Of a stretch of DNA of 64,000 bases, positions 1 to 64,000 are shown one piece after another (within the stretch, counting starts at the first letter, position 1; each line of letters opens with the position of its first letter). Source of the DNA: an uncultured Clostridia bacterium. Its GTDB lineage: Bacteria; Bacillota; Clostridia; TANB77; CAG-508. The stretch spans positions 82,588-146,587 of the forward strand of contig CAUWGA010000001.1 in the NCBI GenBank assembly GCA_963558245.1, written 5' to 3'. Below the pieces are notes generated by a model that was not told where the DNA came from, did not search any database, and saw only the letters and a program-made list of their open reading frames with translations. Made by a program: the position numbers and the translations under genes.

Positions 1-1088
1 TATTCAAAGTCTATTTCTTCATCTCCTGTACCATATAATATTTTTTCCATAAACCATCTTGGCAAATCTTTTATCTTTTTATTTTTAATATCTACTCCAT
101 AGTGTTTTCCTATACTTTCAAAGTACATTTTTGCCATAGTATCACCTTTTTTCATTGTGCTTGAACCAAATGCTTTTATTCCATCATATAATGTTTTATT
201 TTTATCTGGTACAATTAAATCTTCGTCCATTTTCATTAAATATCCTATCCCTGTACATGTTGGACATGCTCCAAATGGATTATTAAATGAAAACATACGT
301 GGTGTTAATTCTGGAAAACTAAAACCACAGTCAGGACATGCATAGTTGCAACTATACAAAACTGGACTTTTTCCTACTATATCAACTAAAACTAATTTAT
401 CTGCATATTTTAATGCAGTTTCTACTGACTCTGTTAGTCGACTTATAATATCATTTTTTATAACTAGCCTATCAACTACTAATTCGATATCATGTTTTTT
501 CTTTCTATCTAATTCTATATCATCTGAAAGTTCATATATTTCGCCATCTATTCTTACCCTTACAAAACCATCTTTTTGATATCCTTCTAATTGCTTAGTA
601 TATTCTCCTTTACGACCTCTAACCACTGGAGCTAATATTTGTATTTTTGTTCCTTCTTGTAATGTCATGATATTATCTATAATTTGGTCAATTGTTTGTT
701 TTTCTATTTTCTTTCCACAATTTGGACAATATGGAACCCCTATACGAGCATATAATAAACGAATATAGTCATAAATTTCTGTTACTGTTCCTACTGTTGA
801 ACGTGGATTTTTAGAGGTTGTTTTTTGGTCTATAGAAATCGCTGGTGATAATCCATCTATTCTTTCCACATTTGGCTTTTCCATTAATCCTAAAAATTGT
901 CTTGCATATGAAGATAAACTCTCGACATATCTTCTTTGCCCTTCTGCATATAATGTGTCAAATGCTAAACTTGATTTTCCAGAACCAGATAGTCCTGTTA
1001 TAACAACTAATTTATCTCTTGGTATTTCTAAATTTATATTTTTTAAATTATGTTCTTTTGCACCTTTTATAATTATTTTGTCATTCAT
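1..1088 (-). CDS. uvrA: Excinuclease ABC subunit A, N-terminal ~362 codons (gene continues beyond the left window edge)
   Basis: Absent from the ORF track because it is truncated. My minus-strand translation from ATG 1088..1086 reads MNDKIIIKGAKEHNLKNINLEIPRDKLVVITGLSGSGKSSLAFDTLYAEGQRRYVESLSSYARQFLG... It has Walker A GLSGSGKSS and Cys-pair zinc motifs (CPNCG, CPDCG, CPTCTG). AGGGGG RBS lies 6 nt upstream. Confidence 0.93.
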   Translation of the reverse strand, partial: MNDKIIIKGAKEHNLKNINLEIPRDKLVVITGLSGSGKSSLAFDTLYAEGQRRYVESLSSYARQFLGLMEKPNVERIDGLSPAISIDQKTTSKNPRSTVGTVTEIYDYIRLLYARIGVPYCPNCGKKIEKQTIDQIIDNIMTLQEGTKIQILAPVVRGRKGEYTKQLEGYQKDGFVRVRIDGEIYELSDDIELDRKKKHDIELVVDRLVIKNDIISRLTESVETALKYADKLVLVDIVGKSPVLYSCNYACPDCGFSFPELTPRMFSFNNPFGACPTCTGIGYLMKMDEDLIVPDKNKTLYDGIKAFGSSTMKKGDTMAKMYFESIGKHYGVDIKNKKIKDLPRWFMEKILYGTGDEEIDFE

Positions 1089-1144
1089 AAAATGCCCCCT
1101 ACAATATATATTATTTAATCATTTTCCCATATTATACATATATC

Positions 1145-1173
1145 ATTATAACTTATTATTTGCATAAAAACAA
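1145..1173 (-). promoter_or_regulatory. Candidate sigma-A promoter for uvrA (TTGTTT-17-TATAAT)
   Basis: Minus strand reads ttgttt ttatgcaaataataagt tataat, about 55 nt upstream of the uvrA start. No GAAC-N4-GTTC LexA box seen. Confidence 0.4.
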
Positions 1174-1249
1174 GAGTTTGGTTTTGTTCTTGTAAAATTT
1201 TCTTAAAAATTCATACAAAACAACTTAGAAAAATCAGCATACCTTTTCT

Positions 1250-1289
1250 ATATAACAAAAGAAGGATGCGTTTAAATCTAAACGCATCC
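1250..1289 (-). terminator. Rho-independent terminator downstream of the MBL RNase-like gene
   Basis: Perfect 11-bp stem ggatgcgttta / taaacgcatcc (1264-1274 / 1279-1289) with a 4-nt loop, followed on the minus strand by ttcttttgtt. Confidence 0.8.
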
Positions 1290-1299
1290 AATAGAATTG

Positions 1300-2715
1300 T
1301 TACATGAATTTAGTTGTTTTAGTTTCAACTAATCCGTATGGGTTTACTCTGAAGAAATAATCCCTTCCCAAAATTCCTACGTCTTTTGGTTCTACTTCTT
1401 CGATTATTTTATTAGCAAATACATATTTAACATTTTGTTCTCCGTGATTTACTAATGCTAGTTTTAATCTCTTAAATTGCTTTAAGAAATCTATCATCTC
1501 ATCTGATTTAGCATGTGCAGAAAATTCATTAGTATATTCTACATCTGCATTTTTTCTTAATAGCCTTCCTCCGATTTCTACAGTTTGGCCTTTTTCAGCC
1601 TCTTTTAACTTTCTTCCCAAAGTTCCCTCTGCAGTATATCCTGTAAATTGTATAAGTGCATTTTCTCTTTTTATATATTCTGGAATATATAATTGAGCGG
1701 GTCCATATGAACCCATGCCAGATGTTGTAAGAATTATTTTTACACTTGTGTCGTATAAAATACTATTTCTTGATTTTTTGTCTACATAGTGTAAATTTTC
1801 TGGTAAAAAATTCTTCATCTCCTCTTTTATATTTAAATCTGCGTTTAAATATAAAAATGTATATTTGATTGCCAAATTGCCATCAAGATATATCGGAATT
1901 TCTTTACTTAATTTACCTGTTTCTTGCATTTCCTTTAGCTTATACAAAATTTCTTGTGCTCTACCAAGAGAAAATACTGGCGAGACTACTGCTCCTTTCT
2001 TTTTTAAACATGCTAATACATTTTTTTCAAAACACTCTACTATTTCTGTAGATTCCATATCTCCATAAGTTGATTCTTGAATTACTGTTATTGGTAATTC
2101 GCATACCCAATTAGGCAAAGGCTCAACTTTTGCAAATAGGTTATTAGAATTATAGTCTCCTGTAAAAAGTAAGTTAATGTCTTCATATCCTGGATAGCTT
2201 ATTTGTACTAAAAGAATACTAGCACCAACGAGATGTCCATTTTCAAAAAAAGTAACCTTTATATTGTCATTGATATTAATTTCATTTCTGTAATCACAAC
2301 CTTTTACAAGTCGTAATGTATTATCAACATCAATATCATTATACAACGCTCTTTCACAATTTCTTTTAGACAATTCTCTTAATACTTTACAACTATCTTC
2401 TAATGCCAGAGGCATTAATATTTTTGTAGGATTAGAAGTATAAATTAGTTTGTTATAACCTTTTTTAACTAATAGTGGTAATCTTCCTATATGATCTACA
2501 TGGTTATGTGTAACCAAACAAAAATCAATATTGTTAGGATCAAAAGTAAATTCTTTATTGTACTTACTATATTGTTTTTCTTGAAACAAACCACAGTCTA
2601 CAATAAATCTAATCCGCTCATAATTTGGAAATATTACATTTACCAGATTAAGTGATCCTGTAACCTCAGGATGTAACGCCATTATCTCTGCATACAACCG
2701 TTCTTTTTTTCCCAT
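1300..2715 (-). CDS. MBL-fold metallo-hydrolase, beta-CASP / RNA-processing type (CPSF/RNase J-like)
   Basis: 471-aa ORF with HxHxDH motif (VTHNHVDHIG) and a later GHLVGAS motif, laid out like beta-CASP RNases. AGGAGG RBS lies 8 nt upstream of the ATG. Confidence 0.8.
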   Translation of the reverse strand: MGKKERLYAEIMALHPEVTGSLNLVNVIFPNYERIRFIVDCGLFQEKQYSKYNKEFTFDPNNIDFCLVTHNHVDHIGRLPLLVKKGYNKLIYTSNPTKILMPLALEDSCKVLRELSKRNCERALYNDIDVDNTLRLVKGCDYRNEININDNIKVTFFENGHLVGASILLVQISYPGYEDINLLFTGDYNSNNLFAKVEPLPNWVCELPITVIQESTYGDMESTEIVECFEKNVLACLKKKGAVVSPVFSLGRAQEILYKLKEMQETGKLSKEIPIYLDGNLAIKYTFLYLNADLNIKEEMKNFLPENLHYVDKKSRNSILYDTSVKIILTTSGMGSYGPAQLYIPEYIKRENALIQFTGYTAEGTLGRKLKEAEKGQTVEIGGRLLRKNADVEYTNEFSAHAKSDEMIDFLKQFKRLKLALVNHGEQNVKYVFANKIIEEVEPKDVGILGRDYFFRVNPYGLVETKTTKFM

Positions 2716-2758
2716 ACTAAATTCCTCCTATACTCATAGTTTTTTATAGTACACTTTT

Positions 2759-2787
2759 ATTTTACCACCTATGTTTTTTTATGTCAA
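2759..2787 (-). promoter_or_regulatory. Candidate sigma-A promoter (TTGACA-17-TAAAAT) for the MBL RNase-like gene
   Basis: Minus strand reads ttgaca taaaaaaacataggtgg taaaat. The -35 box touches the end of repeat copy A. Confidence 0.55.
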
Positions 2788-2825
2788 TGTTCAATTTGGA
2801 CGGGGTCCAGGTCCAAATTGGACAT
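2787..2825 (-). repeat. GTCC/GGAC palindromic element, copy A (39-nt form)
   Basis: Minus-strand reading is ATGTCCAATTTGGACCTGGACCCCGTCCAAATTGAACAT. It can form a 14-bp stem with one mismatch and a 9-nt loop. It is related to copies at 13744, 39138, 40666, 62287 and 62339. Confidence 0.85.
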
Positions 2826-2828
2826 TGG

Positions 2829-4490
2829 CTAAAATATTCCTATTATGTTTCCTTTTTTATCAATATCAATACTTTCGGCTGAAGGTTCTTTTGGTAGTCC
2901 TGGCATTGTCATTATTTTTCCTGCTAATACTACAATAAATCCTGCTCCTGCTTTTAGTTCAACATTTCTCACATGTATATTATAGCATTCTTTACATGTA
3001 AGATTTTTAGGATCATCTGAAAATGAATATTGAGTTTTTGCTATACATATTGGTAGATTTCCATATCCTAATTTTTCTATCTTTTCTATTTCTTTCTTAG
3101 CTTCCTCAGAATATTCTACATTATTTGCTCCATATATTTCCCTAGAAACTTTTAATATTTTTTCCACTATACTATCTTCTAAATTGTATATATATTTTAA
3201 TTTCTTCTTATCTTCTACTAAATTTACTAATTTATTTGCAATATCTCTTGCTCCTTCTCCACCTTTTTCCCAGCCTTGAACTAAACTGACATCTACACCT
3301 TTTTCTTTCATTTTTTGTGTAACTAAATCTATTTCTTTTTGAGTATCTGAAGTATATTGGTTTAAAGCTACTATAACGTTTAATCCAAATTTATCTTTCA
3401 AATTTTCTATATGTTTATATACATTATGAATTCCTTTTTCTAGCCCTTCTATATTTTCTTTTTGGATGTCTTCTTTAGTTACTCCTCCATGATATTTAAT
3501 TGCTTTTATTGTTGCTACTAATACAACTGCATCAGGTGATAAATTAGCCTTTCTACATTTTATATCCAGAAATTTTTCTGCACCTAAATCTGCACCAAAT
3601 CCTGCTTCTGTTATTACATATTCTCCTAATTTTAATGCTGTTCTAGTCGCAATAATGCTATTACATCCATGTGCTATATTTGCAAATGGTCCTCCATGAA
3701 TAATTGCTGGTGTATGTTCTAGTGTTTGCACTAAATTTGGTTTTATAGCATCTTTTAAAAGAACTGTCATTGCTCCATTAGCTTTTAATTGTTTTGCATA
3801 TATTGGCTCATCATTTCCGTCAAAACCGACAACTATATTACCTAATTTTTCTTTCAAATCTTCTAAATCTTCTGCTAGGCATAATATTGCCATAATCTCA
3901 GATGCTACTGTAATATCAAATTGATCTTTTCTTGGTACTATTTTATTTTCTTCTGATAAGCCCGTTTCTACCACTCTTAATTGTCTATCATTTAAATCTA
4001 CACATCTTTTCCAAACAACTTTTTTAAAGCCTAACTCATTTCCAAAATATATATGATTATCTATCATGCTAGATAGCAAATTATTTGCCGATGTAATTGC
4101 ATGAATATCTCCCGTAAAATGTAAATTTATATCTTCCATTGGTGCTATTTGAACTTTTCCTCCACCTGTAGCTCCTCCTTTAATTCCAAACACAGGTCCT
4201 AATGAAGGTTCTCTTAACGCAAGTATTGACTTTTTTCCTATTTTCCTTAATCCATCTGCTATTGCGATTGACATGGTTGTTTTTCCTTCTCCTAATGGTG
4301 TTGGACTTATTGCCGTTACTAGTATCAAATGTCCATCTTTACTATTTTTTCTTTTTTCATATACTTCGTTTGCAATTTTAGCTTTATATTTCCCATATAG
4401 CTCTAAATCATTTTGTTCTATTCCTATCCCTTCAGCGATTTTACTAATCTCTTTTAATTCTGTATTTCTAGCTATCTCTATATCTGTCAT
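2829..4490 (-). CDS. fhs: Formate--tetrahydrofolate ligase
   Basis: 553-aa ORF with the PLGEGKTT nucleotide loop, colinear with formyl-THF synthetases. AGGGAG RBS present. Confidence 0.95.
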   Translation of the reverse strand: MTDIEIARNTELKEISKIAEGIGIEQNDLELYGKYKAKIANEVYEKRKNSKDGHLILVTAISPTPLGEGKTTMSIAIADGLRKIGKKSILALREPSLGPVFGIKGGATGGGKVQIAPMEDINLHFTGDIHAITSANNLLSSMIDNHIYFGNELGFKKVVWKRCVDLNDRQLRVVETGLSEENKIVPRKDQFDITVASEIMAILCLAEDLEDLKEKLGNIVVGFDGNDEPIYAKQLKANGAMTVLLKDAIKPNLVQTLEHTPAIIHGGPFANIAHGCNSIIATRTALKLGEYVITEAGFGADLGAEKFLDIKCRKANLSPDAVVLVATIKAIKYHGGVTKEDIQKENIEGLEKGIHNVYKHIENLKDKFGLNVIVALNQYTSDTQKEIDLVTQKMKEKGVDVSLVQGWEKGGEGARDIANKLVNLVEDKKKLKYIYNLEDSIVEKILKVSREIYGANNVEYSEEAKKEIEKIEKLGYGNLPICIAKTQYSFSDDPKNLTCKECYNIHVRNVELKAGAGFIVVLAGKIMTMPGLPKEPSAESIDIDKKGNIIGIF

Positions 4491-4596
4491 TTTAATTCTC
4501 CCTTCATTTAGAACTATATATTAAAAATATAATTATAGTATTATATTTTATAGACAAGTTATATTGATTAATTTACTAATTAATTTTAAAAAAATA

Positions 4597-5037
4597 TTAT
4601 AATACTAATCCTGCAATTACACCTATTAAGGCTCCTACAAATACTTGTGTTGGAGTATGTCCTAGCACTTCAACAAGTTTTTCTGAAACTTGTACTCCAG
4701 ATAATCCTGGTGTTTCAATTAATTTATTTAGCAATGCTGCTTGTTTTCCGGCTGCTCTTCTTACTCCACATGCATCATACATTACAACAAATGCCATAAT
4801 AAATGCTAATGCAAAAATTGGACTTTCCACACCTTCATATTTACCAATTAATGTAGCTAATCCTGCAACTACTGCTGAATGAGAACTTGGCATCCCTCCT
4901 GCTCCCATAATTCTTTTAAAATTAAATTTTTTAGTTGTTACTAAATCATAAATTACTTTAAATAATTGTATTCCAAACCATAATAAAAATGGTATATATA
5001 TATATTTATTTTGTATAAATGCCATAAAACTGTTCAT
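4597..5037 (-). CDS. Divergent PAP2 / DUF212 family membrane protein
   Basis: 146 aa and multi-TM. Motifs MPSSHSA, DACGVRRAAGKQA and GHTPTQV are typical of the acid phosphatase/vanadium haloperoxidase-related family. Confidence 0.8.
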   Translation of the reverse strand: MNSFMAFIQNKYIYIPFLLWFGIQLFKVIYDLVTTKKFNFKRIMGAGGMPSSHSAVVAGLATLIGKYEGVESPIFALAFIMAFVVMYDACGVRRAAGKQAALLNKLIETPGLSGVQVSEKLVEVLGHTPTQVFVGALIGVIAGLVL

Positions 5038-5057
5038 TTTTTCTCCCCTTTTTTCTT

Positions 5058-5279
5058 TTATTCTTTTGCTTCAAAATCTTTTTCTTTTATTTCTCCATCT
5101 TCATTTACTAATATAGTAATTTTCTTTTCTGCATCTTCTAAAATTTTATTGCATTCTTTTGAAATCTTTATACCTTCTTCAAATTTTGTTACTGATTCGT
5201 CTAAACTCAAATCTCCCTTTTCTAATTGTGCTACAATTTGTTCCAATTTTTCCATTTGGTTTTCAAAATTATTTTCCAT
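5058..5279 (-). CDS. xseB: Exodeoxyribonuclease VII small subunit
   Basis: 73 aa. Contains LEQIVAQLEKGDLSLDESV and lies directly downstream of xseA. Confidence 0.9.
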   Translation of the reverse strand: MENNFENQMEKLEQIVAQLEKGDLSLDESVTKFEEGIKISKECNKILEDAEKKITILVNEDGEIKEKDFEAKE

Positions 5280-5291
5280 ATGTATTCTCCT

Positions 5292-6485
5292 TTATTTTAT
5301 TACTGCCTGCTTATTACCATCTGATAATCTTATATTTATAATTTGTTCTTTCTCTAATTCGTTTATACTCTTTACAACTTTTCCATCTTTTTCTATTATT
5401 GAATAACCTCTATAAAGAGTTTTTAGTGGACTTAAAGCATCTAATTTAGAAATTAATTCTATGTAATTACTTCTTTCTTTTTCAATTCTTATTTTTATTA
5501 AGTTTTCAAATTGTTTGATATAATTATCTATTCTTAAATAGTTATCGTTAATTTTTCTTAATGGATCACGAAATACAACACTTGCCATACATTTATCATA
5601 ACGTAATTTCATAATTTCTACTTTTTTTATTAAAGACATTCTTAGTCTATCTTGATAACTATTTATTTTTCTTTTAACTTCATATACGTCTGAAATCGCC
5701 AGCTCTGCTGCCGCTGATGGTGTAGGTGCTCTTAAATCTGCTGTAAAATCTGCTATCGTAAAATCTGTTTCATGACCTACTGCTGATATAATTGGTATTT
5801 CAGAATTGTATATACTATGTGCAACTATTTCTTCATTAAAAGGCCATAAGTCTTCTAACGAACCTCCTCCTCGAGCTAAAATGAGTACATCTGCCAACTT
5901 ATTTTTATTCATATATTCAATTCCTTCTGCAATTTTTTCAGCTGCTCCATCTCCTTGCACAGGCACAGGTAATAAACGAATATATACATTTGGATTTCTT
6001 CTTGTTGAAACATTTATAATATCTCTAATTACAGAACCTGTTTGTGAAGTTAACACTCCTACTACTTTAGGCATAAGAGGTATTTTTTTCTTATGTGTAT
6101 TATCAAAATATCCTTGTGCTTCTAATTTTATTTTTAGTTCCTGATATTTTTTATATAAATCTCCTAGGCCATCTTCTTCCATTATTTGCACATATATTTG
6201 ATAAACTCCATCTCTTTCAAATACCGATACACTTCCCAAAACTATAACTTTCATACCATCTTTAGGCATGAAAGTTAATTTTTGAGCATATGACTTAAAA
6301 CATATACATTTAATTAAAGAGTTTTCATCTTTTAAAGTAAAATACATATGTCCTGTGTAATGATTTTTAAAATTAGATATTTCACCTTTTACTAAAACTT
6401 GGTTTAAATATTCGTCATTTGCAACTTTATCTTTTATATATTTATTTAAATCAGATACTGTAATTGCCATATCTGCATATCTCAT
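5292..6485 (-). CDS. xseA: Exodeoxyribonuclease VII large subunit
   Basis: 397 aa with an N-terminal OB-fold region and ARGGGSLEDLWPFNEE. AAGGAG RBS lies 6 nt upstream, and the gene is tightly packed after nusB. Confidence 0.93.
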   Translation of the reverse strand: MRYADMAITVSDLNKYIKDKVANDEYLNQVLVKGEISNFKNHYTGHMYFTLKDENSLIKCICFKSYAQKLTFMPKDGMKVIVLGSVSVFERDGVYQIYVQIMEEDGLGDLYKKYQELKIKLEAQGYFDNTHKKKIPLMPKVVGVLTSQTGSVIRDIINVSTRRNPNVYIRLLPVPVQGDGAAEKIAEGIEYMNKNKLADVLILARGGGSLEDLWPFNEEIVAHSIYNSEIPIISAVGHETDFTIADFTADLRAPTPSAAAELAISDVYEVKRKINSYQDRLRMSLIKKVEIMKLRYDKCMASVVFRDPLRKINDNYLRIDNYIKQFENLIKIRIEKERSNYIELISKLDALSPLKTLYRGYSIIEKDGKVVKSINELEKEQIINIRLSDGNKQAVIK

Positions 6486-6488
6486 ATT

Positions 6489-6890
6489 TTACTCCTTAAC
6501 CACACTTGCTAAAATTCCATTAACAAAATTTTTAGAAGTATCTTCTCCATATTTCTTAGCTAACTCTACAGCTTCATTTATTACAACTTTATATGGTAAC
6601 TCTTTATATTTAATTTCATATATTGCTAATTTTAATATAACTAAGTCTATTTTAGAAATACGTTCTATTTTCCAATCAGATTTTAAGTTTTTCTCTATAT
6701 TTTCTAAGATTGTATCCTTATGTTGTTCTACTCCTAAAACTGCGTCTTTTAAATATTCAACCGCATTTTTATTCGTAATGTCATTACTTTCTAAATATAG
6801 TTCAACCTGTTCCTCTAAATTTTCATTTTTTTGTATTTCTAAACTATACATTAGTTTAAAAGCTTGCTCTCTTATTTCTGAACGATTCAT
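6489..6890 (-). CDS. nusB: Transcription antitermination factor NusB
   Basis: 133 aa. Has a typical NusB C-terminal half ([12 protein letters not shown]...FVNGIL) and the conserved position upstream of xseA. Confidence 0.92.
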
Positions 6891-6918
6891 TTTACTTCCT
6901 CTCTAATTTCTTTTTTTG

Positions 6919-7122
6919 CTACATTTTATCTATAAAATTTTTAAGCTTTGTTTTTACATCATCTTTGTTTTGTTGTACATAATTCCCTATTAATGCTCCT
7001 AAAATTAATACTATAGCTGCTATTATTAAATCCTGTAATCTTGTTATTAAAATTAGTACAGCAATTACTACACCTATAATAGCACCTTTATAATTATTCC
7101 AAAAGCCTTTAAATCCTGTCAT
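6919..7122 (-). CDS. Small integral membrane protein (DUF2273-like) of the Asp23 module
   Basis: 67 aa with two hydrophobic helices. Sits at the usual position downstream of Asp23/AmaP. Confidence 0.6.
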   Translation of the reverse strand: MTGFKGFWNNYKGAIIGVVIAVLILITRLQDLIIAAIVLILGALIGNYVQQNKDDVKTKLKNFIDKM

Positions 7123-7143
7123 ACTTCTTCTTCCTTTCTCTAA

Positions 7144-7695
7144 TTATTCTTCATTTTCTTTATCAGCAACTTTTTTAACTGTTATATTAACTTCTTTTAC
7201 TTCTAAATCTGTTGCTTTTTTTACTTTTTCTTTAATTTTATTTTGAAGGTTTAAAGATAAATCTTTAATTATTGCATCTGAATTTATAATTAAATTAACA
7301 TATACTTTTACATTATTATCTTCATCTAATTCTACTCTAGTTGTAACATCTTCGGCACTTGGAAAATTTAATGCTACTGAATTTACTAAATTTTCTATAG
7401 TTTCTTTAGAAATTAAAAGTTTTCCACTTTCATTTTGTAATAAAACACCTTGTCTATCTTTTATTTGTTCTTTTGATGTTGAATCAAAGAATATACATTT
7501 TATTGAAAGTAAAATAAATGCTATGCTTAGTCCAAGTACAATTTTGCTTGATGTTTCTCCTACTAAAATTTTATATACAAAATCTCCAGCCATACTCATA
7601 TCTAGCCATCCGAATATTAATAAACATACTATTATTGATAATATTAACATTATATTAGAATATATAATTAACGCAATTTTTTCTAAAATTTTCAT
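7144..7695 (-). CDS. Alkaline shock response membrane anchor protein (AmaP-like)
   Basis: 183 aa with two N-terminal TM helices and a soluble tail. Lies directly downstream of the Asp23 gene. Confidence 0.6.
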   Translation of the reverse strand: MKILEKIALIIYSNIMLILSIIVCLLIFGWLDMSMAGDFVYKILVGETSSKIVLGLSIAFILLSIKCIFFDSTSKEQIKDRQGVLLQNESGKLLISKETIENLVNSVALNFPSAEDVTTRVELDEDNNVKVYVNLIINSDAIIKDLSLNLQNKIKEKVKKATDLEVKEVNITVKKVADKENEE

Positions 7696-7766
7696 TTCTT
7701 TTATTTCTCCTTTAATTTTAATTTTTACTTTTGTTTTATTTTGTATTTTTACAGTTATAAGATGTA

Positions 7767-8228
7767 TTAATCATCTTTATTTTCATTTTTGTTTTCTTCT
7801 TTGTTTTCGCTTGTGTTTGAAGCTGTATCTGTATTTACTCCTTGTACATTTACATTTACTTCTTCTACTTTTAATCCAGTCATGCTTTCAACTGCTTTTT
7901 TTACTCTATTTTGAATTGCAAATGCAACATCTGGTATTCTTGAACCATATTCAACAATTATATTTACATCTATTTTAGCGATGTTATCTTCTATATCTGC
8001 TTTTATTCCTTTTGCAAGATTCTTTTTACCACTAAATACTTCTGAAATTCCTCCTGCAAAACTTCCTGCCATACCAGCAACTCCAGAAACTTCTGATACT
8101 GCAACTCCAGCAATTACTGCTACTACATCATCAGATATTTTTATTCCATCACTGTCTGTTTTTATTTCTTCATCTAGTTCTACTATTTCTTCTTTTTCTT
8201 CTTGGTTTACTTTGTTTTCTTCACTCAT
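7767..8228 (-). CDS. Asp23/Gls24 family envelope stress response protein
   Basis: 153 aa. Contains ISDDVVAVIAGVAVSEVSGVAGM and VNIIVEYGSRIPDVA, typical of Asp23. Confidence 0.85.
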   Translation of the reverse strand: MSEENKVNQEEKEEIVELDEEIKTDSDGIKISDDVVAVIAGVAVSEVSGVAGMAGSFAGGISEVFSGKKNLAKGIKADIEDNIAKIDVNIIVEYGSRIPDVAFAIQNRVKKAVESMTGLKVEEVNVNVQGVNTDTASNTSENKEENKNENKDD

Positions 8229-8267
8229 GTTATTTCCTCCTAACTGTATTCTTTTTTGTTTTAGTAA

Positions 8268-8306
8268 CTAAAAAAAGATATACTTATATTCTTGTATAAG
8301 TATATC
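8268..8306 (-). terminator. Rho-independent terminator after spoIIIAH
   Basis: Perfect 12-bp stem gatatacttata / tataagtatatc with a 6-nt loop, followed on the minus strand by a T7 run. Confidence 0.85.
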
Positions 8307-8358
8307 AATTTTTTCCTTTTTTTACAACTATTTTAATTAAATTTTAATAGTTTTGTTT

Positions 8359-9045
8359 TTATTTCGTTGATATATGTATATTTTCAATATTGGCTTTCAT
8401 TTCTCTTGATATTATATTTTGTATTTGTGAGACCTCTTCTGGTTTTAACTCTTTTGTTCCTATTATTATGCTAATACTTTCTCCATTCACAAAAATTACT
8501 GCATTAGAAAATCCTTTTGTTTGTAATAAGTTTTCACAAACCATAATACTATTTTTTGTTTCATTTATTTTAGTTATTTCTTTTGTAGCTGACTGTTTTT
8601 GAGTTTCTAACGAGTTACTACTGTTTAATACCTTTTCATATGTTTCTAACATTTGTGAATACATTGTATCTCTTTCTAATTTTGATTTCACAAAGTATTC
8701 ATCACTAACTTCACTACTAGTTTGAGTTGTTATATCTTTAGAGTTAGTATTGGTTTCATTTTTATTTTTGTTTTCATTAGTTGCATTTTCTGTTGTAGGT
8801 GCCGTTGTTTTAATATTATCTGTATTAGTATTATTATTTGTACTAGTATTTGTATTTTCTGCTATATCATTACTACTTACTAATCTTGCATCTCCCACAT
8901 TAGCATATTCGTTTATGCTTTCTATTTCCTGACTACTTGTTTCTAATGCCTGTTTATGGTTTGTAGAATAATTCAAGTATCCCGCAACCATTAACAATAC
9001 TGCTATTGTATATACAATAATTTGATTTTTCTTTAATAATTTCAT
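8359..9045 (-). CDS. spoIIIAH: Stage III sporulation protein AH
   Basis: 228 aa with an N-terminal TM, a low-complexity linker and a C-terminal YscJ/FliF-like region (FSNAVIFVNGESISIII). It is the last gene of the spoIIIA operon. Confidence 0.85.
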   Translation of the reverse strand: MKLLKKNQIIVYTIAVLLMVAGYLNYSTNHKQALETSSQEIESINEYANVGDARLVSSNDIAENTNTSTNNNTNTDNIKTTAPTTENATNENKNKNETNTNSKDITTQTSSEVSDEYFVKSKLERDTMYSQMLETYEKVLNSSNSLETQKQSATKEITKINETKNSIMVCENLLQTKGFSNAVIFVNGESISIIIGTKELKPEEVSQIQNIISREMKANIENIHISTK

Positions 9046-9081
9046 ATATATACCTTCTTTCTTTTATTTTTGTTTATATTT

Positions 9082-9705
9082 TTAATTCATTTCGAATACT
9101 TGTATTTTGTGTGTAGCGAGTCCTGTAACCGCTTCAACTGCTTGTATTATGTTGTTTTTTGTTGTTGCATTATTTACTCCTGTCGCTGTAATTATTGCTC
9201 CTTCTATTTTAGGCTGAATTGTTTTTTGTGTAATTGGTGTTTTTTTTCCATTTTCTTCTTGATAAATTATATCTTTTTGAGTGTCTGTTTCTTGTATTTT
9301 TCTATTTCCTCCAGATGTATCGCTTTCTTCAGTCGTACTTACTTTTGAGTTTTCGTTATACATTGCTACTATTTCACTGCTTTCTGAATAGTTTAAACAT
9401 ACTTCAACGTTTCCAACTCCTTGTATCTTAGATAATATATTTTTTAGTTTTTCTTCTAAATTGTTTGAATTTATTGTTTCATTATTTGTATTATTATTTT
9501 CATTTGTAGCCAGTTTTTTTGAACTATCATTAATACCTTGCTGTTTTGTATCCTTTTTTCCATTCCATATTAAATTGATGGCTACTACTGTAATTATTAA
9601 AATAACAACAAAAAATACTAAGTTTTCTATCTTTCTTTTATCATTTCCACTTTGTCCTTCTTCATCGTCATTTGATATTAACTTTTTCAATTTATCTCTA
9701 AACAT
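9082..9705 (-). CDS. spoIIIAG: Stage III sporulation protein AG
   Basis: 207 aa with an N-terminal TM. The C-terminus IEGAIITATG...AVEAVTGLATHKIQVFEM is typical of SpoIIIAG. Overlaps spoIIIAF by 19 nt. Confidence 0.88.
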   Translation of the reverse strand: MFRDKLKKLISNDDEEGQSGNDKRKIENLVFFVVILIITVVAINLIWNGKKDTKQQGINDSSKKLATNENNNTNNETINSNNLEEKLKNILSKIQGVGNVEVCLNYSESSEIVAMYNENSKVSTTEESDTSGGNRKIQETDTQKDIIYQEENGKKTPITQKTIQPKIEGAIITATGVNNATTKNNIIQAVEAVTGLATHKIQVFEMN

Positions 9706-10340
9706 TTTTCTTTCACCCCATATTCTTCTATCAAAAATTTTTTTACATTTTGAATGTCGCTCCTTGATACTTTAGTAGAATTACTTTCCTCTTGAACGTT
9801 TTTCTCACTTTCAGTGTTTTCTTTGTTTATTCTTGTATCTATTTCTTTTATTTTTTGTATTTGTGCTACTATTTTATTTTCTGTTATTTTATTTTGTTCT
9901 CCAGTATTTTCAGTTTCAAGATTCTTAGCTTTTTCTATTTTTAAAGTTATTTTATTTATTGTATTTTCTTCATTTTCACTATTTTTTACTATATTTGCAC
10001 TTACATTACATTTATTTACTTTATATCCTTGATTTTCAATTTTATCTATTATGTTTTTTTCTAATTCTTGTTCATATAAATCCTGTATTCTATTATCCAT
10101 ACTGGTTTGGTTTATAGTTTCGTTTTGAGTATTTATGTAATTCTCTATATCTATAGATGTTAAACTTAGTTTATTTTTATCGTTTATAAACGGAGATATT
10201 ATATTAAATAATATAAATATTCCCAAAATTACTCTTATATATTTTTTTGTTTTGTTATTAGGTAACAACATTTCAAATATTGATACTATAACAATCGTTA
10301 CTCCTAAACTTTTTGCCCATGAGCTTAAAAATTCAATCAT
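9687..10340 (-). CDS. spoIIIAF: Stage III sporulation protein AF
   Basis: 217 aa with two N-terminal TM helices (SWAKSLGVTIVIVSIFEMLLP). Operon position fits. Confidence 0.85.
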   Translation of the reverse strand: MIEFLSSWAKSLGVTIVIVSIFEMLLPNNKTKKYIRVILGIFILFNIISPFINDKNKLSLTSIDIENYINTQNETINQTSMDNRIQDLYEQELEKNIIDKIENQGYKVNKCNVSANIVKNSENEENTINKITLKIEKAKNLETENTGEQNKITENKIVAQIQKIKEIDTRINKENTESEKNVQEESNSTKVSRSDIQNVKKFLIEEYGVKEKCLEIN

Positions 10341-10351
10341 TATAATCCCCT

Positions 10352-11504
10352 TTATCTATACATCATTGCACCATTTGACATTTTAACTATCAGTGCTGTT
10401 CCTATAATTAGCATAAAACTTATTGCACATAAAATCCCTAAAAATATCTTAAATATATCTCCTATTTCATCCAATAAATTCGTTATTTTGGAATCTGAAA
10501 TTGACTGTGTTGCCACTGCAATAAGTTTATATGATATTGTCAGTATTGCAAGTTTTAAAATTGGCATTATACAAATTCCTATTATAATAATTACTCCAAT
10601 AATACCTACTGCATTTTTTAATATAATCCCACATCCTAAAACTGTATCTACAGCATCACCTAGTATTTTTCCAACTACTGGTATAGCTGAACTTACTACT
10701 GCTTTTGTAGTTTTTGCTGTAACTCCATCTACGCTACTTGACAAAGTTCCTTCTAAAGAAACTATCCCTACAAATAAAGTTAGTATAATTCCTAAAAACC
10801 ATACAATACCTGATTTTAAAAATTTAGCTAACTTGTCCACATGAATTTGGTCTGATATTTTAGATATTATTATTAAACTTGTAAATACTAATACAAGTGG
10901 AATTATTAGTGTTTGTATTATATTTCCTACGAAATTAACTAAAAACAATATAATAGGTTCTAACACTGTACTTGTAGTTATACTCCCTGTATATGCCATA
11001 AGCGTTATTAATAGTGGTATTAACATTTGCATAAATCCAACTAAATTACTTGCTGTATCTTGTACTAATTTAACAATATCTGAAAAGTTCATCATTATAA
11101 TCGTTATAATCATAATATATTGAACATAATATATTAGTTTTGTTATTCCATCATTCTCTAAGCTTTCGCCAATGGACTTTAAAATGGCATGAATAACAAT
11201 TATTACTAATATACTTCCTATTGCTTTTAAATTAGATGTTACCTCTGCTCCGAAATAAATTTATTATTCTTTTTATTATAGTTGTATTATCCACTTCACC
11301 TTTTATTGCACTATTTAATAAATCTTGTATATCAATTTCATCAAAAAATTCTCCACTATATTCTTTTGATTTTGTTATAAATTCATCAATTTTAAATTCA
11401 TCTTGCTGGCTTGCAATAGTTTCTTCTTCAGTATTTGCATATGTATAATTTATAGGTATTATTAAAGATATTATAAAGATTATTATTAATATTCTTTTTT
11501 TCAT
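10352..11504 (-). pseudogene. spoIIIAE: Stage III sporulation protein AE, interrupted by a single-nucleotide frameshift near 11248-11258 (or an assembly error)
   Basis: The track splits it into a 90-aa signal-peptide ORF (11232..11504) and a 253-aa polytopic ORF (10352..11113). I translated 11113..11247 in the downstream frame as FGAEVTSNLKAIGSILVIIVIHAILKSIGESLENDGITKLIYYVQYIMIITII with no stop. The two frames join at aatttatttcgga. Confidence 0.75.
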
Positions 11505-11514
11505 ATGTACTCCT

Positions 11515-11901
11515 TTATGGTAATATCTTTAGTATGATTTCTAACAAACTAGATATTATTGGAATTGACATAGATATTATGATAATTTTTGCTCCTATTT
11601 CCATTTTACTTGCAATAGCTGTTTCTCCTGCATCTTTGCATATACTCACTGCAAATTCTGATAAAAATGCAATACCTGTTATTTTAATCAGTAGCATTAA
11701 AAATGTATTATTTATAGATACTTTATTTGCTAATGTTTGAAGTAAATTTATAATCCCTGCTAAATCATCTATTACAAATAAAATAATTAAAATTCCTGTA
11801 AGCATACTTATATATATAGCAAATTCTGGTTTATATTGTTTTAACAATATAATTATGACTACAGCAACTAGGCCAATTCCAATAATTTTTACTATTTCCA
11901 T
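11515..11901 (-). CDS. spoIIIAD: Stage III sporulation protein AD
   Basis: Polytopic small protein. The likely start is MEIVKIIGIGLV (ATG at 11901), judged by analogy to SpoIIIAD N-termini. The track ORF begins 27 nt upstream at a GTG. Confidence 0.85.
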   Translation of the reverse strand: MEIVKIIGIGLVAVVIIILLKQYKPEFAIYISMLTGILIILFVIDDLAGIINLLQTLANKVSINNTFLMLLIKITGIAFLSEFAVSICKDAGETAIASKMEIGAKIIIISMSIPIISSLLEIILKILP

Positions 11902-11952
11902 TTTTATATCATTCCTTTCAAAAAGCACTTATTTTGCTAAAAAAGAATTAAA

Positions 11953-12147
11953 TTATAAATTAAAAATAGTTCTTACTGTATCAAATAATCCACTAATTTC
12001 TTTAATAACCATCGTCAAAACTATTACTAGCCCAGCTAAAGTTGTCATCATTGCTTGGTCTTCTCTGCCAGCTCTTACCAATACTTGATGTAAAACCGCC
12101 ACTAGAATTCCTATTGCTGCTATTTTGAATAATAAATTAATATCCAT
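11953..12147 (-). CDS. spoIIIAC: Stage III sporulation protein AC
   Basis: 64 aa with two TM helices (FKIAAIGILVAVLHQVL). Operon position fits. Confidence 0.88.
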   Translation of the reverse strand: MDINLLFKIAAIGILVAVLHQVLVRAGREDQAMMTTLAGLVIVLTMVIKEISGLFDTVRTIFNL

Positions 12148-12225
12148 AACTCCCCCTATTTACGATAAAACTAGCTTTATCCACTGTTATTTAATTTTTA
12201 TCTTTTTAAAATCAGAAATCTTATA

Positions 12226-12735
12226 TTAGGCTAAAACTATAACTATTGTTAATCCCATAATTGTTCCTAGCCTAGTATATAATTTCTCGTTCTTTTGTCT
12301 TAATATTATCGCTTCCTTTATTTGGCTTTCTAAAAAACTTTCTGTTATTTCTATTTGACTTATTTGACCTTCCGTATCTGTTTGTCCTAATAATTTTGAT
12401 AAAGTTTTTAATATTCTTTTATCTTCATCTTTCATATTGCATACTACTTCATCTATTGATTTTTCCCAAGCACTACTGGCACTTTCTTTTTGCATTTTTT
12501 CTTTTGCTAACGTAAATATTTGGCTTATATTTTCATTAGTATTTTTAGCAATTTCTTCAAAAACTTCTGGTATTGGTTCATATGTAAACTTAATTTTTGT
12601 TTTTAATATGTTTAATGCATTTTTCATTTCTTCTAATTCTTCTAATCGATATACATATTTTTTTGATAGAAATTTTCCTATTAATGTTGACGATAGAAGT
12701 ATAAAAAATAAAATTGTGTATTTTATCATTTGCAT
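12226..12735 (-). CDS. spoIIIAB: Stage III sporulation protein AB
   Basis: 169 aa with an N-terminal TM, a helical GspF-like body and a C-terminal TM. Operon position fits. Confidence 0.85.
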   Translation of the reverse strand: MQMIKYTILFFILLSSTLIGKFLSKKYVYRLEELEEMKNALNILKTKIKFTYEPIPEVFEEIAKNTNENISQIFTLAKEKMQKESASSAWEKSIDEVVCNMKDEDKRILKTLSKLLGQTDTEGQISQIEITESFLESQIKEAIILRQKNEKLYTRLGTIMGLTIVIVLA

Positions 12736-12857
12736 TTTATATACCTTGTCCTTTCTAAATAAATTTCTCTTTTTGCTTTATAATTTCTAATATTATATTC
12801 ACATCTTTTTTCATTTAGAACCAATTTTATAAATTTATTCATTTTTATTAATATTTA

Positions 12858-13727
12858 TTATAGAAAAATTATTTTTTCTATAGTTTTATTTTCTACAAGT
12901 TCATTTATATATGTATTTGCTTTTATATCATTTAAATTCCTTCCATGCATAGTAAAAATCCCTTTAACTCCTGAAAGCATAGCTTCTTTTATTGCCTGTA
13001 TATCTTCTTTTGAGCCTATTTCATCACATGCAATTACTTCTGGAGACATAGAACGAATCAACATTTTCATTCCTTTAGCTTTTGAAATATTTTCTATAAT
13101 ATCTGTTCTAATACCTACATTGTTTTGAGGAATACCTTGATACATTGCAGCTATTTCTCCTCTTTCATCAACTACTCCACAGTTTCTTCCTCTAAAATTA
13201 ATCTTTGGAATTCCATTACTAATATTTTTTATCAAGTCTCTTAACATTGTTGTTTTTCCTTTTCCTGGTGGAGACACTATTAAAGTATTATTAATTGTGT
13301 CGTTTTTTACATCTACAACCTGATTTAAAATGCTGTAACTACAATTTTCTACTTCTCTTGCTACTCTAAAATTCAAACTTGTTATATATTTTATATTTAT
13401 AATCTTTCCATTATCCATTACCGCACTTCCTGTAAGACCTACCCTATGTCCTCCTTTTATGGTTATAAAACCTTCACACATTTGATTTTTATACGCATAA
13501 ATAGAGTTATTACATAGTTTTTCTACTATTTGCAATATCTCTGTTTGGCTTATTTCATATTCTATTCCAACTTCTAATTTTCTTAATTTCAATATTATTG
13601 GTTTATTAACTCTTATTCTTATCTCTTGTAATTCTTGTTCAATTTTAGAATTTTGTATTGCTGTAGATTTCAGTAAATTATAAATATTAGAAGGAAAATA
13701 CCTATACAATTCTTCTAAATTATTCAT
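12858..13727 (-). CDS. spoIIIAA: Stage III sporulation protein AA (secretion-type ATPase)
   Basis: 289 aa with Walker A SPPGKGKTT and Walker B-like VIACDEIG. It is the first gene of the operon, with a GGAGG RBS. Confidence 0.9.
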   Translation of the reverse strand: MNNLEELYRYFPSNIYNLLKSTAIQNSKIEQELQEIRIRVNKPIILKLRKLEVGIEYEISQTEILQIVEKLCNNSIYAYKNQMCEGFITIKGGHRVGLTGSAVMDNGKIINIKYITSLNFRVAREVENCSYSILNQVVDVKNDTINNTLIVSPPGKGKTTMLRDLIKNISNGIPKINFRGRNCGVVDERGEIAAMYQGIPQNNVGIRTDIIENISKAKGMKMLIRSMSPEVIACDEIGSKEDIQAIKEAMLSGVKGIFTMHGRNLNDIKANTYINELVENKTIEKIIFL

Positions 13728-13743
13728 TTTATCCTCCGTTCTG

Positions 13744-13776
13744 ATGTCTAATTGGGGACAGGTCCAAAGTGGACAT
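13744..13776 (-). repeat. GTCC/GGAC palindromic element, copy B (33-nt form)
   Basis: Minus-strand reading is ATGTCCACTTTGGACCTGTCCCCAATTAGACAT, about 90% identical to copy D. It ends 3-4 nt before the spoIIIAA SD. Confidence 0.85.
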
Positions 13777-13777
13777 C

Positions 13778-13810
13778 AAAAAAAGCATATACTATATAAT
13801 ATATGCTTTC
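13778..13810 (-). terminator. Rho-independent terminator after the 558-aa gene
   Basis: Stem gcatata / tatatgc plus flanking A:T pairs, followed on the minus strand by a T7 run. Confidence 0.7.
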
Positions 13811-13830
13811 TTTTATTTAATTAGAACTTT

Positions 13831-15507
13831 TTATTTAGGATTTATTACTGCTCTATATATAATTCCTGTTTCTTGGTCTTTTTCAAATTCTACCCTATAA
13901 TATGCATCTGTTTTTATATCTTCTTTTAAGAATGCTATGTTTTGAATACTTGCTTCATATTCTTCACCATTAAAGTTTATTTCTTTTATTTGTCTATTTT
14001 CTGTATTTTCATTATTTAGTCCTATCGTAGTTAATAATCCTTTTACTGTAACTCCTTGTAAGTTTGTACTTTGATAAACTTCAAACTTTTTGTTAAATGT
14101 ATTTACATCTTCTTCACTTACTTTTGAGCCATTTATATTTTTTATTAATTCTGAATAGCTACCTAATGATGGTACTAAATAATAAATCGGATTTTCATTT
14201 TCAGATATTCCTAATTTTGATATATGCATAGCATTTACTTCTTTTATTCTTTGATTTACTTGTTCTAAAAACGATGTTACTGCTTCTGGTTCATATTGGC
14301 TTAATATTAAACTATTATCAGATGTAAATTCTTCCATATTTGCTTCTGATGTAAATTGAACATTATTTGCTATTTCATAAACATATGTGTTTTCTGAATT
14401 TTCTATTCCTAATTGATAATTTTCTTTTATTTCTCCATTTAAGTTTAGTCCTTCAAAGACTACTTTAATAGTTATTTTCATATTTTCATCATTATATATA
14501 GAATTCATTGTAATATCATATTCTGCTTTATTTTTATCTGATAATTTTTGTATATCCAAATTAAAGTTATTTGTTGATATTACTATTTTTTTAGTTTTTC
14601 CACCATCTTTATATACTATAATACTAAAACTTTCATTTTGCATATCAATATTACTAGTTAAATTAGTAATTGCTTCTTCTATTTGCTTTTTCGTAATTTT
14701 AATAGAATTTTTTTGTGCCTTTAAATATTCATTTATTTTATTTAAGGTTTCTTCATCATTACTAAGTGTTTCTAATATTTGTATTAATGTATTTTTTATA
14801 TCGTCCCCTACTAATTCTAGTTTGTATCCTGTACCATTTGAATCACTTAGCTTAGAAAATTTGTCTTCACTTATTTGATTTATTATTACTGAATAATTAT
14901 TTTTTATTCTATTCATATCTTCTTCTGAAAATGGATTTTTCATTAAGTTTTCAATTGTAGAACCAATATTAGAACTGTTTTGAATTTCATTTTGAGAATT
15001 TTTTTGTTTGTTTTCAATAACATTTGTATTATCCCTATTAAAAACTATATATTTAGGAGACAAATAATCTGATTTAATTCCATATTCATTTTCTATGCTT
15101 TTATAAATAAATGGTAATTTCACGTCATTTGAATAATTAATACTTATATTTTGTTCACTTTTTTGATTAGGATTATCTATTTTTCCTTCAGAAGTAATTG
15201 TAAATTTATTAACATTTTCCAATTTTTGATTATCAGAACTTGAATTAGCAGTTACTCTGAAATCACTTTTATTAGTATAAGTTTTTTCTTTCTTTTGAGC
15301 TAAATATGTTTTTAAATCATTATTAATAAATCCATCTTCTTTATTTGAAATTTGTGTCACATATTTAATAAATAAATTTTTATTACTTTTAAATAAATCT
15401 GTTGCTACATACACTATTCCTATTCCTGATAATACAATTATAATAGAAACAATTATGATTAAAATAACTAATAACTTATTTTTCTTTTGATTCATATTTA
15501 CTCTCAT
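13831..15507 (-). CDS. Hypothetical membrane-anchored protein (N-terminal TM, large N/K/E-rich extracytoplasmic part)
   Basis: 558-aa uninterrupted ORF in an AT-rich genome, with a single TM (LLVILIIIVSIIIVLSGIGIVYV). I recognise no motif. Confidence 0.6.
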   Translation of the reverse strand: MRVNMNQKKNKLLVILIIIVSIIIVLSGIGIVYVATDLFKSNKNLFIKYVTQISNKEDGFINNDLKTYLAQKKEKTYTNKSDFRVTANSSSDNQKLENVNKFTITSEGKIDNPNQKSEQNISINYSNDVKLPFIYKSIENEYGIKSDYLSPKYIVFNRDNTNVIENKQKNSQNEIQNSSNIGSTIENLMKNPFSEEDMNRIKNNYSVIINQISEDKFSKLSDSNGTGYKLELVGDDIKNTLIQILETLSNDEETLNKINEYLKAQKNSIKITKKQIEEAITNLTSNIDMQNESFSIIVYKDGGKTKKIVISTNNFNLDIQKLSDKNKAEYDITMNSIYNDENMKITIKVVFEGLNLNGEIKENYQLGIENSENTYVYEIANNVQFTSEANMEEFTSDNSLILSQYEPEAVTSFLEQVNQRIKEVNAMHISKLGISENENPIYYLVPSLGSYSELIKNINGSKVSEEDVNTFNKKFEVYQSTNLQGVTVKGLLTTIGLNNENTENRQIKEINFNGEEYEASIQNIAFLKEDIKTDAYYRVEFEKDQETGIIYRAVINPK

Positions 15508-15577
15508 TCCTTCCTAGCGGTATTCATTTCGCCAAGAAAAATTGTAATTCTTTTTTTATTTTATTGCATTTAAAAAA

Positions 15578-16297
15578 TTATTCTTCCCAGTTATGATATA
15601 TATTTGCAACATCATCTAATTCTTCAAGTTTTTCAATAAGTCTTTCCATTTTTTCAGTTCCTTTTTCATCAAGGCTAACTGTTGTTGATGGTATCATTTG
15701 AATATCTGCTTCTAAGAATTCAAATCCTTCTTCTTCTAATTTTTCACGAACAGCTGTAAAGTTTTCTGGCTCTGTTGTGATTTCATATATTTCTTCTGAA
15801 GTTTCAAAATCTTCTGCTCCTGCATCTAATGCAAGCATCATTAATTCTTCTTCATTCATTTTTGAAGTTTCTTTTTCTATAATAATTACACCTTTTTTGT
15901 TAAACATATATGATACACATCCTGTTGTTCCTAAGTTTCCTCCTGCTTTATCAAAAACATGTCTAACATCTGCTGCTGTTCTGTTTTTATTATCTGTAGA
16001 TGCTTCAACTATAACAGCTACTCCATTTGGTCCATATCCTTCATATACTATTTCTTCATAATTTTCATTACTACTTGATGCTTTTTTTATCGCATTATTT
16101 ATTGTATCATTTGGCATATTAGCTGCTTTACATTTAGCAATTACATTTTTTAATTTTGAATTTCCTGCTGGGTCTGGTCCACCTTCTTTTACTGCAATTA
16201 ATAGTTCTCGTCCTAATTTAGTAAATACTTTTCCTCTTGCTGCATCAGCTTTTCCTTTTTTGGCTTGTATGTTGTGCCATTTTGAATGTCCTGACAT
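15578..16297 (-). CDS. yebC: YebC/PmpR family DNA-binding transcriptional regulator
   Basis: Begins [38 protein letters not shown] lies 7 nt before the ATG at 16297. The first 16 codons of the track ORF are leader. Confidence 0.92.
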
Positions 16298-16349
16298 TGT
16301 TAATTCCTCCTTCTTATTTAATGTTATATCACTTAAAAAAGTCATTTGA

Positions 16350-16378
16350 ATTATATCACATTTTTTATTTTTTGTGTA
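16350..16378 (-). promoter_or_regulatory. Candidate promoter with extended -10 (TGaTATAAT) for yebC
   Basis: Minus strand reads tacaca-17-tataat, preceded by TGa. Confidence 0.45.
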
Positions 16379-16592
16379 GTTTTTTTATAAAATTTATGCT
16401 TTGTGCAAAATTAAATAAGTTCCCTCTCATCGATATCTAAAAACATTTATCTTCATTGTGAAATTTTATCTTGTAATTTCTCCAAACTCGGCATTATACT
16501 GCATATCATCTTTCATTTTTACTGCTGTAATCCTAGCACAAACTTTACCAATAGCAATATTATATAAGCCTACATGTAATTTGTATGGATGA

Positions 16593-17168
16593 TTATTGGT
16601 TTTCATACCATTTTGCAAATTCCTGCATCGCTTGTACTGACCCATCAATTTTTCTTCTATTTTCTCTTTCTTCTAAATCCATTTCAGCTAATGTTTTATT
16701 AAATCCTTTTGGCTTAAATATATACCATAAATCCGACCATTTTTCTTCTCTGTCTAATCCTTGTATTTTTTCTGATAAGTTTCCAGGATGTTTTCCATAA
16801 AAATAATGAATATCTTTCCCATCATGATAAGCTAAACACTCATTAAATGCACATTTTCTGTTTTCTTTTCCTTCCATTAGTTTTAAAATTCCATTTATTC
16901 CTATTGTATCTAATGAAAAATTTACAAATGCTCTAGGAAATCCATTTAACTCTTCAATCCTAAAATCTGTATCTAAAGCTATACAAGGTTTTTTTACTAT
17001 TTCAAAAGCCTCTTTTACTTTTGCAGTTGCTATTTCTTTTATATCATCACTTCTTGTTTCTTCTAATTCATAATTAAATGTACTAAATTTTAAATTTTTA
17101 AAATATTTTTCTGCTGATTTTATTTTTCCTGTATTATGTGTTACAAAAATAATTTCATTCTTATTCAT
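16593..17168 (-). CDS. Ham1/RdgB-like non-canonical purine NTP pyrophosphatase family protein
   Basis: 191 aa. N-terminal IIFVTHNTGKIKSAE and central DTDF...GFPRAF resemble ITPase-family motifs, with an atypical C-terminal extension. Confidence 0.65.
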   Translation of the reverse strand: MNKNEIIFVTHNTGKIKSAEKYFKNLKFSTFNYELEETRSDDIKEIATAKVKEAFEIVKKPCIALDTDFRIEELNGFPRAFVNFSLDTIGINGILKLMEGKENRKCAFNECLAYHDGKDIHYFYGKHPGNLSEKIQGLDREEKWSDLWYIFKPKGFNKTLAEMDLEERENRRKIDGSVQAMQEFAKWYENQ

Positions 17169-17392
17169 ATTAATATAATCACTCCTATATTTTACACATC
17201 TAGCAGTTTGTAAAACTCTGAAAGCATTACAAATACTAGCTTTTTAAATTTATAAATCTATTGAATCACTCCACTTTTTGGTATATAATTGACATTGTTA
17301 CTTACCAATAATGTACTAAATAGATAATTACATCATTTTTAAGTAAAAACTAAAAAACGAAATTATAATAAAATCCATTTTATAGCTTTCAA

Positions 17393-18031
17393 TTAATCTA
17401 TCTGTTCTAAATTAATCAATTCATTTTTTCTAAAAGTCAACTTTAATAGACATGGTGATTTTATGTTTAATATTGTATTTTGGTTATAGACAAGTTTAAC
17501 ATTTTCATTTACTGTACACCAATTTAATAAAAAGAACTTTATTGAACCTCCATGACTAATTACTGCAATTCTTTTTCCTTCATATTCTTTAAGTATTTTA
17601 TCAAAAAATTTATTCATCCTTTCTCTTGTTTGTTCTGCACTTTCTCCATCAGATGTTCTAAATGTTCTATCTAACAGTTGCTCTTGCGAAGGGTCTCTTG
17701 TACTTTTATCCTTCATAAATTCTCCTAATTCTTTTAAATTTCCTAATTTTCTTTCGCTTAAGTTGTTATCCATATTAAAAGGCAAATTATTTGCTTTCGC
17801 AATATATTTGGCTGTTGCCTTAGCTCTAGTATAGCTACTTGACCATATAATATCTAAATTTTTCAATTCGTCATTTTCACTTATTTTTTTTGCTTGTTCT
17901 TCTCCTTCTACTGATAATATTTCTTTCTCATTAATGATTTGAGGATCTTCATTTGTATTTCTAACACCATTTTCGTCAACAGTTTCAGCATGTCTCACTA
18001 AATATATTATTGTATCATTCACTTTATCCAA
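17393..18031 (-). CDS. Histidine phosphatase (phosphoglycerate mutase-like) family protein
   Basis: 212 aa with motif LVRHAET and a downstream ISHGGSI. Starts at TTG with an AAGGAG RBS. Confidence 0.8.
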   Translation of the reverse strand: MDKVNDTIIYLVRHAETVDENGVRNTNEDPQIINEKEILSVEGEEQAKKISENDELKNLDIIWSSSYTRAKATAKYIAKANNLPFNMDNNLSERKLGNLKELGEFMKDKSTRDPSQEQLLDRTFRTSDGESAEQTRERMNKFFDKILKEYEGKRIAVISHGGSIKFFLLNWCTVNENVKLVYNQNTILNIKSPCLLKLTFRKNELINLEQID

Positions 18032-18102
18032 ATCTCCTTTTTTTATTATAAAAATATAATCTATATTACTTAATCAAATATTTATTATGACCCTCCTTCT
18101 TT

Positions 18103-19269
18103 TTAGTTACCATTACTAGACATAAAATATGTAGCTGCAGGTATTTCATTATTAATAGTATTTTTATCTAATTTTATTTTTATAATATCTAATGTTACAT
18201 CTTTTAATTGTTCTACACTATTAATTCCACCTTTACACTCTATTACGGTATTTGAATTAATTTCCACTTTCATTTCAAATTTTTCGCTGTCTACGTTATA
18301 GTTCGGTAATAAGTCGTCAAATGTTATAGTTAATATTGCTTTATTTTTATTTATTATTTCCATATTTATTCCTACTGGAGAAACTGTTGTATAAATTGGT
18401 TTTTCCAACGAAAAGTTTTTAATTAGTTCACGTCTTAATTCTTCTCCTTTTATATTACTTAATATACTAATTACATTTGATTTTGAATATGTATATGTAT
18501 CTATATAATAGCCAACTTTTATATCATTAAAATTCATTTCTTCATTTGTTCTTCCATTTATATAATTAAAATCATTTTTATTTATACAATATTCATTATT
18601 AGAAAAATATATATTATTTTCATCTATATTATTTACTATTCCAGAAAAATACGATTCACTATTTATTACTTTATCAGTTATATCTTGCAGTCCATTTTCA
18701 GAATTATTAAACTGTTTATCTGCTTTGTTACTTGTGTTATCAATTGTATTTATAATATTACCATTTTCGTCATAATATTTTGCACTTATAACAGGATAAT
18801 TATAGCCATGTTTATTTTCTATTGGATCAAATCCGCCTTCACCATAATATTCTTCAATTCTAAGTTCCTTACCTTTTGTAAGAAAACTCTTATAATCATA
18901 ATATCTAACATATGTCTCCATAAATCCATGTACATATGCAACCATTTTTTTGCCGTCTTTTATAACAACATGTTCTTCCTCGTATCCTATCGAGCAAAAA
19001 ATAAAAGTATAAAAAGCACAAGGTATTAATATAATTATAAATACTATACTTGTTAATATTTTTATAATTTTATTATTTATTTTGCAAATTAATTGGATTA
19101 TTGCAATAATAAATCCTATAGCAATTAAGATAAATGACAATATAAGTACCCATTCTCTGTAATTCATATTAAAAATATTTAAAATTGAATCTGTCGTTAT
19201 CAAAATACATACATATATAATCGTATATAATAATGCATTTTTTCTTAATTTTTCAAAGATATTTTTCAT
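18103..19269 (-). CDS. Hypothetical polytopic membrane protein with an extracytoplasmic C-terminal domain
   Basis: 388 aa with 3-4 N-terminal TM helices. No motif recognised. Confidence 0.55.
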   Translation of the reverse strand: MKNIFEKLRKNALLYTIIYVCILITTDSILNIFNMNYREWVLILSFILIAIGFIIAIIQLICKINNKIIKILTSIVFIIILIPCAFYTFIFCSIGYEEEHVVIKDGKKMVAYVHGFMETYVRYYDYKSFLTKGKELRIEEYYGEGGFDPIENKHGYNYPVISAKYYDENGNIINTIDNTSNKADKQFNNSENGLQDITDKVINSESYFSGIVNNIDENNIYFSNNEYCINKNDFNYINGRTNEEMNFNDIKVGYYIDTYTYSKSNVISILSNIKGEELRRELIKNFSLEKPIYTTVSPVGINMEIINKNKAILTITFDDLLPNYNVDSEKFEMKVEINSNTVIECKGGINSVEQLKDVTLDIIKIKLDKNTINNEIPAATYFMSSNGN

Positions 19270-19320
19270 TATACTATCTCCCTATCTAAACTATATCTTA
19301 CTAATTAATGTTATAATATC

Positions 19321-19362
19321 ATAAAAAGAAAAATTACTCTATATTTTCATATAAAGTAATTT
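19321..19362 (-). terminator. Rho-independent terminator after the MacB-like ABC gene
   Basis: 14-bp stem aaattactctatat / atataaagtaattt (one wobble) with a 4-nt loop, followed on the minus strand by tttcttttt. Confidence 0.7.
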
Positions 19363-19440
19363 AATAATTATTCTAATATTTATTAACTGCTATGCCATTA
19401 TTTAAATAAATTTTTATTCGTATTGTATAAATGTTTTTTA

Positions 19441-22400
19441 TTATTCACTTCTTAGTGCTAATACTGCATCTTCTTTTGCAGCTTTTTTAGATGGAATAAT
19501 TCCTCCTATTAAAGTTAAAACTACACTTAAAACAATTAAAATAATTCCGGCTATAAATGGTAATGATGCTTTAATATTTACTCCATTTGATAATATTGCA
19601 ATAATTTTATTTATAGGAATTATTAAAATTAAAGTAATTCCTATTCCAATTATTCCTGCAAGTCCACCTATAATAATAGTTTCAGCATTAAATACTTGAG
19701 ATATATTTTGTTTAGATGCTCCCATTGCTCTTAGAATTCCTATTTCTTTTTTTCGTTCTAATACACTAATATAAGTAATAACGCCTATCATTATAGAAGA
19801 AACAACTAATGATATTGCCACAAATGCAATTAGAACATAGCTTATTGTATCAACAATAGTTGTTATTGAACTCATTAAAGAACCTACCATGTCAGCATAA
19901 GAAATTACTTTATCTTCTTGACCACTTTCTTCCATACGTATATTATAGTCATTTAATAAATTAGTAATTGCTTTATTTCCTTCAAAATCTTTTGGGTAAA
20001 TACTAATTTCACTTGGATTGTCAGGATTTGCATAATTTAGTTTTTTCAAATTACCTTCATAAGTAACATCTTCTTTAGACATAAGTGAATTAAATAGTTC
20101 TGCTAATTCTTTGTCATTCATTTTCATTTTAAAAGCTCCCATAAAAGCATTTTCGTCTATGCTTATTGCATTTGTTAAAGATTTACTCAATTTTTGAATG
20201 TTTGATGTCATTTGCTTTTGCAAGCTTTTACTAAATGTTCCCATAACATTTTGCATATATTCTTTCATTATAATATTTATTTGTTTTTCTAAGTTTTGAG
20301 AAGTTATTATTTTAGATATGCTATTAGTTATAATTTTTTTAGCTTCTTCTGAATTCATATATTCTAAAATATATTTATTTAAATCTTCTACACTTACTAA
20401 TTCATTATCATTTACGTGTTTTTCATATCCTTCTAAAATTTCTCTCATCAGTTCTTCTAATTGTTTCTGTGTAATAGTCAAACTACCATTTTCTTTGATA
20501 AATTCTTGGATTTTTTTGTTTATTAATTCATTTGCTTCTTTTGATTTTAAATATTCTGTTAATTGTTTAGTTATTTGACTTATATTTGCTTCTGGCTTGT
20601 TTTTTACATATTCTTCATATCCTCTAGCAAAATCAATTATAATATTTTTTATATCTTCTTGTGACATCGAAAATTTAATTTTGCTTAAAATATCATTCAT
20701 ATTTAAGGCTGGTAATGAATTTTGTGTTAATACATTGTTTAAATTTCCAAAATCAACTTTTATTTTTGATTGGTCTATTTTAAAAGCTGATTTAATAGCA
20801 TTTGTATCTATTGAAATCAATGAATTCATGTCAAAAGCATTTTCTTTTTCAGGTTCATCAAATTTTTTACTTGTAAATACATTAACTTCTGGATTTTCTA
20901 ATTGGTCTTGTACTATCTTAGTATTTTTTGCTTTTTCTATAATATAACTTGTTAAAGTATTTGGATAATAAATTCCACTAGAAAGCATTGTACTTGTTGC
21001 GCCTTCTTTTGGCTTTACAATTCCAACTATCTTTAAATCTTCTCCATTTACTACAACATTTTTCATGTATTCTTTATTTTCAGATTTATCACGCCAAACT
21101 TTATACTCTCCATCATACTCATAACAGTCACTAACATTAATTAATTTAAACTTTTTTCCTAGAATATCATCATATGTGTATGAACCTAAATTATCAGGTG
21201 TATCTACATCTTCACCATTTGAAAATTGAGTAACTATATTTTGTAATTCTTTATAATCTCTTAACCCTAATGTATATAATAGAAAATCACTAATATTTCC
21301 TTGTGATGTCAAAACTAAGACACATTCATTATAATTTGTAGGCCATTTTCCTGCTTTTATATCATATTGACTTTCGTATAAGTTGCTATCTTTTGGCATT
21401 TCAAAAAATACATTTGTACTCATCATGTTAGACATCATACTATTGCTAGAAGCTCCTGCTCCCATTCCTAAACTTGAAAAAGTAGTATCTGGATTTACTT
21501 TCCTTATATTTTCTGTATCACTACTGTAAATAATTGGTGTAATATTATAAGAATATTCAACAGCTTTTGCATATTCTCTAATATTGCTTTCGTTACTTTC
21601 TAAATATTTTTTTAATGTTACTAAATCATTTGACCCTATTTTAGAAAACATATTAGTTATCCTTTTACTAACATTAATATCTCCCGTTTTTTGTTTTTCT
21701 TCTTCATTATTTGTTCCCACAAGTAATGAACTAACATCAATTCCTGTGCTTTGTATTTGTATTGGATATTCTGATAGTGTATCTTCTTCCACTGATTTGA
21801 TATACATATTAGCACCATTTAATAAAGATAGAATAAGAGCTATTCCAATAATACCAATTGAACCTGCAAAAGATGTTAAAATTGTTCTTCCTTTTTTAGT
21901 TTTTAAATTGTTAAAGCTTAAAGCTAATGAAGTTAAGAAAGACATTGTTGTTTTTCCTAAATTTTTATGTATTGGTTGTATTTTTTCTTCTTTGTCTATT
22001 ATGTATGGATTAGTATCTGAAAGAATTTTTCCATCTTTAATGTTTACAATTCGTGTAGCATAATTTTCTGCAAGTTCTGGATTATGTGTTACCATTACTA
22101 CTAATCGGTCTTTTGCAACTTCTTTTAATAACTCCATAACTTGAATACTTGTATCACTATCTAATGCCCCAGTCGGTTCATCAGCAAGCACAATATCTGG
22201 ATCATTTACTAATGCTCTTGCAATAGCAACTCTTTGCATTTGCCCTCCAGATAGCTGATTTGGCTTTTTATATATTTGTTTTGCTAATCCTACTTGTTCA
22301 AGTGCTTTTATAGCTTTTTGTTTTCTCTTATTTTTTGGCACACCTGATATAGTTAAAGCTAGTTCTACATTTGCTAAAATGGTTTGATGTGGTATTAAAT

Positions 22401-22677
22401 TATAACTTTGGAATACAAATCCTATTGTATGATTACGATAAGAATCCCAGTCTCTATCTTTATATTTTTTAGTAGAAATTCCATTTATTATCAAATCACC
22501 TTTATCATAACGGTCCAAGCCTCCAATAATGTTTAAAAGTGTTGTTTTCCCAGAACCACTTGGCCCAAGAATTGCAATAAATTCATTATTCCTTAAGTTT
22601 AAACTTACATCATCTAAAGCTGTTTGTATTAATTCTCCTGTTTTATATTGTTTATTAACATTTTTTATTTGTAACAT
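19441..22677 (-). CDS. MacB/FtsX-type ABC transporter, fused ATP-binding and permease protein
   Basis: 1078 aa. The N-terminal ATPase has GPSGSGKTT, LSGGQMQR and LADEPTGALD. A long extracytoplasmic coiled region follows, then a C-terminal FtsX-type permease helices block. Confidence 0.88.
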   Translation of the reverse strand: MLQIKNVNKQYKTGELIQTALDDVSLNLRNNEFIAILGPSGSGKTTLLNIIGGLDRYDKGDLIINGISTKKYKDRDWDSYRNHTIGFVFQSYNLIPHQTILANVELALTISGVPKNKRKQKAIKALEQVGLAKQIYKKPNQLSGGQMQRVAIARALVNDPDIVLADEPTGALDSDTSIQVMELLKEVAKDRLVVMVTHNPELAENYATRIVNIKDGKILSDTNPYIIDKEEKIQPIHKNLGKTTMSFLTSLALSFNNLKTKKGRTILTSFAGSIGIIGIALILSLLNGANMYIKSVEEDTLSEYPIQIQSTGIDVSSLLVGTNNEEEKQKTGDINVSKRITNMFSKIGSNDLVTLKKYLESNESNIREYAKAVEYSYNITPIIYSSDTENIRKVNPDTTFSSLGMGAGASSNSMMSNMMSTNVFFEMPKDSNLYESQYDIKAGKWPTNYNECVLVLTSQGNISDFLLYTLGLRDYKELQNIVTQFSNGEDVDTPDNLGSYTYDDILGKKFKLINVSDCYEYDGEYKVWRDKSENKEYMKNVVVNGEDLKIVGIVKPKEGATSTMLSSGIYYPNTLTSYIIEKAKNTKIVQDQLENPEVNVFTSKKFDEPEKENAFDMNSLISIDTNAIKSAFKIDQSKIKVDFGNLNNVLTQNSLPALNMNDILSKIKFSMSQEDIKNIIIDFARGYEEYVKNKPEANISQITKQLTEYLKSKEANELINKKIQEFIKENGSLTITQKQLEELMREILEGYEKHVNDNELVSVEDLNKYILEYMNSEEAKKIITNSISKIITSQNLEKQINIIMKEYMQNVMGTFSKSLQKQMTSNIQKLSKSLTNAISIDENAFMGAFKMKMNDKELAELFNSLMSKEDVTYEGNLKKLNYANPDNPSEISIYPKDFEGNKAITNLLNDYNIRMEESGQEDKVISYADMVGSLMSSITTIVDTISYVLIAFVAISLVVSSIMIGVITYISVLERKKEIGILRAMGASKQNISQVFNAETIIIGGLAGIIGIGITLILIIPINKIIAILSNGVNIKASLPFIAGIILIVLSVVLTLIGGIIPSKKAAKEDAVLALRSE

Positions 22678-22687
22678 TTATAATCTC

Positions 22688-23173
22688 CTATTTATTTAAT
22701 TCTTTTATATATCTAACATCACAAGCAAAATGTTCTGTTTTTACTACTGGTTTGTCAATTCTAACAAATCCATAGTTTTCATAACATTTCTGTGCAGCAA
22801 TCATATTGTCTAGTGTTTCTAAATAGCACTTATTGTAATATTTTTTTGCATAGTTTAATGCTGTTTTTATAAGTTCATGAGCTACTCCTGTTCCTCTTAT
22901 TTCTTGTAAGCAATACATTTTTTGCAATTCGCATATTTCGTTTGTTCCTTCTAAATTCCCAATTCCTACTCCACCAATTATTTTTCCTTCTTTATTTTCT
23001 GCTACCCAATATTTATTTCCTTCTGTATTATATATTTCAGAAAACCTTCCTAAGTCTGGGTCAGTCCAAGCAGTTCCTTCATGATTTGCTCCGAATTCAA
23101 TTAAACAAGTTCTAATCACATTTTCTATTTGTTTATTGTCTTTACTTTCAATTTCTCTAATAATATATTCCAT
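22688..23173 (-). CDS. GNAT family N-acetyltransferase
   Basis: 161 aa with acetyl-CoA motif QEIRGTGVAHELI. Confidence 0.8.
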   Translation of the reverse strand: MEYIIREIESKDNKQIENVIRTCLIEFGANHEGTAWTDPDLGRFSEIYNTEGNKYWVAENKEGKIIGGVGIGNLEGTNEICELQKMYCLQEIRGTGVAHELIKTALNYAKKYYNKCYLETLDNMIAAQKCYENYGFVRIDKPVVKTEHFACDVRYIKELNK

Positions 23174-23206
23174 TTATACTCTCCAATTTTAGGTTTCTTA
23201 ATAAAA

Positions 23207-25591
23207 CTATTCATCTGTGTATTTTTTTACAAATTCACATTTAAAATCTTCTGAATTAGTTTTTGCTTTATTTAACAATTCTTCTACCATTTCTTTTGTA
23301 TATCCGCTACTTTTTTTCTCATAAAATTTCTTTAATGGCTTTTGTAAATCCATCATCACTTTTGTTGCCTTATTTACATTTTGTTCTTTAAGTAGTTTTT
23401 GCATTTTTTCCATTTCTTTTGAATAAATATATGCTCCTATTTTAGTATTTTTTATTTGTTCTAATGTATTTTCTTGTGTTACATCTTTTATATTTAGAAC
23501 TCTATCTGGTATTTTTGAATTTAATATACACTCAAAATCTTTATCATTAACATTTTGAATGTCTCCTTTATAATATACTTGTGGATATTCTTTATTTATA
23601 TTTTTATCTTCTGATAGAATATATATTTCTTTTTGTAATTCTATGTTTTCACTTGAGCTTCCTATAAAAATATTATATATTCCTTGTTCTATCGACCATT
23701 TTCTAGTTTCAGGATTAAAATATGATAAATCTTCTTTATTTAAAGAAAGATTTACTTTTCTTTCTTCTCCTACATCTAATTCTATTTTTACAAAATCTTT
23801 TAATTCTTTTATAGGTCTAAATATTTTAGGTTCTTTTTTTCCTACATATATTTGTGCAATTTCTTTTCCTTTTTTATTTCCTATATTTTTTAAATAAAAT
23901 TCTATCTCAATTCTATCTTTTTCATCTTTAATATTTAAATTTCTATATTTAAATTGTGTATAACTCATGCCATATCCAAAAGGAAATAATACTTTTTTAT
24001 TTACTTTGTCATAATATCTATATCCAACATAAATACTTTCTTTATATTCAACACTTAATTCAGATCCAGGAAAGTTTTTAAAGCATGGTGTATCTTCTAA
24101 TTTTAATGGATACGTTTCTGATAATTTTCCACTTGGATTTATATCTCCAAATAAACAATTTACCATTGCACTTGCTCCTGCTTCTCCACCTAAATATCCT
24201 GTAATTATTCCTTTAACTTTATTTATCCAAGGCATACAAATTGGTGAACCATTTGATAAAACAATTACTACATTTTCATTAACTTCACATATTTTGTTTA
24301 TTAATTCATTTTGATTTTTTGAAATATCTAATATTGTTCTATCCATACCTTCTGATTCATAATTTTCTGTAAGTCCTACACATATTAAAACAATGTCATT
24401 TTTCTTTGCTAACTCTATTGCTTCTTTTTGTAAATCTGCTTCTTCTTCATAGCTTTGTTCTACTCTGTTATATCCTTTTGCATAATCAAATTTTATATTT
24501 TTTTCTTTTAAGCAATCATATATATTTTCTATTTTATATGGATTTATTGTAGAACTTCCTGCTCCTTGATATCTAGGATTTTTTGCCATATCTCCAATCA
24601 CTGCAATCTTTTGTTTATTTATTGGTAATATATTTTTGTCATTTTTTAGTAGAACAATAGAATCTTCTGCTATTTTTCTAGCCATTTCATGGTGCTTTTC
24701 TTGATTATAATTGTTAATATTTTCTTTTTTCTTTGACATAAAAATTACATTTAAAATTCTATCTACAATTTCATCTAAATATTTTTCTTTTACTTTTCCA
24801 GAATTTACAGCTTGTATTATTTCTTCTATGCCATTACCTCTTCCTCCTGGCATCTCTAATTCATTACCTGCTAATAAACCTTCTACTCTATCGTTTTCAG
24901 CTCCCCAGTCTGTTATTACTATACCATCAAAATTCCATTCTTTTTTTAAAATATCTATTAACATTTTATTTTCTGTACAATATTTCCCATTTACTTTGTT
25001 ATATGCACTCATTATTGACCAAGGCTTCGCTTCTTTTACAATTATTTCAAACGGTTTTAAATAAATTTCTCTTAATGTTCTTTCATCTAGTACAGTATTA
25101 ATAGTTCTTCTTCTATTTTCTTGGTTGTTAGCTGCAAAATGTTTTACACAAGCTCCAACACCTTCAGTTTGCATCCCTTTTACATATTCAGCACCTATTT
25201 TTCCACTTAAAATTGGATCTTCTGAAAAATATTCAAAATTTCTTCCACATAAAGGACTTCTTTTTATATTTACTCCTGGTCCTAAAACTATATTTACATC
25301 TTCACATGCAGCTTCTTTTCCTATTGTTTTTCCCATTTCATACGCAAGTTCTTTATTCCAAGAGTTTGCTAAAGTAGCTCCACTTGGAAAGCATGTTGAA
25401 ACTTCACTTTTATTTATACCTAAATTATCTGCTTTAGTTTTTTGTACTCTCAGTCCGTGTGGTCCATCAGACATTTTTATACTTGGAATTGATAATCTTT
25501 CAATTGCTTTACTATTCCAATAATCTCCTCCAACACATAACATTGCTTTTTCTTCTAATGTCATCTTATTTATTAATTCTCTGTACTTCAT
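23207..25591 (-). CDS. Glycoside hydrolase family 3 beta-glucosidase
   Basis: 794 aa. Contains SDGPHGLR, KHFAANNQE and the catalytic-Asp context VITDWGA, with GH3 C-terminal and Fn3-like regions. Confidence 0.9.
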   Translation of the reverse strand: MKYRELINKMTLEEKAMLCVGGDYWNSKAIERLSIPSIKMSDGPHGLRVQKTKADNLGINKSEVSTCFPSGATLANSWNKELAYEMGKTIGKEAACEDVNIVLGPGVNIKRSPLCGRNFEYFSEDPILSGKIGAEYVKGMQTEGVGACVKHFAANNQENRRRTINTVLDERTLREIYLKPFEIIVKEAKPWSIMSAYNKVNGKYCTENKMLIDILKKEWNFDGIVITDWGAENDRVEGLLAGNELEMPGGRGNGIEEIIQAVNSGKVKEKYLDEIVDRILNVIFMSKKKENINNYNQEKHHEMARKIAEDSIVLLKNDKNILPINKQKIAVIGDMAKNPRYQGAGSSTINPYKIENIYDCLKEKNIKFDYAKGYNRVEQSYEEEADLQKEAIELAKKNDIVLICVGLTENYESEGMDRTILDISKNQNELINKICEVNENVVIVLSNGSPICMPWINKVKGIITGYLGGEAGASAMVNCLFGDINPSGKLSETYPLKLEDTPCFKNFPGSELSVEYKESIYVGYRYYDKVNKKVLFPFGYGMSYTQFKYRNLNIKDEKDRIEIEFYLKNIGNKKGKEIAQIYVGKKEPKIFRPIKELKDFVKIELDVGEERKVNLSLNKEDLSYFNPETRKWSIEQGIYNIFIGSSSENIELQKEIYILSEDKNINKEYPQVYYKGDIQNVNDKDFECILNSKIPDRVLNIKDVTQENTLEQIKNTKIGAYIYSKEMEKMQKLLKEQNVNKATKVMMDLQKPLKKFYEKKSSGYTKEMVEELLNKAKTNSEDFKCEFVKKYTDE

Positions 25592-25658
25592 ATTCTTCTC
25601 TCCTTGTATTTTATATAATTTATAATATACAACATCATCCTTTTTTTTTCAATATTAC

Positions 25659-25687
25659 TTGACATATTTGTCTTTTATTAATATAAT
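25659..25687 (+). promoter_or_regulatory. Consensus sigma-A promoter (TTGACA-17-TATAAT) for the plus-strand glycosyltransferase island
   Basis: Exact TTGACA at 25659-25664 and TATAAT at 25682-25687. AGGAGG RBS lies before the ATG at 25751. Confidence 0.8.
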
Positions 25688-25750
25688 CTTTTAAACTTTT
25701 TGTGTCATTATAAACTGCAAAATTTTGCATTATAAAAGGAGGACGAGTTT

Positions 25751-26623
25751 ATGTTGTTCAGTATTATTATACCTACGTTTAATGCAGCTAAAAATATTCG
25801 GAAATGTCTTGATAGTATATTAAATCAAACATTTTCTGATTTTGAAGTTCTTGTCATTAATGACGGTTCTACAGATGAAACTGGAGATATCTTAGAAGAA
25901 TATTCTTCTAAATTTTCTAACATCCGCGTTTTTACTTTTTCTAATAGTGGTGTTGGAATTTCTAGAAGAAGGGGAATTTCACTTGCTCAAGGTGAATATC
26001 TAATTTTTGTTGATTCAGATGATTCTATTAACTCTGGACTATTATACGAATTGTACAATACAATATCTTCTTTCGAATGTCACCTAGATGTTATTCGTTA
26101 TCAATGTGAAATTGTTAATGATAATATTAATAAAGATCATCAAAGATACAATTTTTTTAATACTAAGGAATTGCTTAGTGGTCTTGATGCTTTAAAAAGT
26201 TGGTCTGTATCTGGAAAAAAATATGCTGTATATTGGTTGTTCTGCTTCAGAAAAACTGTTTTTACTAATTTATTATTCGTACCTGATTTAAAATGCTACG
26301 AAGATGTTGCTTTAATTCCATTACTAATAGCAAGTTCTAAATATGTTGTAACAATTCCTTATGTTGGTTACAACTATAGTTATGGTAATGCTTTAAGTCT
26401 TACAAATACTAAAACAAGATCTGCTGAACGTTCCAGAGCTTATGATTTTTTTGCAGCATATGATTTTGCTGTTCACAATTTTATTAAACTGGATAATATT
26501 ACAACTTCTGACATTGCATTTTTTATTAGTGATTATAATAAAAGGCTTATTGGCAAATTTAATTCACTTGATAAAAAATTACAAGAAGAATTTAAACGAA
26601 TGTTAGCTTCTAGAGTAAATTAA
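25751..26623 (+). CDS. Glycosyltransferase family 2
   Basis: 290 aa. Begins FSIIIPTFNAAKNIRKCLDSILNQTFSDFEVLVINDGSTDETG and has a DSDD motif. Confidence 0.9.
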   Translation: MLFSIIIPTFNAAKNIRKCLDSILNQTFSDFEVLVINDGSTDETGDILEEYSSKFSNIRVFTFSNSGVGISRRRGISLAQGEYLIFVDSDDSINSGLLYELYNTISSFECHLDVIRYQCEIVNDNINKDHQRYNFFNTKELLSGLDALKSWSVSGKKYAVYWLFCFRKTVFTNLLFVPDLKCYEDVALIPLLIASSKYVVTIPYVGYNYSYGNALSLTNTKTRSAERSRAYDFFAAYDFAVHNFIKLDNITTSDIAFFISDYNKRLIGKFNSLDKKLQEEFKRMLASRVN

Positions 26624-26626
26624 TTT

Positions 26627-26660
26627 TCTCCCTTCAGTTATGCTGAAGGGAATTTTTTTA
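26627..26660 (+). terminator. Rho-independent terminator after the GT2 gene
   Basis: Stem tctcccttcag / ctgaagggaa with a 5-nt loop, followed by a T7 run. Confidence 0.85.
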
Positions 26661-26808
26661 TATATTAGGAAAGTCATGCTGACTTTCTAATATATAAAAC
26701 CCTATTGTACACAATTTTACTAACGTAAAATTGGCACACGAACAAATTAACGGAAAGCCTAAGAGAAAGATTAAAATTATGCTAATTTAAGGGCTTTCCG
26801 ATTTGTTC
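26661..26808 (+). other. Three further consecutive inverted repeats (hairpins H2-H4) between the two glycosyltransferase genes
   Basis: H2 is tatattaggaaagtca-tgc-tgactttctaatata. H3 is caattttac-taac-gtaaaattg. H4 is gaacaaat(taa)cggaaagcc-31 nt-gggctttccgatttgttc. The stretch looks locally more G+C-rich than its flanks, judged by eye. Confidence 0.7.
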
Positions 26809-26877
26809 TAATTTCTTCTTGCTTTTTTGAATAAAATATCTTATATTATTTATAGTAAAAAGTGAAAAGGGGAAAAT

Positions 26878-28119
26878 ATGTTATATTTATTTTATTTAAT
26901 AATATTTATAGAAATACTAACTATTTTATATAACTTACTTAAATTTATAATATTTAGAATAAAAAGAAATCATAATTCTAAATCAAATATTTGTAACAGG
27001 CAGGCATACGAGTTGAATATACTTATTCCTTGTTTTGAAGAAACAAAAATTATAGAACAAACATTGAAACATTTTCGACACATTATTAATAAATTTCCCA
27101 ATATTAATGTATATGTTATAACTACACAAAAAGAAGATTCAAATATAAAATCTTCTTCTAAAATTTCTACATATGATTATTTGAATAATTTAGAGTTTTT
27201 TAATTCTAAAAACTTTAACATTATCCATTATCCTAATATTTCTGGTATGATGGCTGACCAATTAAATTACGGGATTCAAACAATTTTAAAAAATTCTAAA
27301 TTTCCGCAAGATAGAATATATTTTTCTATCTACAATGCTGATAGTAATCCTGATTTTTCTACCTTTACAGAAATTAATACCGTAATAAATAATAATAAAT
27401 TTCCAAAAATTATTCAACAATATAGTAATTATTTTTCAAATTATAATAACCAAAACTTTATTATGAAAGGTTTTTCTATATATCAAACTGCATTTGAGAT
27501 TAGAAATGGTATTATAAATAATAAAGTTTCACCATTATTATATTCACACGTTGTAGGACATGGATTAACTATTAGAGCTGATTATATTAATAATATAAAT
27601 GGATTTAATACTAACTTTTGGTGTGAAGACATTTTTCTTACAGGTTTATTGTTTAATAATTCTGAACATATTTTACCACTATATTCTTTAGATAATGCTG
27701 AAAATCCAACAAAACTTACTACTCAAATAATTCAAAATGCTGTATGGTTTAAAACTGCTTTTAATCATTTCAATATTTTTAAAGATATTAAAAACAGTTA
27801 TAAAATAACCTCAAAAGGATTTTTATGGCTAATTCACGAATTCAGAGCTTCATTAGTGTGGTTATTTATGCCTATATTTTTAATTTTTAGCTTTATATAT
27901 CCTATTTTTATACAGAATTTAAAAATGCTAATATTAGCTTTAGTTACTTATTTAATTTTTGTGTTTACAAATTATATGTTAAATTTAATTGTAGTAAATG
28001 TAAAAAGATTTAGTAAATATATAAAAAATTACTTTTCTCTCGCATTTGCCGTTTTGTTTACAGGATTAGGACCTTTATACTCTTTCTTTTTAAAAGAAAA
28101 AGTTAAAACAGAACGCTAA
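26878..28119 (+). CDS. Membrane-embedded glycosyltransferase (GT2-like) with N- and C-terminal TM helices
   Basis: 413 aa. Has an N-terminal TM, a GT-A-like core (ILIPCFEE..., YNADSNPD) and QNAVW in place of the QxxRW motif. Several TM helices follow at the C-terminus. Confidence 0.65.
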   Translation: MLYLFYLIIFIEILTILYNLLKFIIFRIKRNHNSKSNICNRQAYELNILIPCFEETKIIEQTLKHFRHIINKFPNINVYVITTQKEDSNIKSSSKISTYDYLNNLEFFNSKNFNIIHYPNISGMMADQLNYGIQTILKNSKFPQDRIYFSIYNADSNPDFSTFTEINTVINNNKFPKIIQQYSNYFSNYNNQNFIMKGFSIYQTAFEIRNGIINNKVSPLLYSHVVGHGLTIRADYINNINGFNTNFWCEDIFLTGLLFNNSEHILPLYSLDNAENPTKLTTQIIQNAVWFKTAFNHFNIFKDIKNSYKITSKGFLWLIHEFRASLVWLFMPIFLIFSFIYPIFIQNLKMLILALVTYLIFVFTNYMLNLIVVNVKRFSKYIKNYFSLAFAVLFTGLGPLYSFFLKEKVKTER

Positions 28120-28161
28120 ATATTTTATTGCTAGTAATTTAGAATTATCTATATCAATATA

Positions 28162-28276
28162 AAAAGCTTTTGTATTTAATAATTTTCACGAATTGTGAGT
28201 ACATTTAGAAAATATTTAAATATATTTATATTTTCTAAATTGAGATAACAAAAAATCTTTGAATACAAAAGCTTTT
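28162..28276. repeat. Nested inverted repeats between convergent genes
   Basis: Outer arms are aaaagcttttgtatt (28162-28176) and aatacaaaagctttt (28262-28276), 15/15. Inner arms are tttagaaaatat (28204-28215) and atattttctaaa (28228-28239), 12/12. Confidence 0.8.
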
Positions 28277-28364
28277 AAATCAAATTATTTTAGTATATTA
28301 AAATGAATTATTCTATTTATGCTAATTAATAATAAATAATTAAATATTCAACACGAACCATCAA

Positions 28365-29240
28365 TTATATATGCCAGTTTTTTATAATATCTTTACTAAT
28401 ATTTAAATTATCATATCCTGTTCCTAATTTTCTATCCTTTTTTCTTTCTCCGTGACAGTCTGAACCTCCTGACATTAATAAATTATTATCTTTACAGTAT
28501 AATTTTAAAAATTCCATTTGCTCTTTTGTAAACGAGCTATGATAAACTTCTATTCCATCTATCAAATTTTTTTTAGTTATTTCATCAAGTAAATTTATAT
28601 AATTGTCTAATTTATATTTATATAAATGTGCTAAAAAGATTTTTCCATTATACTTATGTATTAATTTATTAAAAAATTCTAATGTTGGCATTTGTTTTGA
28701 AAAATCTCTATATAACGGAAACTTTTTATCTATTGTGCAGGTTCTAAAAAAGTTTTCTTTGCTTTCCCATTCTTTTTCTCTGAATAGCTTTTTATTTTCT
28801 TTGCATTTTACTATACTATCATATATTACATCTACTGGATATTCACAATCTGGATTATATTTTAAATTATCTTCTATTTTTATTCTATTTTTTCTGCATA
28901 ATTGAACTAACTCATTAAATTCTTCGATTAATCTCATTTTGTTTTTTTCTGGAGTATAGTAGTTTTCCAAAAAGTTTTGAATTGGTTTTACCTCAAAACC
29001 GTATGCTAATATTTCTATTTTTATACCATTATATGTACAATTTAATTCTACTCCTTGTATTAATTTGCCTTTATAAATTTCTTTTAATTCTGGATTTTGT
29101 TCAATTTCAATATAAGATTTAGCTGTATCATGGTCTGTAATTGAAAAAACTTCTAGTCCCATTTTTTCTGCTTTTTCTAACATTTCTTTTGTTGTCCATG
29201 TGCCATCAGAATTTGTTGTATGTACATGCAAATCAATCAT
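28365..29240 (-). CDS. PHP-domain phosphoesterase (TrpH/YciV-like)
   Basis: 291 aa. Begins MIDLHVHTTNSDGT..., then SITDHDT, with C-terminal GGSDCHG. Overlaps the upstream kinase gene by 8 nt. Confidence 0.85.
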   Translation of the reverse strand: MIDLHVHTTNSDGTWTTKEMLEKAEKMGLEVFSITDHDTAKSYIEIEQNPELKEIYKGKLIQGVELNCTYNGIKIEILAYGFEVKPIQNFLENYYTPEKNKMRLIEEFNELVQLCRKNRIKIEDNLKYNPDCEYPVDVIYDSIVKCKENKKLFREKEWESKENFFRTCTIDKKFPLYRDFSKQMPTLEFFNKLIHKYNGKIFLAHLYKYKLDNYINLLDEITKKNLIDGIEVYHSSFTKEQMEFLKLYCKDNNLLMSGGSDCHGERKKDRKLGTGYDNLNISKDIIKNWHI

Positions 29241-29910
29241 CTGCTATATCCCTTTCTTTTTCTCTTAAATTTAACAATATTTTTGCTTCCTTCATTACTT
29301 CTTCTTTACTTTTTTGATTTGTATCAATATGCAAAAATTTGTCTCTATTTTGTTCTGCAATTATACCAAAGAATTCTATTTGTTTATCAATTAATTCTTT
29401 ACTAATCCAATCTTCCTGAGATAATTCTTGTCCTAATTCGATTTGTCTAATTCTATTTCTTTTTACAATCTCTTTATGTTCAGCTTGAAGCCATATATGT
29501 TTATCTGGAAAATTTATTTTTTGTTCTTGCACTTTTTGTACAAATTTATTATATAATTCTTCAGCATTATCATAAATTCCTGACCATATATTGATATCGT
29601 TAAATGAATATGCAACAGATAAAATTTCTAGTACACTTCTATCCATAACTACCGTTTTGTTTCCTTTAGATAAGTTATTTGCTTCTTTTAATCTATCATA
29701 TTCTAATTCAAAGAAAAATATTTGATTTTCTTTTTCTTCTTTTAAAGTTTTAGGTATAGGTGGAATCTTAGGATATTTTTCAGGATGCTTCTTTGCAAAT
29801 TGACTAGCACCTGGAATAACTATAATATCTTCCATATTTTGTGCTAAATTATTACATAATGTAGTTTTCCCAGCATTTGAAGTTCCATCTATTACAATAA
29901 TTCTTCCCAT
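29233..29910 (-). CDS. P-loop (deoxy)nucleoside/nucleotide kinase-like protein
   Basis: 225 aa with Walker A IDGTSNAGKTT and a DRS motif (VVMDRSVLE), as in dNK/dNMP kinase folds. Confidence 0.65.
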   Translation of the reverse strand: MGRIIVIDGTSNAGKTTLCNNLAQNMEDIIVIPGASQFAKKHPEKYPKIPPIPKTLKEEKENQIFFFELEYDRLKEANNLSKGNKTVVMDRSVLEILSVAYSFNDINIWSGIYDNAEELYNKFVQKVQEQKINFPDKHIWLQAEHKEIVKRNRIRQIELGQELSQEDWISKELIDKQIEFFGIIAEQNRDKFLHIDTNQKSKEEVMKEAKILLNLREKERDIADD

Positions 29911-29939
29911 TCTTTTCCCCTTTCCTAACTTTTTAGTTT

Positions 29940-30371
29940 CTAATTCTCTATATCTTTTAGCATTTTTTCTAGTTCTTCTAAGTTCTTTGCTATCTTAAAA
30001 TCCAAACACCCACTAATCATTAAATTATCATCTCCTGTATAGTCTAATGCCCTTGTGTCTGTTTTAAATCCAATAGCTTTTATTCCCCAAGCATACGCCA
30101 TACCAAGTTCTACACATCCGCCCTCATCTGGAACTCTACCATTTAAATCAAAAATTAATAAATCTGAATTTTTTATACATTCCACATCTCCTTCAAATAT
30201 TTTTTTGTTTATCTCTAATTTATTATTTTCGTTCATCATTTCATATGATAATCCTGATTCATCTTGTGGTAAATAAACTTCATATCCCTTACTTTCTAAC
30301 CATTTTTTCATTTCTGAATTTCTTTTTAATTCCATATCATTAAATAATGGTGCTGCATAATATATTTTCAT
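29940..30371 (-). CDS. Nucleoside 2-deoxyribosyltransferase family protein
   Basis: 143 aa. Begins MKIYYAAPLFN... and carries a catalytic-Glu context DEGGCVELGMAYAWG typical of the NDT/Rcl fold. Confidence 0.8.
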   Translation of the reverse strand: MKIYYAAPLFNDMELKRNSEMKKWLESKGYEVYLPQDESGLSYEMMNENNKLEINKKIFEGDVECIKNSDLLIFDLNGRVPDEGGCVELGMAYAWGIKAIGFKTDTRALDYTGDDNLMISGCLDFKIAKNLEELEKMLKDIEN

Positions 30372-30488
30372 TTTTTGCTTTTTCCTTTCTTTACATGTTT
30401 ATTATATGTTATTTATTTTTGCTTATCATTTATTATATTGCATTTCTGTGCTCACTTTTAATAAACAATATCTACTTTGACATAATTT

Positions 30489-31157
30489 TTAAAAAATCTT
30501 ATATTTTATTTCATTATCAAAAGTATCTATTTCTTCATTTTTCTTTATCAAATTAACTACTTTATATGTTATAGGAGTTAATACTACTTCTACTAAAACT
30601 TTTAATACATAAATATTTAGTATTAAACTAAATATTTCTTGTAGATTTAAAACACCAATAAATACTATAGGAACAAATAATATCGTATCTAGACCTTCTC
30701 CTATTAAAGTTGAAACAATAGTTCTTAGAGCTAAATATTTTCCTTTTGTTTTTATTTTTATTTTAGATAAAACCATTGCATTCGTAAAATTTCCTACTAA
30801 AAATGATATAAATGATGCAATTAATATTCGTGGTGTACTTCCTAAGATATTTACAAAATCATTTTGCAATGTAAATGATTCATCTGCTGGAAGCCATATT
30901 GAAACTCCAAATATTGTTACCATTACTAAATTACAAAAAAATGACAACCATATTACTAATTTTGCTTTGTTAAATCCATACACTTCTGTAAATATATCAT
31001 TTAAAATATATGTTATTGGGAATAACATATCTGCTGCTGTAAATATTAGTCCAAATACATTTATAGTTTTAACTGTAATAATATTTGATATTAATAAAAA
31101 TGTAATATTAATGCCAAATAATATTACAAATATTTTTGAATATGTTTGTTTTTTCAT
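30489..31157 (-). CDS. yhhQ: YhhQ/Vut1 family 7-deazapurine (queuosine precursor) transporter
   Basis: 222 aa and polytopic. Has the signature FPITYILNDIFTEVYG. Its start overlaps the upstream gene's stop (ATGA). Confidence 0.85.
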   Translation of the reverse strand: MKKQTYSKIFVILFGINITFLLISNIITVKTINVFGLIFTAADMLFPITYILNDIFTEVYGFNKAKLVIWLSFFCNLVMVTIFGVSIWLPADESFTLQNDFVNILGSTPRILIASFISFLVGNFTNAMVLSKIKIKTKGKYLALRTIVSTLIGEGLDTILFVPIVFIGVLNLQEIFSLILNIYVLKVLVEVVLTPITYKVVNLIKKNEEIDTFDNEIKYKIF

Positions 31158-31792
31158 TTTATTTTTTTCACTACTTCCTTTTCTATTATCTTTATATATT
31201 TTTCATTAAATCCTCTTTTAATAAAAAATTCTTTTCCATAATTAGCATCAAGTAAATCAAATATTGCAAATCGTATTCTTTTATTAAAGTATAAATCTAT
31301 TGATAATCTATGTGCACCATCAATAATTTCTCCATTTTTTGTTATCGGTATAATAGTTTTATTTGTTCCTGTTTGTTTTATGCTGTTAATTAAGTTGTTA
31401 AATTTATTTATAAATTCTTCTTTTCCTTTTTTATTTCCATCTGGTTCTAAAAAATTGTTAAAACTCTTTATATGTTCTAAATATATTTCTTTGGCTAAAT
31501 CATAATTTTTATTTTCTATATATGATTTTACATAATAGTATTTTATAAAAACATCATATCTATATTGGCTTATTAGATTAATTGGAGAAGTCTCATATAT
31601 TCTTACTTTTGGCCTTTTTTTCAAAAGTGACATTATATAATCATTTTTTATCAAGTTCTTTAGTTCTTCGTATTTTATTGTTTCTATATACTTAGACATT
31701 TTTATAGGATTATTTTTTTCTTTTTTATTTTCGTCTTTAAGTTGTTCAAATTTTATAATCCCCATGCCTGGTATTTCAATTACTTCTTCCAT
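31154..31792 (-). CDS. Hypothetical protein with a ParB/Srx-fold motif
   Basis: 212 aa. The C-terminal segment IIPITKNGEIIDGAHRLS matches the DGxHR core of ParB N-terminal/sulfiredoxin-fold domains. Translationally coupled to yhhQ. Confidence 0.55.
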   Translation of the reverse strand: MEEVIEIPGMGIIKFEQLKDENKKEKNNPIKMSKYIETIKYEELKNLIKNDYIMSLLKKRPKVRIYETSPINLISQYRYDVFIKYYYVKSYIENKNYDLAKEIYLEHIKSFNNFLEPDGNKKGKEEFINKFNNLINSIKQTGTNKTIIPITKNGEIIDGAHRLSIDLYFNKRIRFAIFDLLDANYGKEFFIKRGFNEKYIKIIEKEVVKKIK

Positions 31793-31880
31793 ATTTAATC
31801 TAATTCCTTTCTAAAAACATTATTCATGTTAGAAAATAATTATAGTTAATTAAATTTTAATATTATATATTATAACATAC

Positions 31881-31912
31881 AAAATATAATAAGAGCAAAA
31901 TATTTTGCCCTT
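31881..31912 (-). terminator. Probable terminator after the P-type ATPase gene
   Basis: Minus strand reads aagggcaaaa-ta-ttttgctctt (with one G-U pair), followed by attatatttt. Confidence 0.55.
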
Positions 31913-31924
31913 AACTTTAAATTT

Positions 31925-34246
31925 TTAAACAATTTGTTTATTTTTATATACTTTTCTTTTTATATGTATGGTTAAATAACTAATTATTGCTAAAACTATA
32001 ACCACTATAATTTCTGCTCCTGTTAAAGCTGATAGTTTTAGTAAATTATGGCATATCAATGCTAGTACAAAAAATCCTATTGTTGTTGTAGTAAACAAAA
32101 ATATACGCATTTTATTAAATGGTTTACAAACTTCTTCAACTGCTAAAATACTAACAAATCCTATTAAAATATACATCATTGTTGTTAGTTGATTTTGTGG
32201 TATTTGTATTATTTTTCCTGATATTGTTAATGTAATTATATTAAAAATAATTGCAATTGCAAATGGTAAAGCATTTGTGAGTGCTTTCACTAAAAAAGAA
32301 CCTGTCACCGGTGTTTTGTTCTTTTCAAATGTTATGAAGAAAGATGTGTAACCTTCTATTATTAAATCTATTAATGTTATCTGTATAGGTATAAATGGGA
32401 ATTCCATATTTGTTATAATACACAATAATGATAGTAATACTGAATAAATAGTTTTTATGAAAAATATTCTAGCTACTTTAGTTATATTATTTACAACCCT
32501 TCTTCCTTCCATTAGTACATCTTTTAACACACTAAAATCTGGATTTAACAATACAATTTTTGAAACTTGTTTTGCTGCATCACTTGCATCTGGTAATGTT
32601 ATACTACAATCTGATTCACGAAGTGCAATAACATCATTTACTCCATCTCCTGTCATAGCTACTTTATGTCCTTTGGCCTGTAAAGCTTTTATTATTATAC
32701 TTTTTTGATGTGGTAATACCCTTGCAAAAATACTATATCTATCAACTAAATTAACAATTTCTGCATCAGTACTTATTGTAGATAAATCTATATATGATTC
32801 ATAATCTTTTAAACCTGCTCTTTTAGCTATGTTAGAAACTGTTAAAGGATTATCACCAGATATAATTTTTACATCTATTCCTTGGTTTTTGAAATATCCT
32901 AACATCTCTTTAGCATTTTTTCTTAAGGGGTCTTCTAACGTTATAATAGCTACTACTTCTAAATTAGACAGCCTATCTTCTGATATTTCTTCTTTTGAAT
33001 ACGCTACTCCTAATACTCTTTTTCCATTTTTTTGTAACTCTACTATTTTTTCTGGCATCTCGTCATCACTTTTTGCAAATAATTTTTCTGGTGCTCCAAC
33101 TATAATTGACCCTTCTTTTTTAAATGATATTGAACTCCATTTTCTTTCAGATGAAAATGATATATTACATGATTTTTCATAAGTAGTTTTTCCATCAAAA
33201 TGCTCTTTCATTGCTTTAAATGTTGAATTTGTATCATCCATACCATTAACAAATGCTTCCATCATATTATTAAATGGCTTTGGTAATATTTTTTCATTGT
33301 ATATTTCTATTTCTGATACTGACATTTTTCCATTTGTAATAGTTCCTGTTTTGTCTAAACAAATTGTGTCTATATGTGCTAATGCTTCTATACTATATGA
33401 TTCTTGAACTAACACTTCTTTTTTTGCAAGTTTTATTACTCCTGATTCTAATGCTATTGTTATTAAAAGTACCAATCCTTTAGGTAACATACCTAATAGC
33501 GCTGCTGATGTTGCTATAACTGCTTGTGTAATAGTTGACTCTCTAAAGAAAAATGCTTGTATAAATAATATTATTCCTACTGGTATAATTACAAAACTTG
33601 TAAACTTAGTAACTCTTTTCATAGAGTTTAATAACTCAGAATTATTTTCTTTTTCTTGTTTTGTTGCATTTAATATTTGGCTTGCAAAATTGTCATCTCC
33701 AACTTTTTCCACTATCGCATAGCATCTTCCACTCACTATGTAACTTCCAGATAATAACTTGTCCTCATAACTTTTTACTATTGAGTCTGATTCACCTGTC
33801 AACAATGATTCATTTACTTCTACCTCTCCTTGTATAACATAAGAGTCTGAAGGTATTTGATCTCCTTGTTTTAAAAGAATTGTATCTCCCAATACAACTT
33901 CATCTATTTCGATTTCAATTTGTTTTCCATCTCTAATTACTATTGTTTTAGATGCTGTTAAAATTGACAATTTTTTAACCAAATTTCTTCCATGTATTTC
34001 CTGTATTATTCCTATTAATACATTTACAATAATTATTGCAAAGAAAAAAGTATTAGTATAGGCCTTTACCATAACTAAAGCTATAGCTATAATAAGATTA
34101 TATAAATTAAATAATGTGAATACATTATCTCGTATAATTTGCCAGTTTGTTTTTAATTTATCATTATTCCTTTTATTTACTTTTCCTTCCTTTATTCTTT
34201 CTTGAACTTCATTTTTAGATAATCCTTCAATCTTTTTTTCTCCCAT
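31925..34246 (-). CDS. Cation-translocating P-type ATPase (HAD-IC, type II-like)
   Basis: 773 aa with TGESD, the phosphorylation site DKTGTITNG and the hinge MTGDGVNDVIAL. Eight to ten TM helices. Confidence 0.88.
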   Translation of the reverse strand: MGEKKIEGLSKNEVQERIKEGKVNKRNNDKLKTNWQIIRDNVFTLFNLYNLIIAIALVMVKAYTNTFFFAIIIVNVLIGIIQEIHGRNLVKKLSILTASKTIVIRDGKQIEIEIDEVVLGDTILLKQGDQIPSDSYVIQGEVEVNESLLTGESDSIVKSYEDKLLSGSYIVSGRCYAIVEKVGDDNFASQILNATKQEKENNSELLNSMKRVTKFTSFVIIPVGIILFIQAFFFRESTITQAVIATSAALLGMLPKGLVLLITIALESGVIKLAKKEVLVQESYSIEALAHIDTICLDKTGTITNGKMSVSEIEIYNEKILPKPFNNMMEAFVNGMDDTNSTFKAMKEHFDGKTTYEKSCNISFSSERKWSSISFKKEGSIIVGAPEKLFAKSDDEMPEKIVELQKNGKRVLGVAYSKEEISEDRLSNLEVVAIITLEDPLRKNAKEMLGYFKNQGIDVKIISGDNPLTVSNIAKRAGLKDYESYIDLSTISTDAEIVNLVDRYSIFARVLPHQKSIIIKALQAKGHKVAMTGDGVNDVIALRESDCSITLPDASDAAKQVSKIVLLNPDFSVLKDVLMEGRRVVNNITKVARIFFIKTIYSVLLSLLCIITNMEFPFIPIQITLIDLIIEGYTSFFITFEKNKTPVTGSFLVKALTNALPFAIAIIFNIITLTISGKIIQIPQNQLTTMMYILIGFVSILAVEEVCKPFNKMRIFLFTTTTIGFFVLALICHNLLKLSALTGAEIIVVIVLAIISYLTIHIKRKVYKNKQIV

Positions 34247-34327
34247 TTAACTCCTCCTTTAAAACCGTTTTATCTGATATTTTTATTTATATCACAAAAA
34301 ACAAAAAAAGAATAGTTTTTTATATAA

Positions 34328-35131
34328 CTATTCTTTCTTATATTCCTTATTATTTATTTCTTGCATTTTTAAATACACTTCTTGCTTTAATTCTTCTGCT
34401 TTTTGTCTTATGTTTTTTTCTTCTACAGATGGATAAATTGGGTCTAATATTGTCAATGTAACATCTTTTTTACTTTTTATTTTCTTTCTTATTCCTTTTG
34501 GTTCTCTAAATGTAAATACCATCGGAATTATTGGTACATTATTTTTTACTGCTAAAGTAAATGCTCCATTTTTAAAATTTCTTATTTTTGTATAATATGG
34601 AAATAATGCTCTTTCTGGATAAAAATGTACAATATTTTTGTTTCTTACTAATTCATTTATATTTTTTATTAATTTTTCTTTATCTTTTATTTTTGCAGGT
34701 ATTGGCATAGCTCTTAATAATTTTATTAATTTCCTTACTAACGGAATTTTAAAACTATCTTGTGTTGTTGTATAATATATTTTTTTCCTTCCAGTAGATA
34801 ATCCAACCATAGCACAGTCTAATATTAATACATGGTTTGAAACACTTATTGCTCCGCCTTTTATATTTCTTATTTTTTCTTTTCCTTCTATTTTTAAGTC
34901 ATATACTATTTTAGTAAATATAGTTAAAATTGGAAAAGCAATTATATAATATAAAAAATCTGAACACATTTGAAATAATTTATTTTTAGAAACATATTCG
35001 TATTTTTCATCTATGTTAAATTCAAGTGGTTCCCATAATTCTATTATGTGTTCATTTTCATCTGCAATTTCTTCTAAAGCTTCTATTTCTTCCATATTTT
35101 TTAATGCATATTCTTTAATACTACTTTTCAT
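34328..35131 (-). CDS. Lysophospholipid acyltransferase (PlsC-like)
   Basis: 267 aa with HX4D motif NHVLILD and a later FPERA-type motif (FYPERA). Confidence 0.8.
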   Translation of the reverse strand: MKSSIKEYALKNMEEIEALEEIADENEHIIELWEPLEFNIDEKYEYVSKNKLFQMCSDFLYYIIAFPILTIFTKIVYDLKIEGKEKIRNIKGGAISVSNHVLILDCAMVGLSTGRKKIYYTTTQDSFKIPLVRKLIKLLRAMPIPAKIKDKEKLIKNINELVRNKNIVHFYPERALFPYYTKIRNFKNGAFTLAVKNNVPIIPMVFTFREPKGIRKKIKSKKDVTLTILDPIYPSVEEKNIRQKAEELKQEVYLKMQEINNKEYKKE

Positions 35132-36235
35132 TTATACACCTTTTATTTCTTTTATAATTAGTTTTGCAATTTTTTCACTAGTATTTCTATCAATATTATT
35201 TTTTTGATTTTCTATCATTTCATTTTGTATTTGTATATTATTTAATAATTGTTTTGTTTTATTTATTACTTCTTCTGTATTATTGCATTTTATAGCCATT
35301 TTTCTTTCTTCAAAAAAATTAGCATTATTATTTTCGCATCCAGGTATTGGCATCGTATGTATTAATGGCTTTCTTAATGTTGCCACTTCTGTTGTTGTTA
35401 AACCTCCTGGCTTAGTTAGTATAATTTCACTACTTTTCATATATAAGTCTATATTTTCTGTAAATAAAAGTGCCTTGCATTTATCTTTTATTTCTTCAAA
35501 TACTTTTTCATTTTTACCACATGAAACTATAAATTCACACATTGGTATGTTTTTTTTCAATTCTTTTATCATTTCTGATATATTACCAAATCCCATACTT
35601 CCTGTTAATACTAAAATATATTTTTTGTTTTTATCTAAATTTAATAATTCTTTACATTTTTCTTTTTCATAATCTTCAGAAAATTTTTTAGAAACTGGTA
35701 TTCCAATTGGTAATAATGCTTTTTTATTATTGCCTTTTTCTTCAAATTCTCCTTTTAAATTGCTATGTGGTATTATAAAGTAATCTGGATTTGTTTCATT
35801 CCAAAATGGTATTGAAGTATAATCTGTTGCAATTTGTAAAAAATGTATATTATGTTCTTTTTTTATTGCTGTTAAAGCTTGTGCAGGAAATAAATGTGTT
35901 GCTACAATATAATCATACTTATTTTCTACTATATACTTATATAATTTATTTCTATTTAACCAATTTAATTGATATACTGGAGATTTTAGTTTTGTTTTTT
36001 GATATAGCTCTCCTAATTTATAAACTCTTTTAAAAGCTTTTCCATTATGAGATGTACTACTTATATATAATTTATTGACTTTATCTTTTAATTTTGGTTC
36101 TGTTATTTCTAAATATTCTTTAAATACTGCTTCCGCACCTTGTTCTTCTAATGCTTCTTTTACTGCAATTGCTGCTGAATTATGTCCTCCTCCTGTACCA
36201 CATGACAATATTAATATCTTCATCTTTTTCTCCAT
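35132..36235 (-). CDS. MGDG synthase/UgtP-like diacylglycerol glycosyltransferase (GT28)
   Basis: 367 aa with N-terminal ILILSCGTGGGHNSAA and a C-terminal GT-B half (KPGGLTTTE). Confidence 0.82.
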   Translation of the reverse strand: MEKKMKILILSCGTGGGHNSAAIAVKEALEEQGAEAVFKEYLEITEPKLKDKVNKLYISSTSHNGKAFKRVYKLGELYQKTKLKSPVYQLNWLNRNKLYKYIVENKYDYIVATHLFPAQALTAIKKEHNIHFLQIATDYTSIPFWNETNPDYFIIPHSNLKGEFEEKGNNKKALLPIGIPVSKKFSEDYEKEKCKELLNLDKNKKYILVLTGSMGFGNISEMIKELKKNIPMCEFIVSCGKNEKVFEEIKDKCKALLFTENIDLYMKSSEIILTKPGGLTTTEVATLRKPLIHTMPIPGCENNNANFFEERKMAIKCNNTEEVINKTKQLLNNIQIQNEMIENQKNNIDRNTSEKIAKLIIKEIKGV

Positions 36236-36238
36236 TTA

Positions 36239-36598
36239 TTATATTATTTTAGGTATAAATATCATTAATCCTACTATAGCACTACCTATTGCTAAAATTA
36301 AAACCGCTCCTGCTGAAACATCTTTTGCTATTTTGGCTTTTTCATTTTTTTCTGTTGTTATCATATCTACAACTGTTTCAATAGCAGTATTAAAAAGCTC
36401 GGCTGAAATTACTAATGTAAATAAAATAATACATATAAACCACTCTATCTTGCTTATTTTTAATAATATTCCTACGATTATAACCAATAACATTATTAAT
36501 ACATGTATTTTCATGTTTCTTTCTGTTTTAAATGATGTTATTATTCCTTGAAATGCATATTTAAAACTATTTAATATTTTTTTTGTTTTTGCTCTCAT
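36239..36598 (-). CDS. dgkA: Diacylglycerol/undecaprenol kinase
   Basis: 119 aa with three TM helices. Contains AELFNTAIE and KDVSAGAV motifs. Confidence 0.88.
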   Translation of the reverse strand: MRAKTKKILNSFKYAFQGIITSFKTERNMKIHVLIMLLVIIVGILLKISKIEWFICIILFTLVISAELFNTAIETVVDMITTEKNEKAKIAKDVSAGAVLILAIGSAIVGLMIFIPKII

Positions 36599-36615
36599 CT
36601 TTTTTACCTCTTAAT

Positions 36616-36834
36616 TTATTCTACTACTTTAAATCCCGCTTCTTGGACAGCTTCTTCTATTATGCTATTTTCAATTTCTTTTTTCAGTATTATTTTAGCT
36701 ACTTTTTCTTCTAAATCTACTTTTACTGATTTTATTTCAGCTATAGATTTTAAAGCTTGCTCCACCTTTTTTACACAATGTATACAACTCATGCCCTCTA
36801 TTTTTATTGTTTTTTCTATTTTGTTTCCAAACAT
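36616..36834 (-). CDS. copZ: Copper chaperone (HMA domain)
   Basis: 72 aa with GMSCIHCVKKV (MxCxxC). Lies downstream of copA. Confidence 0.88.
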   Translation of the reverse strand: MFGNKIEKTIKIEGMSCIHCVKKVEQALKSIAEIKSVKVDLEEKVAKIILKKEIENSIIEEAVQEAGFKVVE

Positions 36835-36912
36835 AAAAACATCCTCCTATTTTTTAATTATTTGATTTCTCTATTATTGTTATAGCATACTGTATTATAT
36901 CTTTTACTAATA

Positions 36913-39126
36913 TTATACATCTATTTTTATCTGTTTTAGTCTCAATGCATTTAGTATTACTGTAAAACTACTTAATGTCATTGCAATTCCAGCTATCATT
37001 GGATTAATAGAAATTCCTATTGGTTTTAAAAATCCTATTGCAATAGGTATCATTAAAATATTATATAAAAATGCCCAAAATAAATTTTGTTTGATATTTT
37101 TAATTGTTTTTTTACTTATTTCAATTAATTCTAAAATTTTACTTAAGTCATTTTTCATTAAAATTACATCAGATGAATCCATTGCAATGTCTGTTCCAGA
37201 ATTTATACTAATTCCTATATCACTACTTGCAAGTGCTGGACTATCATTTATACCATCACCACACATAATAACCTTTTTTCCTTGTTTTTTCAAGTCTTTT
37301 ATTGTTTTTGTTTTTTCTTCTGGTACAACATTTGCAATTACTTTTTCTATTCCTATTTCCTCTGCGATAAATTTAGCTGTTTTTTCGTTATCTCCTGTTA
37401 ACATTATTGTTTCTATGTTTTTATTTTTTAATTTATTTATAACTGCCTTAACATTTTCTCTTATTATATCATTTACTCCAATTATTGCAATTACTTCATT
37501 GTTTTTTACAATATAAACTATACTATTTCCTTTTTTAGCTAAAGCTTCTTCATCTTCTTTATATTTATTTTGTATGTTAAAATGTTCTAAGATTTTATAG
37601 TTTCCAAGGATTATTTCTATGTTTTCTACTTTTCCTTTTATTCCTAACCCTGATAATTCTTCAAAGTCTTTTACTTCTAAAGTTTTTATATTATTTTCTT
37701 TTAAGTACCCTGTAAAAGCTTGTGATATTGGGTGTGTAGACTTAGCTTCTAAACTTCCTACTATTTTCATTAATTCATTTTCTGAAAGTGTACTATAATT
37801 TACAATTTTAGAAATCTTCAATTTCCCATAAGTTAGTGTTCCGGTTTTATCAAAAACAATTGTGTCTATTTTTTCAGCATTTTCTAGCACTTCACTTTTC
37901 TTAACTAATATTCCTCTACTTGCGCATGCACCTTCGCTTACTACAATTGCAAGTGGGGTTGCTAATCCTAATGCACATGGACATGCCACTACTAAAATTG
38001 ATACAAATGTTGTAAGTGCTGTCCCAATACTTTCTCCAATTATTAAGTATATTGCTAATGAAATTATTGCAATTAAAATTATTATTGGAACAAAGTATCC
38101 ACTAACTTTATCTGCAACTTTTGCAATTGGTGCTTTAGTATTAGTTGCTTCTACTACTAATTTTACAATTTGAGAAATTGTAGAATCTCTGCCTATTTTT
38201 TCTGCTGTATATTCTAAATATCCATCATAGTTTATACTTCCTGCAATAACTTTATTTCCCACACTTTTTAATATAGGTTTACTTTCTCCTGTTAAAAAGC
38301 TTTCATCTAAATGTGCTTTTCCACTAATTATTTCTCCATCAACAGATATTCTATCACCTGCATGACTAATAACTATATCTCCTTCTTTTATTTCGTCTAT
38401 TGTTACTTCTTTTTCGTTCCCATCTATTTTTATTGTTGCTTTACTTGGTGTTATTTGAACCAAACTTTGTATTGCTGATTTTGTTTTATTTTTACTTATT
38501 CCATCTACATATCTTCCTAATTTAACAAAAAATATTACTATAGCTGATGATTCAAAATATAAATCATGTACATAATGATTATTTCCGTTTAATATCATAA
38601 TCATACTATATACACTATACAAAAAGCTACTTATTACACCTATTGCAACTAATGTATCCATATTAGGTGATTTATAAAATATATTTTTTATTCCACTTTT
38701 TATTATATCAAAACCATATGCAATAAAAGCAATTGTTAGCATAAACAGTGTAATTGCATAGTTTACTGGATTAATATTCATATTTAAAAATTCTATAATT
38801 GGTAAACCAAACATAGTTCCCATTGATATATAAAGCAATATTACAGCTAAAAATCCAAAAATAGCAAAAAGTATTTTATCTCTTTTATGCTTATTTTCTT
38901 CAGCTTTAGGATTATATTCTCCTAAACTCTTAAATCCTGCTTTTTTTACAAAAACATCTAATTGCTTTTTATCAATTTTAGTTTCATCATATTCAATAAG
39001 TGCATTTGCCATAACCAAATTTACAGTTGCATTTATTATTCCATCTTGTTTATTTAAATATTTCTCTAATCCATTTGAGCATGCACTACATGTCATACCT
39101 TCAATTGCTAATAAAATCTTTTTCAT
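36913..39126 (-). CDS. copA: Copper-translocating P-type ATPase
   Basis: N-terminal HMA (GMTCSACS), CPC in the TM region (ACPCALGLATP), DKTGTLT and GDGINDSPAL. I place the start at MKKILLAIEG (ATG 39126) because GGAGAA lies 5 nt upstream. The track's 25 extra codons read through repeat copy C. Confidence 0.92.
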   Translation of the reverse strand: MKKILLAIEGMTCSACSNGLEKYLNKQDGIINATVNLVMANALIEYDETKIDKKQLDVFVKKAGFKSLGEYNPKAEENKHKRDKILFAIFGFLAVILLYISMGTMFGLPIIEFLNMNINPVNYAITLFMLTIAFIAYGFDIIKSGIKNIFYKSPNMDTLVAIGVISSFLYSVYSMIMILNGNNHYVHDLYFESSAIVIFFVKLGRYVDGISKNKTKSAIQSLVQITPSKATIKIDGNEKEVTIDEIKEGDIVISHAGDRISVDGEIISGKAHLDESFLTGESKPILKSVGNKVIAGSINYDGYLEYTAEKIGRDSTISQIVKLVVEATNTKAPIAKVADKVSGYFVPIIILIAIISLAIYLIIGESIGTALTTFVSILVVACPCALGLATPLAIVVSEGACASRGILVKKSEVLENAEKIDTIVFDKTGTLTYGKLKISKIVNYSTLSENELMKIVGSLEAKSTHPISQAFTGYLKENNIKTLEVKDFEELSGLGIKGKVENIEIILGNYKILEHFNIQNKYKEDEEALAKKGNSIVYIVKNNEVIAIIGVNDIIRENVKAVINKLKNKNIETIMLTGDNEKTAKFIAEEIGIEKVIANVVPEEKTKTIKDLKKQGKKVIMCGDGINDSPALASSDIGISINSGTDIAMDSSDVILMKNDLSKILELIEISKKTIKNIKQNLFWAFLYNILMIPIAIGFLKPIGISINPMIAGIAMTLSSFTVILNALRLKQIKIDV

Positions 39127-39137
39127 CTTTTCTCCTT

Positions 39138-39176
39138 TTGTCCAATTGGGACAGGGTTCAGGTCCCAATTGGATAT
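39138..39176 (-). repeat. GTCC/GGAC palindromic element, copy C (39-nt form)
   Basis: Minus-strand reading is ATATCCAATTGGGACCTGAACCCTGTCCCAATTGGACAA. Perfect 12-bp stem TCCAATTGGGAC / GTCCCAATTGGA with a 9-nt loop. It abuts the copA SD. Confidence 0.85.
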
Positions 39177-39188
39177 TTTTTCTTCTTT

Positions 39189-39200
39189 TGGTATATACCA
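39189..39200. promoter_or_regulatory. Perfect 12-bp palindrome TGGTATATACCA upstream of copA (candidate operator)
   Basis: Read directly from the sequence. It lies about 65 nt upstream of the copA start, between the anti-sigma gene's stop and repeat copy C. Confidence 0.35.
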
Positions 39201-39257
39201 TACAATCATTTATCTTTTAGTTGAACATGTCCAAGATAAACATTTTTTACTATCATA

Positions 39258-39914
39258 TTACAAATTAGACATACTTAATATTTCATATATAACATACATA
39301 TATGGGTTTGTCCCTGTTATTGTAGTTGTCTTTTTAACCAAATCACTTTTGCTTTTCAATTTTTCTTCTATTTCTTTTACCCATTTTATGTTACTATCTA
39401 CCTCTATATATGGCTTACACGGATTATTATTTTTTTCATATCCATTTAATAAATTTTGACTATCTTTAAACCTTTCTTTCATTTCGTTTAAAACATCTTG
39501 TTTTGTTTTATATATGATTTTAGCATCTTTATCTATGCTATGTATTTCTTGTGTTATCTCATCTAATTGTTCTTTTGTTATTTCTTCATTTAAATATATA
39601 TCCATATTTCCCGCTTTTTTAATATAGTGTGCAAAAATTCCTATATTTAATCCTATTATTAATAGTAATAAGATACTTGAAATTATTATTATTTTATTTT
39701 TCTTATTTATTTTCTTTTTAACATTTTTCAAATAATCTATTTCTATTTTTTTATTATCTTCTGCATTTTCCTCTTTATGTAATTGTTCCCACACATTTTT
39801 ACAGTTTCTACATGTTTTTAAATGTTCTTCTACTAATTCTCTTGAACCTTGTTTTAAAGTATTATCCTTATAGCCAAATAATAAATCTTGCACAATATCA
39901 CACTTATTTTTCAT
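39258..39914 (-). CDS. Anti-sigma factor (zf-HC2) with an FtsX-ECD-like extracytoplasmic domain
   Basis: 218 aa. N-terminal H-x3-C-x2-C (HLKTCRNC), a single TM, then MDIYLNEEITKEQLDEITQEIHSIDKDAKIIYKTKQDVLNEMKERFKDSQNLLNGYEKNNNP, which resembles the FtsX extracellular domain. Confidence 0.75.
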   Translation of the reverse strand: MKNKCDIVQDLLFGYKDNTLKQGSRELVEEHLKTCRNCKNVWEQLHKEENAEDNKKIEIDYLKNVKKKINKKNKIIIISSILLLLIIGLNIGIFAHYIKKAGNMDIYLNEEITKEQLDEITQEIHSIDKDAKIIYKTKQDVLNEMKERFKDSQNLLNGYEKNNNPCKPYIEVDSNIKWVKEIEEKLKSKSDLVKKTTTITGTNPYMYVIYEILSMSNL

Positions 39915-39979
39915 AATTCTCTTTCCTTTCTTACTTTAAATTTGAAAAGAATTAAATTTTGATAATTCCAAAATTATAA

Positions 39980-40468
39980 TTATTTTCCAATTTCTTCGTC
40001 TTTTAATTTTTGCTTTCCACGAAAAAATATCACTCTTGCCCAAGTTTCACTTTTTCCCATAACTTCTGCAATTTCTTTATATGTTAAGTTTCCTAAAATT
40101 CGTAGGTAAATTACATTTTTAGTATCTTCATCAAGTTTTTGTATATTTTTAAAAAGTTGTATTTTATCTTGATGTTTAGAAATTTTTTCTTCAATTATAC
40201 TATCTTCTCTTAATTCATTTATATCGTCTAGTGGAACTTCTTTAATCCTATTTTTCTTTTTACTTTTTCCATACCATATGTATTTTGCAATTTGACATAG
40301 CCATGTAGAAATCTTGCATTTACCTTCAAATTTATTTATATTTTTAATTGCTACTTCAAAAGTTTCTTGAACAATTTCTTCTGATATATCTTCTTTTCCT
40401 GTTAAGCAGAATACATATTTATATAACATATTGGCATATTCTTGATAAATTTTTTCAATATCCTGCAT
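39980..40468 (-). CDS. ECF-type RNA polymerase sigma-70 family factor
   Basis: Region 2 (EEIVQETFEVAIKNINKF) and region 4 (LTYKEIAEVMGKSETWARVIFFRGKQKL). The ATG at 40468 has AGGAGG 7 nt upstream. The track ORF starts at an upstream GTG inside the RBS. Confidence 0.88.
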   Translation of the reverse strand: MQDIEKIYQEYANMLYKYVFCLTGKEDISEEIVQETFEVAIKNINKFEGKCKISTWLCQIAKYIWYGKSKKKNRIKEVPLDDINELREDSIIEEKISKHQDKIQLFKNIQKLDEDTKNVIYLRILGNLTYKEIAEVMGKSETWARVIFFRGKQKLKDEEIGK

Positions 40469-40665
40469 AACAATTCCTCCTTTCACTATATAAGTGTCAA
40501 GAATTATAATTTTGTTACAAAATTTTTTATATTTTTATCAATAATGAATATTCTTAAATTATGAAATTGCTTCTATTGTTGTAAGATGTACTGAATAATT
40601 TATGTTTTTTAGATTTGTAAACTCAACATATTCGTACACCATCAAATTTATAAAAATTTCCCAAA

Positions 40666-40698
40666 ATGTCCACTTTGGACCTGTCCCTAATAGGACAT
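40666..40698 (+). repeat. GTCC/GGAC palindromic element, copy D (33-nt form)
   Basis: Plus-strand reading is ATGTCCACTTTGGACCTGTCCCTAATAGGACAT. Flanks ccaaa/tttgg extend the stem to 11 bp. It overlaps the last codons and stop of the RsmB/F-like gene. Confidence 0.85.
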
Positions 40699-41580
40699 TT
40701 TGGCTACGAAGAATCCTTCGTATTCTTCTGTTGGACATACACACAGTGTTCCTTCTATTGATGTTGGGAGTTGTGGTAATTCTTGTAATATTGTATTTGT
40801 TATTGGTTTTATTTTTGCATTTGATTTTTTTAACACTTGTTTTATGATTTCTTCGTTTTCTTCTTTTAGTATTGAACATGTTGAATATACTATTTCTTTT
40901 CCTGGTTTTAATATTTTTAGTGCTTTTGTTAAAAGGGTAATTTGTGCTTTTACTGATTTTTCTATAAGCTTTGGTGTAAATATTTTTTCTGTTTTTGTAT
41001 TGTTTGCATCTAGTGTTCCGCTTCCACTACAAGGTGCATCTAATAGAATTTGGTCAAATGAAAAGAAATCATCTATTTTTCTACTATCTGTTACCATTAC
41101 ATATGCACATGTTGCTCCTTGTTTTTCAATATTATATCTTAATTTTTCTGCTCTAATATTGTTCATTTCACATGCTGTAATTCTTGCTTTATTATTTACC
41201 ATAGCTGCAATTTGCGTTGTTTTTCCTCCTGGTGCTGCTGTCATATCTAATATATCTGTATTTTCTTTTGGTTCTAATATAATTGGTGGCAACATAGAAG
41301 ATAAACTTTGTAAGTATATTTTTCCTTCTATATATATATCTAGTTTAGTAAGCTCTGTTTCTCTTACATTTTCTATTATAAGAGCTTCTTTGCTCCAATT
41401 CACCATTTTATATTTTATATTATTATTATTTAAAATTTCTTTTATTTCATTTATATTTGATTTTAAAGTATTTACTCTTAATGTCACTTTTCTCTTTTTT
41501 GTATATCCTTCTAATATTTTATCTGCTAATTCTTCCCCATATTGAGCATTCAATTTATCTTGTAAAAACTGTGGTATCAT
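40687..41580 (-). CDS. RsmB/RsmF-type rRNA (cytosine-C5)-methyltransferase (NOL1/NOP2/Sun family), short form
   Basis: 297 aa with the SAM site DMTAAPGGKTTQ and catalytic Cys contexts DAPCSGSGT and YSTCS. It lacks the NusB-like N-domain of full-length RsmB. Confidence 0.88.
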   Translation of the reverse strand: MIPQFLQDKLNAQYGEELADKILEGYTKKRKVTLRVNTLKSNINEIKEILNNNNIKYKMVNWSKEALIIENVRETELTKLDIYIEGKIYLQSLSSMLPPIILEPKENTDILDMTAAPGGKTTQIAAMVNNKARITACEMNNIRAEKLRYNIEKQGATCAYVMVTDSRKIDDFFSFDQILLDAPCSGSGTLDANNTKTEKIFTPKLIEKSVKAQITLLTKALKILKPGKEIVYSTCSILKEENEEIIKQVLKKSNAKIKPITNTILQELPQLPTSIEGTLCVCPTEEYEGFFVAKMSY

Positions 41581-41648
41581 AGTATTTTCTCCATTTTATT
41601 TATCATGTGTTTATTATACACTGTTTTAATTAATTATACAATTTCTCC

Positions 41649-41677
41649 TTGCACAATTTTTTGTTTTTATATATAAT
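41649..41677 (+). promoter_or_regulatory. Candidate sigma-A promoter (TTGCAC-17-TATAAT) for the DUF1064 gene
   Basis: Read directly: ttgcac aattttttgtttttata tataat. Confidence 0.6.
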
Positions 41678-41736
41678 GTGTTAGACAAAAATTTGTTTTA
41701 ACCTAATTGCTATTTTAGAAAGGATTGAAAATAATT

Positions 41737-42087
41737 ATGGAACACTGGAGTGTAGAAGATTATAAAAATTTTACAAGTAATAATTGTAGAAAAAGTAAAT
41801 ATAGAGCTAATAAAGTTTCTATTGATGGTCACACTTTTGATAGTCAAAAAGAAGCTGATTTCTATTGTGAATTAAAGGTTAGATTACAAGCTAAAGAAAT
41901 TAATGGTTTTTGCCTTCAACCAATTTTTATGCTTGCACCAGGTTTAAAATACAAACCAGATTTTATTATTTTTAATAAAGATGGTTCTACTGAAGTTATT
42001 GACGTTAAGGGATTTAAAACTAAAGAATATATCGCAAAGAAAAAAGTTTTTGAAGATAAATATAACTTAAAAATTATTGAATTATAA
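41737..42087 (+). CDS. DUF1064 family protein (phage-associated, nuclease-like fold)
   Basis: SKYRANKVSIDGHTFDSQKEADFYCELK...YKPDFIIF...EVIDVKG matches the DUF1064 pattern. The start could be ATG 41737 or TTG 41725, as in the track. Confidence 0.75.
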   Translation: MEHWSVEDYKNFTSNNCRKSKYRANKVSIDGHTFDSQKEADFYCELKVRLQAKEINGFCLQPIFMLAPGLKYKPDFIIFNKDGSTEVIDVKGFKTKEYIAKKKVFEDKYNLKIIEL

Positions 42088-42150
42088 TAAAAATTTATTT
42101 CTCTTATATCTTATTTTTTGGTTATATAATTTTTTCATTTTATATACCTA

Positions 42151-42185
42151 AAAACTCCCTACTTTTATAGTAGAGAGTTTTTTTG
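42151..42185. terminator. Bidirectional terminator between convergent genes
   Basis: Stem aaactccctac / gtagagagttt with a 7-nt loop. A-run upstream and T-run downstream. Confidence 0.75.
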
Positions 42186-42202
42186 TGCTACGACATTAGC
42201 AA

Positions 42203-42649
42203 TTACATTTGTATTTTGTACTCTGGGCTTTCGTTTATTACCACAAAAATTACTGGTTCGTGATTAGGTACAGCTATTACAATTGGATATAATGTATCAG
42301 ATTCTAATTCTTCAACATTTACAATTAAAAATACTGGCTTTTTCGTTTCTAGCTGTTCTCCATATTCAGAAAGAAAATCTTCATATAAATTTTCATAAAA
42401 AGAGTTTATACTCTCTATTATTACTTCTCTATCAAGAATATCTCCCCAAAAACGTTTCCAAGTTTCTCCACCGAATACATAATGTGGTCTATCTGCTAGC
42501 ATTGCAATTCTTGCATATTCCTTAGATTTCTGAGACTCTTCTGTTTGAAAAGCTTCTAGCATCCAATTCAAATCATTATGCCAGCTTAACTTACTCGCCT
42601 TTTCTGTTACAATCTCTTCTAGTAATGCTTTTGTCATTTTTTCGTCCAT
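42203..42649 (-). CDS. Hypothetical acidic cytoplasmic protein (148 aa), no family recognised
   Basis: Clean ORF with a strong SD (GAAGGAGG, 8-nt spacer), its own consensus promoter and its own terminator. By eye it looks slightly more G+C-rich than its neighbours. Confidence 0.7.
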   Translation of the reverse strand: MDEKMTKALLEEIVTEKASKLSWHNDLNWMLEAFQTEESQKSKEYARIAMLADRPHYVFGGETWKRFWGDILDREVIIESINSFYENLYEDFLSEYGEQLETKKPVFLIVNVEELESDTLYPIVIAVPNHEPVIFVVINESPEYKIQM

Positions 42650-42753
42650 GTTGTATTCCTCCTTCGCTGTATATCCTTAATGGACTTGCACTATGAGAAC
42701 ACTCTAGAAAGGATACATCCTCTCCGTCAAATTCTCTAGTTACATCTTAGTGC
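42650..42753 (-). promoter_or_regulatory. Structured ~100-nt 5' leader (candidate cis-regulatory RNA)
   Basis: Closing helix GCACUA/UAGUGC. Hairpin GGAGAGGA-UGUA-UCCUUUCU. An alternative 9-bp pairing UGUAUCCUU/AAGGAUAUA lies next to the SD. No match to any riboswitch consensus I can recall. Confidence 0.45.
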
Positions 42754-42760
42754 ATTAGTA

Positions 42761-42789
42761 ATTATACTATATTTGTTGCTTTATGTCAA
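42761..42789 (-). promoter_or_regulatory. Consensus sigma-A promoter (TTGACA-17-TATAAT)
   Basis: Minus strand reads ttgaca taaagcaacaaatatag tataat, exact at both hexamers. Confidence 0.8.
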
Positions 42790-42880
42790 TTACATTATAG
42801 TCATAATAGTGTTTATTTCTATCTTTTTGTTTCTATTCAGATTATAGTCATTTAAAAATCAACGTATATAATATATTTTT

Positions 42881-43990
42881 TTACATCTTTATAATTTGTT
42901 CCCATGGTAAGTCTTTTTTTCCAAAATGTCCATAATTAGTTGTTTTTTCATATATTGGTTGTTTTAAATCTAAATATCTAATTATGCCATCAGGTGTTAA
43001 GTCAAATTTTTTTCTTACTATTTCAACAATTTCTTCTTCTGGAATTGTTCCTGTTCCAAATGTATTTATATAAATTGATAATGGCTCCTTCATTCCTATT
43101 GCATAAGATATCTGTATTTCACATCTTTTAGCATATCCATTTGCAATAAGATTTTTAGCTATATATCTTAACATATATGCACTACTTCTATCTACTTTAC
43201 TTGGATCTTTTCCTGAAAATGCTCCTCCACCATGACGTGCATATCCTCCATAGGTATCAACTATAATTTTTCTTCCAGTTAAACCTGTATCTCCTAAAGG
43301 TCCTCCTATAACAAATCTACCTGTTGGATTTATATAAATTTTAGTATCTTCATCAATTAATTTTTTAGGAATGATTACATTTATAACTTTTTGTATTACA
43401 TCTTGTTTTAAGGTTTCTTGATTTACATCACTTTTATGTTGTGTTGAAATTAATATTGTATCAATTCTTTTAGGCTTGTCATCTTCATATTCAACTGTTA
43501 TTTGAGTTTTTCCATCTGGTCTTAAGTAATTTATAATTCCATCTTTTCTAACTTGTGTTAATCTATGTGCCAATTTATGTGCTAAATTTATTGCTAATGG
43601 CATATATTCCTTTGTTTCATCACTAGCATATCCAAACATAATTCCTTGGTCTCCAGCACCACCTATGTCTACTCCCAATGCTATATCTGGACTTTGCTTG
43701 GTTATATTAATATTTATTTTGCAGGTTTTATAATCCATATCAGTTGTTGCATCATCAAATCCTATTTCTTTTATTTTATTTCTTACGATTTTTTCTATAT
43801 CAACTTGTCCTTTAGATGTTATTTGACCTGCTATTGTGATTTCATTTCCCGATGCAAAAGTTTCTACTGCCACTCTTGAATTTTTATCTTGTTTTATATA
43901 TTCATCCAAAATTGTATCTGAAATAGTATCGCATAATTTATCCGGATGACCTTCTGTTACACTTTCTGATGTAAAATAGTATTTTCCCAT
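42881..43990 (-). CDS. metK: S-adenosylmethionine synthetase
   Basis: 369 aa. Contains [28 protein letters not shown] and [16 protein letters not shown]. Confidence 0.96.
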
Positions 43991-44010
43991 TTTGTTTTTT
44001 CTCCCCTATT

Positions 44011-45663
44011 TTAGTATATTTTTTCAAATAATTTATTTACATTCTTTTGTATATATTTTTTTACAATTATTGTTCCAACTAAATATAATATTGTTAAAGT
44101 TCCCATAACAAAATATCCATTATTTATAAGTGCCACATTTGCATAAATAATAATAACTAATATATTTACCATACTAAATATAGCAGGCCACATTAAATTA
44201 ATATTTTGTTTTACTACTGCATACTCAGAATTCCATTCTAATTTTGGCTTTTTCATATCTACTAAAATCATTATATAACTATTAAATATTGCTATTACAA
44301 TACTTGCAATTGCTATTAATATTAAATATAGTAATTGTATTTTAAATAAAAATTTTACCCCCACAATTACAAATAAATTCATTGTTACTGTCATTATTAT
44401 ATTAGGCATTGCTTTATAAGTTATTTGTTTTTCTAATGACAATGGTATATATTTCATAAATACTGCATTTTGTCCATCTCTTGATATAGCAGTTATTGAT
44501 ATATAAATAAACATAGCAAAAAATTGAATTGCACACAATATAGCACTACCTACAAATACAGAATCTTTACCTTGTAACATTGTTCCTATTTGTGTAATAT
44601 CAGCTTCTCCTGAATTCATACCTGCTATAAAAATCACTGTCATCATTATAGGAAGTATAAATATTGGTAATACACATTGCATAAAAAATATTGGATTTCT
44701 AAATAATATTTTAAATTCTTTTCTTATATATGTATTTGCTATTGATTTTTGTTTATATATTTTTTCTTTAATTCCTTTTCTTCTAACTTTTTTACCACTC
44801 GATAAGTTTCCTATTGCACCTTTTAAATATAGTTTTTTTCCTAAAAAGACATAAACTGCATACAGTAAAGTTGTTATAGATACAAGTCCTAATATATTAA
44901 GAATTGCACTTACAGTAGAATTATTAGTTAAACTTTCTATAGCCAAATTTAAAGTAGGAAATCCATTTCTAATCATTTCTACTAGTCCGTTTGCTTTTGA
45001 TATCATTTGTAACATTTGTTCTTCTGATTGGTTTTGACCTGTTAATGTATATGAAATCCCAAAGACAATAACTATAAGTATTATTGTTGCAAAAAGTTGA
45101 AATCTATTTTTATTTTTTGAAAATTTTGAAAAACTCATTATCAATAATACTAATAAACTAGCTAGTAATACTGGCACTATTGGAAAAATAATTAATACCA
45201 ATAATGACATTAAATAATATAAAACTCCTAAATTATTTAATATACCATAAATGCCAAGAGGAATAACACCTATTATTGTAACTATTAAGTACTCTGTTAT
45301 TAGTAAGACATTAGTTTTAGCTATTAATATTTGACTTGATTTTAATGGTAATGGCAATATATATGAATTATCTTTAGAATAATATAGTAAACTCATTGCT
45401 GAAAATAATGTTTGAATTAATACAAACATAGCTATTCCAAGCAAGATTACTCCTATAAAAACTTGTTGCTGATTAATTGTTATTAGACTTTCAACTAAAT
45501 TATAACTAAAAAGTCCTACTATTCCTGCTAAGTAAAGAAAAGCAATAATATATATTGTTACCATTGATTTACTTTTCTTTGAATTCCCACTTTTATTTTC
45601 TGTTTTAATTGTTTGAAACGAATTTTTTATAAACACTTTTGTTAATGTTATTATTTTATTCAT
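44011..45663 (-). CDS. ABC-2/putative ABC exporter permease (polytopic, ~12+ TM)
   Basis: 550 aa and highly hydrophobic. Overlaps the upstream ATPase gene by 8 nt. Confidence 0.75.
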   Translation of the reverse strand: MNKIITLTKVFIKNSFQTIKTENKSGNSKKSKSMVTIYIIAFLYLAGIVGLFSYNLVESLITINQQQVFIGVILLGIAMFVLIQTLFSAMSLLYYSKDNSYILPLPLKSSQILIAKTNVLLITEYLIVTIIGVIPLGIYGILNNLGVLYYLMSLLVLIIFPIVPVLLASLLVLLIMSFSKFSKNKNRFQLFATIILIVIVFGISYTLTGQNQSEEQMLQMISKANGLVEMIRNGFPTLNLAIESLTNNSTVSAILNILGLVSITTLLYAVYVFLGKKLYLKGAIGNLSSGKKVRRKGIKEKIYKQKSIANTYIRKEFKILFRNPIFFMQCVLPIFILPIMMTVIFIAGMNSGEADITQIGTMLQGKDSVFVGSAILCAIQFFAMFIYISITAISRDGQNAVFMKYIPLSLEKQITYKAMPNIIMTVTMNLFVIVGVKFLFKIQLLYLILIAIASIVIAIFNSYIMILVDMKKPKLEWNSEYAVVKQNINLMWPAIFSMVNILVIIIYANVALINNGYFVMGTLTILYLVGTIIVKKYIQKNVNKLFEKIY

Positions 45664-46381
45664 TTTCTGTTATCTCCAAAAATAGATTTTCTAATGATGT
45701 ATTTTCTTTAAATTGCCTTTTCATTTCTTCAAATGTTCCTACAAATACTAATTTTCCTTTATTTATTATTCCAACTCTATCACATAATTTTTCGGCTACT
45801 TCTAGAACATGTGTTGAAAAAAATACTGTATTTCCATTCCTACTATGTTCTCTCATCATTTCTTTTAGGTCAAATGATGATTTTGGGTCTAATCCTGTCA
45901 TTGGCTCATCTAAAATCCAGTTTTTAGGGTTATTTAATAATACTCCACATATTACAATTTTTTGTCTCATACCATGTGAGTAACTTTCTATTTCGCTGTT
46001 TAAATTTTCATAGATTTCAAATTTTTTTGTTAAAAATTCTATTCTTTCTTTTCTAACATCTGAGGGTATTTCATATATTTCTGCTAAAAAATTCAAATAT
46101 TCTATCCCCTTTAATTTTAAAAACATATCTGGATTATCTGGTACAAATCCAAAATTTCTTTTAGCTTCTAATGGTTCTTTTTCTATACTTTTACCATCAA
46201 TATATATATCACCTTCATCAGGATTTAATATACCTGTTATCATTTTTATTGTTGTTGTTTTTCCTGCTCCATTTGGTCCTAAAAATCCAAATATTTCTCC
46301 ATTTCTAATTTCTAAGTTTAAATTATCAATTGATTTCTTTCCTTTTATATATGATTTAGAAACATTTTCTATTTTTATCAT
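45656..46381 (-). CDS. ABC transporter ATP-binding protein
   Basis: 241 aa with GPNGAGKTTT, signature YSHGMRQK and Walker B ILDEPMTGLD. Confidence 0.92.
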   Translation of the reverse strand: MIKIENVSKSYIKGKKSIDNLNLEIRNGEIFGFLGPNGAGKTTTIKMITGILNPDEGDIYIDGKSIEKEPLEAKRNFGFVPDNPDMFLKLKGIEYLNFLAEIYEIPSDVRKERIEFLTKKFEIYENLNSEIESYSHGMRQKIVICGVLLNNPKNWILDEPMTGLDPKSSFDLKEMMREHSRNGNTVFFSTHVLEVAEKLCDRVGIINKGKLVFVGTFEEMKRQFKENTSLENLFLEITENE

Positions 46382-46416
46382 ATTATATTACCTTCCTTAT
46401 TTTATTTATACTAATT

Positions 46417-48036
46417 TTATTTTCTAAATAATTTACCCAAAAGTCCTTTTTCTTCTTTTTTATTATTTCTTTTGTTTTTTGCGATATATTCATCTAATTT
46501 TTTTTCGGTTAGTTCATCATCTTCTTCTCTGTCAAAGATTATATTTTCACTTCCATCGTCATAATCTTCATATTCTTCATCGTAATCGTTATCATAATCT
46601 TCGTCATAGTCTTCGTCATAGTCTTCGTCATAATCTTCGTCATAGTCTTCGTCATAATCTTCGTCATAATCTTCGTCATAATCTTCGTCATCATATTCTG
46701 TATCATATTCTTCTTGGCATCGTTGTTTTTTGTTTTTATCATTCACATCATAATTTTCATCTTCAATATCATAATTTCTTTTTTGTTCTTTTGCTATAAA
46801 TTCATTTTCTTTTAAATTATTATTTTGTATTGTTGCCTCATCTAAATCTTCAATTTTATAGTCTGATAAATCTTTACTAAATTTCTCTCCTATTTCATCT
46901 TGAAATGTATTATATATATTTTTGATTCCTTCTATTCTCCAATAATTAGAATTTATAACTGTTCCCATATTTATTTTTATATTTGTTACTTCTTCTTCAA
47001 AATCTCTTTCTTTTTCTTGTATATTCTTCAAATAAGTTTTGTTGTATAACTCTTTATATGCCTTTTTAGTCGCTTTTCCTACTGTTTCTTTTACTACTAA
47101 TTCATATAAATTCTCAATTTGTTTAATATCTGCAATAAAATTTTGACAAGCTTCTTTCATTAATTCTTCATGAATAGCTTTTCCATTCATTGATGTTATT
47201 CTTTCATTGTCTAAAAAACTAACAATATATTCTTTTTCAGCATTTAAAAAGTTAAATTTCACACTAACATCTCTTAATAATTTTTCTGATTTTGCAAGTT
47301 TTATGTTCCCATTATTTAATTCTACTATTAATTTTTTCATTCTTTCATATACGCTTACATATAATTCTGCTTCTTGTTCAGCAATTTTCGTTCTTATTTC
47401 AACTGCATTTTTAATAACACTATTATTAAATGGTATTCTTTCATTTTTACCATTTCTTAGCATAATATTAACAATTTCTTCTATATATTTAGTTTTATCC
47501 ACTTCTGCAAACTGCTTTATTTCTTGAATTTCTTTAGGTTCAAGCTTTCCAAAGTCGTTTACTATTTGTTTTACATGATTTAAATAATCCGATTCTGTTG
47601 TTCTGTGAATTCTTGCATATTTATTTCTTTCCTTTTGTCTTTCTGTAAATATTACTAATGCTTTAACATATCTTTCTCTTATATATTTCAATTCACTATT
47701 ATTTTCTTCTAATTTTTGTTCAATATCTTCTATTTTTTGGTCTAATGTACTTGGATTCTCGCCTAAATCATTAAATATTTGATCTCTTTTATTTTCTAAG
47801 TTCATATTCTCTTCATGAAGCTGATGTTGTTTTCTTTGGATTTCTTCTATTTCTTCTGCAGACTCATCAAATTTCTTGATTACTCTTTCTTCTTCTTGTA
47901 TTACTCTTTGGTATTCTTTTATTTGCTCTATCATTTGTGCATATTCTTCATAATTTACTTTTAAGTTTTTAGTTCTATTCAACCCGAAAATTTTAGAAAA
48001 ATAATTTTCAAGAACTATTGCACTTCTTTCATACAT
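46417..48036 (-). CDS. Hypothetical coiled-coil protein with a (DEDY)n acidic tail
   Basis: The likely start is MYERSAIVLEN (ATG 48036), with GGAGGG 8 nt upstream. It has long heptad-like E/K-rich segments and a C-terminal EYDDEDYDEDYDEDY... repeat followed by a basic end. Confidence 0.7.
   Translation of the reverse strand: MYERSAIVLENYFSKIFGLNRTKNLKVNYEEYAQMIEQIKEYQRVIQEEERVIKKFDESAEEIEEIQRKQHQLHEENMNLENKRDQIFNDLGENPSTLDQKIEDIEQKLEENNSELKYIRERYVKALVIFTERQKERNKYARIHRTTESDYLNHVKQIVNDFGKLEPKEIQEIKQFAEVDKTKYIEEIVNIMLRNGKNERIPFNNSVIKNAVEIRTKIAEQEAELYVSVYERMKKLIVELNNGNIKLAKSEKLLRDVSVKFNFLNAEKEYIVSFLDNERITSMNGKAIHEELMKEACQNFIADIKQIENLYELVVKETVGKATKKAYKELYNKTYLKNIQEKERDFEEEVTNIKINMGTVINSNYWRIEGIKNIYNTFQDEIGEKFSKDLSDYKIEDLDEATIQNNNLKENEFIAKEQKRNYDIEDENYDVNDKNKKQRCQEEYDTEYDDEDYDEDYDEDYDEDYDEDYDEDYDEDYDEDYDNDYDEEYEDYDDGSENIIFDREEDDELTEKKLDEYIAKNKRNNKKEEKGLLGKLFRK
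46598..46693. repeat. 12-bp tandem repeat, about 8 units (tcttcgtcataR), inside the coding sequence
   Basis: I counted units at 46598, 46610, 46622, 46634, 46646, 46658, 46670 and 46682. The repeat encodes DEDY and has degenerate flanks. Confidence 0.9.
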
Positions 48037-48173
48037 TGTGAAACCCTCCGAAATTTTAATTTTCATTTATTATATAAAAAAAAAGCAAAAAAGTCTATAA
48101 TTTAGTTTACTTTTCTACTTTTTTATTATATGCTTTGAATTTTTAATTATTATCGTCTGAATTATAGATACGT

Positions 48174-49130
48174 TTATTCAAATACATCAAATTCATTAAT
48201 AGCATTTCCTCTTAAGAAATCAAATATAGACATTCTCTTTGCATTTTCTCCTTGTATTTCTAAAACTTTCAAAATACCATCTTTAGTTTTAATAAATATA
48301 CCGTCTCTAGGATTAGATACAATAACAGTACCATTTCTGAATATTTCCAAACCTTCTGCAAAAATTTCTTTTTTAGTAGCAATATCTACTTTCCAAAATT
48401 TGATTTTCTTTCCATCTAAATATGTGTATGCTCCCATAATTGGGTTTAATCCTCTTACTAAATTTTTTATTTGTTTTGCATCTTGTTCTTCCCAATTAAT
48501 TTTAGCCATTTCTTTATTTAGCATAGGAGCCATTGAGAATTCTCCGCTTTGTTTTTCTCTTGGAGCTGTTCCTTGTTCTATTTGTTTTAAAGTTTTTACT
48601 AATAATTCTCCTCCAATAGTTTCAAGTCTTTCCCATAGTTCTCCTGTTGTCTCGTCTTCTCCTATTTTTACTTCTTCTTTTAAAATCATGTCTCCTGTAT
48701 CCATACCTTCGTCCATATACATCGTTGTTATGCCTGTTGTTTTATCGCCATTTAAAACAGCCCATTGTATTGGAGCTGCTCCCCTATATTTTGGTAATAA
48801 TGAACCATGTACATTTATACATCCTAATTTAGGAATTTCTAGTAATTCTTTTGGGAGTATTTTACCATAAGCCACTACACAAATTACATCTGGATTTAAA
48901 TTTTCCATTTCTTCTATAAAATCTTTATTATTTTTAACTTTTTCTGGTTGATAAATATTTAACTCTTTTTCTAATGCAAATTGTTTTACTGGCGAAGCTG
49001 TAAGTTTCATCCCTCTCCCTTGTGGTTTATCTGGATTTGTTACAACTCCTATTATCTCATATCCAGCATTATATATTGCTTTTAGACTTTCTTTTGCAAA
49101 GTCTGGTGTTCCCATAAAGACAACTTTCAT
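48174..49130 (-). CDS. fmt: Methionyl-tRNA formyltransferase
   Basis: Contains MKVVFMGTPDFA, HGSLLPKYRGAAPIQ and other typical motifs. The start is placed at the third in-frame Met (ATG 49130), giving a canonical Fmt N-terminus. Confidence 0.93.
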   Translation of the reverse strand: MKVVFMGTPDFAKESLKAIYNAGYEIIGVVTNPDKPQGRGMKLTASPVKQFALEKELNIYQPEKVKNNKDFIEEMENLNPDVICVVAYGKILPKELLEIPKLGCINVHGSLLPKYRGAAPIQWAVLNGDKTTGITTMYMDEGMDTGDMILKEEVKIGEDETTGELWERLETIGGELLVKTLKQIEQGTAPREKQSGEFSMAPMLNKEMAKINWEEQDAKQIKNLVRGLNPIMGAYTYLDGKKIKFWKVDIATKKEIFAEGLEIFRNGTVIVSNPRDGIFIKTKDGILKVLEIQGENAKRMSIFDFLRGNAINEFDVFE

Positions 49131-49249
49131 GTTTATTACCATTCCTTTCCTAAACACTTCCCCAATTAGAATAATTATTTTTTAACATAATAGTTATTCT
49201 TGCTTCCTATTTACAATTATATTTTTTCTTTTTATTATTTAAGTAATTT

Positions 49250-49717
49250 TTATTCAAGATACTCTAAGGTTCCTGGTATCATTTTTTGTTTAAAAACTTC
49301 TCCATTTAAATGATCTACTTCATGCGCAATTGCTTGTGCAAATAATTCTTTTGCCTTTGTTTTAGTTTTTTTACCATCTCTTGTTGTATATTCTACCCAT
49401 AACTCAGCTGGTCTTATAACTTTTGCAAATTCATTTGGAAAGCTTAAACATCCTTCTTGAACTTCTTGTTCTCCTTTTGTTTTTGTTATTACTGGATTTA
49501 TCATAACAATTGGTCCTTTATCATCATATAAATCAATTACTATTACTCTTTTTAACACGCCAACTTGAACTGCTGCAAGTCCAACTCCATTGTATTTATG
49601 CATAGTGTCTATCATATCATCAATTAAAACTTGTATTTTATCTGTTATTTCTTCTACTTCTCTTGATTTCTTTTTTAAGATTTCGTCTCCTTCATATCTT
49701 AAATTTCTTGTTGCCAT
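49250..49717 (-). CDS. def: Peptide deformylase
   Basis: Motifs GVGLAAVQVG, EGCLSFP and HEVDHLNG. The ATG at 49717 is preceded by GGGGGAAAAG. Confidence 0.95.
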   Translation of the reverse strand: MATRNLRYEGDEILKKKSREVEEITDKIQVLIDDMIDTMHKYNGVGLAAVQVGVLKRVIVIDLYDDKGPIVMINPVITKTKGEQEVQEGCLSFPNEFAKVIRPAELWVEYTTRDGKKTKTKAKELFAQAIAHEVDHLNGEVFKQKMIPGTLEYLE

Positions 49718-49769
49718 ATACTTTTCCCCCATTCTTACATTGCTACTACTTAATTATATTTTTAATATT

Positions 49770-52016
49770 TTAGCCCATATTATTAGGATTTACATCTATT
49801 GAAATTCTTATATCTTTTAAATCTTTTTCATATATTTTTTGGCAATAGTTATTTAATAAATTATTCATTTCTTTAGTCATTTCTGCCTTTATAATAATCC
49901 TATATCTAAATCTATTTTGTATTTTGTCTATTGGTGCTGGCATAGGCTTAAATATTTTTATTTGTTTGCTTGTATTATTTAAATCTAAACTTTTGTTATT
50001 ACTATTTAGTTTTTCATAAAAATATTTATATGTTTTATTACTTATATCTTTTATCTTTTCTTCATTTATGCCATTAAATCCAATTACTATTATATCGCAA
50101 AATGGTGGATATTTCAACTGTTTTCTTAATACTATTTCTGTATCATAGAACATATCATAATTTTGTTTTTTAGCACATTGTATGCTAAAGTTATCTGGGT
50201 TATATGTTTGAATAATTACTTTTCCTCGTTCTTTTTCTCGCCCTGCCCTTCCAGCAACTTGAGTTAAAATTTGAAATGTTCTTTCATTTGCTCTATAGTC
50301 ATCTATATTAAGTGAACTATCTGCTGCAATTACTCCAACTAAAGTAACATTTGGGAAATGATGTCCTTTTACTACCATTTGAGTTCCTATTAAAATATCT
50401 ATATTTTCATTTTTAAATTTATTTAAAATTTCTTCATGTGAATTTTTCTTTGTGACTGTATCTACATCCATTCTAATAGTTTTTGCATTAGGAAATTGTT
50501 TGTTAATTTCTTGTTCTAATTTTTGTGTTCCTGTTCCAAAATATCTTATTTTTTTACTATTGCAATTTGGACATATAGTAACAATATCTTGCTCATATCC
50601 ACAATAATGACATTTCAATTTTTTTTCAAAACTGTGATATGTCATACTTATATCACAATTTTTACATTTAACAGTATATCCGCAGTCTCTACACATTATA
50701 AATGTTGAATATCCTCTTCTATTTAAAAATAAAATGGTTTGTTTTTTTCTTTTTATATTTTCTTCTATACTATTATATAATTCCATGCTTAACATAGAGC
50801 GATTTCCATTTGCCAGTTCTTGTTTTAAATCTATAATTGTTACATCTGGTAATGAAGAATTATTTGCTCTTTTAGTTAATTCTAGTAATTCAATTTCTTT
50901 CAATTCTTTAGCTTTATAATATGTATTAATATCTGGCGTTGCACTCCCTAATAATAATGGACAATTATTTTTTTGTGCCATATATTTAGCAACTTGTTTC
51001 GCATCATATTTGGGTGTAGATTCTGATTTATACGAACTGTCGTGTTCTTCATCTATAATTATAATCCCAATATCTTTGGCAGGTGCAAATATAGCTGACC
51101 TTGCTCCTATTATAATTTTAGCTTTCCCATCTCTAATTCTTTGCCATTCATCATGTCTTTCTCCAATTGATAATTTACTATGCAATATAGCAATATATTC
51201 TTTTCCAAATCTTGAAATAAATCTATCTATTATTTGTGGCGTTAATGATATTTCTGGAACTAATACAATTGCTGTTTTTTCTTGTTTGATAGTTTCTTCA
51301 ATAAGTTGCAAATATATTTCAGTTTTTCCTGAACCAGTTACCCCATATAATAAAAATTCAGCAAAATTTTCATGTTCTATTTCTTCTTTAACTCTACAAT
51401 ATGCATATTCCTGTTCTTCTGTTAAACTTAAAAAATCACTTTTATCTATACTCTTATTTTCTAATGGATTTCTATATAATGTTTTATCTGTTAATTTTAA
51501 ATATCCATTTTTTATCAATGTTTTTACAATTGCCCTTGAACATTTTGTTTTTTCTTCTATATTCGAAATTGTTGTTCCTTCATTTTCATATACGAATTGA
51601 AATATAATTTTTTGTTTTTCTGACTTCAATGTTTCCTTTTCTTCAATATGTTTATTTAAATATACTGTTTGCACTACTTTTTCTTTTATTTTGTTTTCTT
51701 TTGTCCTTGTTCCAGGAGTTAGCATGAGTTTAATACATTCTGAAATATTACAAAAATATTTTTTAGCCATCCATTTAGCAAGTTCTATTTGTTTATCTGT
51801 TAAATTGTTTTGCACTTTTGATATATCTTTTACTTCATATTCAGATTTTTCTTTTAGCTTTATAACAAAAGCTTCTTCTAATTTTCCATTTTTCCCAAAT
51901 GGAACTAAGACCTTACTTCCAACTAAAATAAGGTCTTTGAATTCTTCAGGAACACTGTAATCAAATGTTCTATTTAATTTTTTTGCAGTTCTATTTATTA
52001 TAACTTCTGCTATCAT
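49770..52016 (-). CDS. priA: Primosomal replication restart helicase PriA
   Basis: 748 aa with Walker A GVTGSGKTE, DEEHD and a Cys-rich zinc insertion (CRDCGY...CKNC...CHYCGY...CPNC). Confidence 0.95.
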   Translation of the reverse strand: MIAEVIINRTAKKLNRTFDYSVPEEFKDLILVGSKVLVPFGKNGKLEEAFVIKLKEKSEYEVKDISKVQNNLTDKQIELAKWMAKKYFCNISECIKLMLTPGTRTKENKIKEKVVQTVYLNKHIEEKETLKSEKQKIIFQFVYENEGTTISNIEEKTKCSRAIVKTLIKNGYLKLTDKTLYRNPLENKSIDKSDFLSLTEEQEYAYCRVKEEIEHENFAEFLLYGVTGSGKTEIYLQLIEETIKQEKTAIVLVPEISLTPQIIDRFISRFGKEYIAILHSKLSIGERHDEWQRIRDGKAKIIIGARSAIFAPAKDIGIIIIDEEHDSSYKSESTPKYDAKQVAKYMAQKNNCPLLLGSATPDINTYYKAKELKEIELLELTKRANNSSLPDVTIIDLKQELANGNRSMLSMELYNSIEENIKRKKQTILFLNRRGYSTFIMCRDCGYTVKCKNCDISMTYHSFEKKLKCHYCGYEQDIVTICPNCNSKKIRYFGTGTQKLEQEINKQFPNAKTIRMDVDTVTKKNSHEEILNKFKNENIDILIGTQMVVKGHHFPNVTLVGVIAADSSLNIDDYRANERTFQILTQVAGRAGREKERGKVIIQTYNPDNFSIQCAKKQNYDMFYDTEIVLRKQLKYPPFCDIIVIGFNGINEEKIKDISNKTYKYFYEKLNSNNKSLDLNNTSKQIKIFKPMPAPIDKIQNRFRYRIIIKAEMTKEMNNLLNNYCQKIYEKDLKDIRISIDVNPNNMG

Positions 52017-52037
52017 TTTACTCCTTAATATGCAACA

Positions 52038-52595
52038 CTATTGTTCTAACCATTTTTTATATTCTGTTTCAATTATATCAGCTGTTTCTTCTGCTGTTAA
52101 ATTTGTAGTGTCTATAACTAAATCATAATTACTTTCATCTTCTTTTCTAACTTGATATAATTCCCAATATCTTTCATTTTCTAAACTATATCTTTTTTCC
52201 ATATCAGCTTTTTGTTCTTCAATTGTATCAAATTTTTCTGAATCTTTACGATTTTGATCATAAAAAGCTCTTTGGGCTGCTTTATTAATATCTACTTTTA
52301 AATATACTTTAAAAGATTCTGGTACAGCATACCAACCAAGTCTAGCATCAATAATAAAATTATTATGTTCTTTAGCATATTCGGCTGCACTATTTTCTAT
52401 TTGTCTATCAATTTCTGGATGGTCTTTTACATATATATTAAATGTTGTAACATCCATGTTCATATCTTTTGCTAGTTTTCTAAAATAATCTCCATTTCTA
52501 TATATACTGTAATTTAATCTTTCCATTAATATTTTAGATGTTACACCTTTTCCACTAGCTAATTCTCCTCCTAAAGATATAATATGTTTTTTCAT
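52038..52595 (-). CDS. Cytidylate kinase-like family P-loop protein
   Basis: 185 aa with P-loop GGELASGKG. It sits where coaBC usually lies, between rpoZ and priA. Confidence 0.65.
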   Translation of the reverse strand: MKKHIISLGGELASGKGVTSKILMERLNYSIYRNGDYFRKLAKDMNMDVTTFNIYVKDHPEIDRQIENSAAEYAKEHNNFIIDARLGWYAVPESFKVYLKVDINKAAQRAFYDQNRKDSEKFDTIEEQKADMEKRYSLENERYWELYQVRKEDESNYDLVIDTTNLTAEETADIIETEYKKWLEQ

Positions 52596-52602
52596 AAATT
52601 TA

Positions 52603-52794
52603 TTACTCCTCTATTTTTACTTTTCCTTCTGCTATTTCTTCTGCCGCAACAGTTACTGGTTTTTCCCCATTTTCTGATATTTTTGGTTCAGCTCCTACTG
52701 CTATTTGTCTTGCTCTCCTAGCAGTTGCAATAACTAATGAATATCTGTTTTCTGCTTTTTCTAATAATTGTGAAACACTTGGTTCTACTATCAT
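52603..52794 (-). CDS. rpoZ: DNA-directed RNA polymerase subunit omega
   Basis: 63 aa. Contains NRYSLVIATARRARQI. Confidence 0.9.
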   Translation of the reverse strand: MIVEPSVSQLLEKAENRYSLVIATARRARQIAVGAEPKISENGEKPVTVAAEEIAEGKVKIEE

Positions 52795-52828
52795 TTTTAT
52801 CCTCTCCTTTTTATTAATAATTTACTTC

Positions 52829-53116
52829 TTAGTCATTTATTGATGTTTCTGACATTTGTCTTGCTATTTCTTCTGTTACAGCTCTATCTTCAAGTCTTCC
52901 TGCCACTGTTTCTGGTTGTACAGCTGACAATATAACATGACCTGAGTCCATAATCAGAACTGCTCTTGTTCTTCTACCGTATGTAGCATCTACTACTGTT
53001 TTGCTATCTTTTGCTTCTTGCACCATTCTTTTTATTGGTGCTGATTCAGGGCTTACTATAGCTACAATTCTTTGTGCAGATACAATATTTCCAAATCCTA
53101 TATTTACTAATTTCAT
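52829..53116 (-). CDS. remA: RemA/DUF370 family regulator
   Basis: 95 aa, beginning [30 protein letters not shown]... and containing TYGRRTRAV. Confidence 0.9.
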
Positions 53117-53130
53117 AAAATCAATCCTTT

Positions 53131-54006
53131 CTACTCTATGTTTTGTACTTGTTCTCTTAAGTTTTCTATTTCTGTTTTCATGTCAATTACACCATTAGTA
53201 ATATCTAAGTTATTTGATTTAGAACCAATTGTATTTGTTTCCCTGTTCATTTCTTGTATTATAAAATCAAGTTTTTTTCCAACTGATTCGTTAGATTTTA
53301 ATAAATCTCTAAATTGAGAAATATGACTTTTTAATCTGGTTATTTCTTCTTGTATAGAGCATTTATCTGCATAAATAACAACTTCTTGAGCTAATCTATT
53401 TTTGTCCAATTCTTGATTTGGTAAAAGTTGTTTAAGTCTTTCCTCTAATTTTACTACATATTCTTCAATAAGTCCAGTAGAATATTTGTCTAATTCATTT
53501 ACTTTTTCTTGAATACTATCTAATCTTTTACTTAAATCTTCTGATAATTTTTCGCCTTCTTTTTCTCTCATACTTATTAAATTTTCTATTGCTACCTGTA
53601 CAGTTTTTGTCATTTCTTCTTTTATTATTTCATCTTCTTGATTATATTCTACTGTTAATACTTCTGGATATTTTGCTATATCGTTTACTTGTATATCTGC
53701 CAATATTTTTTCTTCTTCTGCTAATTTTTTTAATTCTGATATATATGCTTTTGCAAGTTGAGTATTAATTTTTATTGACTTCCCTTCAATTGAAGAATTA
53801 TTAAAAGTTACATATATATCAACTTTTCCTCTTTTTATTTGTTTTGAAACTTCTTTTTTTATAGTTTCTTCTAAATAGCTTATTTGTTTTGGCATTTTTA
53901 CTGATATATCTAAATATCTATGATTTACTGTTTTTATTTCTATTTGGTACTCTCTTTCTTCTTCATTTAAATTAGCTTTTCCATATCCTGTCATACTTTT
54001 TATCAT
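53131..54006 (-). CDS. yicC: YicC family stress-induced protein
   Basis: 291 aa with N-terminal [11 protein letters not shown] and C-terminal [13 protein letters not shown]. Confidence 0.9.
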
Positions 54007-54024
54007 TTTTTACCTCTTATCATT

Positions 54025-54711
54025 TTATTTTTCTTTTTCAGTCTTTTTAGTTTTATTTTTACTATTAGTTTTGTTTGGACTTTTATCAGAATTCTTTTCA
54101 ACTTTTTTAGTTTTATTTTTGTTTATATCTTTTTTAGAACCTTTTTCTTTGTTTGCAGAATTTACTTTTTTCTTTGTTGAACTTTTATCTTCTTCCGTTT
54201 TTTTAATTTTTTTACTTAAAGTATTATCTTCACTGTCCATCTTTTGTTGTTTTTCATTATGTTTTTCTGCATTTTCATGCTTTCTTTTAGCTTCTTTTTT
54301 TATTGGTTCTTCTTTTACAATTTCTGAAATATCACTAAGTTGTTTTAAAGATTTTCTTTTTTCTAAAGTATTTTCAATTATTGCTTTTAATACATAATAT
54401 CCTGAACATACTCCTGCTGAAATCATTAAATACATATTAAAATCATATTTAAAAAATTTTATAACATGCATTATAGATAATGAATGCATAGCTAAAACTA
54501 ATAATTCAATGGCACTTATTGCCGATTTACCATTATCTTTTTTATAAGCTACTTCTAACATTATAATTCCTAATACCAAAAACATTCCCGAAAAAACTTC
54601 TATATCTCCAATTAATCTATCTATATTCATTTTTTGATATGCAAGCATTAATACAAAAAAGTATCCTGCTATTCCTATCGCTTTTAATATATTATTACCA
54701 ATTGTTTTCAT
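54025..54711 (-). CDS. Hypothetical membrane protein with a lysine-rich C-terminal tail
   Basis: 228 aa with four TM helices, followed by about 100 aa of K/E/N/S-rich low-complexity sequence. Confidence 0.55.
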   Translation of the reverse strand: MKTIGNNILKAIGIAGYFFVLMLAYQKMNIDRLIGDIEVFSGMFLVLGIIMLEVAYKKDNGKSAISAIELLVLAMHSLSIMHVIKFFKYDFNMYLMISAGVCSGYYVLKAIIENTLEKRKSLKQLSDISEIVKEEPIKKEAKRKHENAEKHNEKQQKMDSEDNTLSKKIKKTEEDKSSTKKKVNSANKEKGSKKDINKNKTKKVEKNSDKSPNKTNSKNKTKKTEKEK

Positions 54712-54726
54712 TATTTAGTTCTCCTT

Positions 54727-55479
54727 CTAATATTCCAATTCATACATTATAACACTAAGAACATTTAATGCTACTGTTTCTGTTCTTAATATTCTTTTTC
54801 CTAATGATACTGTAATTGCTCCATAATTTTGTAGCAATTCTACTTCTTCTGGTGCAATTCCACCTTCTGGACCAATTAGTACTCCTATTTTTACATCTTG
54901 TAATCCATATTCTTCTCTAAGTTCTTTTAATGATTGTTTTATTGTTTTTTCTTGTTCATTTTCATACGCAATTAGAAATAAATCATATTCTTTTATTAAA
55001 TCACATATATTTTTAATTTTTATTATAGGATTTATTTCGGGAATTAAGCTCCTTCCACATTGTTTACAAGCAACTTCTGATATTTTTTGCCATCTTTGAA
55101 TCTTTTTTGCCTTATCTTTTTCTTGTAATTTTACAATACATCTTTTCATTTCTACAGGTATTATTTCATGAGCACCTAGTTCTACTGATTTTTGTATTAC
55201 TAATTCCATTTTGTCAAATTTAGGTAATCCTTGAAATATCGAAACTTTTACATTTGATTCCACTTGTTTTTCTAATTCTGTAATAATTGTACATATAATT
55301 CTTTCTTTAGAAAGATTATTTATACTACATAAATAGTCTTTTTCGTTTGTAGTATTACAAATTATTATTTCGTCATTTACTTTTTTTCTTAATACATTTC
55401 TTATATGGTTTACATCTTTTCCTATAATTTCTATATTATTATCATTAATTTGTTCTTGAGTTATAAAAAATTTTGCCAT
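54727..55479 (-). CDS. rsmE: 16S rRNA (uracil1498-N3)-methyltransferase
   Basis: 250 aa with a PUA-like N-terminus and a SPOUT C-terminus (LIGPEGGIAPEEV, LGKRILRTETV). Confidence 0.9.
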   Translation of the reverse strand: MAKFFITQEQINDNNIEIIGKDVNHIRNVLRKKVNDEIIICNTTNEKDYLCSINNLSKERIICTIITELEKQVESNVKVSIFQGLPKFDKMELVIQKSVELGAHEIIPVEMKRCIVKLQEKDKAKKIQRWQKISEVACKQCGRSLIPEINPIIKIKNICDLIKEYDLFLIAYENEQEKTIKQSLKELREEYGLQDVKIGVLIGPEGGIAPEEVELLQNYGAITVSLGKRILRTETVALNVLSVIMYELEY

Positions 55480-55532
55480 ATTTTTTCTCCTTTATACATT
55501 GGACATTATATCATATAATTATTGTTTTGACC

Positions 55533-55576
55533 ACAAAAAAAGAAATTATATTAAATAAAAATTTAATATAATTTCT
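55533..55576 (-). terminator. Rho-independent terminator after rubrerythrin
   Basis: 16-bp stem agaaattatattaaat / atttaatataatttct with a 4-nt loop, followed on the minus strand by a T7 run. Confidence 0.8.
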
Positions 55577-55604
55577 TTTTAGTATTAATATACTATGCTA
55601 TTTA

Positions 55605-56144
55605 TTAATAATTTTCTGCTTTTATTTCAAAGAATGATCTTGGATGACTACATACTGGACAAATTTCTGGTGCAGATTTTCCTATTACTATATGTCCACA
55701 GTTTCTGCATTTCCAAATTCTATCTCCATCACGGCTAAATACTAATCCACCTTCAACGTTTTCAATTAATTTTTTGTATCTTGCTTCGTGTTCTTTTTCA
55801 ATTTTTCCAACTGATTCAAATAAGAACGCTATGTGGTCAAAACCTTCTTCTTTAGCTTCTTTTGCCATTCTGTCATACATGTCTGTCCATTCATAGTTTT
55901 CTCCTTCTGCAGCTGCTTCTAAGTTTTCTAATGTTGATTTTATATCTCCACCTTGTAATAATTTAAACCATAATTTTGCATGTTCTTTTTCATTATCTGC
56001 TGTTTCTTGGAATATAGCAGCTATTTGTTCATATCCTTCTTTTTTTGCTTTACTTGCAAAGTATGTATATTTATTTCTTGCTTGTGATTCACCAGCAAAT
56101 GCTTCCATTAAATTTTTTTCTGTTTTTGTTCCTTTTAAATCCAT
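55605..56144 (-). CDS. rbr: Rubrerythrin
   Basis: 179 aa with ferritin-like di-iron E..EXXH motifs (ESQARNKY, EKEHAKLW, EKEHEARY) and a C-terminal rubredoxin-type CRNCGH...CPVC. Confidence 0.93.
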   Translation of the reverse strand: MDLKGTKTEKNLMEAFAGESQARNKYTYFASKAKKEGYEQIAAIFQETADNEKEHAKLWFKLLQGGDIKSTLENLEAAAEGENYEWTDMYDRMAKEAKEEGFDHIAFLFESVGKIEKEHEARYKKLIENVEGGLVFSRDGDRIWKCRNCGHIVIGKSAPEICPVCSHPRSFFEIKAENY

Positions 56145-56178
56145 TTTGTTTCCTCCTTAATATTTATTTTACATTGAT

Positions 56179-56207
56179 ATTTTATATTATTCTTTATAAA
56201 AAGTCAA
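56179..56207 (-). promoter_or_regulatory. Candidate sigma-A promoter (TTGACT-17-TAAAAT) for rubrerythrin
   Basis: Minus strand reads ttgact ttttataaagaataata taaaat. The spacer loosely resembles a Per-box half (TTATAAAGAATAATA). Confidence 0.55.
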
Positions 56208-56288
56208 GAATAAATTTTTAGCTAACTTGAATGTTTTTATTCAATTTAGACTTTTCTTAAAAATACTTTTTTCATCTTGTTTTTATTT

Positions 56289-56317
56289 TTGACTTTTTAT
56301 GTAAAATATAGTATAAT
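56289..56317 (+). promoter_or_regulatory. Near-consensus sigma-A promoter (TTGACT-17-TATAAT) for the small plus-strand gene
   Basis: Read directly: TTGACT at 56289-56294 and TATAAT at 56312-56317. Confidence 0.75.
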
Positions 56318-56379
56318 ATATATTGTAACATGTAAATAACATTATACACCCAATTGGGAGAAAGAACGAGGTTTTAGGT

Positions 56380-56559
56380 ATGACAACATCAACAGTTAAA
56401 GCAACAGAAAGATCAGGACACTATGAAATATTTAGAAACGGTATTTTCGTCGAAAAAGTTTATGCAACACCTTATATTGTGTATGCTAAGAATCTTACTT
56501 CAGATGAACGTATCGCAGTTCAACTGAAAGCAGCTGCAGACTACAAAAGAAATTGCTAA
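56380..56559 (+). CDS. Unannotated small protein, 59 aa (below the ORF-track cutoff)
   Basis: My translation is MTTSTVKATERSGHYEIFRNGIFVEKVYATPYIVYAKNLTSDERIAVQLKAAADYKRNC. GAGG lies 8 nt upstream, and the gene has its own promoter and terminator. By eye it looks more G+C-rich than its surroundings. Confidence 0.6.
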   Translation: MTTSTVKATERSGHYEIFRNGIFVEKVYATPYIVYAKNLTSDERIAVQLKAAADYKRNC

Positions 56560-56567
56560 CTCCCATA

Positions 56568-56610
56568 ATCCAGATGCCAATAATTACTGGCGTCTGGATC
56601 TTTTATTTAT
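56568..56610 (+). terminator. Rho-independent terminator of the small gene
   Basis: 11-bp stem atccagatgcc / ggcgtctggat (one G-U pair) with a 10-nt loop, followed by cttttatttatt. Confidence 0.85.
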
Positions 56611-56680
56611 TATATTTAAATTTTATTTTTAAATTTTAAAAAGAGTATTTAACTTTTTTGTTAAACACTCGTTTGGTATT

Positions 56681-56913
56681 TTAAATTATTTTTTGACTTC
56701 TTTCTAATAATTCTTTTTCCACATTTATCTTTAATATAAAATCAAATAATGCATGTACTTCAATTATTTTCTTATTCACGTTTTTAAAATATTTTTTAAG
56801 GTTTTCAAATATTCAATACATGGTTCGTCAAAACTTTGAATTGTAAACCTGCTACTACATATATCTGTTTTTTCTAGATTTGTATTTTTGAAAAAACTCA
56901 TAATATTTTCCAT
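56681..56913 (-). pseudogene. Possible decayed small gene (about 77 codons recoverable only across two frameshifts)
   Basis: Three consecutive minus-strand reading-frame pieces: MENIMSFF / FKNTNLEKTDICSSRFTIQSFDEPCIEYLKTLKNILKT / KNVNKKIIEVHALFDFILKINVEKELLERSQKII. The frame changes sit at T7 and A5 homopolymer runs. Confidence 0.3.
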
Positions 56914-57104
56914 TTACTTCGATAATTGCAAAATAGTTTTTTATAACTTTCTAAAATTGATAATAATTTATACAAAGATTAATCATTTGGATACAGTATA
57001 TGCTATTAGTACAAATAGCATATTTAACAATAATTTTTTTAAAATGTAAACAATCAACCATTTTACCGATTGATTTTTATTCACAATTTTATAAAATTAG
57101 TAAT

Positions 57105-57187
57105 TGGTGCCGATGGTGGGACTCGAACCCACATGGTTTCCCGCACGATTTTGAGTCGTGTGCGTCTGCCAGTTCCGCCACATCGGC
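57105..57187 (-). tRNA. tRNA-Leu (anticodon CAA), CCA encoded
   Basis: I folded it by hand. Acceptor stem GCCGATG/CATCGGC, anticodon stem CACGA/TCGTG with loop CTCAAAA, an 11-nt variable arm, and T arm GTGGG-TTCGAGT-CCCAC, ending in ACCA. Confidence 0.95.
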
Positions 57188-57387
57188 ATAAAATGTTTCG
57201 TAATAGCTAACTACTACGAAATCATTTAACAACTTTATATTAACATATATTTTAATAAAAGTCTAGTAATTTTCAATTTATTTCTTTTCAATTGCTAATT
57301 ATCATTTAAAATTTTCTTGCAGTCAATATTAGCATAGAATACTAATTTTAGAAACTACTTTTTCTTTTATAATTTACATTTAATTTA

Positions 57388-59709
57388 TTATTTCACTTCT
57401 TCTTGTTTCTTCACTTCAGCATCAAATTCAAATACATTAATATTTTTTACATTAACATCTGCAAAATCATCTTTTTCATTATCAAGTTCTGCTATTTTAA
57501 ATTGTGTTTTATTTACCAATGTTAAATTTAATTTTGTTATATCTATTAATATATTTGTTGATAAATCTTGTCCTTCTGGCAATGTTTTGTTTTGATTATC
57601 ATAAAATATACAGTTTGTATAGCTTATAGCGTTTGCCCCTTCTGGTAAGTTAATTTTATAAAAATTAACTTTGTTGTTTTCATTTTTTATTGCATTTGCT
57701 ATTTCATTTTCTGGATTAATATCAAAAATATTTATTTGTTTTTCATCTAATCTGTCATCAATTATTGCTTTATATACTGGTAATTCTTCTGGAGTTACTA
57801 CTTTATTAATAGCTTCTTTTATACTACTTATCACATTTTCTAATGACATTTTAAATCCTATTTGCTTTGTTGTTTTACTAATTTCTAATATATTGAACTT
57901 ATCCTTTGGCATTTCTCTGTGTTTTTTATTTTTTATCTTAGAAACTTTTGTACTATCTTGCAATATTCCTCCAAAAATGTCAAATTCTTCTGATGTAAGT
58001 GTTTTTTCTTCTATTGCTTCTTTTTTTATTTCTTTTAATGCTAATTCTATATCTTTTGGAGAAAATTCATTTGATTTTATTTTATTTAACAATGGTAATA
58101 GTTCTGTAGATGTTATATATAAACTATCTGTTTCATTTTTAGTTAAGTTTTTTCTTTGCATTTTGTCCATTGTTTTTCCGAATTTCTCAATGTCTTCATT
58201 ATAGTCAAATACTTTTGTTATTTTCTTTATAATATTTACTTCTTCCGCTTCTCCTTCTGGTAGTGAACTCATCTCATCCTTATTGCTATATTTCCAGAAT
58301 TCAAATATACTTTTTTTGTGACTGTCTATTTCTGCTATAAATGCTGTTGCATTTTCAATTTTCTTTTGCATATTTTTATTTTTTAGTTTTAGACTATTTA
58401 TATCCATTAAGATATTTTTTAATTCGTTTTCTTTGTCGTTTATATTTTTATATAATTCTAATAGTTCTTCTATATTGTAACTTGTCTTTCTTTTTTTCTT
58501 TTTTGGTAATTCTTCATTTTCATCTGATGCTTCATTTTCCAATTGTATTGTTTCATTTTTATTGTCTTTAATTTTATTTTTTGAATTCTTTTTACTATAT
58601 TTAAAAAAGTATTTAAATTTACCCAAAAATGTTTTTTTACATTCTAAAAAAGTTGATATTTGTTTTTCTTTTGCTAAATATTCTATTTCTTGAGATGCAA
58701 TTTCTACTTTTAATTCTTGTAGTTTTGTTGTATTCTTTTCGATAGCTTGTTCCGCATTTAATAGTTTATCTTCTCCTAAACGATATTCATCTTTTATCCA
58801 CTCTACTATATCTTTATATTCTATTTTTCTATCTTCTAAATAAAATTCTATTTCACCGTTTTTACCTATATCTGTTCTAAAAAAGAAATAATGTGGTAGC
58901 TCTGTTTGTAAAATAAACATTGCCTTTAATAATTTATAAAATTGATTTGCCTCTTCTTCACTATCTAATTTTATTTTATACTGACTTTTTATTTTTTGAT
59001 ATACTTCTGTTTCTCCTACAATTTGTATAGATAATTTATCTTTTTTGTCATATACTTCATATATTAATGGCCAGTCTTTAGTAAACAACCATAAATAATT
59101 TTCTATGTCTTCAAATTCTGATTTTTTTAAATATGTAGTTCCATAATCCACATTACGTATAGGAACAAATATTTTTGCTCCTCTTTTTTTCTCTATTTGT
59201 TTTTTTATTAAATAGAAAAATGTTGAGTAGTCAGAGTCTTCTGTTGGAACTAACATAAAATATCTATCTGTATTTTCTGAATAATATATTTGCCATAAAT
59301 AATTATTTTCATATTTAACTTTAAATGGTATTTTTTTATTTAAGTTTTCTTGTTCTTCAGAAATTTTTTCTACATCTTCTATTTTAAATTGATTTAACAT
59401 ATTTAAAAATGTAGTATAATTAAGAATATTTTCTTCAGATTCACTATCTAAGTATTCTGATAATGGTTTTGCTTTTTTATATTTTTCTTCTATGCTATCT
59501 AATCTATGTGTTGGTGAAAGTAATATTTCTATATCCTTTATTGGTACATATCTATATTGTTTGTATTGCTTTTCATCATAAAATTTTGGTATTCTAAATT
59601 CCAATGGTTTGCATTTTTTGAATTCTTTAGGAATATTATTTAAATCTAACCCTACGTATTCTAATTTTTCTTCTATACTTTTATTTTTTTCAGAGACTTT
59701 TTTTGGCAA
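57388..59709 (-). CDS. Hypothetical 773-aa protein (globular N-terminal third, central coiled coil and K-rich linker, C-terminal domain)
   Basis: Long uninterrupted ORF in an AT-rich background. No catalytic or nucleotide-binding motif recognised. Confidence 0.65.
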   Translation of the reverse strand: MPKKVSEKNKSIEEKLEYVGLDLNNIPKEFKKCKPLEFRIPKFYDEKQYKQYRYVPIKDIEILLSPTHRLDSIEEKYKKAKPLSEYLDSESEENILNYTTFLNMLNQFKIEDVEKISEEQENLNKKIPFKVKYENNYLWQIYYSENTDRYFMLVPTEDSDYSTFFYLIKKQIEKKRGAKIFVPIRNVDYGTTYLKKSEFEDIENYLWLFTKDWPLIYEVYDKKDKLSIQIVGETEVYQKIKSQYKIKLDSEEEANQFYKLLKAMFILQTELPHYFFFRTDIGKNGEIEFYLEDRKIEYKDIVEWIKDEYRLGEDKLLNAEQAIEKNTTKLQELKVEIASQEIEYLAKEKQISTFLECKKTFLGKFKYFFKYSKKNSKNKIKDNKNETIQLENEASDENEELPKKKKRKTSYNIEELLELYKNINDKENELKNILMDINSLKLKNKNMQKKIENATAFIAEIDSHKKSIFEFWKYSNKDEMSSLPEGEAEEVNIIKKITKVFDYNEDIEKFGKTMDKMQRKNLTKNETDSLYITSTELLPLLNKIKSNEFSPKDIELALKEIKKEAIEEKTLTSEEFDIFGGILQDSTKVSKIKNKKHREMPKDKFNILEISKTTKQIGFKMSLENVISSIKEAINKVVTPEELPVYKAIIDDRLDEKQINIFDINPENEIANAIKNENNKVNFYKINLPEGANAISYTNCIFYDNQNKTLPEGQDLSTNILIDITKLNLTLVNKTQFKIAELDNEKDDFADVNVKNINVFEFDAEVKKQEEVK

Positions 59710-59729
59710 CGTACTTCTCCCTTCATACT

Positions 59730-60656
59730 TTATTTTATTATTTCATAAAAATTTTTAAATTCATATCCTTTTTCTCTTAAATTTTGAATTATTTGTTGTA
59801 ATATATCTGCTGTTACTTTTTTTGCAGGCGAATCATGCATCAATACTACTATACTATTTTTATTTTCTGTTGTTTCATTTAGTCTTGATATTTCAAATTC
59901 TGGTGTTAAGTTATTTCTTTCTGCATCTCCATTTAATGCATTCCAATCTACATATGCTATATTATTTTGTTTTAATATTTCGCCAGCTTGTTCTTTTATT
60001 TGTGCATATTTCCCTCCTGCTAATCCACCTGGAAATCTAAATAAATGTGAATTATATTCAGGTTCTCCTAATGCTTTTTTTATTTCTTCATTACATTGAT
60101 TATACTCGTTTAATACATTTTCTGGTGTTGAATAAATTTGTGAATATACATGTGAATAACCATGATTTGCAATATAATGTCCTTCATCATATATTCTTTT
60201 TACTATTTCAGGATTTTGAGCAACTTTTGTTCCTAACACAAAAAATGTTGCTTTTACATTTTCTTGTTTTAAAGTATCTAATATTTGTTGTGTTAATGAA
60301 GATGGACCATCATCAAAAGTTAAAAATGCTCGTTTTTGTTCAGATTTATATATTTTTTCTATATTTTGCTTTCCTATTTCTGTTAATTTAGGTAATTTAT
60401 CTTGTCTTCTTTTTTCTGCTTCTGCCTCTTTTTGTTGTTTCTTTTCTAGTTCTTGATTATTTAGGCTAAGAATTTGATTTTCATATTTTTTATATACTTT
60501 ATAACTTATCATTGTATTATTAATATTTCTCCAAATTAACATTATACAAATAATAGATAATAAAATTAATATCACTAATAAAACTTTTTTCTTATCTATT
60601 TTTTGCTTTGTTTCAATTTTATATATAGAAATATCATCTTTTCCATCATTAACCAT
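59730..60656 (-). CDS. Polysaccharide deacetylase (NodB domain), membrane-anchored
   Basis: 308 aa with an N-terminal TM, NodB motifs LTFDDGPS and HGYSH, and RFPGG. Confidence 0.88.
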   Translation of the reverse strand: MVNDGKDDISIYKIETKQKIDKKKVLLVILILLSIICIMLIWRNINNTMISYKVYKKYENQILSLNNQELEKKQQKEAEAEKRRQDKLPKLTEIGKQNIEKIYKSEQKRAFLTFDDGPSSLTQQILDTLKQENVKATFFVLGTKVAQNPEIVKRIYDEGHYIANHGYSHVYSQIYSTPENVLNEYNQCNEEIKKALGEPEYNSHLFRFPGGLAGGKYAQIKEQAGEILKQNNIAYVDWNALNGDAERNNLTPEFEISRLNETTENKNSIVVLMHDSPAKKVTADILQQIIQNLREKGYEFKNFYEIIK

Positions 60657-60693
60657 TTTTATTCCTCTTACTTTTTATTATTTATAATATATT

Positions 60694-62268
60694 TTATCCG
60701 TTCATTAAGCTTTTTATATATCCAATTTCTTCTTCAACATTTAGTCTCATAAATATTGGTTCACCTTTTTCAATTACTTTCTGATTTTCTAATTCATTAT
60801 TTATTTTAAGGTTATTCCATTGTTTTAGTTCTTCATTATTTATTCCAATTTGTCTAAAAATATTTTCTGCTGTTTCATTTATAAATGGTTTTATTAAAAT
60901 TGCTATTTTTCTTAAATTTTCAATTAAATGATACATTACAGATTCTAATTTTTCTTTTTCTTCACTTTTTGCTAATGCCCAAGGCATTGTTTCATCTATA
61001 TATTTATTGGTTCTCGAAATTAATGTCCATATTTCTTGTAATGCATTAGAAATTTCGTATTCTTCCATCTTTTTTTCAAATTTTTCTATTTGTTCTAATG
61101 TATCATGTTCAAATTGTTTATCAACGTCATTTGGTGTTCCATTATAATTAGGAACATTACCATCAAAATATTTATTTACCATTGATACTGTTCTGTTTAA
61201 TAAATTGCTTAAGTCATTACACAAGTCATAATTATATCTTTCAACAAAACTTTCTGGTGAAAATATTCCATCTTGTGCAATTGGCATTTCTCTTAATAAA
61301 AAGTATTTAACACTGTCTAATCCATATCTTTCAATTAAACTTTCTGGGTATATTACATTTCCTTTTGATTTTGACATTTTTCCATCTTTCATCGTAATCC
61401 AGTTATGAACTAATATTGATTTTGGAAGTGGTAAGTCTAAAGCCATTAAAAATATAGGCCAATAAATCAAATGAAATCTTGCTATGTCTTTCCCAACAAT
61501 TTGTAAATCTGCTGGCCAATATTTATTAAATAAAGTATCATCTTCTGATAAATATCCTAATGCAGTTATATAGTTTGTTAATGCATCAAGCCACACATAC
61601 ATAACATGTTTAGGGTCTTTTAGCACAGGTATTCCCCAATCAAATGATGTTCTTGTAACACATAAATCTTCTAGTCCTGGTTTTATAAAATTATTTATCA
61701 TTTCATTTTTTCTAAATGCTGGATATATAAAGTCAGGATGTTCATCATAATATTTTAAAAGTTTGTCTGCATATTTTTTCATATTAAAGAAATATGCTTC
61801 TTCTTTCATTAATTTAACTTCTCTGCCACAGTCTGGACATTTTCCATCTATTAATTGAGTTTCTGTAAAATATGTTTCACAAGGTATACAATACCATCCT
61901 TCATATTCTCCCTTATAAATATCACCTTGTTCCATAAATTTATCAAATATTTTTTGAGCTACTTTCATGTGTTGTTCATCTGTTGTTCTTATAAACTTAT
62001 TATATTTAATGTCCATTTTTGCCCAAAGTTCTTTTGCCATATTTGCCATTCTATCTACATATTCTTGTGGTTTTATGCCTTCTGCTTGTGCTTTTTCTTG
62101 TATCTTTTGTCCATGCTCATCTGTACCTGTTAAAAAATAAGTATCTTCTCCTTTTAGTTCATGAAATCTTTTCATGCTATCTGCCAAAACTTCTGTATAT
62201 GCTGTTCCTATATGAAATCTTCCACTTGGATAATATATTGGTGTTGTTACATAAAATTTATTACTCAT
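60694..62268 (-). CDS. metG: Methionine--tRNA ligase (short form, without the C-terminal tRNA-binding domain)
   Basis: 524 aa with a HIGH-type motif (GRFHIGTAYT), KMSKS and a Cys knuckle (CPDCG). Confidence 0.95.
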   Translation of the reverse strand: MSNKFYVTTPIYYPSGRFHIGTAYTEVLADSMKRFHELKGEDTYFLTGTDEHGQKIQEKAQAEGIKPQEYVDRMANMAKELWAKMDIKYNKFIRTTDEQHMKVAQKIFDKFMEQGDIYKGEYEGWYCIPCETYFTETQLIDGKCPDCGREVKLMKEEAYFFNMKKYADKLLKYYDEHPDFIYPAFRKNEMINNFIKPGLEDLCVTRTSFDWGIPVLKDPKHVMYVWLDALTNYITALGYLSEDDTLFNKYWPADLQIVGKDIARFHLIYWPIFLMALDLPLPKSILVHNWITMKDGKMSKSKGNVIYPESLIERYGLDSVKYFLLREMPIAQDGIFSPESFVERYNYDLCNDLSNLLNRTVSMVNKYFDGNVPNYNGTPNDVDKQFEHDTLEQIEKFEKKMEEYEISNALQEIWTLISRTNKYIDETMPWALAKSEEKEKLESVMYHLIENLRKIAILIKPFINETAENIFRQIGINNEELKQWNNLKINNELENQKVIEKGEPIFMRLNVEEEIGYIKSLMNG

Positions 62269-62286
62269 CTTTATCTCCTTTTATTT

Positions 62287-62319
62287 ATGTCCTATTGGGG
62301 ATGTTTCTTAAGTGGACAT
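62287..62319 (-). repeat. GTCC/GGAC palindromic element, copy E-left (33-nt form)
   Basis: Minus-strand reading is ATGTCCACTTAAGAAACATCCCCAATAGGACAT. It is the inverted partner of 62339..62371. Confidence 0.85.
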
Positions 62320-62338
62320 TTTGTAAAAAAATATAAAA

Positions 62339-62371
62339 ATGTCCACTTAAGAAACGTCCCCAAATGGACAA
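62339..62371 (+). repeat. GTCC/GGAC palindromic element, copy E-right (33-nt form)
   Basis: Plus-strand reading is ATGTCCACTTAAGAAACGTCCCCAAATGGACAA. It is 29/32 complementary to E-left across a 19-nt loop. Confidence 0.85.
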
Positions 62372-62387
62372 CATCTTTTCATTGCAC

Positions 62388-62416
62388 ATTTTATCACTTT
62401 TTGTCCTAAATAGCAA
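62388..62416 (-). promoter_or_regulatory. Candidate sigma-A promoter with extended -10 (TTGCTA-17-TGaTAAAAT) for metG
   Basis: Minus strand reads ttgcta tttaggacaaaaagtga taaaat. It places the E hairpin inside the metG 5' UTR. Confidence 0.6.
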
Positions 62417-62418
62417 TA

Positions 62419-62458
62419 AGCAAGAGTACCTTTGTAAAGATTTCTCTTGCTTTTTTTA
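62419..62458. terminator. Hairpin terminator downstream of the Ca-type P-type ATPase
   Basis: Stem agcaagag / ctcttgct with a 17-nt loop. An A/T-run lies on each side, with the stronger T-run on the plus strand. Confidence 0.5.
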
Positions 62459-62479
62459 TTTTATATAAATTTAATATTT

Positions 62480-64000
62480 TTATTCATCTTTTGTAGAATT
62501 AATTTTAAATAGTTTAAATATTTCTACTATTACTAATGGCGCAAATATTAGTGCAATTAGTTCTATAACATTTTGTGAAGGTAATACTGGGATGCTAAAT
62601 ATGTTTCTTAATGCTGGTATTAATAATATAGAAATCATTAATACTGCTGAGGCTAAAATTGCCCATATCAATTTGCTATTATTAAATACTTTTGTTTTAA
62701 ATATTGATTTTTTATTATTTCTTACATTAAATACATGTACTAATTCTGACATTGCAAGTGTAACAAACGCCATTGTTTGACCAACTTCAATTTTAGATTC
62801 GTCTAATGATAATCCATTTATTGGCTCTGTTGTTGTTGCTAAACCTATCATAAATGCTCCAAGTGTAAGAAGTCCTATCATAACACCTTGATAAATAACT
62901 CTCCATGTCATTCCTTTAGTGAATACTCCTTTTCCTGGTTTAGCAGGTTTTCGTTTCATTATGTCTTGATTTGCTGGGTCAAATGCTAATGCTAAAGCTG
63001 GTAATGAATCTGTTACTAGGTTTATCCATAAAATATGAATTGGTAATAAAATCTCTAAATGTGTAATGTCTGTTATACCAAACCAACTTGCAAATAATGG
63101 TGTACATAATGTTGCTAAGAATAAAACTACAACTTCTCCAACATTACTTGATAATAAAAATTGAATTACTTTTAAAATGTTATCGTAAATACGTCTACCT
63201 TCTTCTACTGCTGAAACTATTGTTGCAAAATTATCATCTGTTAATATTACATCTGCTGCCTCTTTTGCAACATCTGTACCTACAACTCCCATTGCACAAC
63301 CTATATTAGCTGTTTTTAATGCTGGACTGTCATTTACTCCATCTCCAGTCATCGCAACTATTTCTCCATTTTTTTGCCATGCTTTTACTATTCTTACTTT
63401 ATGTTCTGGAGAAACTCTTGCATAAACAGAATAATGTCTAACATTTTTTTCTAAGTCTTCATCTGTCATTTTTTCCAAGTCAGCACCTGTTATTGCTTCA
63501 TCTTCATTTTCTAATATTCCTAATTTTTTAGCAATTGCTGTTGCTGTAATTTTATGGTCTCCTGTAATCATTACTGTTTTTATTCCTGCTGTTTTACATT
63601 TTTCAACTGCTTTTTTAGCTTCTTCTCTTGGTGGATCTATCATTCCAACCATTCCTACAAATATTAAATTATTTTCTATATTTTCCATATCTTCTTTTGT
63701 AGGTTTATGATCTATTTCTTTATAAGCACAAGCTAATACTCTTAATGCTTCTTTTGCCATTTCTTCATTGTTTTTTCTAATGACTTTTGAATAATTTTCT
63801 AAGTCTGTTTTAATTTCTCCATTCAATACATATCCTGTACATATGTGTAATAATTCGTCAACTCCACCTTTAGTATATACAATATATTTTCCATTAACTT
63901 CATTTACTGTTGTCATTAACTTTCTATCTGAATCAAATGGAATTTCTTCTAATCTAGGCATTCTATCATACACACTTGGGTCAAAATCTAATTTAAAAGC
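62480..64000 (-). CDS. Calcium-type (P2) cation-translocating P-type ATPase, C-terminal ~506 codons (gene continues beyond the right window edge)
   Basis: Contains ITGDHKITATAIA and MTGDGVNDSPALK, plus C-terminal TM helices with ILWINLVTDSLPALALA. The reading frame stays open upstream of the track's first Met to position 64000. Confidence 0.9.
   Translation of the reverse strand, partial: AFKLDFDPSVYDRMPRLEEIPFDSDRKLMTTVNEVNGKYIVYTKGGVDELLHICTGYVLNGEIKTDLENYSKVIRKNNEEMAKEALRVLACAYKEIDHKPTKEDMENIENNLIFVGMVGMIDPPREEAKKAVEKCKTAGIKTVMITGDHKITATAIAKKLGILENEDEAITGADLEKMTDEDLEKNVRHYSVYARVSPEHKVRIVKAWQKNGEIVAMTGDGVNDSPALKTANIGCAMGVVGTDVAKEAADVILTDDNFATIVSAVEEGRRIYDNILKVIQFLLSSNVGEVVVLFLATLCTPLFASWFGITDITHLEILLPIHILWINLVTDSLPALALAFDPANQDIMKRKPAKPGKGVFTKGMTWRVIYQGVMIGLLTLGAFMIGLATTTEPINGLSLDESKIEVGQTMAFVTLAMSELVHVFNVRNNKKSIFKTKVFNNSKLIWAILASAVLMISILLIPALRNIFSIPVLPSQNVIELIALIFAPLVIVEIFKLFKINSTKDE

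What the first reader, a model, noticed from the sequence alone, without database searches (positions are those of the whole stretch)
30489..31792. ParB/Srx-fold protein translationally coupled to a YhhQ 7-deazapurine transporter
The 212-aa ORF carries the DGxHR core of ParB-N/sulfiredoxin-fold domains (IIPITKNGEIIDGAHRLS). Its stop overlaps the yhhQ start (ATGA).

YhhQ/Vut1 proteins import preQ0/preQ1-type 7-deazaguanine bases. In the dpd 7-deazaguanine DNA-modification system, a ParB-like ATPase (DpdB) partners the DNA transglycosylase DpdA.

I do not know of a described pairing of a ParB-fold protein with the base importer. No tgt or dpdA-like gene is present in the window. With the three downstream nucleoside-metabolism genes, this may be an undescribed 7-deazapurine or nucleobase salvage or modification module.
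Basis: inference. Interest (0 to 1): 0.6.

Follow-up and report, generated by a model that had tools for sequence, protein, structure and literature searches.

The report
ParB-like protein in glycan-synthase module
The small ParB/sulfiredoxin-like protein and the YhhQ-type base importer are real and joined. They belong to an undescribed, patchily inherited six-gene module built around a hyaluronan-synthase-like membrane sugar polymerase, and nothing ties that module to queuosine or 7-deazaguanine DNA chemistry.

Summary
On the minus strand, a 212-aa ORF (31154-31792) overlaps a Vut_1/YhhQ gene (30489-31157) by ATGA. The ORF carries an invariant DGxHR motif. Its confident model finds only ParB/Srx proteins in the PDB, though weakly (Z up to 4.6), and no Pfam or NCBIfam model matches it.

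Across 20+ loci the constant partners of this protein are a hyaluronan/cellulose-synthase-like membrane GT2 (here convergent, 26878-28119) and a thymidylate-kinase-like P-loop kinase, plus a phosphatase (PHP or His_Phos_1). YhhQ and a canonical nucleoside 2'-deoxyribosyltransferase are an optional add-on, missing from a second module type.

More distant relatives of the domain are fused to GT2, FkbM and GT10 enzymes in glycan loci. The module is accessory: 6 of 74 congeneric species carry it, and it sits in at least four genomic contexts. By contrast, tgt is in 76 of 76 congeners. No dpdA-like gene and no preQ1 riboswitch was found.

Best reading: a nucleotide-dependent phosphotransfer or nucleotide-handling helper of a synthase-made surface polymer. 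The chemistry is unknown.

The scan reached the same conclusion for this operon in another genome (e1-1261823).

The parts
31154..31792 (-). 212-aa ParB/Srx-fold protein (P0001). It is a stand-alone member of an uncatalogued domain family. Invariant residues are D80, K84, Y104, H107, K121, H161 and R162, with the DGAHR motif at 158-162.
   Evidence: ORF and translation. No Pfam or NCBIfam family. 1277 representative relatives. Invariant columns. AF2 pLDDT 94.7. Only ParB/Srx-superfamily structural hits.
30489..31157 (-). 222-aa Vut_1/YhhQ-family membrane transporter. Its start overlaps the ParB-like gene's stop (ATGA at 31154-31157).
   Evidence: PF02592 1.5e-46 and TIGR00697 123.8 bits, above its cut-off; the E. 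coli-type equivalog NF008406 scores only 46 of 252 bits. It is the only Vut_1 gene in the genome.
29940..30371 (-). 143-aa nucleoside 2'-deoxyribosyltransferase with the full catalytic signature. It is the most conserved protein of the module (82-96% identity across type 1 loci of the window's own lineage; 69-74% in the two divergent loci).
   Evidence: PF05014 5e-21. Best PDB match is DpNDT 7o62, 2.3e-17. Y4, D62, D82, E88, N116 and M118 correspond to DpNDT Tyr16, Asp74, Asp94, Glu100, Asn127 and Met129 (alignment read against PMC12372993). Identities.
29233..29910 (-). 225-aa P-loop kinase of the dNK/thymidylate-kinase type. It has a Walker A (GTSNAGKTT), a DRS motif and an Arg-rich lid (RNRIR).
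   Evidence: PF01712 4e-08, PF02223 3.5e-05, TIGR00041 5.7e-08, all far below equivalog cut-offs. Invariant columns. Profile against PDB: full-length matches to thymidylate/uridylate kinases at about 1e-4. Orthologue in type 2 modules, 34% identity.
28365..29240 (-). 291-aa PHP-domain phosphoesterase of the TrpH/YciV type. It overlaps the kinase gene by 8 nt.
   Evidence: PF02811 7.4e-09. NCBIfam RNase RNM 4.7e-24 and 3',5'-nucleoside bisphosphate phosphatase 5.4e-20, both below their cut-offs. PDB 3e0f 2.7e-14.
26878..28119 (+). 413-aa membrane GT2 of the processive-synthase type, convergent with the operon. It is the constant partner of the ParB-like gene in every module type. The motif QNAVW replaces QxxRW.
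   Evidence: Orthologues at 37-39% identity lie next to the ParB-like gene in L013 and L018. Census. AF2 pLDDT 89. Foldseek: Xenopus hyaluronan synthase 9.8e-11; Chlorella virus hyaluronan synthase TMq 0.70-0.71; BcsA; chitin synthases. Invariants D155, E250, D251, Q286, N287, W290.
28162..28276 (.). Nested inverted repeats in the convergent gap between the PHP gene and the GT2 gene. Probably a shared bidirectional terminator.
   Evidence: Outer arms 28162-28186 / 28252-28276 (88% complementary); inner arms 28203-28215 / 28228-28240 (100%). Function is inferred.
31890..31913 (-). Terminator-like hairpin after the upstream P-type ATPase gene. It marks the 5' boundary of the operon.
   Evidence: This is the only terminator-like site found in 28000-32100, against 0.3 expected from shuffles.

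Best explanation
The 212-aa protein is not a partition protein and is not a DpdB-like partner of a DNA transglycosylase. It is a stand-alone member of a large, uncatalogued branch of the ParB/sulfiredoxin fold that is dedicated to glycan biosynthesis.

In this genome it is one of six genes of an accessory module. The invariable core of that module is:
(i) this protein;
(ii) a hyaluronan/cellulose-synthase-like membrane GT2 that polymerises and exports a sugar chain;
(iii) a thymidylate-kinase-like P-loop kinase;
(iv) a phosphatase (PHP here, His_Phos_1 elsewhere).

The YhhQ-type importer and a canonical nucleoside 2'-deoxyribosyltransferase are an optional front end. They bring in a base and put it on deoxyribose.

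Shown: the fold, the gene set, its conservation, its patchy inheritance, and its independence from tgt.

Inferred: the ParB-like protein uses its invariant His-Arg phosphate-binding loop, with an Asp/Lys/Tyr/His pocket in a helical insert, to bind an NTP. It then transfers a phosphoryl or nucleotidyl group to the polymer or to its nucleotide-activated precursor. This would follow the ParB/Srx-fold kinases SerK, SbnI and sulfiredoxin. The kinase and phosphatase would make and recycle the nucleotide part.

The substrate, the polymer and the imported base are unknown.
For: Fold:
- AF2 pLDDT 94.7.
- Every PDB entry with Z>=2 in the second look is ParB/Srx superfamily. SerK and SbnI appear in the wide search.
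- BFVD top hits are named ParB/Sulfiredoxin.

Enzyme-like conservation:
- Seven invariant polar residues across 50 sequences at 23-51% identity.

Glycan link:
- Relatives carry the domain between FkbM, GT10 and GT2 domains: P0136, P0137, P0141, P0149, P0155, P0138.
- The Atlas names a sister cluster 'WbfN protein family'.

Module census (tblastn of the six window proteins):
- The ParB-like gene, GT2 and kinase co-occur in all 10 GTDB loci that have enough flank, and in 6 metagenome locus types.
- Type 2 loci (L013/14, L038-40, L042) lack Vut_1 and NDT.
- In L018 the ParB-like gene is coupled to the GT2.

GT2 identity:
- Foldseek E 1e-9 to 1e-11 and TMq up to 0.71 to hyaluronan synthases, then BcsA and chitin synthases.

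Accessory nature:
- Found in 6/74 species of the genus, 10/175 of the family and 12/301 of the order.
- At least four different flanking contexts. One lies between a YabG fragment and two serine recombinases.

Independence from queuosine:
- tgt is in 76/76 congeners.
- Module-type Vut_1 is in only 3 of the 76 sampled.
- No riboswitch was found.
Against: - The structural similarity to ParB/Srx is weak (Z<=4.6, Foldseek E>=0.1 in PDB) and covers only about 80-100 residues. No sequence model links the families.
- No activity, ligand or polymer has been observed.
- Catalysis rather than regulation is inferred only from residue conservation and domain fusions.
- A canonical deoxyribosyltransferase and a base importer have no obvious place in polysaccharide synthesis.
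- In this genome the module's Vut_1 is the only recognisable queuosine-precursor importer, so a queuosine role cannot be excluded.
- In one species the Vut_1 gene is deleted and the ParB-like gene is a pseudogene, while the other four genes are intact. This hints that those two may work as a pair.
Confidence: 0.5

Rival explanations
1. One reading: a 7-deazapurine salvage or modification module. YhhQ imports preQ0/preQ1. The NDT puts it on deoxyribose and the kinase phosphorylates it. The ParB-like protein plays a DpdB-like ATPase role, either to modify DNA or to feed tRNA queuosine.
For: - Vut_1 passes the TIGR00697 'queuosine precursor transporter' cut-off.
- The genome has tgt, queA and queH but no queD, queF, queG or QueT, a queC match too weak and partial to count, and only this one Vut_1.
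- The NDT is catalytically intact.
- Vut_1 and the ParB-like gene decayed together in G290.
Against: - No DpdA/TGT paralogue exists in the genome.
- P0001 matches no NCBIfam or Pfam family.
- No preQ1 riboswitch was found in ten loci.
- tgt is universal in the genus, while the module and its Vut_1 are rare.
- Type 2 modules keep the ParB-like gene without Vut_1 or NDT.
- This reading gives no role to the always-present membrane synthase.
Confidence: 0.12
2. The ParB-like protein is a nucleotide-gated regulatory switch of the synthase, as ParB, Noc and KorB are CTP switches and as c-di-GMP receptors gate BcsA and PgaCD. The kinase and phosphatase would set the level of the signalling nucleotide.
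For: - The nearest solved folds include the CTP-binding ParB, Noc and KorB.
- Processive GT2 synthases are commonly nucleotide-gated (established knowledge).
- The phosphoesterase is interchangeable between PHP and His_Phos_1, as expected for a generic signal-removing step.
Against: - The same domain is fused to non-processive GT2, FkbM and GT10 enzymes of O-antigen-type loci, where gating is not expected.
- Seven invariant polar residues, including Asp, Tyr and His in an insert, look like a substrate pocket.
- No dimerisation or membrane-binding module of ParB or Noc is present.
Confidence: 0.17
3. Two unrelated units lie side by side. One is an ordinary base and deoxynucleoside salvage operon (YhhQ, NDT, kinase, PHP) for a small-genome gut anaerobe. 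The other is a glycan pair (ParB-like gene plus GT2).
For: - NDT plus a dNK-like kinase is a classical deoxynucleoside salvage pair.
- The genome is small (1.44 Mb).
- A 117-nt gap with promoter-like hexamers separates Vut_1 from NDT.
- L018 splits the genes into two convergent units.
Against: - The kinase and a phosphatase stay with the ParB-like gene and GT2 even when NDT and Vut_1 are absent.
- All six genes move together through four genomic contexts.
- This NDT type is found almost only with the module: 3 of 399 class genomes, two of them module carriers.
- A housekeeping salvage role does not fit presence in 6 of 74 congeners.
Confidence: 0.13
4. The module is cargo of a mobile element, with an anti-phage or element-maintenance role. 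ParB-like domains and nucleotide-modifying enzymes are common in defence islands.
For: - Inheritance is patchy.
- In L006-L008 the module lies between a YabG fragment and two serine recombinases, and in L013 next to a recombinase.
- The kinase has weak PADLOC hits: PDC-M51B 4.5e-05 and VakA 7e-04.
Against: - The other five proteins have no PADLOC match.
- P0001 has no match in 50,697 phage records.
- In the window and in L009 and L011 there is no recombinase nearby.
- A channel-forming polysaccharide synthase is not a known defence effector.
Confidence: 0.05

Closest known systems
Sulfiredoxin and the free serine kinases SerK/SbnI (ParB/Srx-fold phosphotransferases)
   Same: - Single-domain ParB/Srx core, with a phosphate-binding loop at the N-terminus of a helix (Srx GCHR; here DGAHR, with H161 and R162 invariant).
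- They are among the best structural matches: 6ky4 Z 4.5 over 82 residues, 5x0b Z 3.5, 5ujd Z 2.9.
- No DNA-binding domain.
   Different: - No detectable sequence homology.
- About 60 residues of extra helices (79-141) carry five of the seven invariant residues.
- An N-terminal beta-hairpin region is present.
- Ala replaces the Srx Cys.
- The genomic context is glycan synthesis, not redox repair or siderophore and cysteine metabolism.
ParB/Noc/KorB CTP-dependent clamps, and DpdB of the dpd 7-deazaguanine DNA system
   Same: Same superfamily core. CDP/CTP-bound ParB and KorB are top structural hits: 6sdk Z 4.6, 7bm8 Z 4.5, 8qa8 Z 4.0.
   Different: - No helix-turn-helix or dimerisation domain.
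- No PF02195 match.
- No parA.
- No DpdA/TGT paralogue anywhere in the genome.
- The conserved neighbours are a membrane GT2 and a kinase.
WbdD-type chain terminators (kinase plus methyltransferase capping of O-polysaccharides)
   Same: Relatives of the domain are fused to FkbM methyltransferases and glycosyltransferases in large glycan-locus proteins. This matches the logic of a phosphate (and methyl) decoration placed on a glycan.
   Different: - WbdD uses a eukaryotic-like protein-kinase fold, not ParB/Srx.
- It works with an ABC-transporter pathway.
- Here the protein stands alone, there is no methyltransferase, and the partner is a synthase-type GT2.
- The comparison rests on my own knowledge of WbdD and was not tested here.
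Synthase-dependent exopolysaccharide systems (hyaluronan synthase, BcsA, PgaC/IcaA, NodC, chitin synthase)
   Same: - The 413-aa partner has the same overall fold: TMq 0.70-0.71 to Chlorella virus hyaluronan synthase, and E 9.8e-11 to Xenopus hyaluronan synthase 1.
- It has an N-terminal TM helix, a GT-A core and C-terminal TM helices.
- It has invariant D155, ED250-251 and Q..W.
   Different: - QNAVW lacks the Arg of QxxRW in all 14 orthologues.
- No PilZ, PgaD or BcsB-type partner is present.
- The accessory genes are nucleoside and nucleotide enzymes, which no described synthase system has.
YhhQ/QPTR queuosine-precursor transporters (COG1738; Zallot et al. 2017, PMC5372724)
   Same: Same Pfam and TIGRFAM family, with scores above the cut-offs.
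   Different: - The gene is not next to queuosine genes and not behind a preQ1 riboswitch.
- It travels with the module rather than with tgt.
- It scores 46 bits against a 252-bit cut-off for the E. coli YhhQ equivalog.
- Other Vut_1 genes in the genus are only 29-36% identical.
DpNDT, type II nucleoside 2'-deoxyribosyltransferase of Desulfotalea psychrophila (PDB 7o62; PMC12372993)
   Same: It is the best solved relative of the third gene (2.3e-17 over 138 residues). All six catalytic residues, including the NLM motif, are present.
   Different: Described NDTs are stand-alone salvage enzymes. This one is locked into an operon with a base importer, a ParB-like protein and a polysaccharide synthase.

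Membership tests
ParB N-terminal domain / sulfiredoxin superfamily (PF02195 clan) | Sequence match to the ParB_N/ParBc profile | tested here: not met
   There is no PF02195 hit for P0001 at E<=10, and none for any of the 50 family members at E<=1. The only hint is phrog_2159 'ParB-like partition protein' at E=0.063 over residues 132-165.
ParB N-terminal domain / sulfiredoxin superfamily (PF02195 clan) | Shared three-dimensional core | tested here: inconclusive
   All 16 PDB entries with Z>=2 in the second look, and six of the top ten in the wide search, are ParB/Srx proteins. However Z<=4.6, rmsd is 3.4-7.5 A and only 79-105 residues align. Foldseek PDB E>=0.12. BFVD hits named ParB/Sulfiredoxin have E>=8e-3.
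ParB N-terminal domain / sulfiredoxin superfamily (PF02195 clan) | Phosphate-binding motif at a strand-loop-helix junction (ParB GxxRxxA, Srx GCHR) | tested here: met
   DGAHR lies at 158-162, directly after strand 148-151 and at the start of helix 160-169. G159 is nearly invariant; H161 and R162 are invariant in 50 sequences. Equivalence to the Srx and ParB loop is inferred from position, not from a superposition that I inspected.
Chromosomal/plasmid ParB (partition protein) | Helix-turn-helix DNA-binding and C-terminal dimerisation domains; parA partner | tested here: not met
   The protein has 212 residues with no further domain. The neighbours are a transporter and metabolic enzymes.
DpdB of the dpd 7-deazaguanine DNA modification system | Encoded with a DpdA (TGT-like DNA transglycosylase) and preQ0 synthesis genes | tested here: not met
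   PF01702 finds only tgt beside queA, plus a spurious hit in an LRR protein. No real queC, and no queD or queF.
YhhQ/QPTR queuosine-precursor transporter (PF02592, TIGR00697) | Profile match above the curated cut-off | tested here: met
   PF02592 scores 158.9 bits (cut-off 27.2). TIGR00697 scores 123.8 bits (cut-off 50.95). NF008406, the E. coli-type equivalog, scores 46 of 252 bits and is not met.
YhhQ/QPTR queuosine-precursor transporter (PF02592, TIGR00697) | Genomic or regulatory link to queuosine genes (clustering, preQ1 riboswitch), as used to define the function in PMC5372724 | tested here: not met
   No Rfam match was found upstream in the window or in nine related loci. tgt and queA lie on another contig. 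The gene co-distributes with the module, not with tgt.
YhhQ/QPTR queuosine-precursor transporter (PF02592, TIGR00697) | Transport of preQ0, preQ1 or queuine | not testable with these tools
   This needs an uptake or queuosine-tRNA complementation assay.
Nucleoside 2'-deoxyribosyltransferase (PF05014) | Profile match and the catalytic set Tyr, Asp, Asp, Glu nucleophile and NLM | tested here: met
   PF05014 scores 75.5 bits (cut-off 28.8). Y4, D62, D82, E88 and N116-L117-M118 correspond to DpNDT Tyr16, Asp74, Asp94, Glu100, Asn127 and Met129. The NLM register needs a one-residue shift of the HMMER alignment.
Processive membrane GT2 synthases (hyaluronan, cellulose, chitin, PNAG) | Fold: GT-A domain packed on a bundle of TM helices | tested here: met
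   Foldseek E 1e-9 to 1e-11, probability 1.00 and TMq up to 0.71 over about 445 columns to hyaluronan synthases, followed by BcsA and chitin synthases. Model pLDDT is 89.
Processive membrane GT2 synthases (hyaluronan, cellulose, chitin, PNAG) | Signature D, DxD, (T)ED and QxxRW motifs | tested here: not met
   D155 (NADS), E250-D251 (CEDI), Q286 and W290 are invariant. The Arg of QxxRW is absent: QNAVW here, QNANW in L013 and QNSVW in L018. This counts against strict membership, not against a similar mode of action.
dNK / thymidylate kinase family | Walker A, (D/E)RS motif, Arg-rich lid; profile above the curated cut-off | tested here: inconclusive
   The motifs are present and invariant: G9, S11, N12, G14, K15, T16, T17; R91 with nearly invariant D90; R151, N152, R155. 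PF01712 scores 33.7 bits (cut-off 27), but TIGR00041 scores 32.7 of 83.25 bits. The best full-length PDB relatives are thymidylate/uridylate kinases at E about 1e-4.
PHP phosphoesterases of the TrpH/YciV (RNase AM, pAp phosphatase) type | PHP profile match; equivalog-level match | tested here: inconclusive
   PF02811 scores 36.6 bits (cut-off 26.4). NF047791 scores 85 of 375 bits and NF041577 scores 72 of 400 bits. PDB 3e0f matches at 2.7e-14 in two stretches.

The most novel reading that the evidence does not exclude
The module builds its own private nucleotide carrier for a polysaccharide synthase.

Steps proposed:
1. A base is imported by the YhhQ-type porter.
2. The NDT places it on deoxyribose.
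3. The ParB/Srx-fold protein, acting as a new kind of nucleoside or sugar kinase, and the thymidylate-kinase-like enzyme phosphorylate it in turn.
4. The resulting non-canonical (deoxy- or deaza-) nucleotide-sugar feeds a hyaluronan-synthase-like enzyme. The lost QxxRW arginine of that enzyme would reflect the unusual donor.
5. The phosphatase recycles the spent nucleotide.
Probability: 0.08. Interest if true: 0.85.

Novelty: new variant of a known kind. Interest (0 to 1): 0.55.

Why it matters
- It would place the ParB/sulfiredoxin fold, known from chromosome partition, redox repair and two serine kinases, in cell-surface glycan synthesis. The branch is large (1277 representative clusters at 50% identity) and has no Pfam or NCBIfam model.
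- The module joins a channel-forming polysaccharide synthase to a deoxyribosyltransferase, a nucleotide-type kinase, a phosphoesterase and a base importer. No described synthase system has this combination, so an unknown step in polymer decoration or donor supply is likely.
- It warns against annotating every Vut_1/TIGR00697 gene as a queuosine-precursor transporter. In this genus the gene travels with the module, while tgt is universal.
- The carriers are small-genome human-gut Clostridia, and the module moves between genomic sites. One of those sites lies between a yabG fragment and two serine recombinases. The product may therefore be a variable surface or spore-associated glycan relevant to host or phage interactions.

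Tried and rejected
- **Complex prediction.** GT2 (alignment A2) plus the ParB-like protein (A1) gave no answer: ipSAE 0.00 in two runs. This is neither support nor evidence against binding.
- **Sequence searches of the PDB.** P0001 alone and the profile of A1 returned only chance-level hits, to kinesin and aldolase. The A2 profile also found nothing. Only fold comparison was informative.
- **Phage records.** tblastn of P0001 found no match.
- **PADLOC.** Nothing except weak P-loop hits for the kinase.
- **Rfam.** No riboswitch was found in the window at the gathering thresholds, in 28000-32200 at E<=5, in nine module loci, or in three loci with other Vut_1 genes.
- **Upstream regions.** An alignment of eight type 1 loci showed no conserved promoter or operator. 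The sigma-70 scan was no better than shuffles.
- **Vut_1 outgroup.** The word-index search with the Vut_1 protein listed only module-type sequences at 69% identity or more, so it gave no outgroup for a specificity comparison.
- **Short relatives.** Contexts of three short relatives (P0148, P0176, P0186) were on contigs of 1.4-4.9 kb. They were uninformative, or looked like split multidomain genes.
- **Literature.** Searches for WbfN, and for ParB/Srx with polysaccharide and kinase terms, found nothing relevant.
- **Another NDT.** A 44%-identical NDT in another Clostridia family (G740) has none of the other module genes nearby.
- **Qng1 (PF10343).** The search rang in no control genome, so its negative result says nothing.
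- **NDK-like and nucleotidyltransferase-like segments.** The ~480-aa relatives seem to carry an NDK-like middle part and a Pol-beta-type G[GS]x9-13DxD motif. I read this by eye only. Pfam did not confirm it.
Full report
**1. What is in the sequence**

The finding's two genes lie on the minus strand. A 212-aa ORF occupies 31154-31792 and a 222-aa ORF occupies 30489-31157. The first gene's stop and the second gene's start share ATGA at 31154-31157. The peptide IIPITKNGEIIDGAHRLS is residues 147-164 of the 212-aa protein.

The second gene is a clear Vut_1/YhhQ-family member. PF02592 scores 1.5e-46. TIGR00697 scores 123.8 bits against a cut-off of 50.95. The E. coli-type equivalog NF008406 scores only 46 of 252 bits.

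Three more genes follow on the same strand:
- a nucleoside 2'-deoxyribosyltransferase, 29940-30371;
- a dNK/thymidylate-kinase-like P-loop protein, 29233-29910;
- a PHP phosphoesterase, 28365-29240.

A terminator-like hairpin at 31913-31890 separates the operon from the upstream P-type ATPase gene. Nested inverted repeats at 28162-28276 fill the gap to a convergent 413-aa gene at 26878-28119.

**2. The 212-aa protein**

No Pfam, NCBIfam or PADLOC model matches it. The only hints are phrog_2159 'ParB-like partition protein' at E=0.063 and DUF7440 at E=0.021.

An exhaustive HMMER search of 1.84 billion cluster representatives found 1277 relatives at E<=0.001. In a 50-sequence alignment at 23-51% identity to the query, D80, K84, Y104, H107, K121, H161 and R162 are invariant. 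None of the 50 members matches a Pfam family.

The AlphaFold2 model is confident, with pLDDT 94.7 and pTM 0.91. The structure searches gave:
- Foldseek against the PDB: top hits are the pNOB8 ParB N-domain, sulfiredoxin, ParB, Noc and KorB, all at E>=0.12.
- The independent wide alignment: sulfiredoxin 6ky4 ranks first (Z 4.5, 82 residues, 3.4 A), followed by KorB, pNOB8 ParB, Atu1540, the free serine kinase SerK and PadC, with sulfiredoxin (1yzs) and SbnI at ranks 9-10 after two unrelated RbcX chains.
- The second look: all 16 entries with Z>=2 belong to this superfamily.
- Viral models: the top hits are named ParB/Sulfiredoxin.

The core is therefore ParB/Srx-like, but very divergent. It carries a helical insert (about residues 79-141) that holds five of the seven invariant residues, and an N-terminal beta-hairpin region. 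DGAHR sits at a strand-to-helix junction, where Srx has GCHR and ParB has its arginine box. That positional equivalence is my inference.

**3. What the relatives look like**

Beyond the close orthologues, the domain sits inside glycan-biosynthesis proteins:
- between FkbM methyltransferase and GT2 domains (P0136, which also has GT10, and P0149);
- in front of a GT2 (P0137);
- in front of FkbM (P0141, P0155);
- inside 2000-residue proteins with several GT2 domains (P0138).

A common ~480-aa form is placed by the protein atlas next to a cluster named 'WbfN protein family', and next to viral clusters. By eye, its C-terminal two-thirds carry an NDK-like segment and a Pol-beta-type nucleotidyltransferase motif. 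Pfam did not confirm this.

**4. The gene neighbourhood is a six-gene module**

I ran tblastn with the six window proteins against all fetched loci and inspected the called genes. Two layouts emerged.

- **Type 1:** ParB-like, Vut_1, NDT, kinase, PHP, plus the 413-aa gene in convergent orientation. This is the layout in the window, in seven metagenome loci and in GTDB genomes G242, G286, G016, G129, G203 and G290. G226 shows only the ParB-like/Vut_1 pair on a contig that carries nothing more of the module.
- **Type 2:** ParB-like, the 413-aa homologue (33-37% identity), the kinase homologue (34%), then a His_Phos_1 phosphatase. It has no Vut_1 and no NDT. It occurs in L013/14, G185, G181, G262 and as a second copy in G286.

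In L018 two tandem ParB-like genes are followed directly by the 413-aa gene. A NUDIX/Vut_1/NDT/kinase/PHP unit converges on them.

Every stand-alone homologue with enough flanking DNA has the 413-aa gene and the kinase within 4 kb. Vut_1 is present only in type 1. The conserved partners of the ParB-like protein are therefore the 413-aa protein and the kinase, not YhhQ.

**5. The partners**

*The 413-aa protein.* It models well (pLDDT 89). It matches hyaluronan synthases: Xenopus HAS1 at E 9.8e-11, and Chlorella virus HAS at TMq 0.70-0.71 over about 445 columns. Bacterial cellulose synthase BcsA and chitin synthases come next. It is a processive, channel-forming GT2. Its orthologues keep D155, E250-D251, Q286 and W290, but all lack the arginine of QxxRW; the motif reads QNAVW, QNANW or QNSVW.

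*The NDT.* It is 2.3e-17 from DpNDT (7o62). It carries all six catalytic residues listed for that enzyme in PMC12372993.

*The kinase.* It has an invariant Walker A, an invariant Arg91 in the DRS motif (Asp90 nearly invariant) and an invariant Arg-rich lid. Its profile aligns full-length to thymidylate/uridylate kinases at E about 1e-4.

*The PHP protein.* It resembles TrpH/YciV-type phosphoesterases, but scores below the equivalog cut-offs.

**6. Distribution**

The ParB-like gene was found in 6 of 74 sampled species of the same genus, 10 of 175 of the family and 12 of 301 genomes of the order, counting the window's own.

The module sits in at least four different flanking contexts:
- after a P-type ATPase, in the window and in G242;
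- between a 42-aa YabG (Peptidase_U57) fragment and two serine recombinases, in L006-8;
- next to a bactofilin/DUF8173 gene, in L009;
- after an ABC transporter, in L011.

In G290 the ParB-like gene carries three stops and Vut_1 is cleanly missing, while the other four genes are intact. This NDT type was found in only 3 of 399 sampled genomes of the class, two of them module carriers. The module is accessory and probably mobile.

**7. The queuosine question**

The genome (1.44 Mb, 96% complete) has tgt and queA side by side, and queH. No queD, queF, queG or QueT was found. The only QueC-family hit is marginal (24 bits over 60 of 210 profile positions), so I do not count it as queC. The genome therefore needs imported preQ1, and the module's Vut_1 is its only recognisable importer.

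Several results nevertheless argue against a queuosine role for the module:
- tgt is in 76 of 76 congeners.
- Vut_1 of any kind is in only 7 of 76.
- Of those seven, only G000, G203 and G308 have the module-type gene, and in each it sits next to the ParB-like gene.
- The others are 29-36% identical paralogues or weak hits.

Most congeners therefore feed tgt through some other transporter, and the module-type Vut_1 follows the module. No preQ1 riboswitch was found in the window or in nine other module loci. The only second TGT-like hit in the genome lies in an LRR protein, so there is no DpdA.

**8. Interpretation**

*Shown:*
- a ParB/Srx-like, enzyme-like protein family without a database model;
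- its fusion or adjacency to glycan enzymes;
- a six-gene module with a constant core of ParB-like protein, HAS-like synthase, kinase and phosphatase;
- accessory inheritance;
- no link to tgt, DpdA or riboswitches.

*Inferred:* the ParB-like protein binds an NTP through H161/R162. It transfers a phosphoryl or nucleotidyl group to the synthase's polymer or to its activated precursor, as the ParB/Srx-fold enzymes Srx, SerK and SbnI do for their substrates. The kinase and phosphatase would make and recycle the nucleotide moiety. Vut_1 plus NDT would supply a base as a deoxynucleoside in type 1 modules.

I put about 0.8 on the structural claim that this is a module around a synthase and not a queuosine or dpd system. 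I put about 0.35-0.4 on catalytic phosphotransfer as the mechanism.

*Rivals:*
- a nucleotide-gated regulatory switch of the synthase (0.17);
- two unrelated units side by side (0.13);
- a mobile-element or defence function (0.05).

What remains unexplained is why a canonical deoxyribosyltransferase and a base importer should serve a polysaccharide synthase, and why that synthase lacks the diphosphate-binding arginine.

**9. Earlier notes of this scan**

A follow-up on another genome (e1-1261823) reached the same conclusion for the same operon. I reproduced its core claims independently here. Other notes describe two things:
- the type 2 gene set as cargo of a recombinase element that splits yabG (e1-4729627, e1-4813525); I saw the YabG fragment and recombinases in L006;
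- the three-domain ParB-like/NDK-like/nucleotidyltransferase cassette in glycan loci (e1-2685547 and others).

These were leads, not evidence.

Noticed in passing
L037 (G290:C1:1071000-1090500), about 9340-10030: In one species of the same family, the ParB-like gene is a pseudogene with three in-frame stops. The Vut_1 gene is cleanly missing: only about 75 bp remain between the NDT gene and the ParB-like remnant. NDT, kinase, PHP and GT2 look intact.
   Followed up: partly
L006-L008, 5523-5651 and 10914-12639: Here the six-gene module lies between a 42-aa fragment of the sporulation protease YabG (Peptidase_U57) and two large serine recombinase genes. In these gut metagenome contigs it therefore looks like cargo of a yabG-splitting element. 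The window's own copy is not in such an element.
   Followed up: partly
G000:C6:5067-5705 (outside the window): The genome's own yabG match covers only profile positions 84-276 and has a TAA inside. The gene may be truncated or interrupted.
   Followed up: no
L034 (G016:C31), 5586-6828: The GT2 orthologue is hit in two pieces that abut with a one-base frame change. This is either a frameshift or an assembly error.
   Followed up: no
window 25751-26623 (+): A soluble GT2 gene lies just upstream of the membrane GT2 on the same strand. It is not conserved with the module: tblastn found no copy of it next to the module in any related locus, including L032 from G242, the closest relative. It is probably not part of the module.
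   Followed up: partly
window 30372-30488: A 117-nt gap separates Vut_1 from NDT and holds two promoter-like hexamer pairs on the minus strand. In this AT-rich DNA that is no better than chance, but an internal promoter for the NDT-kinase-PHP genes is possible.
   Followed up: no
window 17393-18031 (-) and 16593-17168 (-): A His_Phos_1 phosphatase and a Ham1-type NTP pyrophosphatase lie about 10 kb from the module. They are housekeeping-looking, and I did not check whether they are linked to it.
   Followed up: no
L013 9077-9451: Type 2 modules carry an extra 124-aa gene after the His_Phos_1 gene. It has a weak match (E 0.0045) to the undecaprenyl-diphosphate-synthase family.
   Followed up: no
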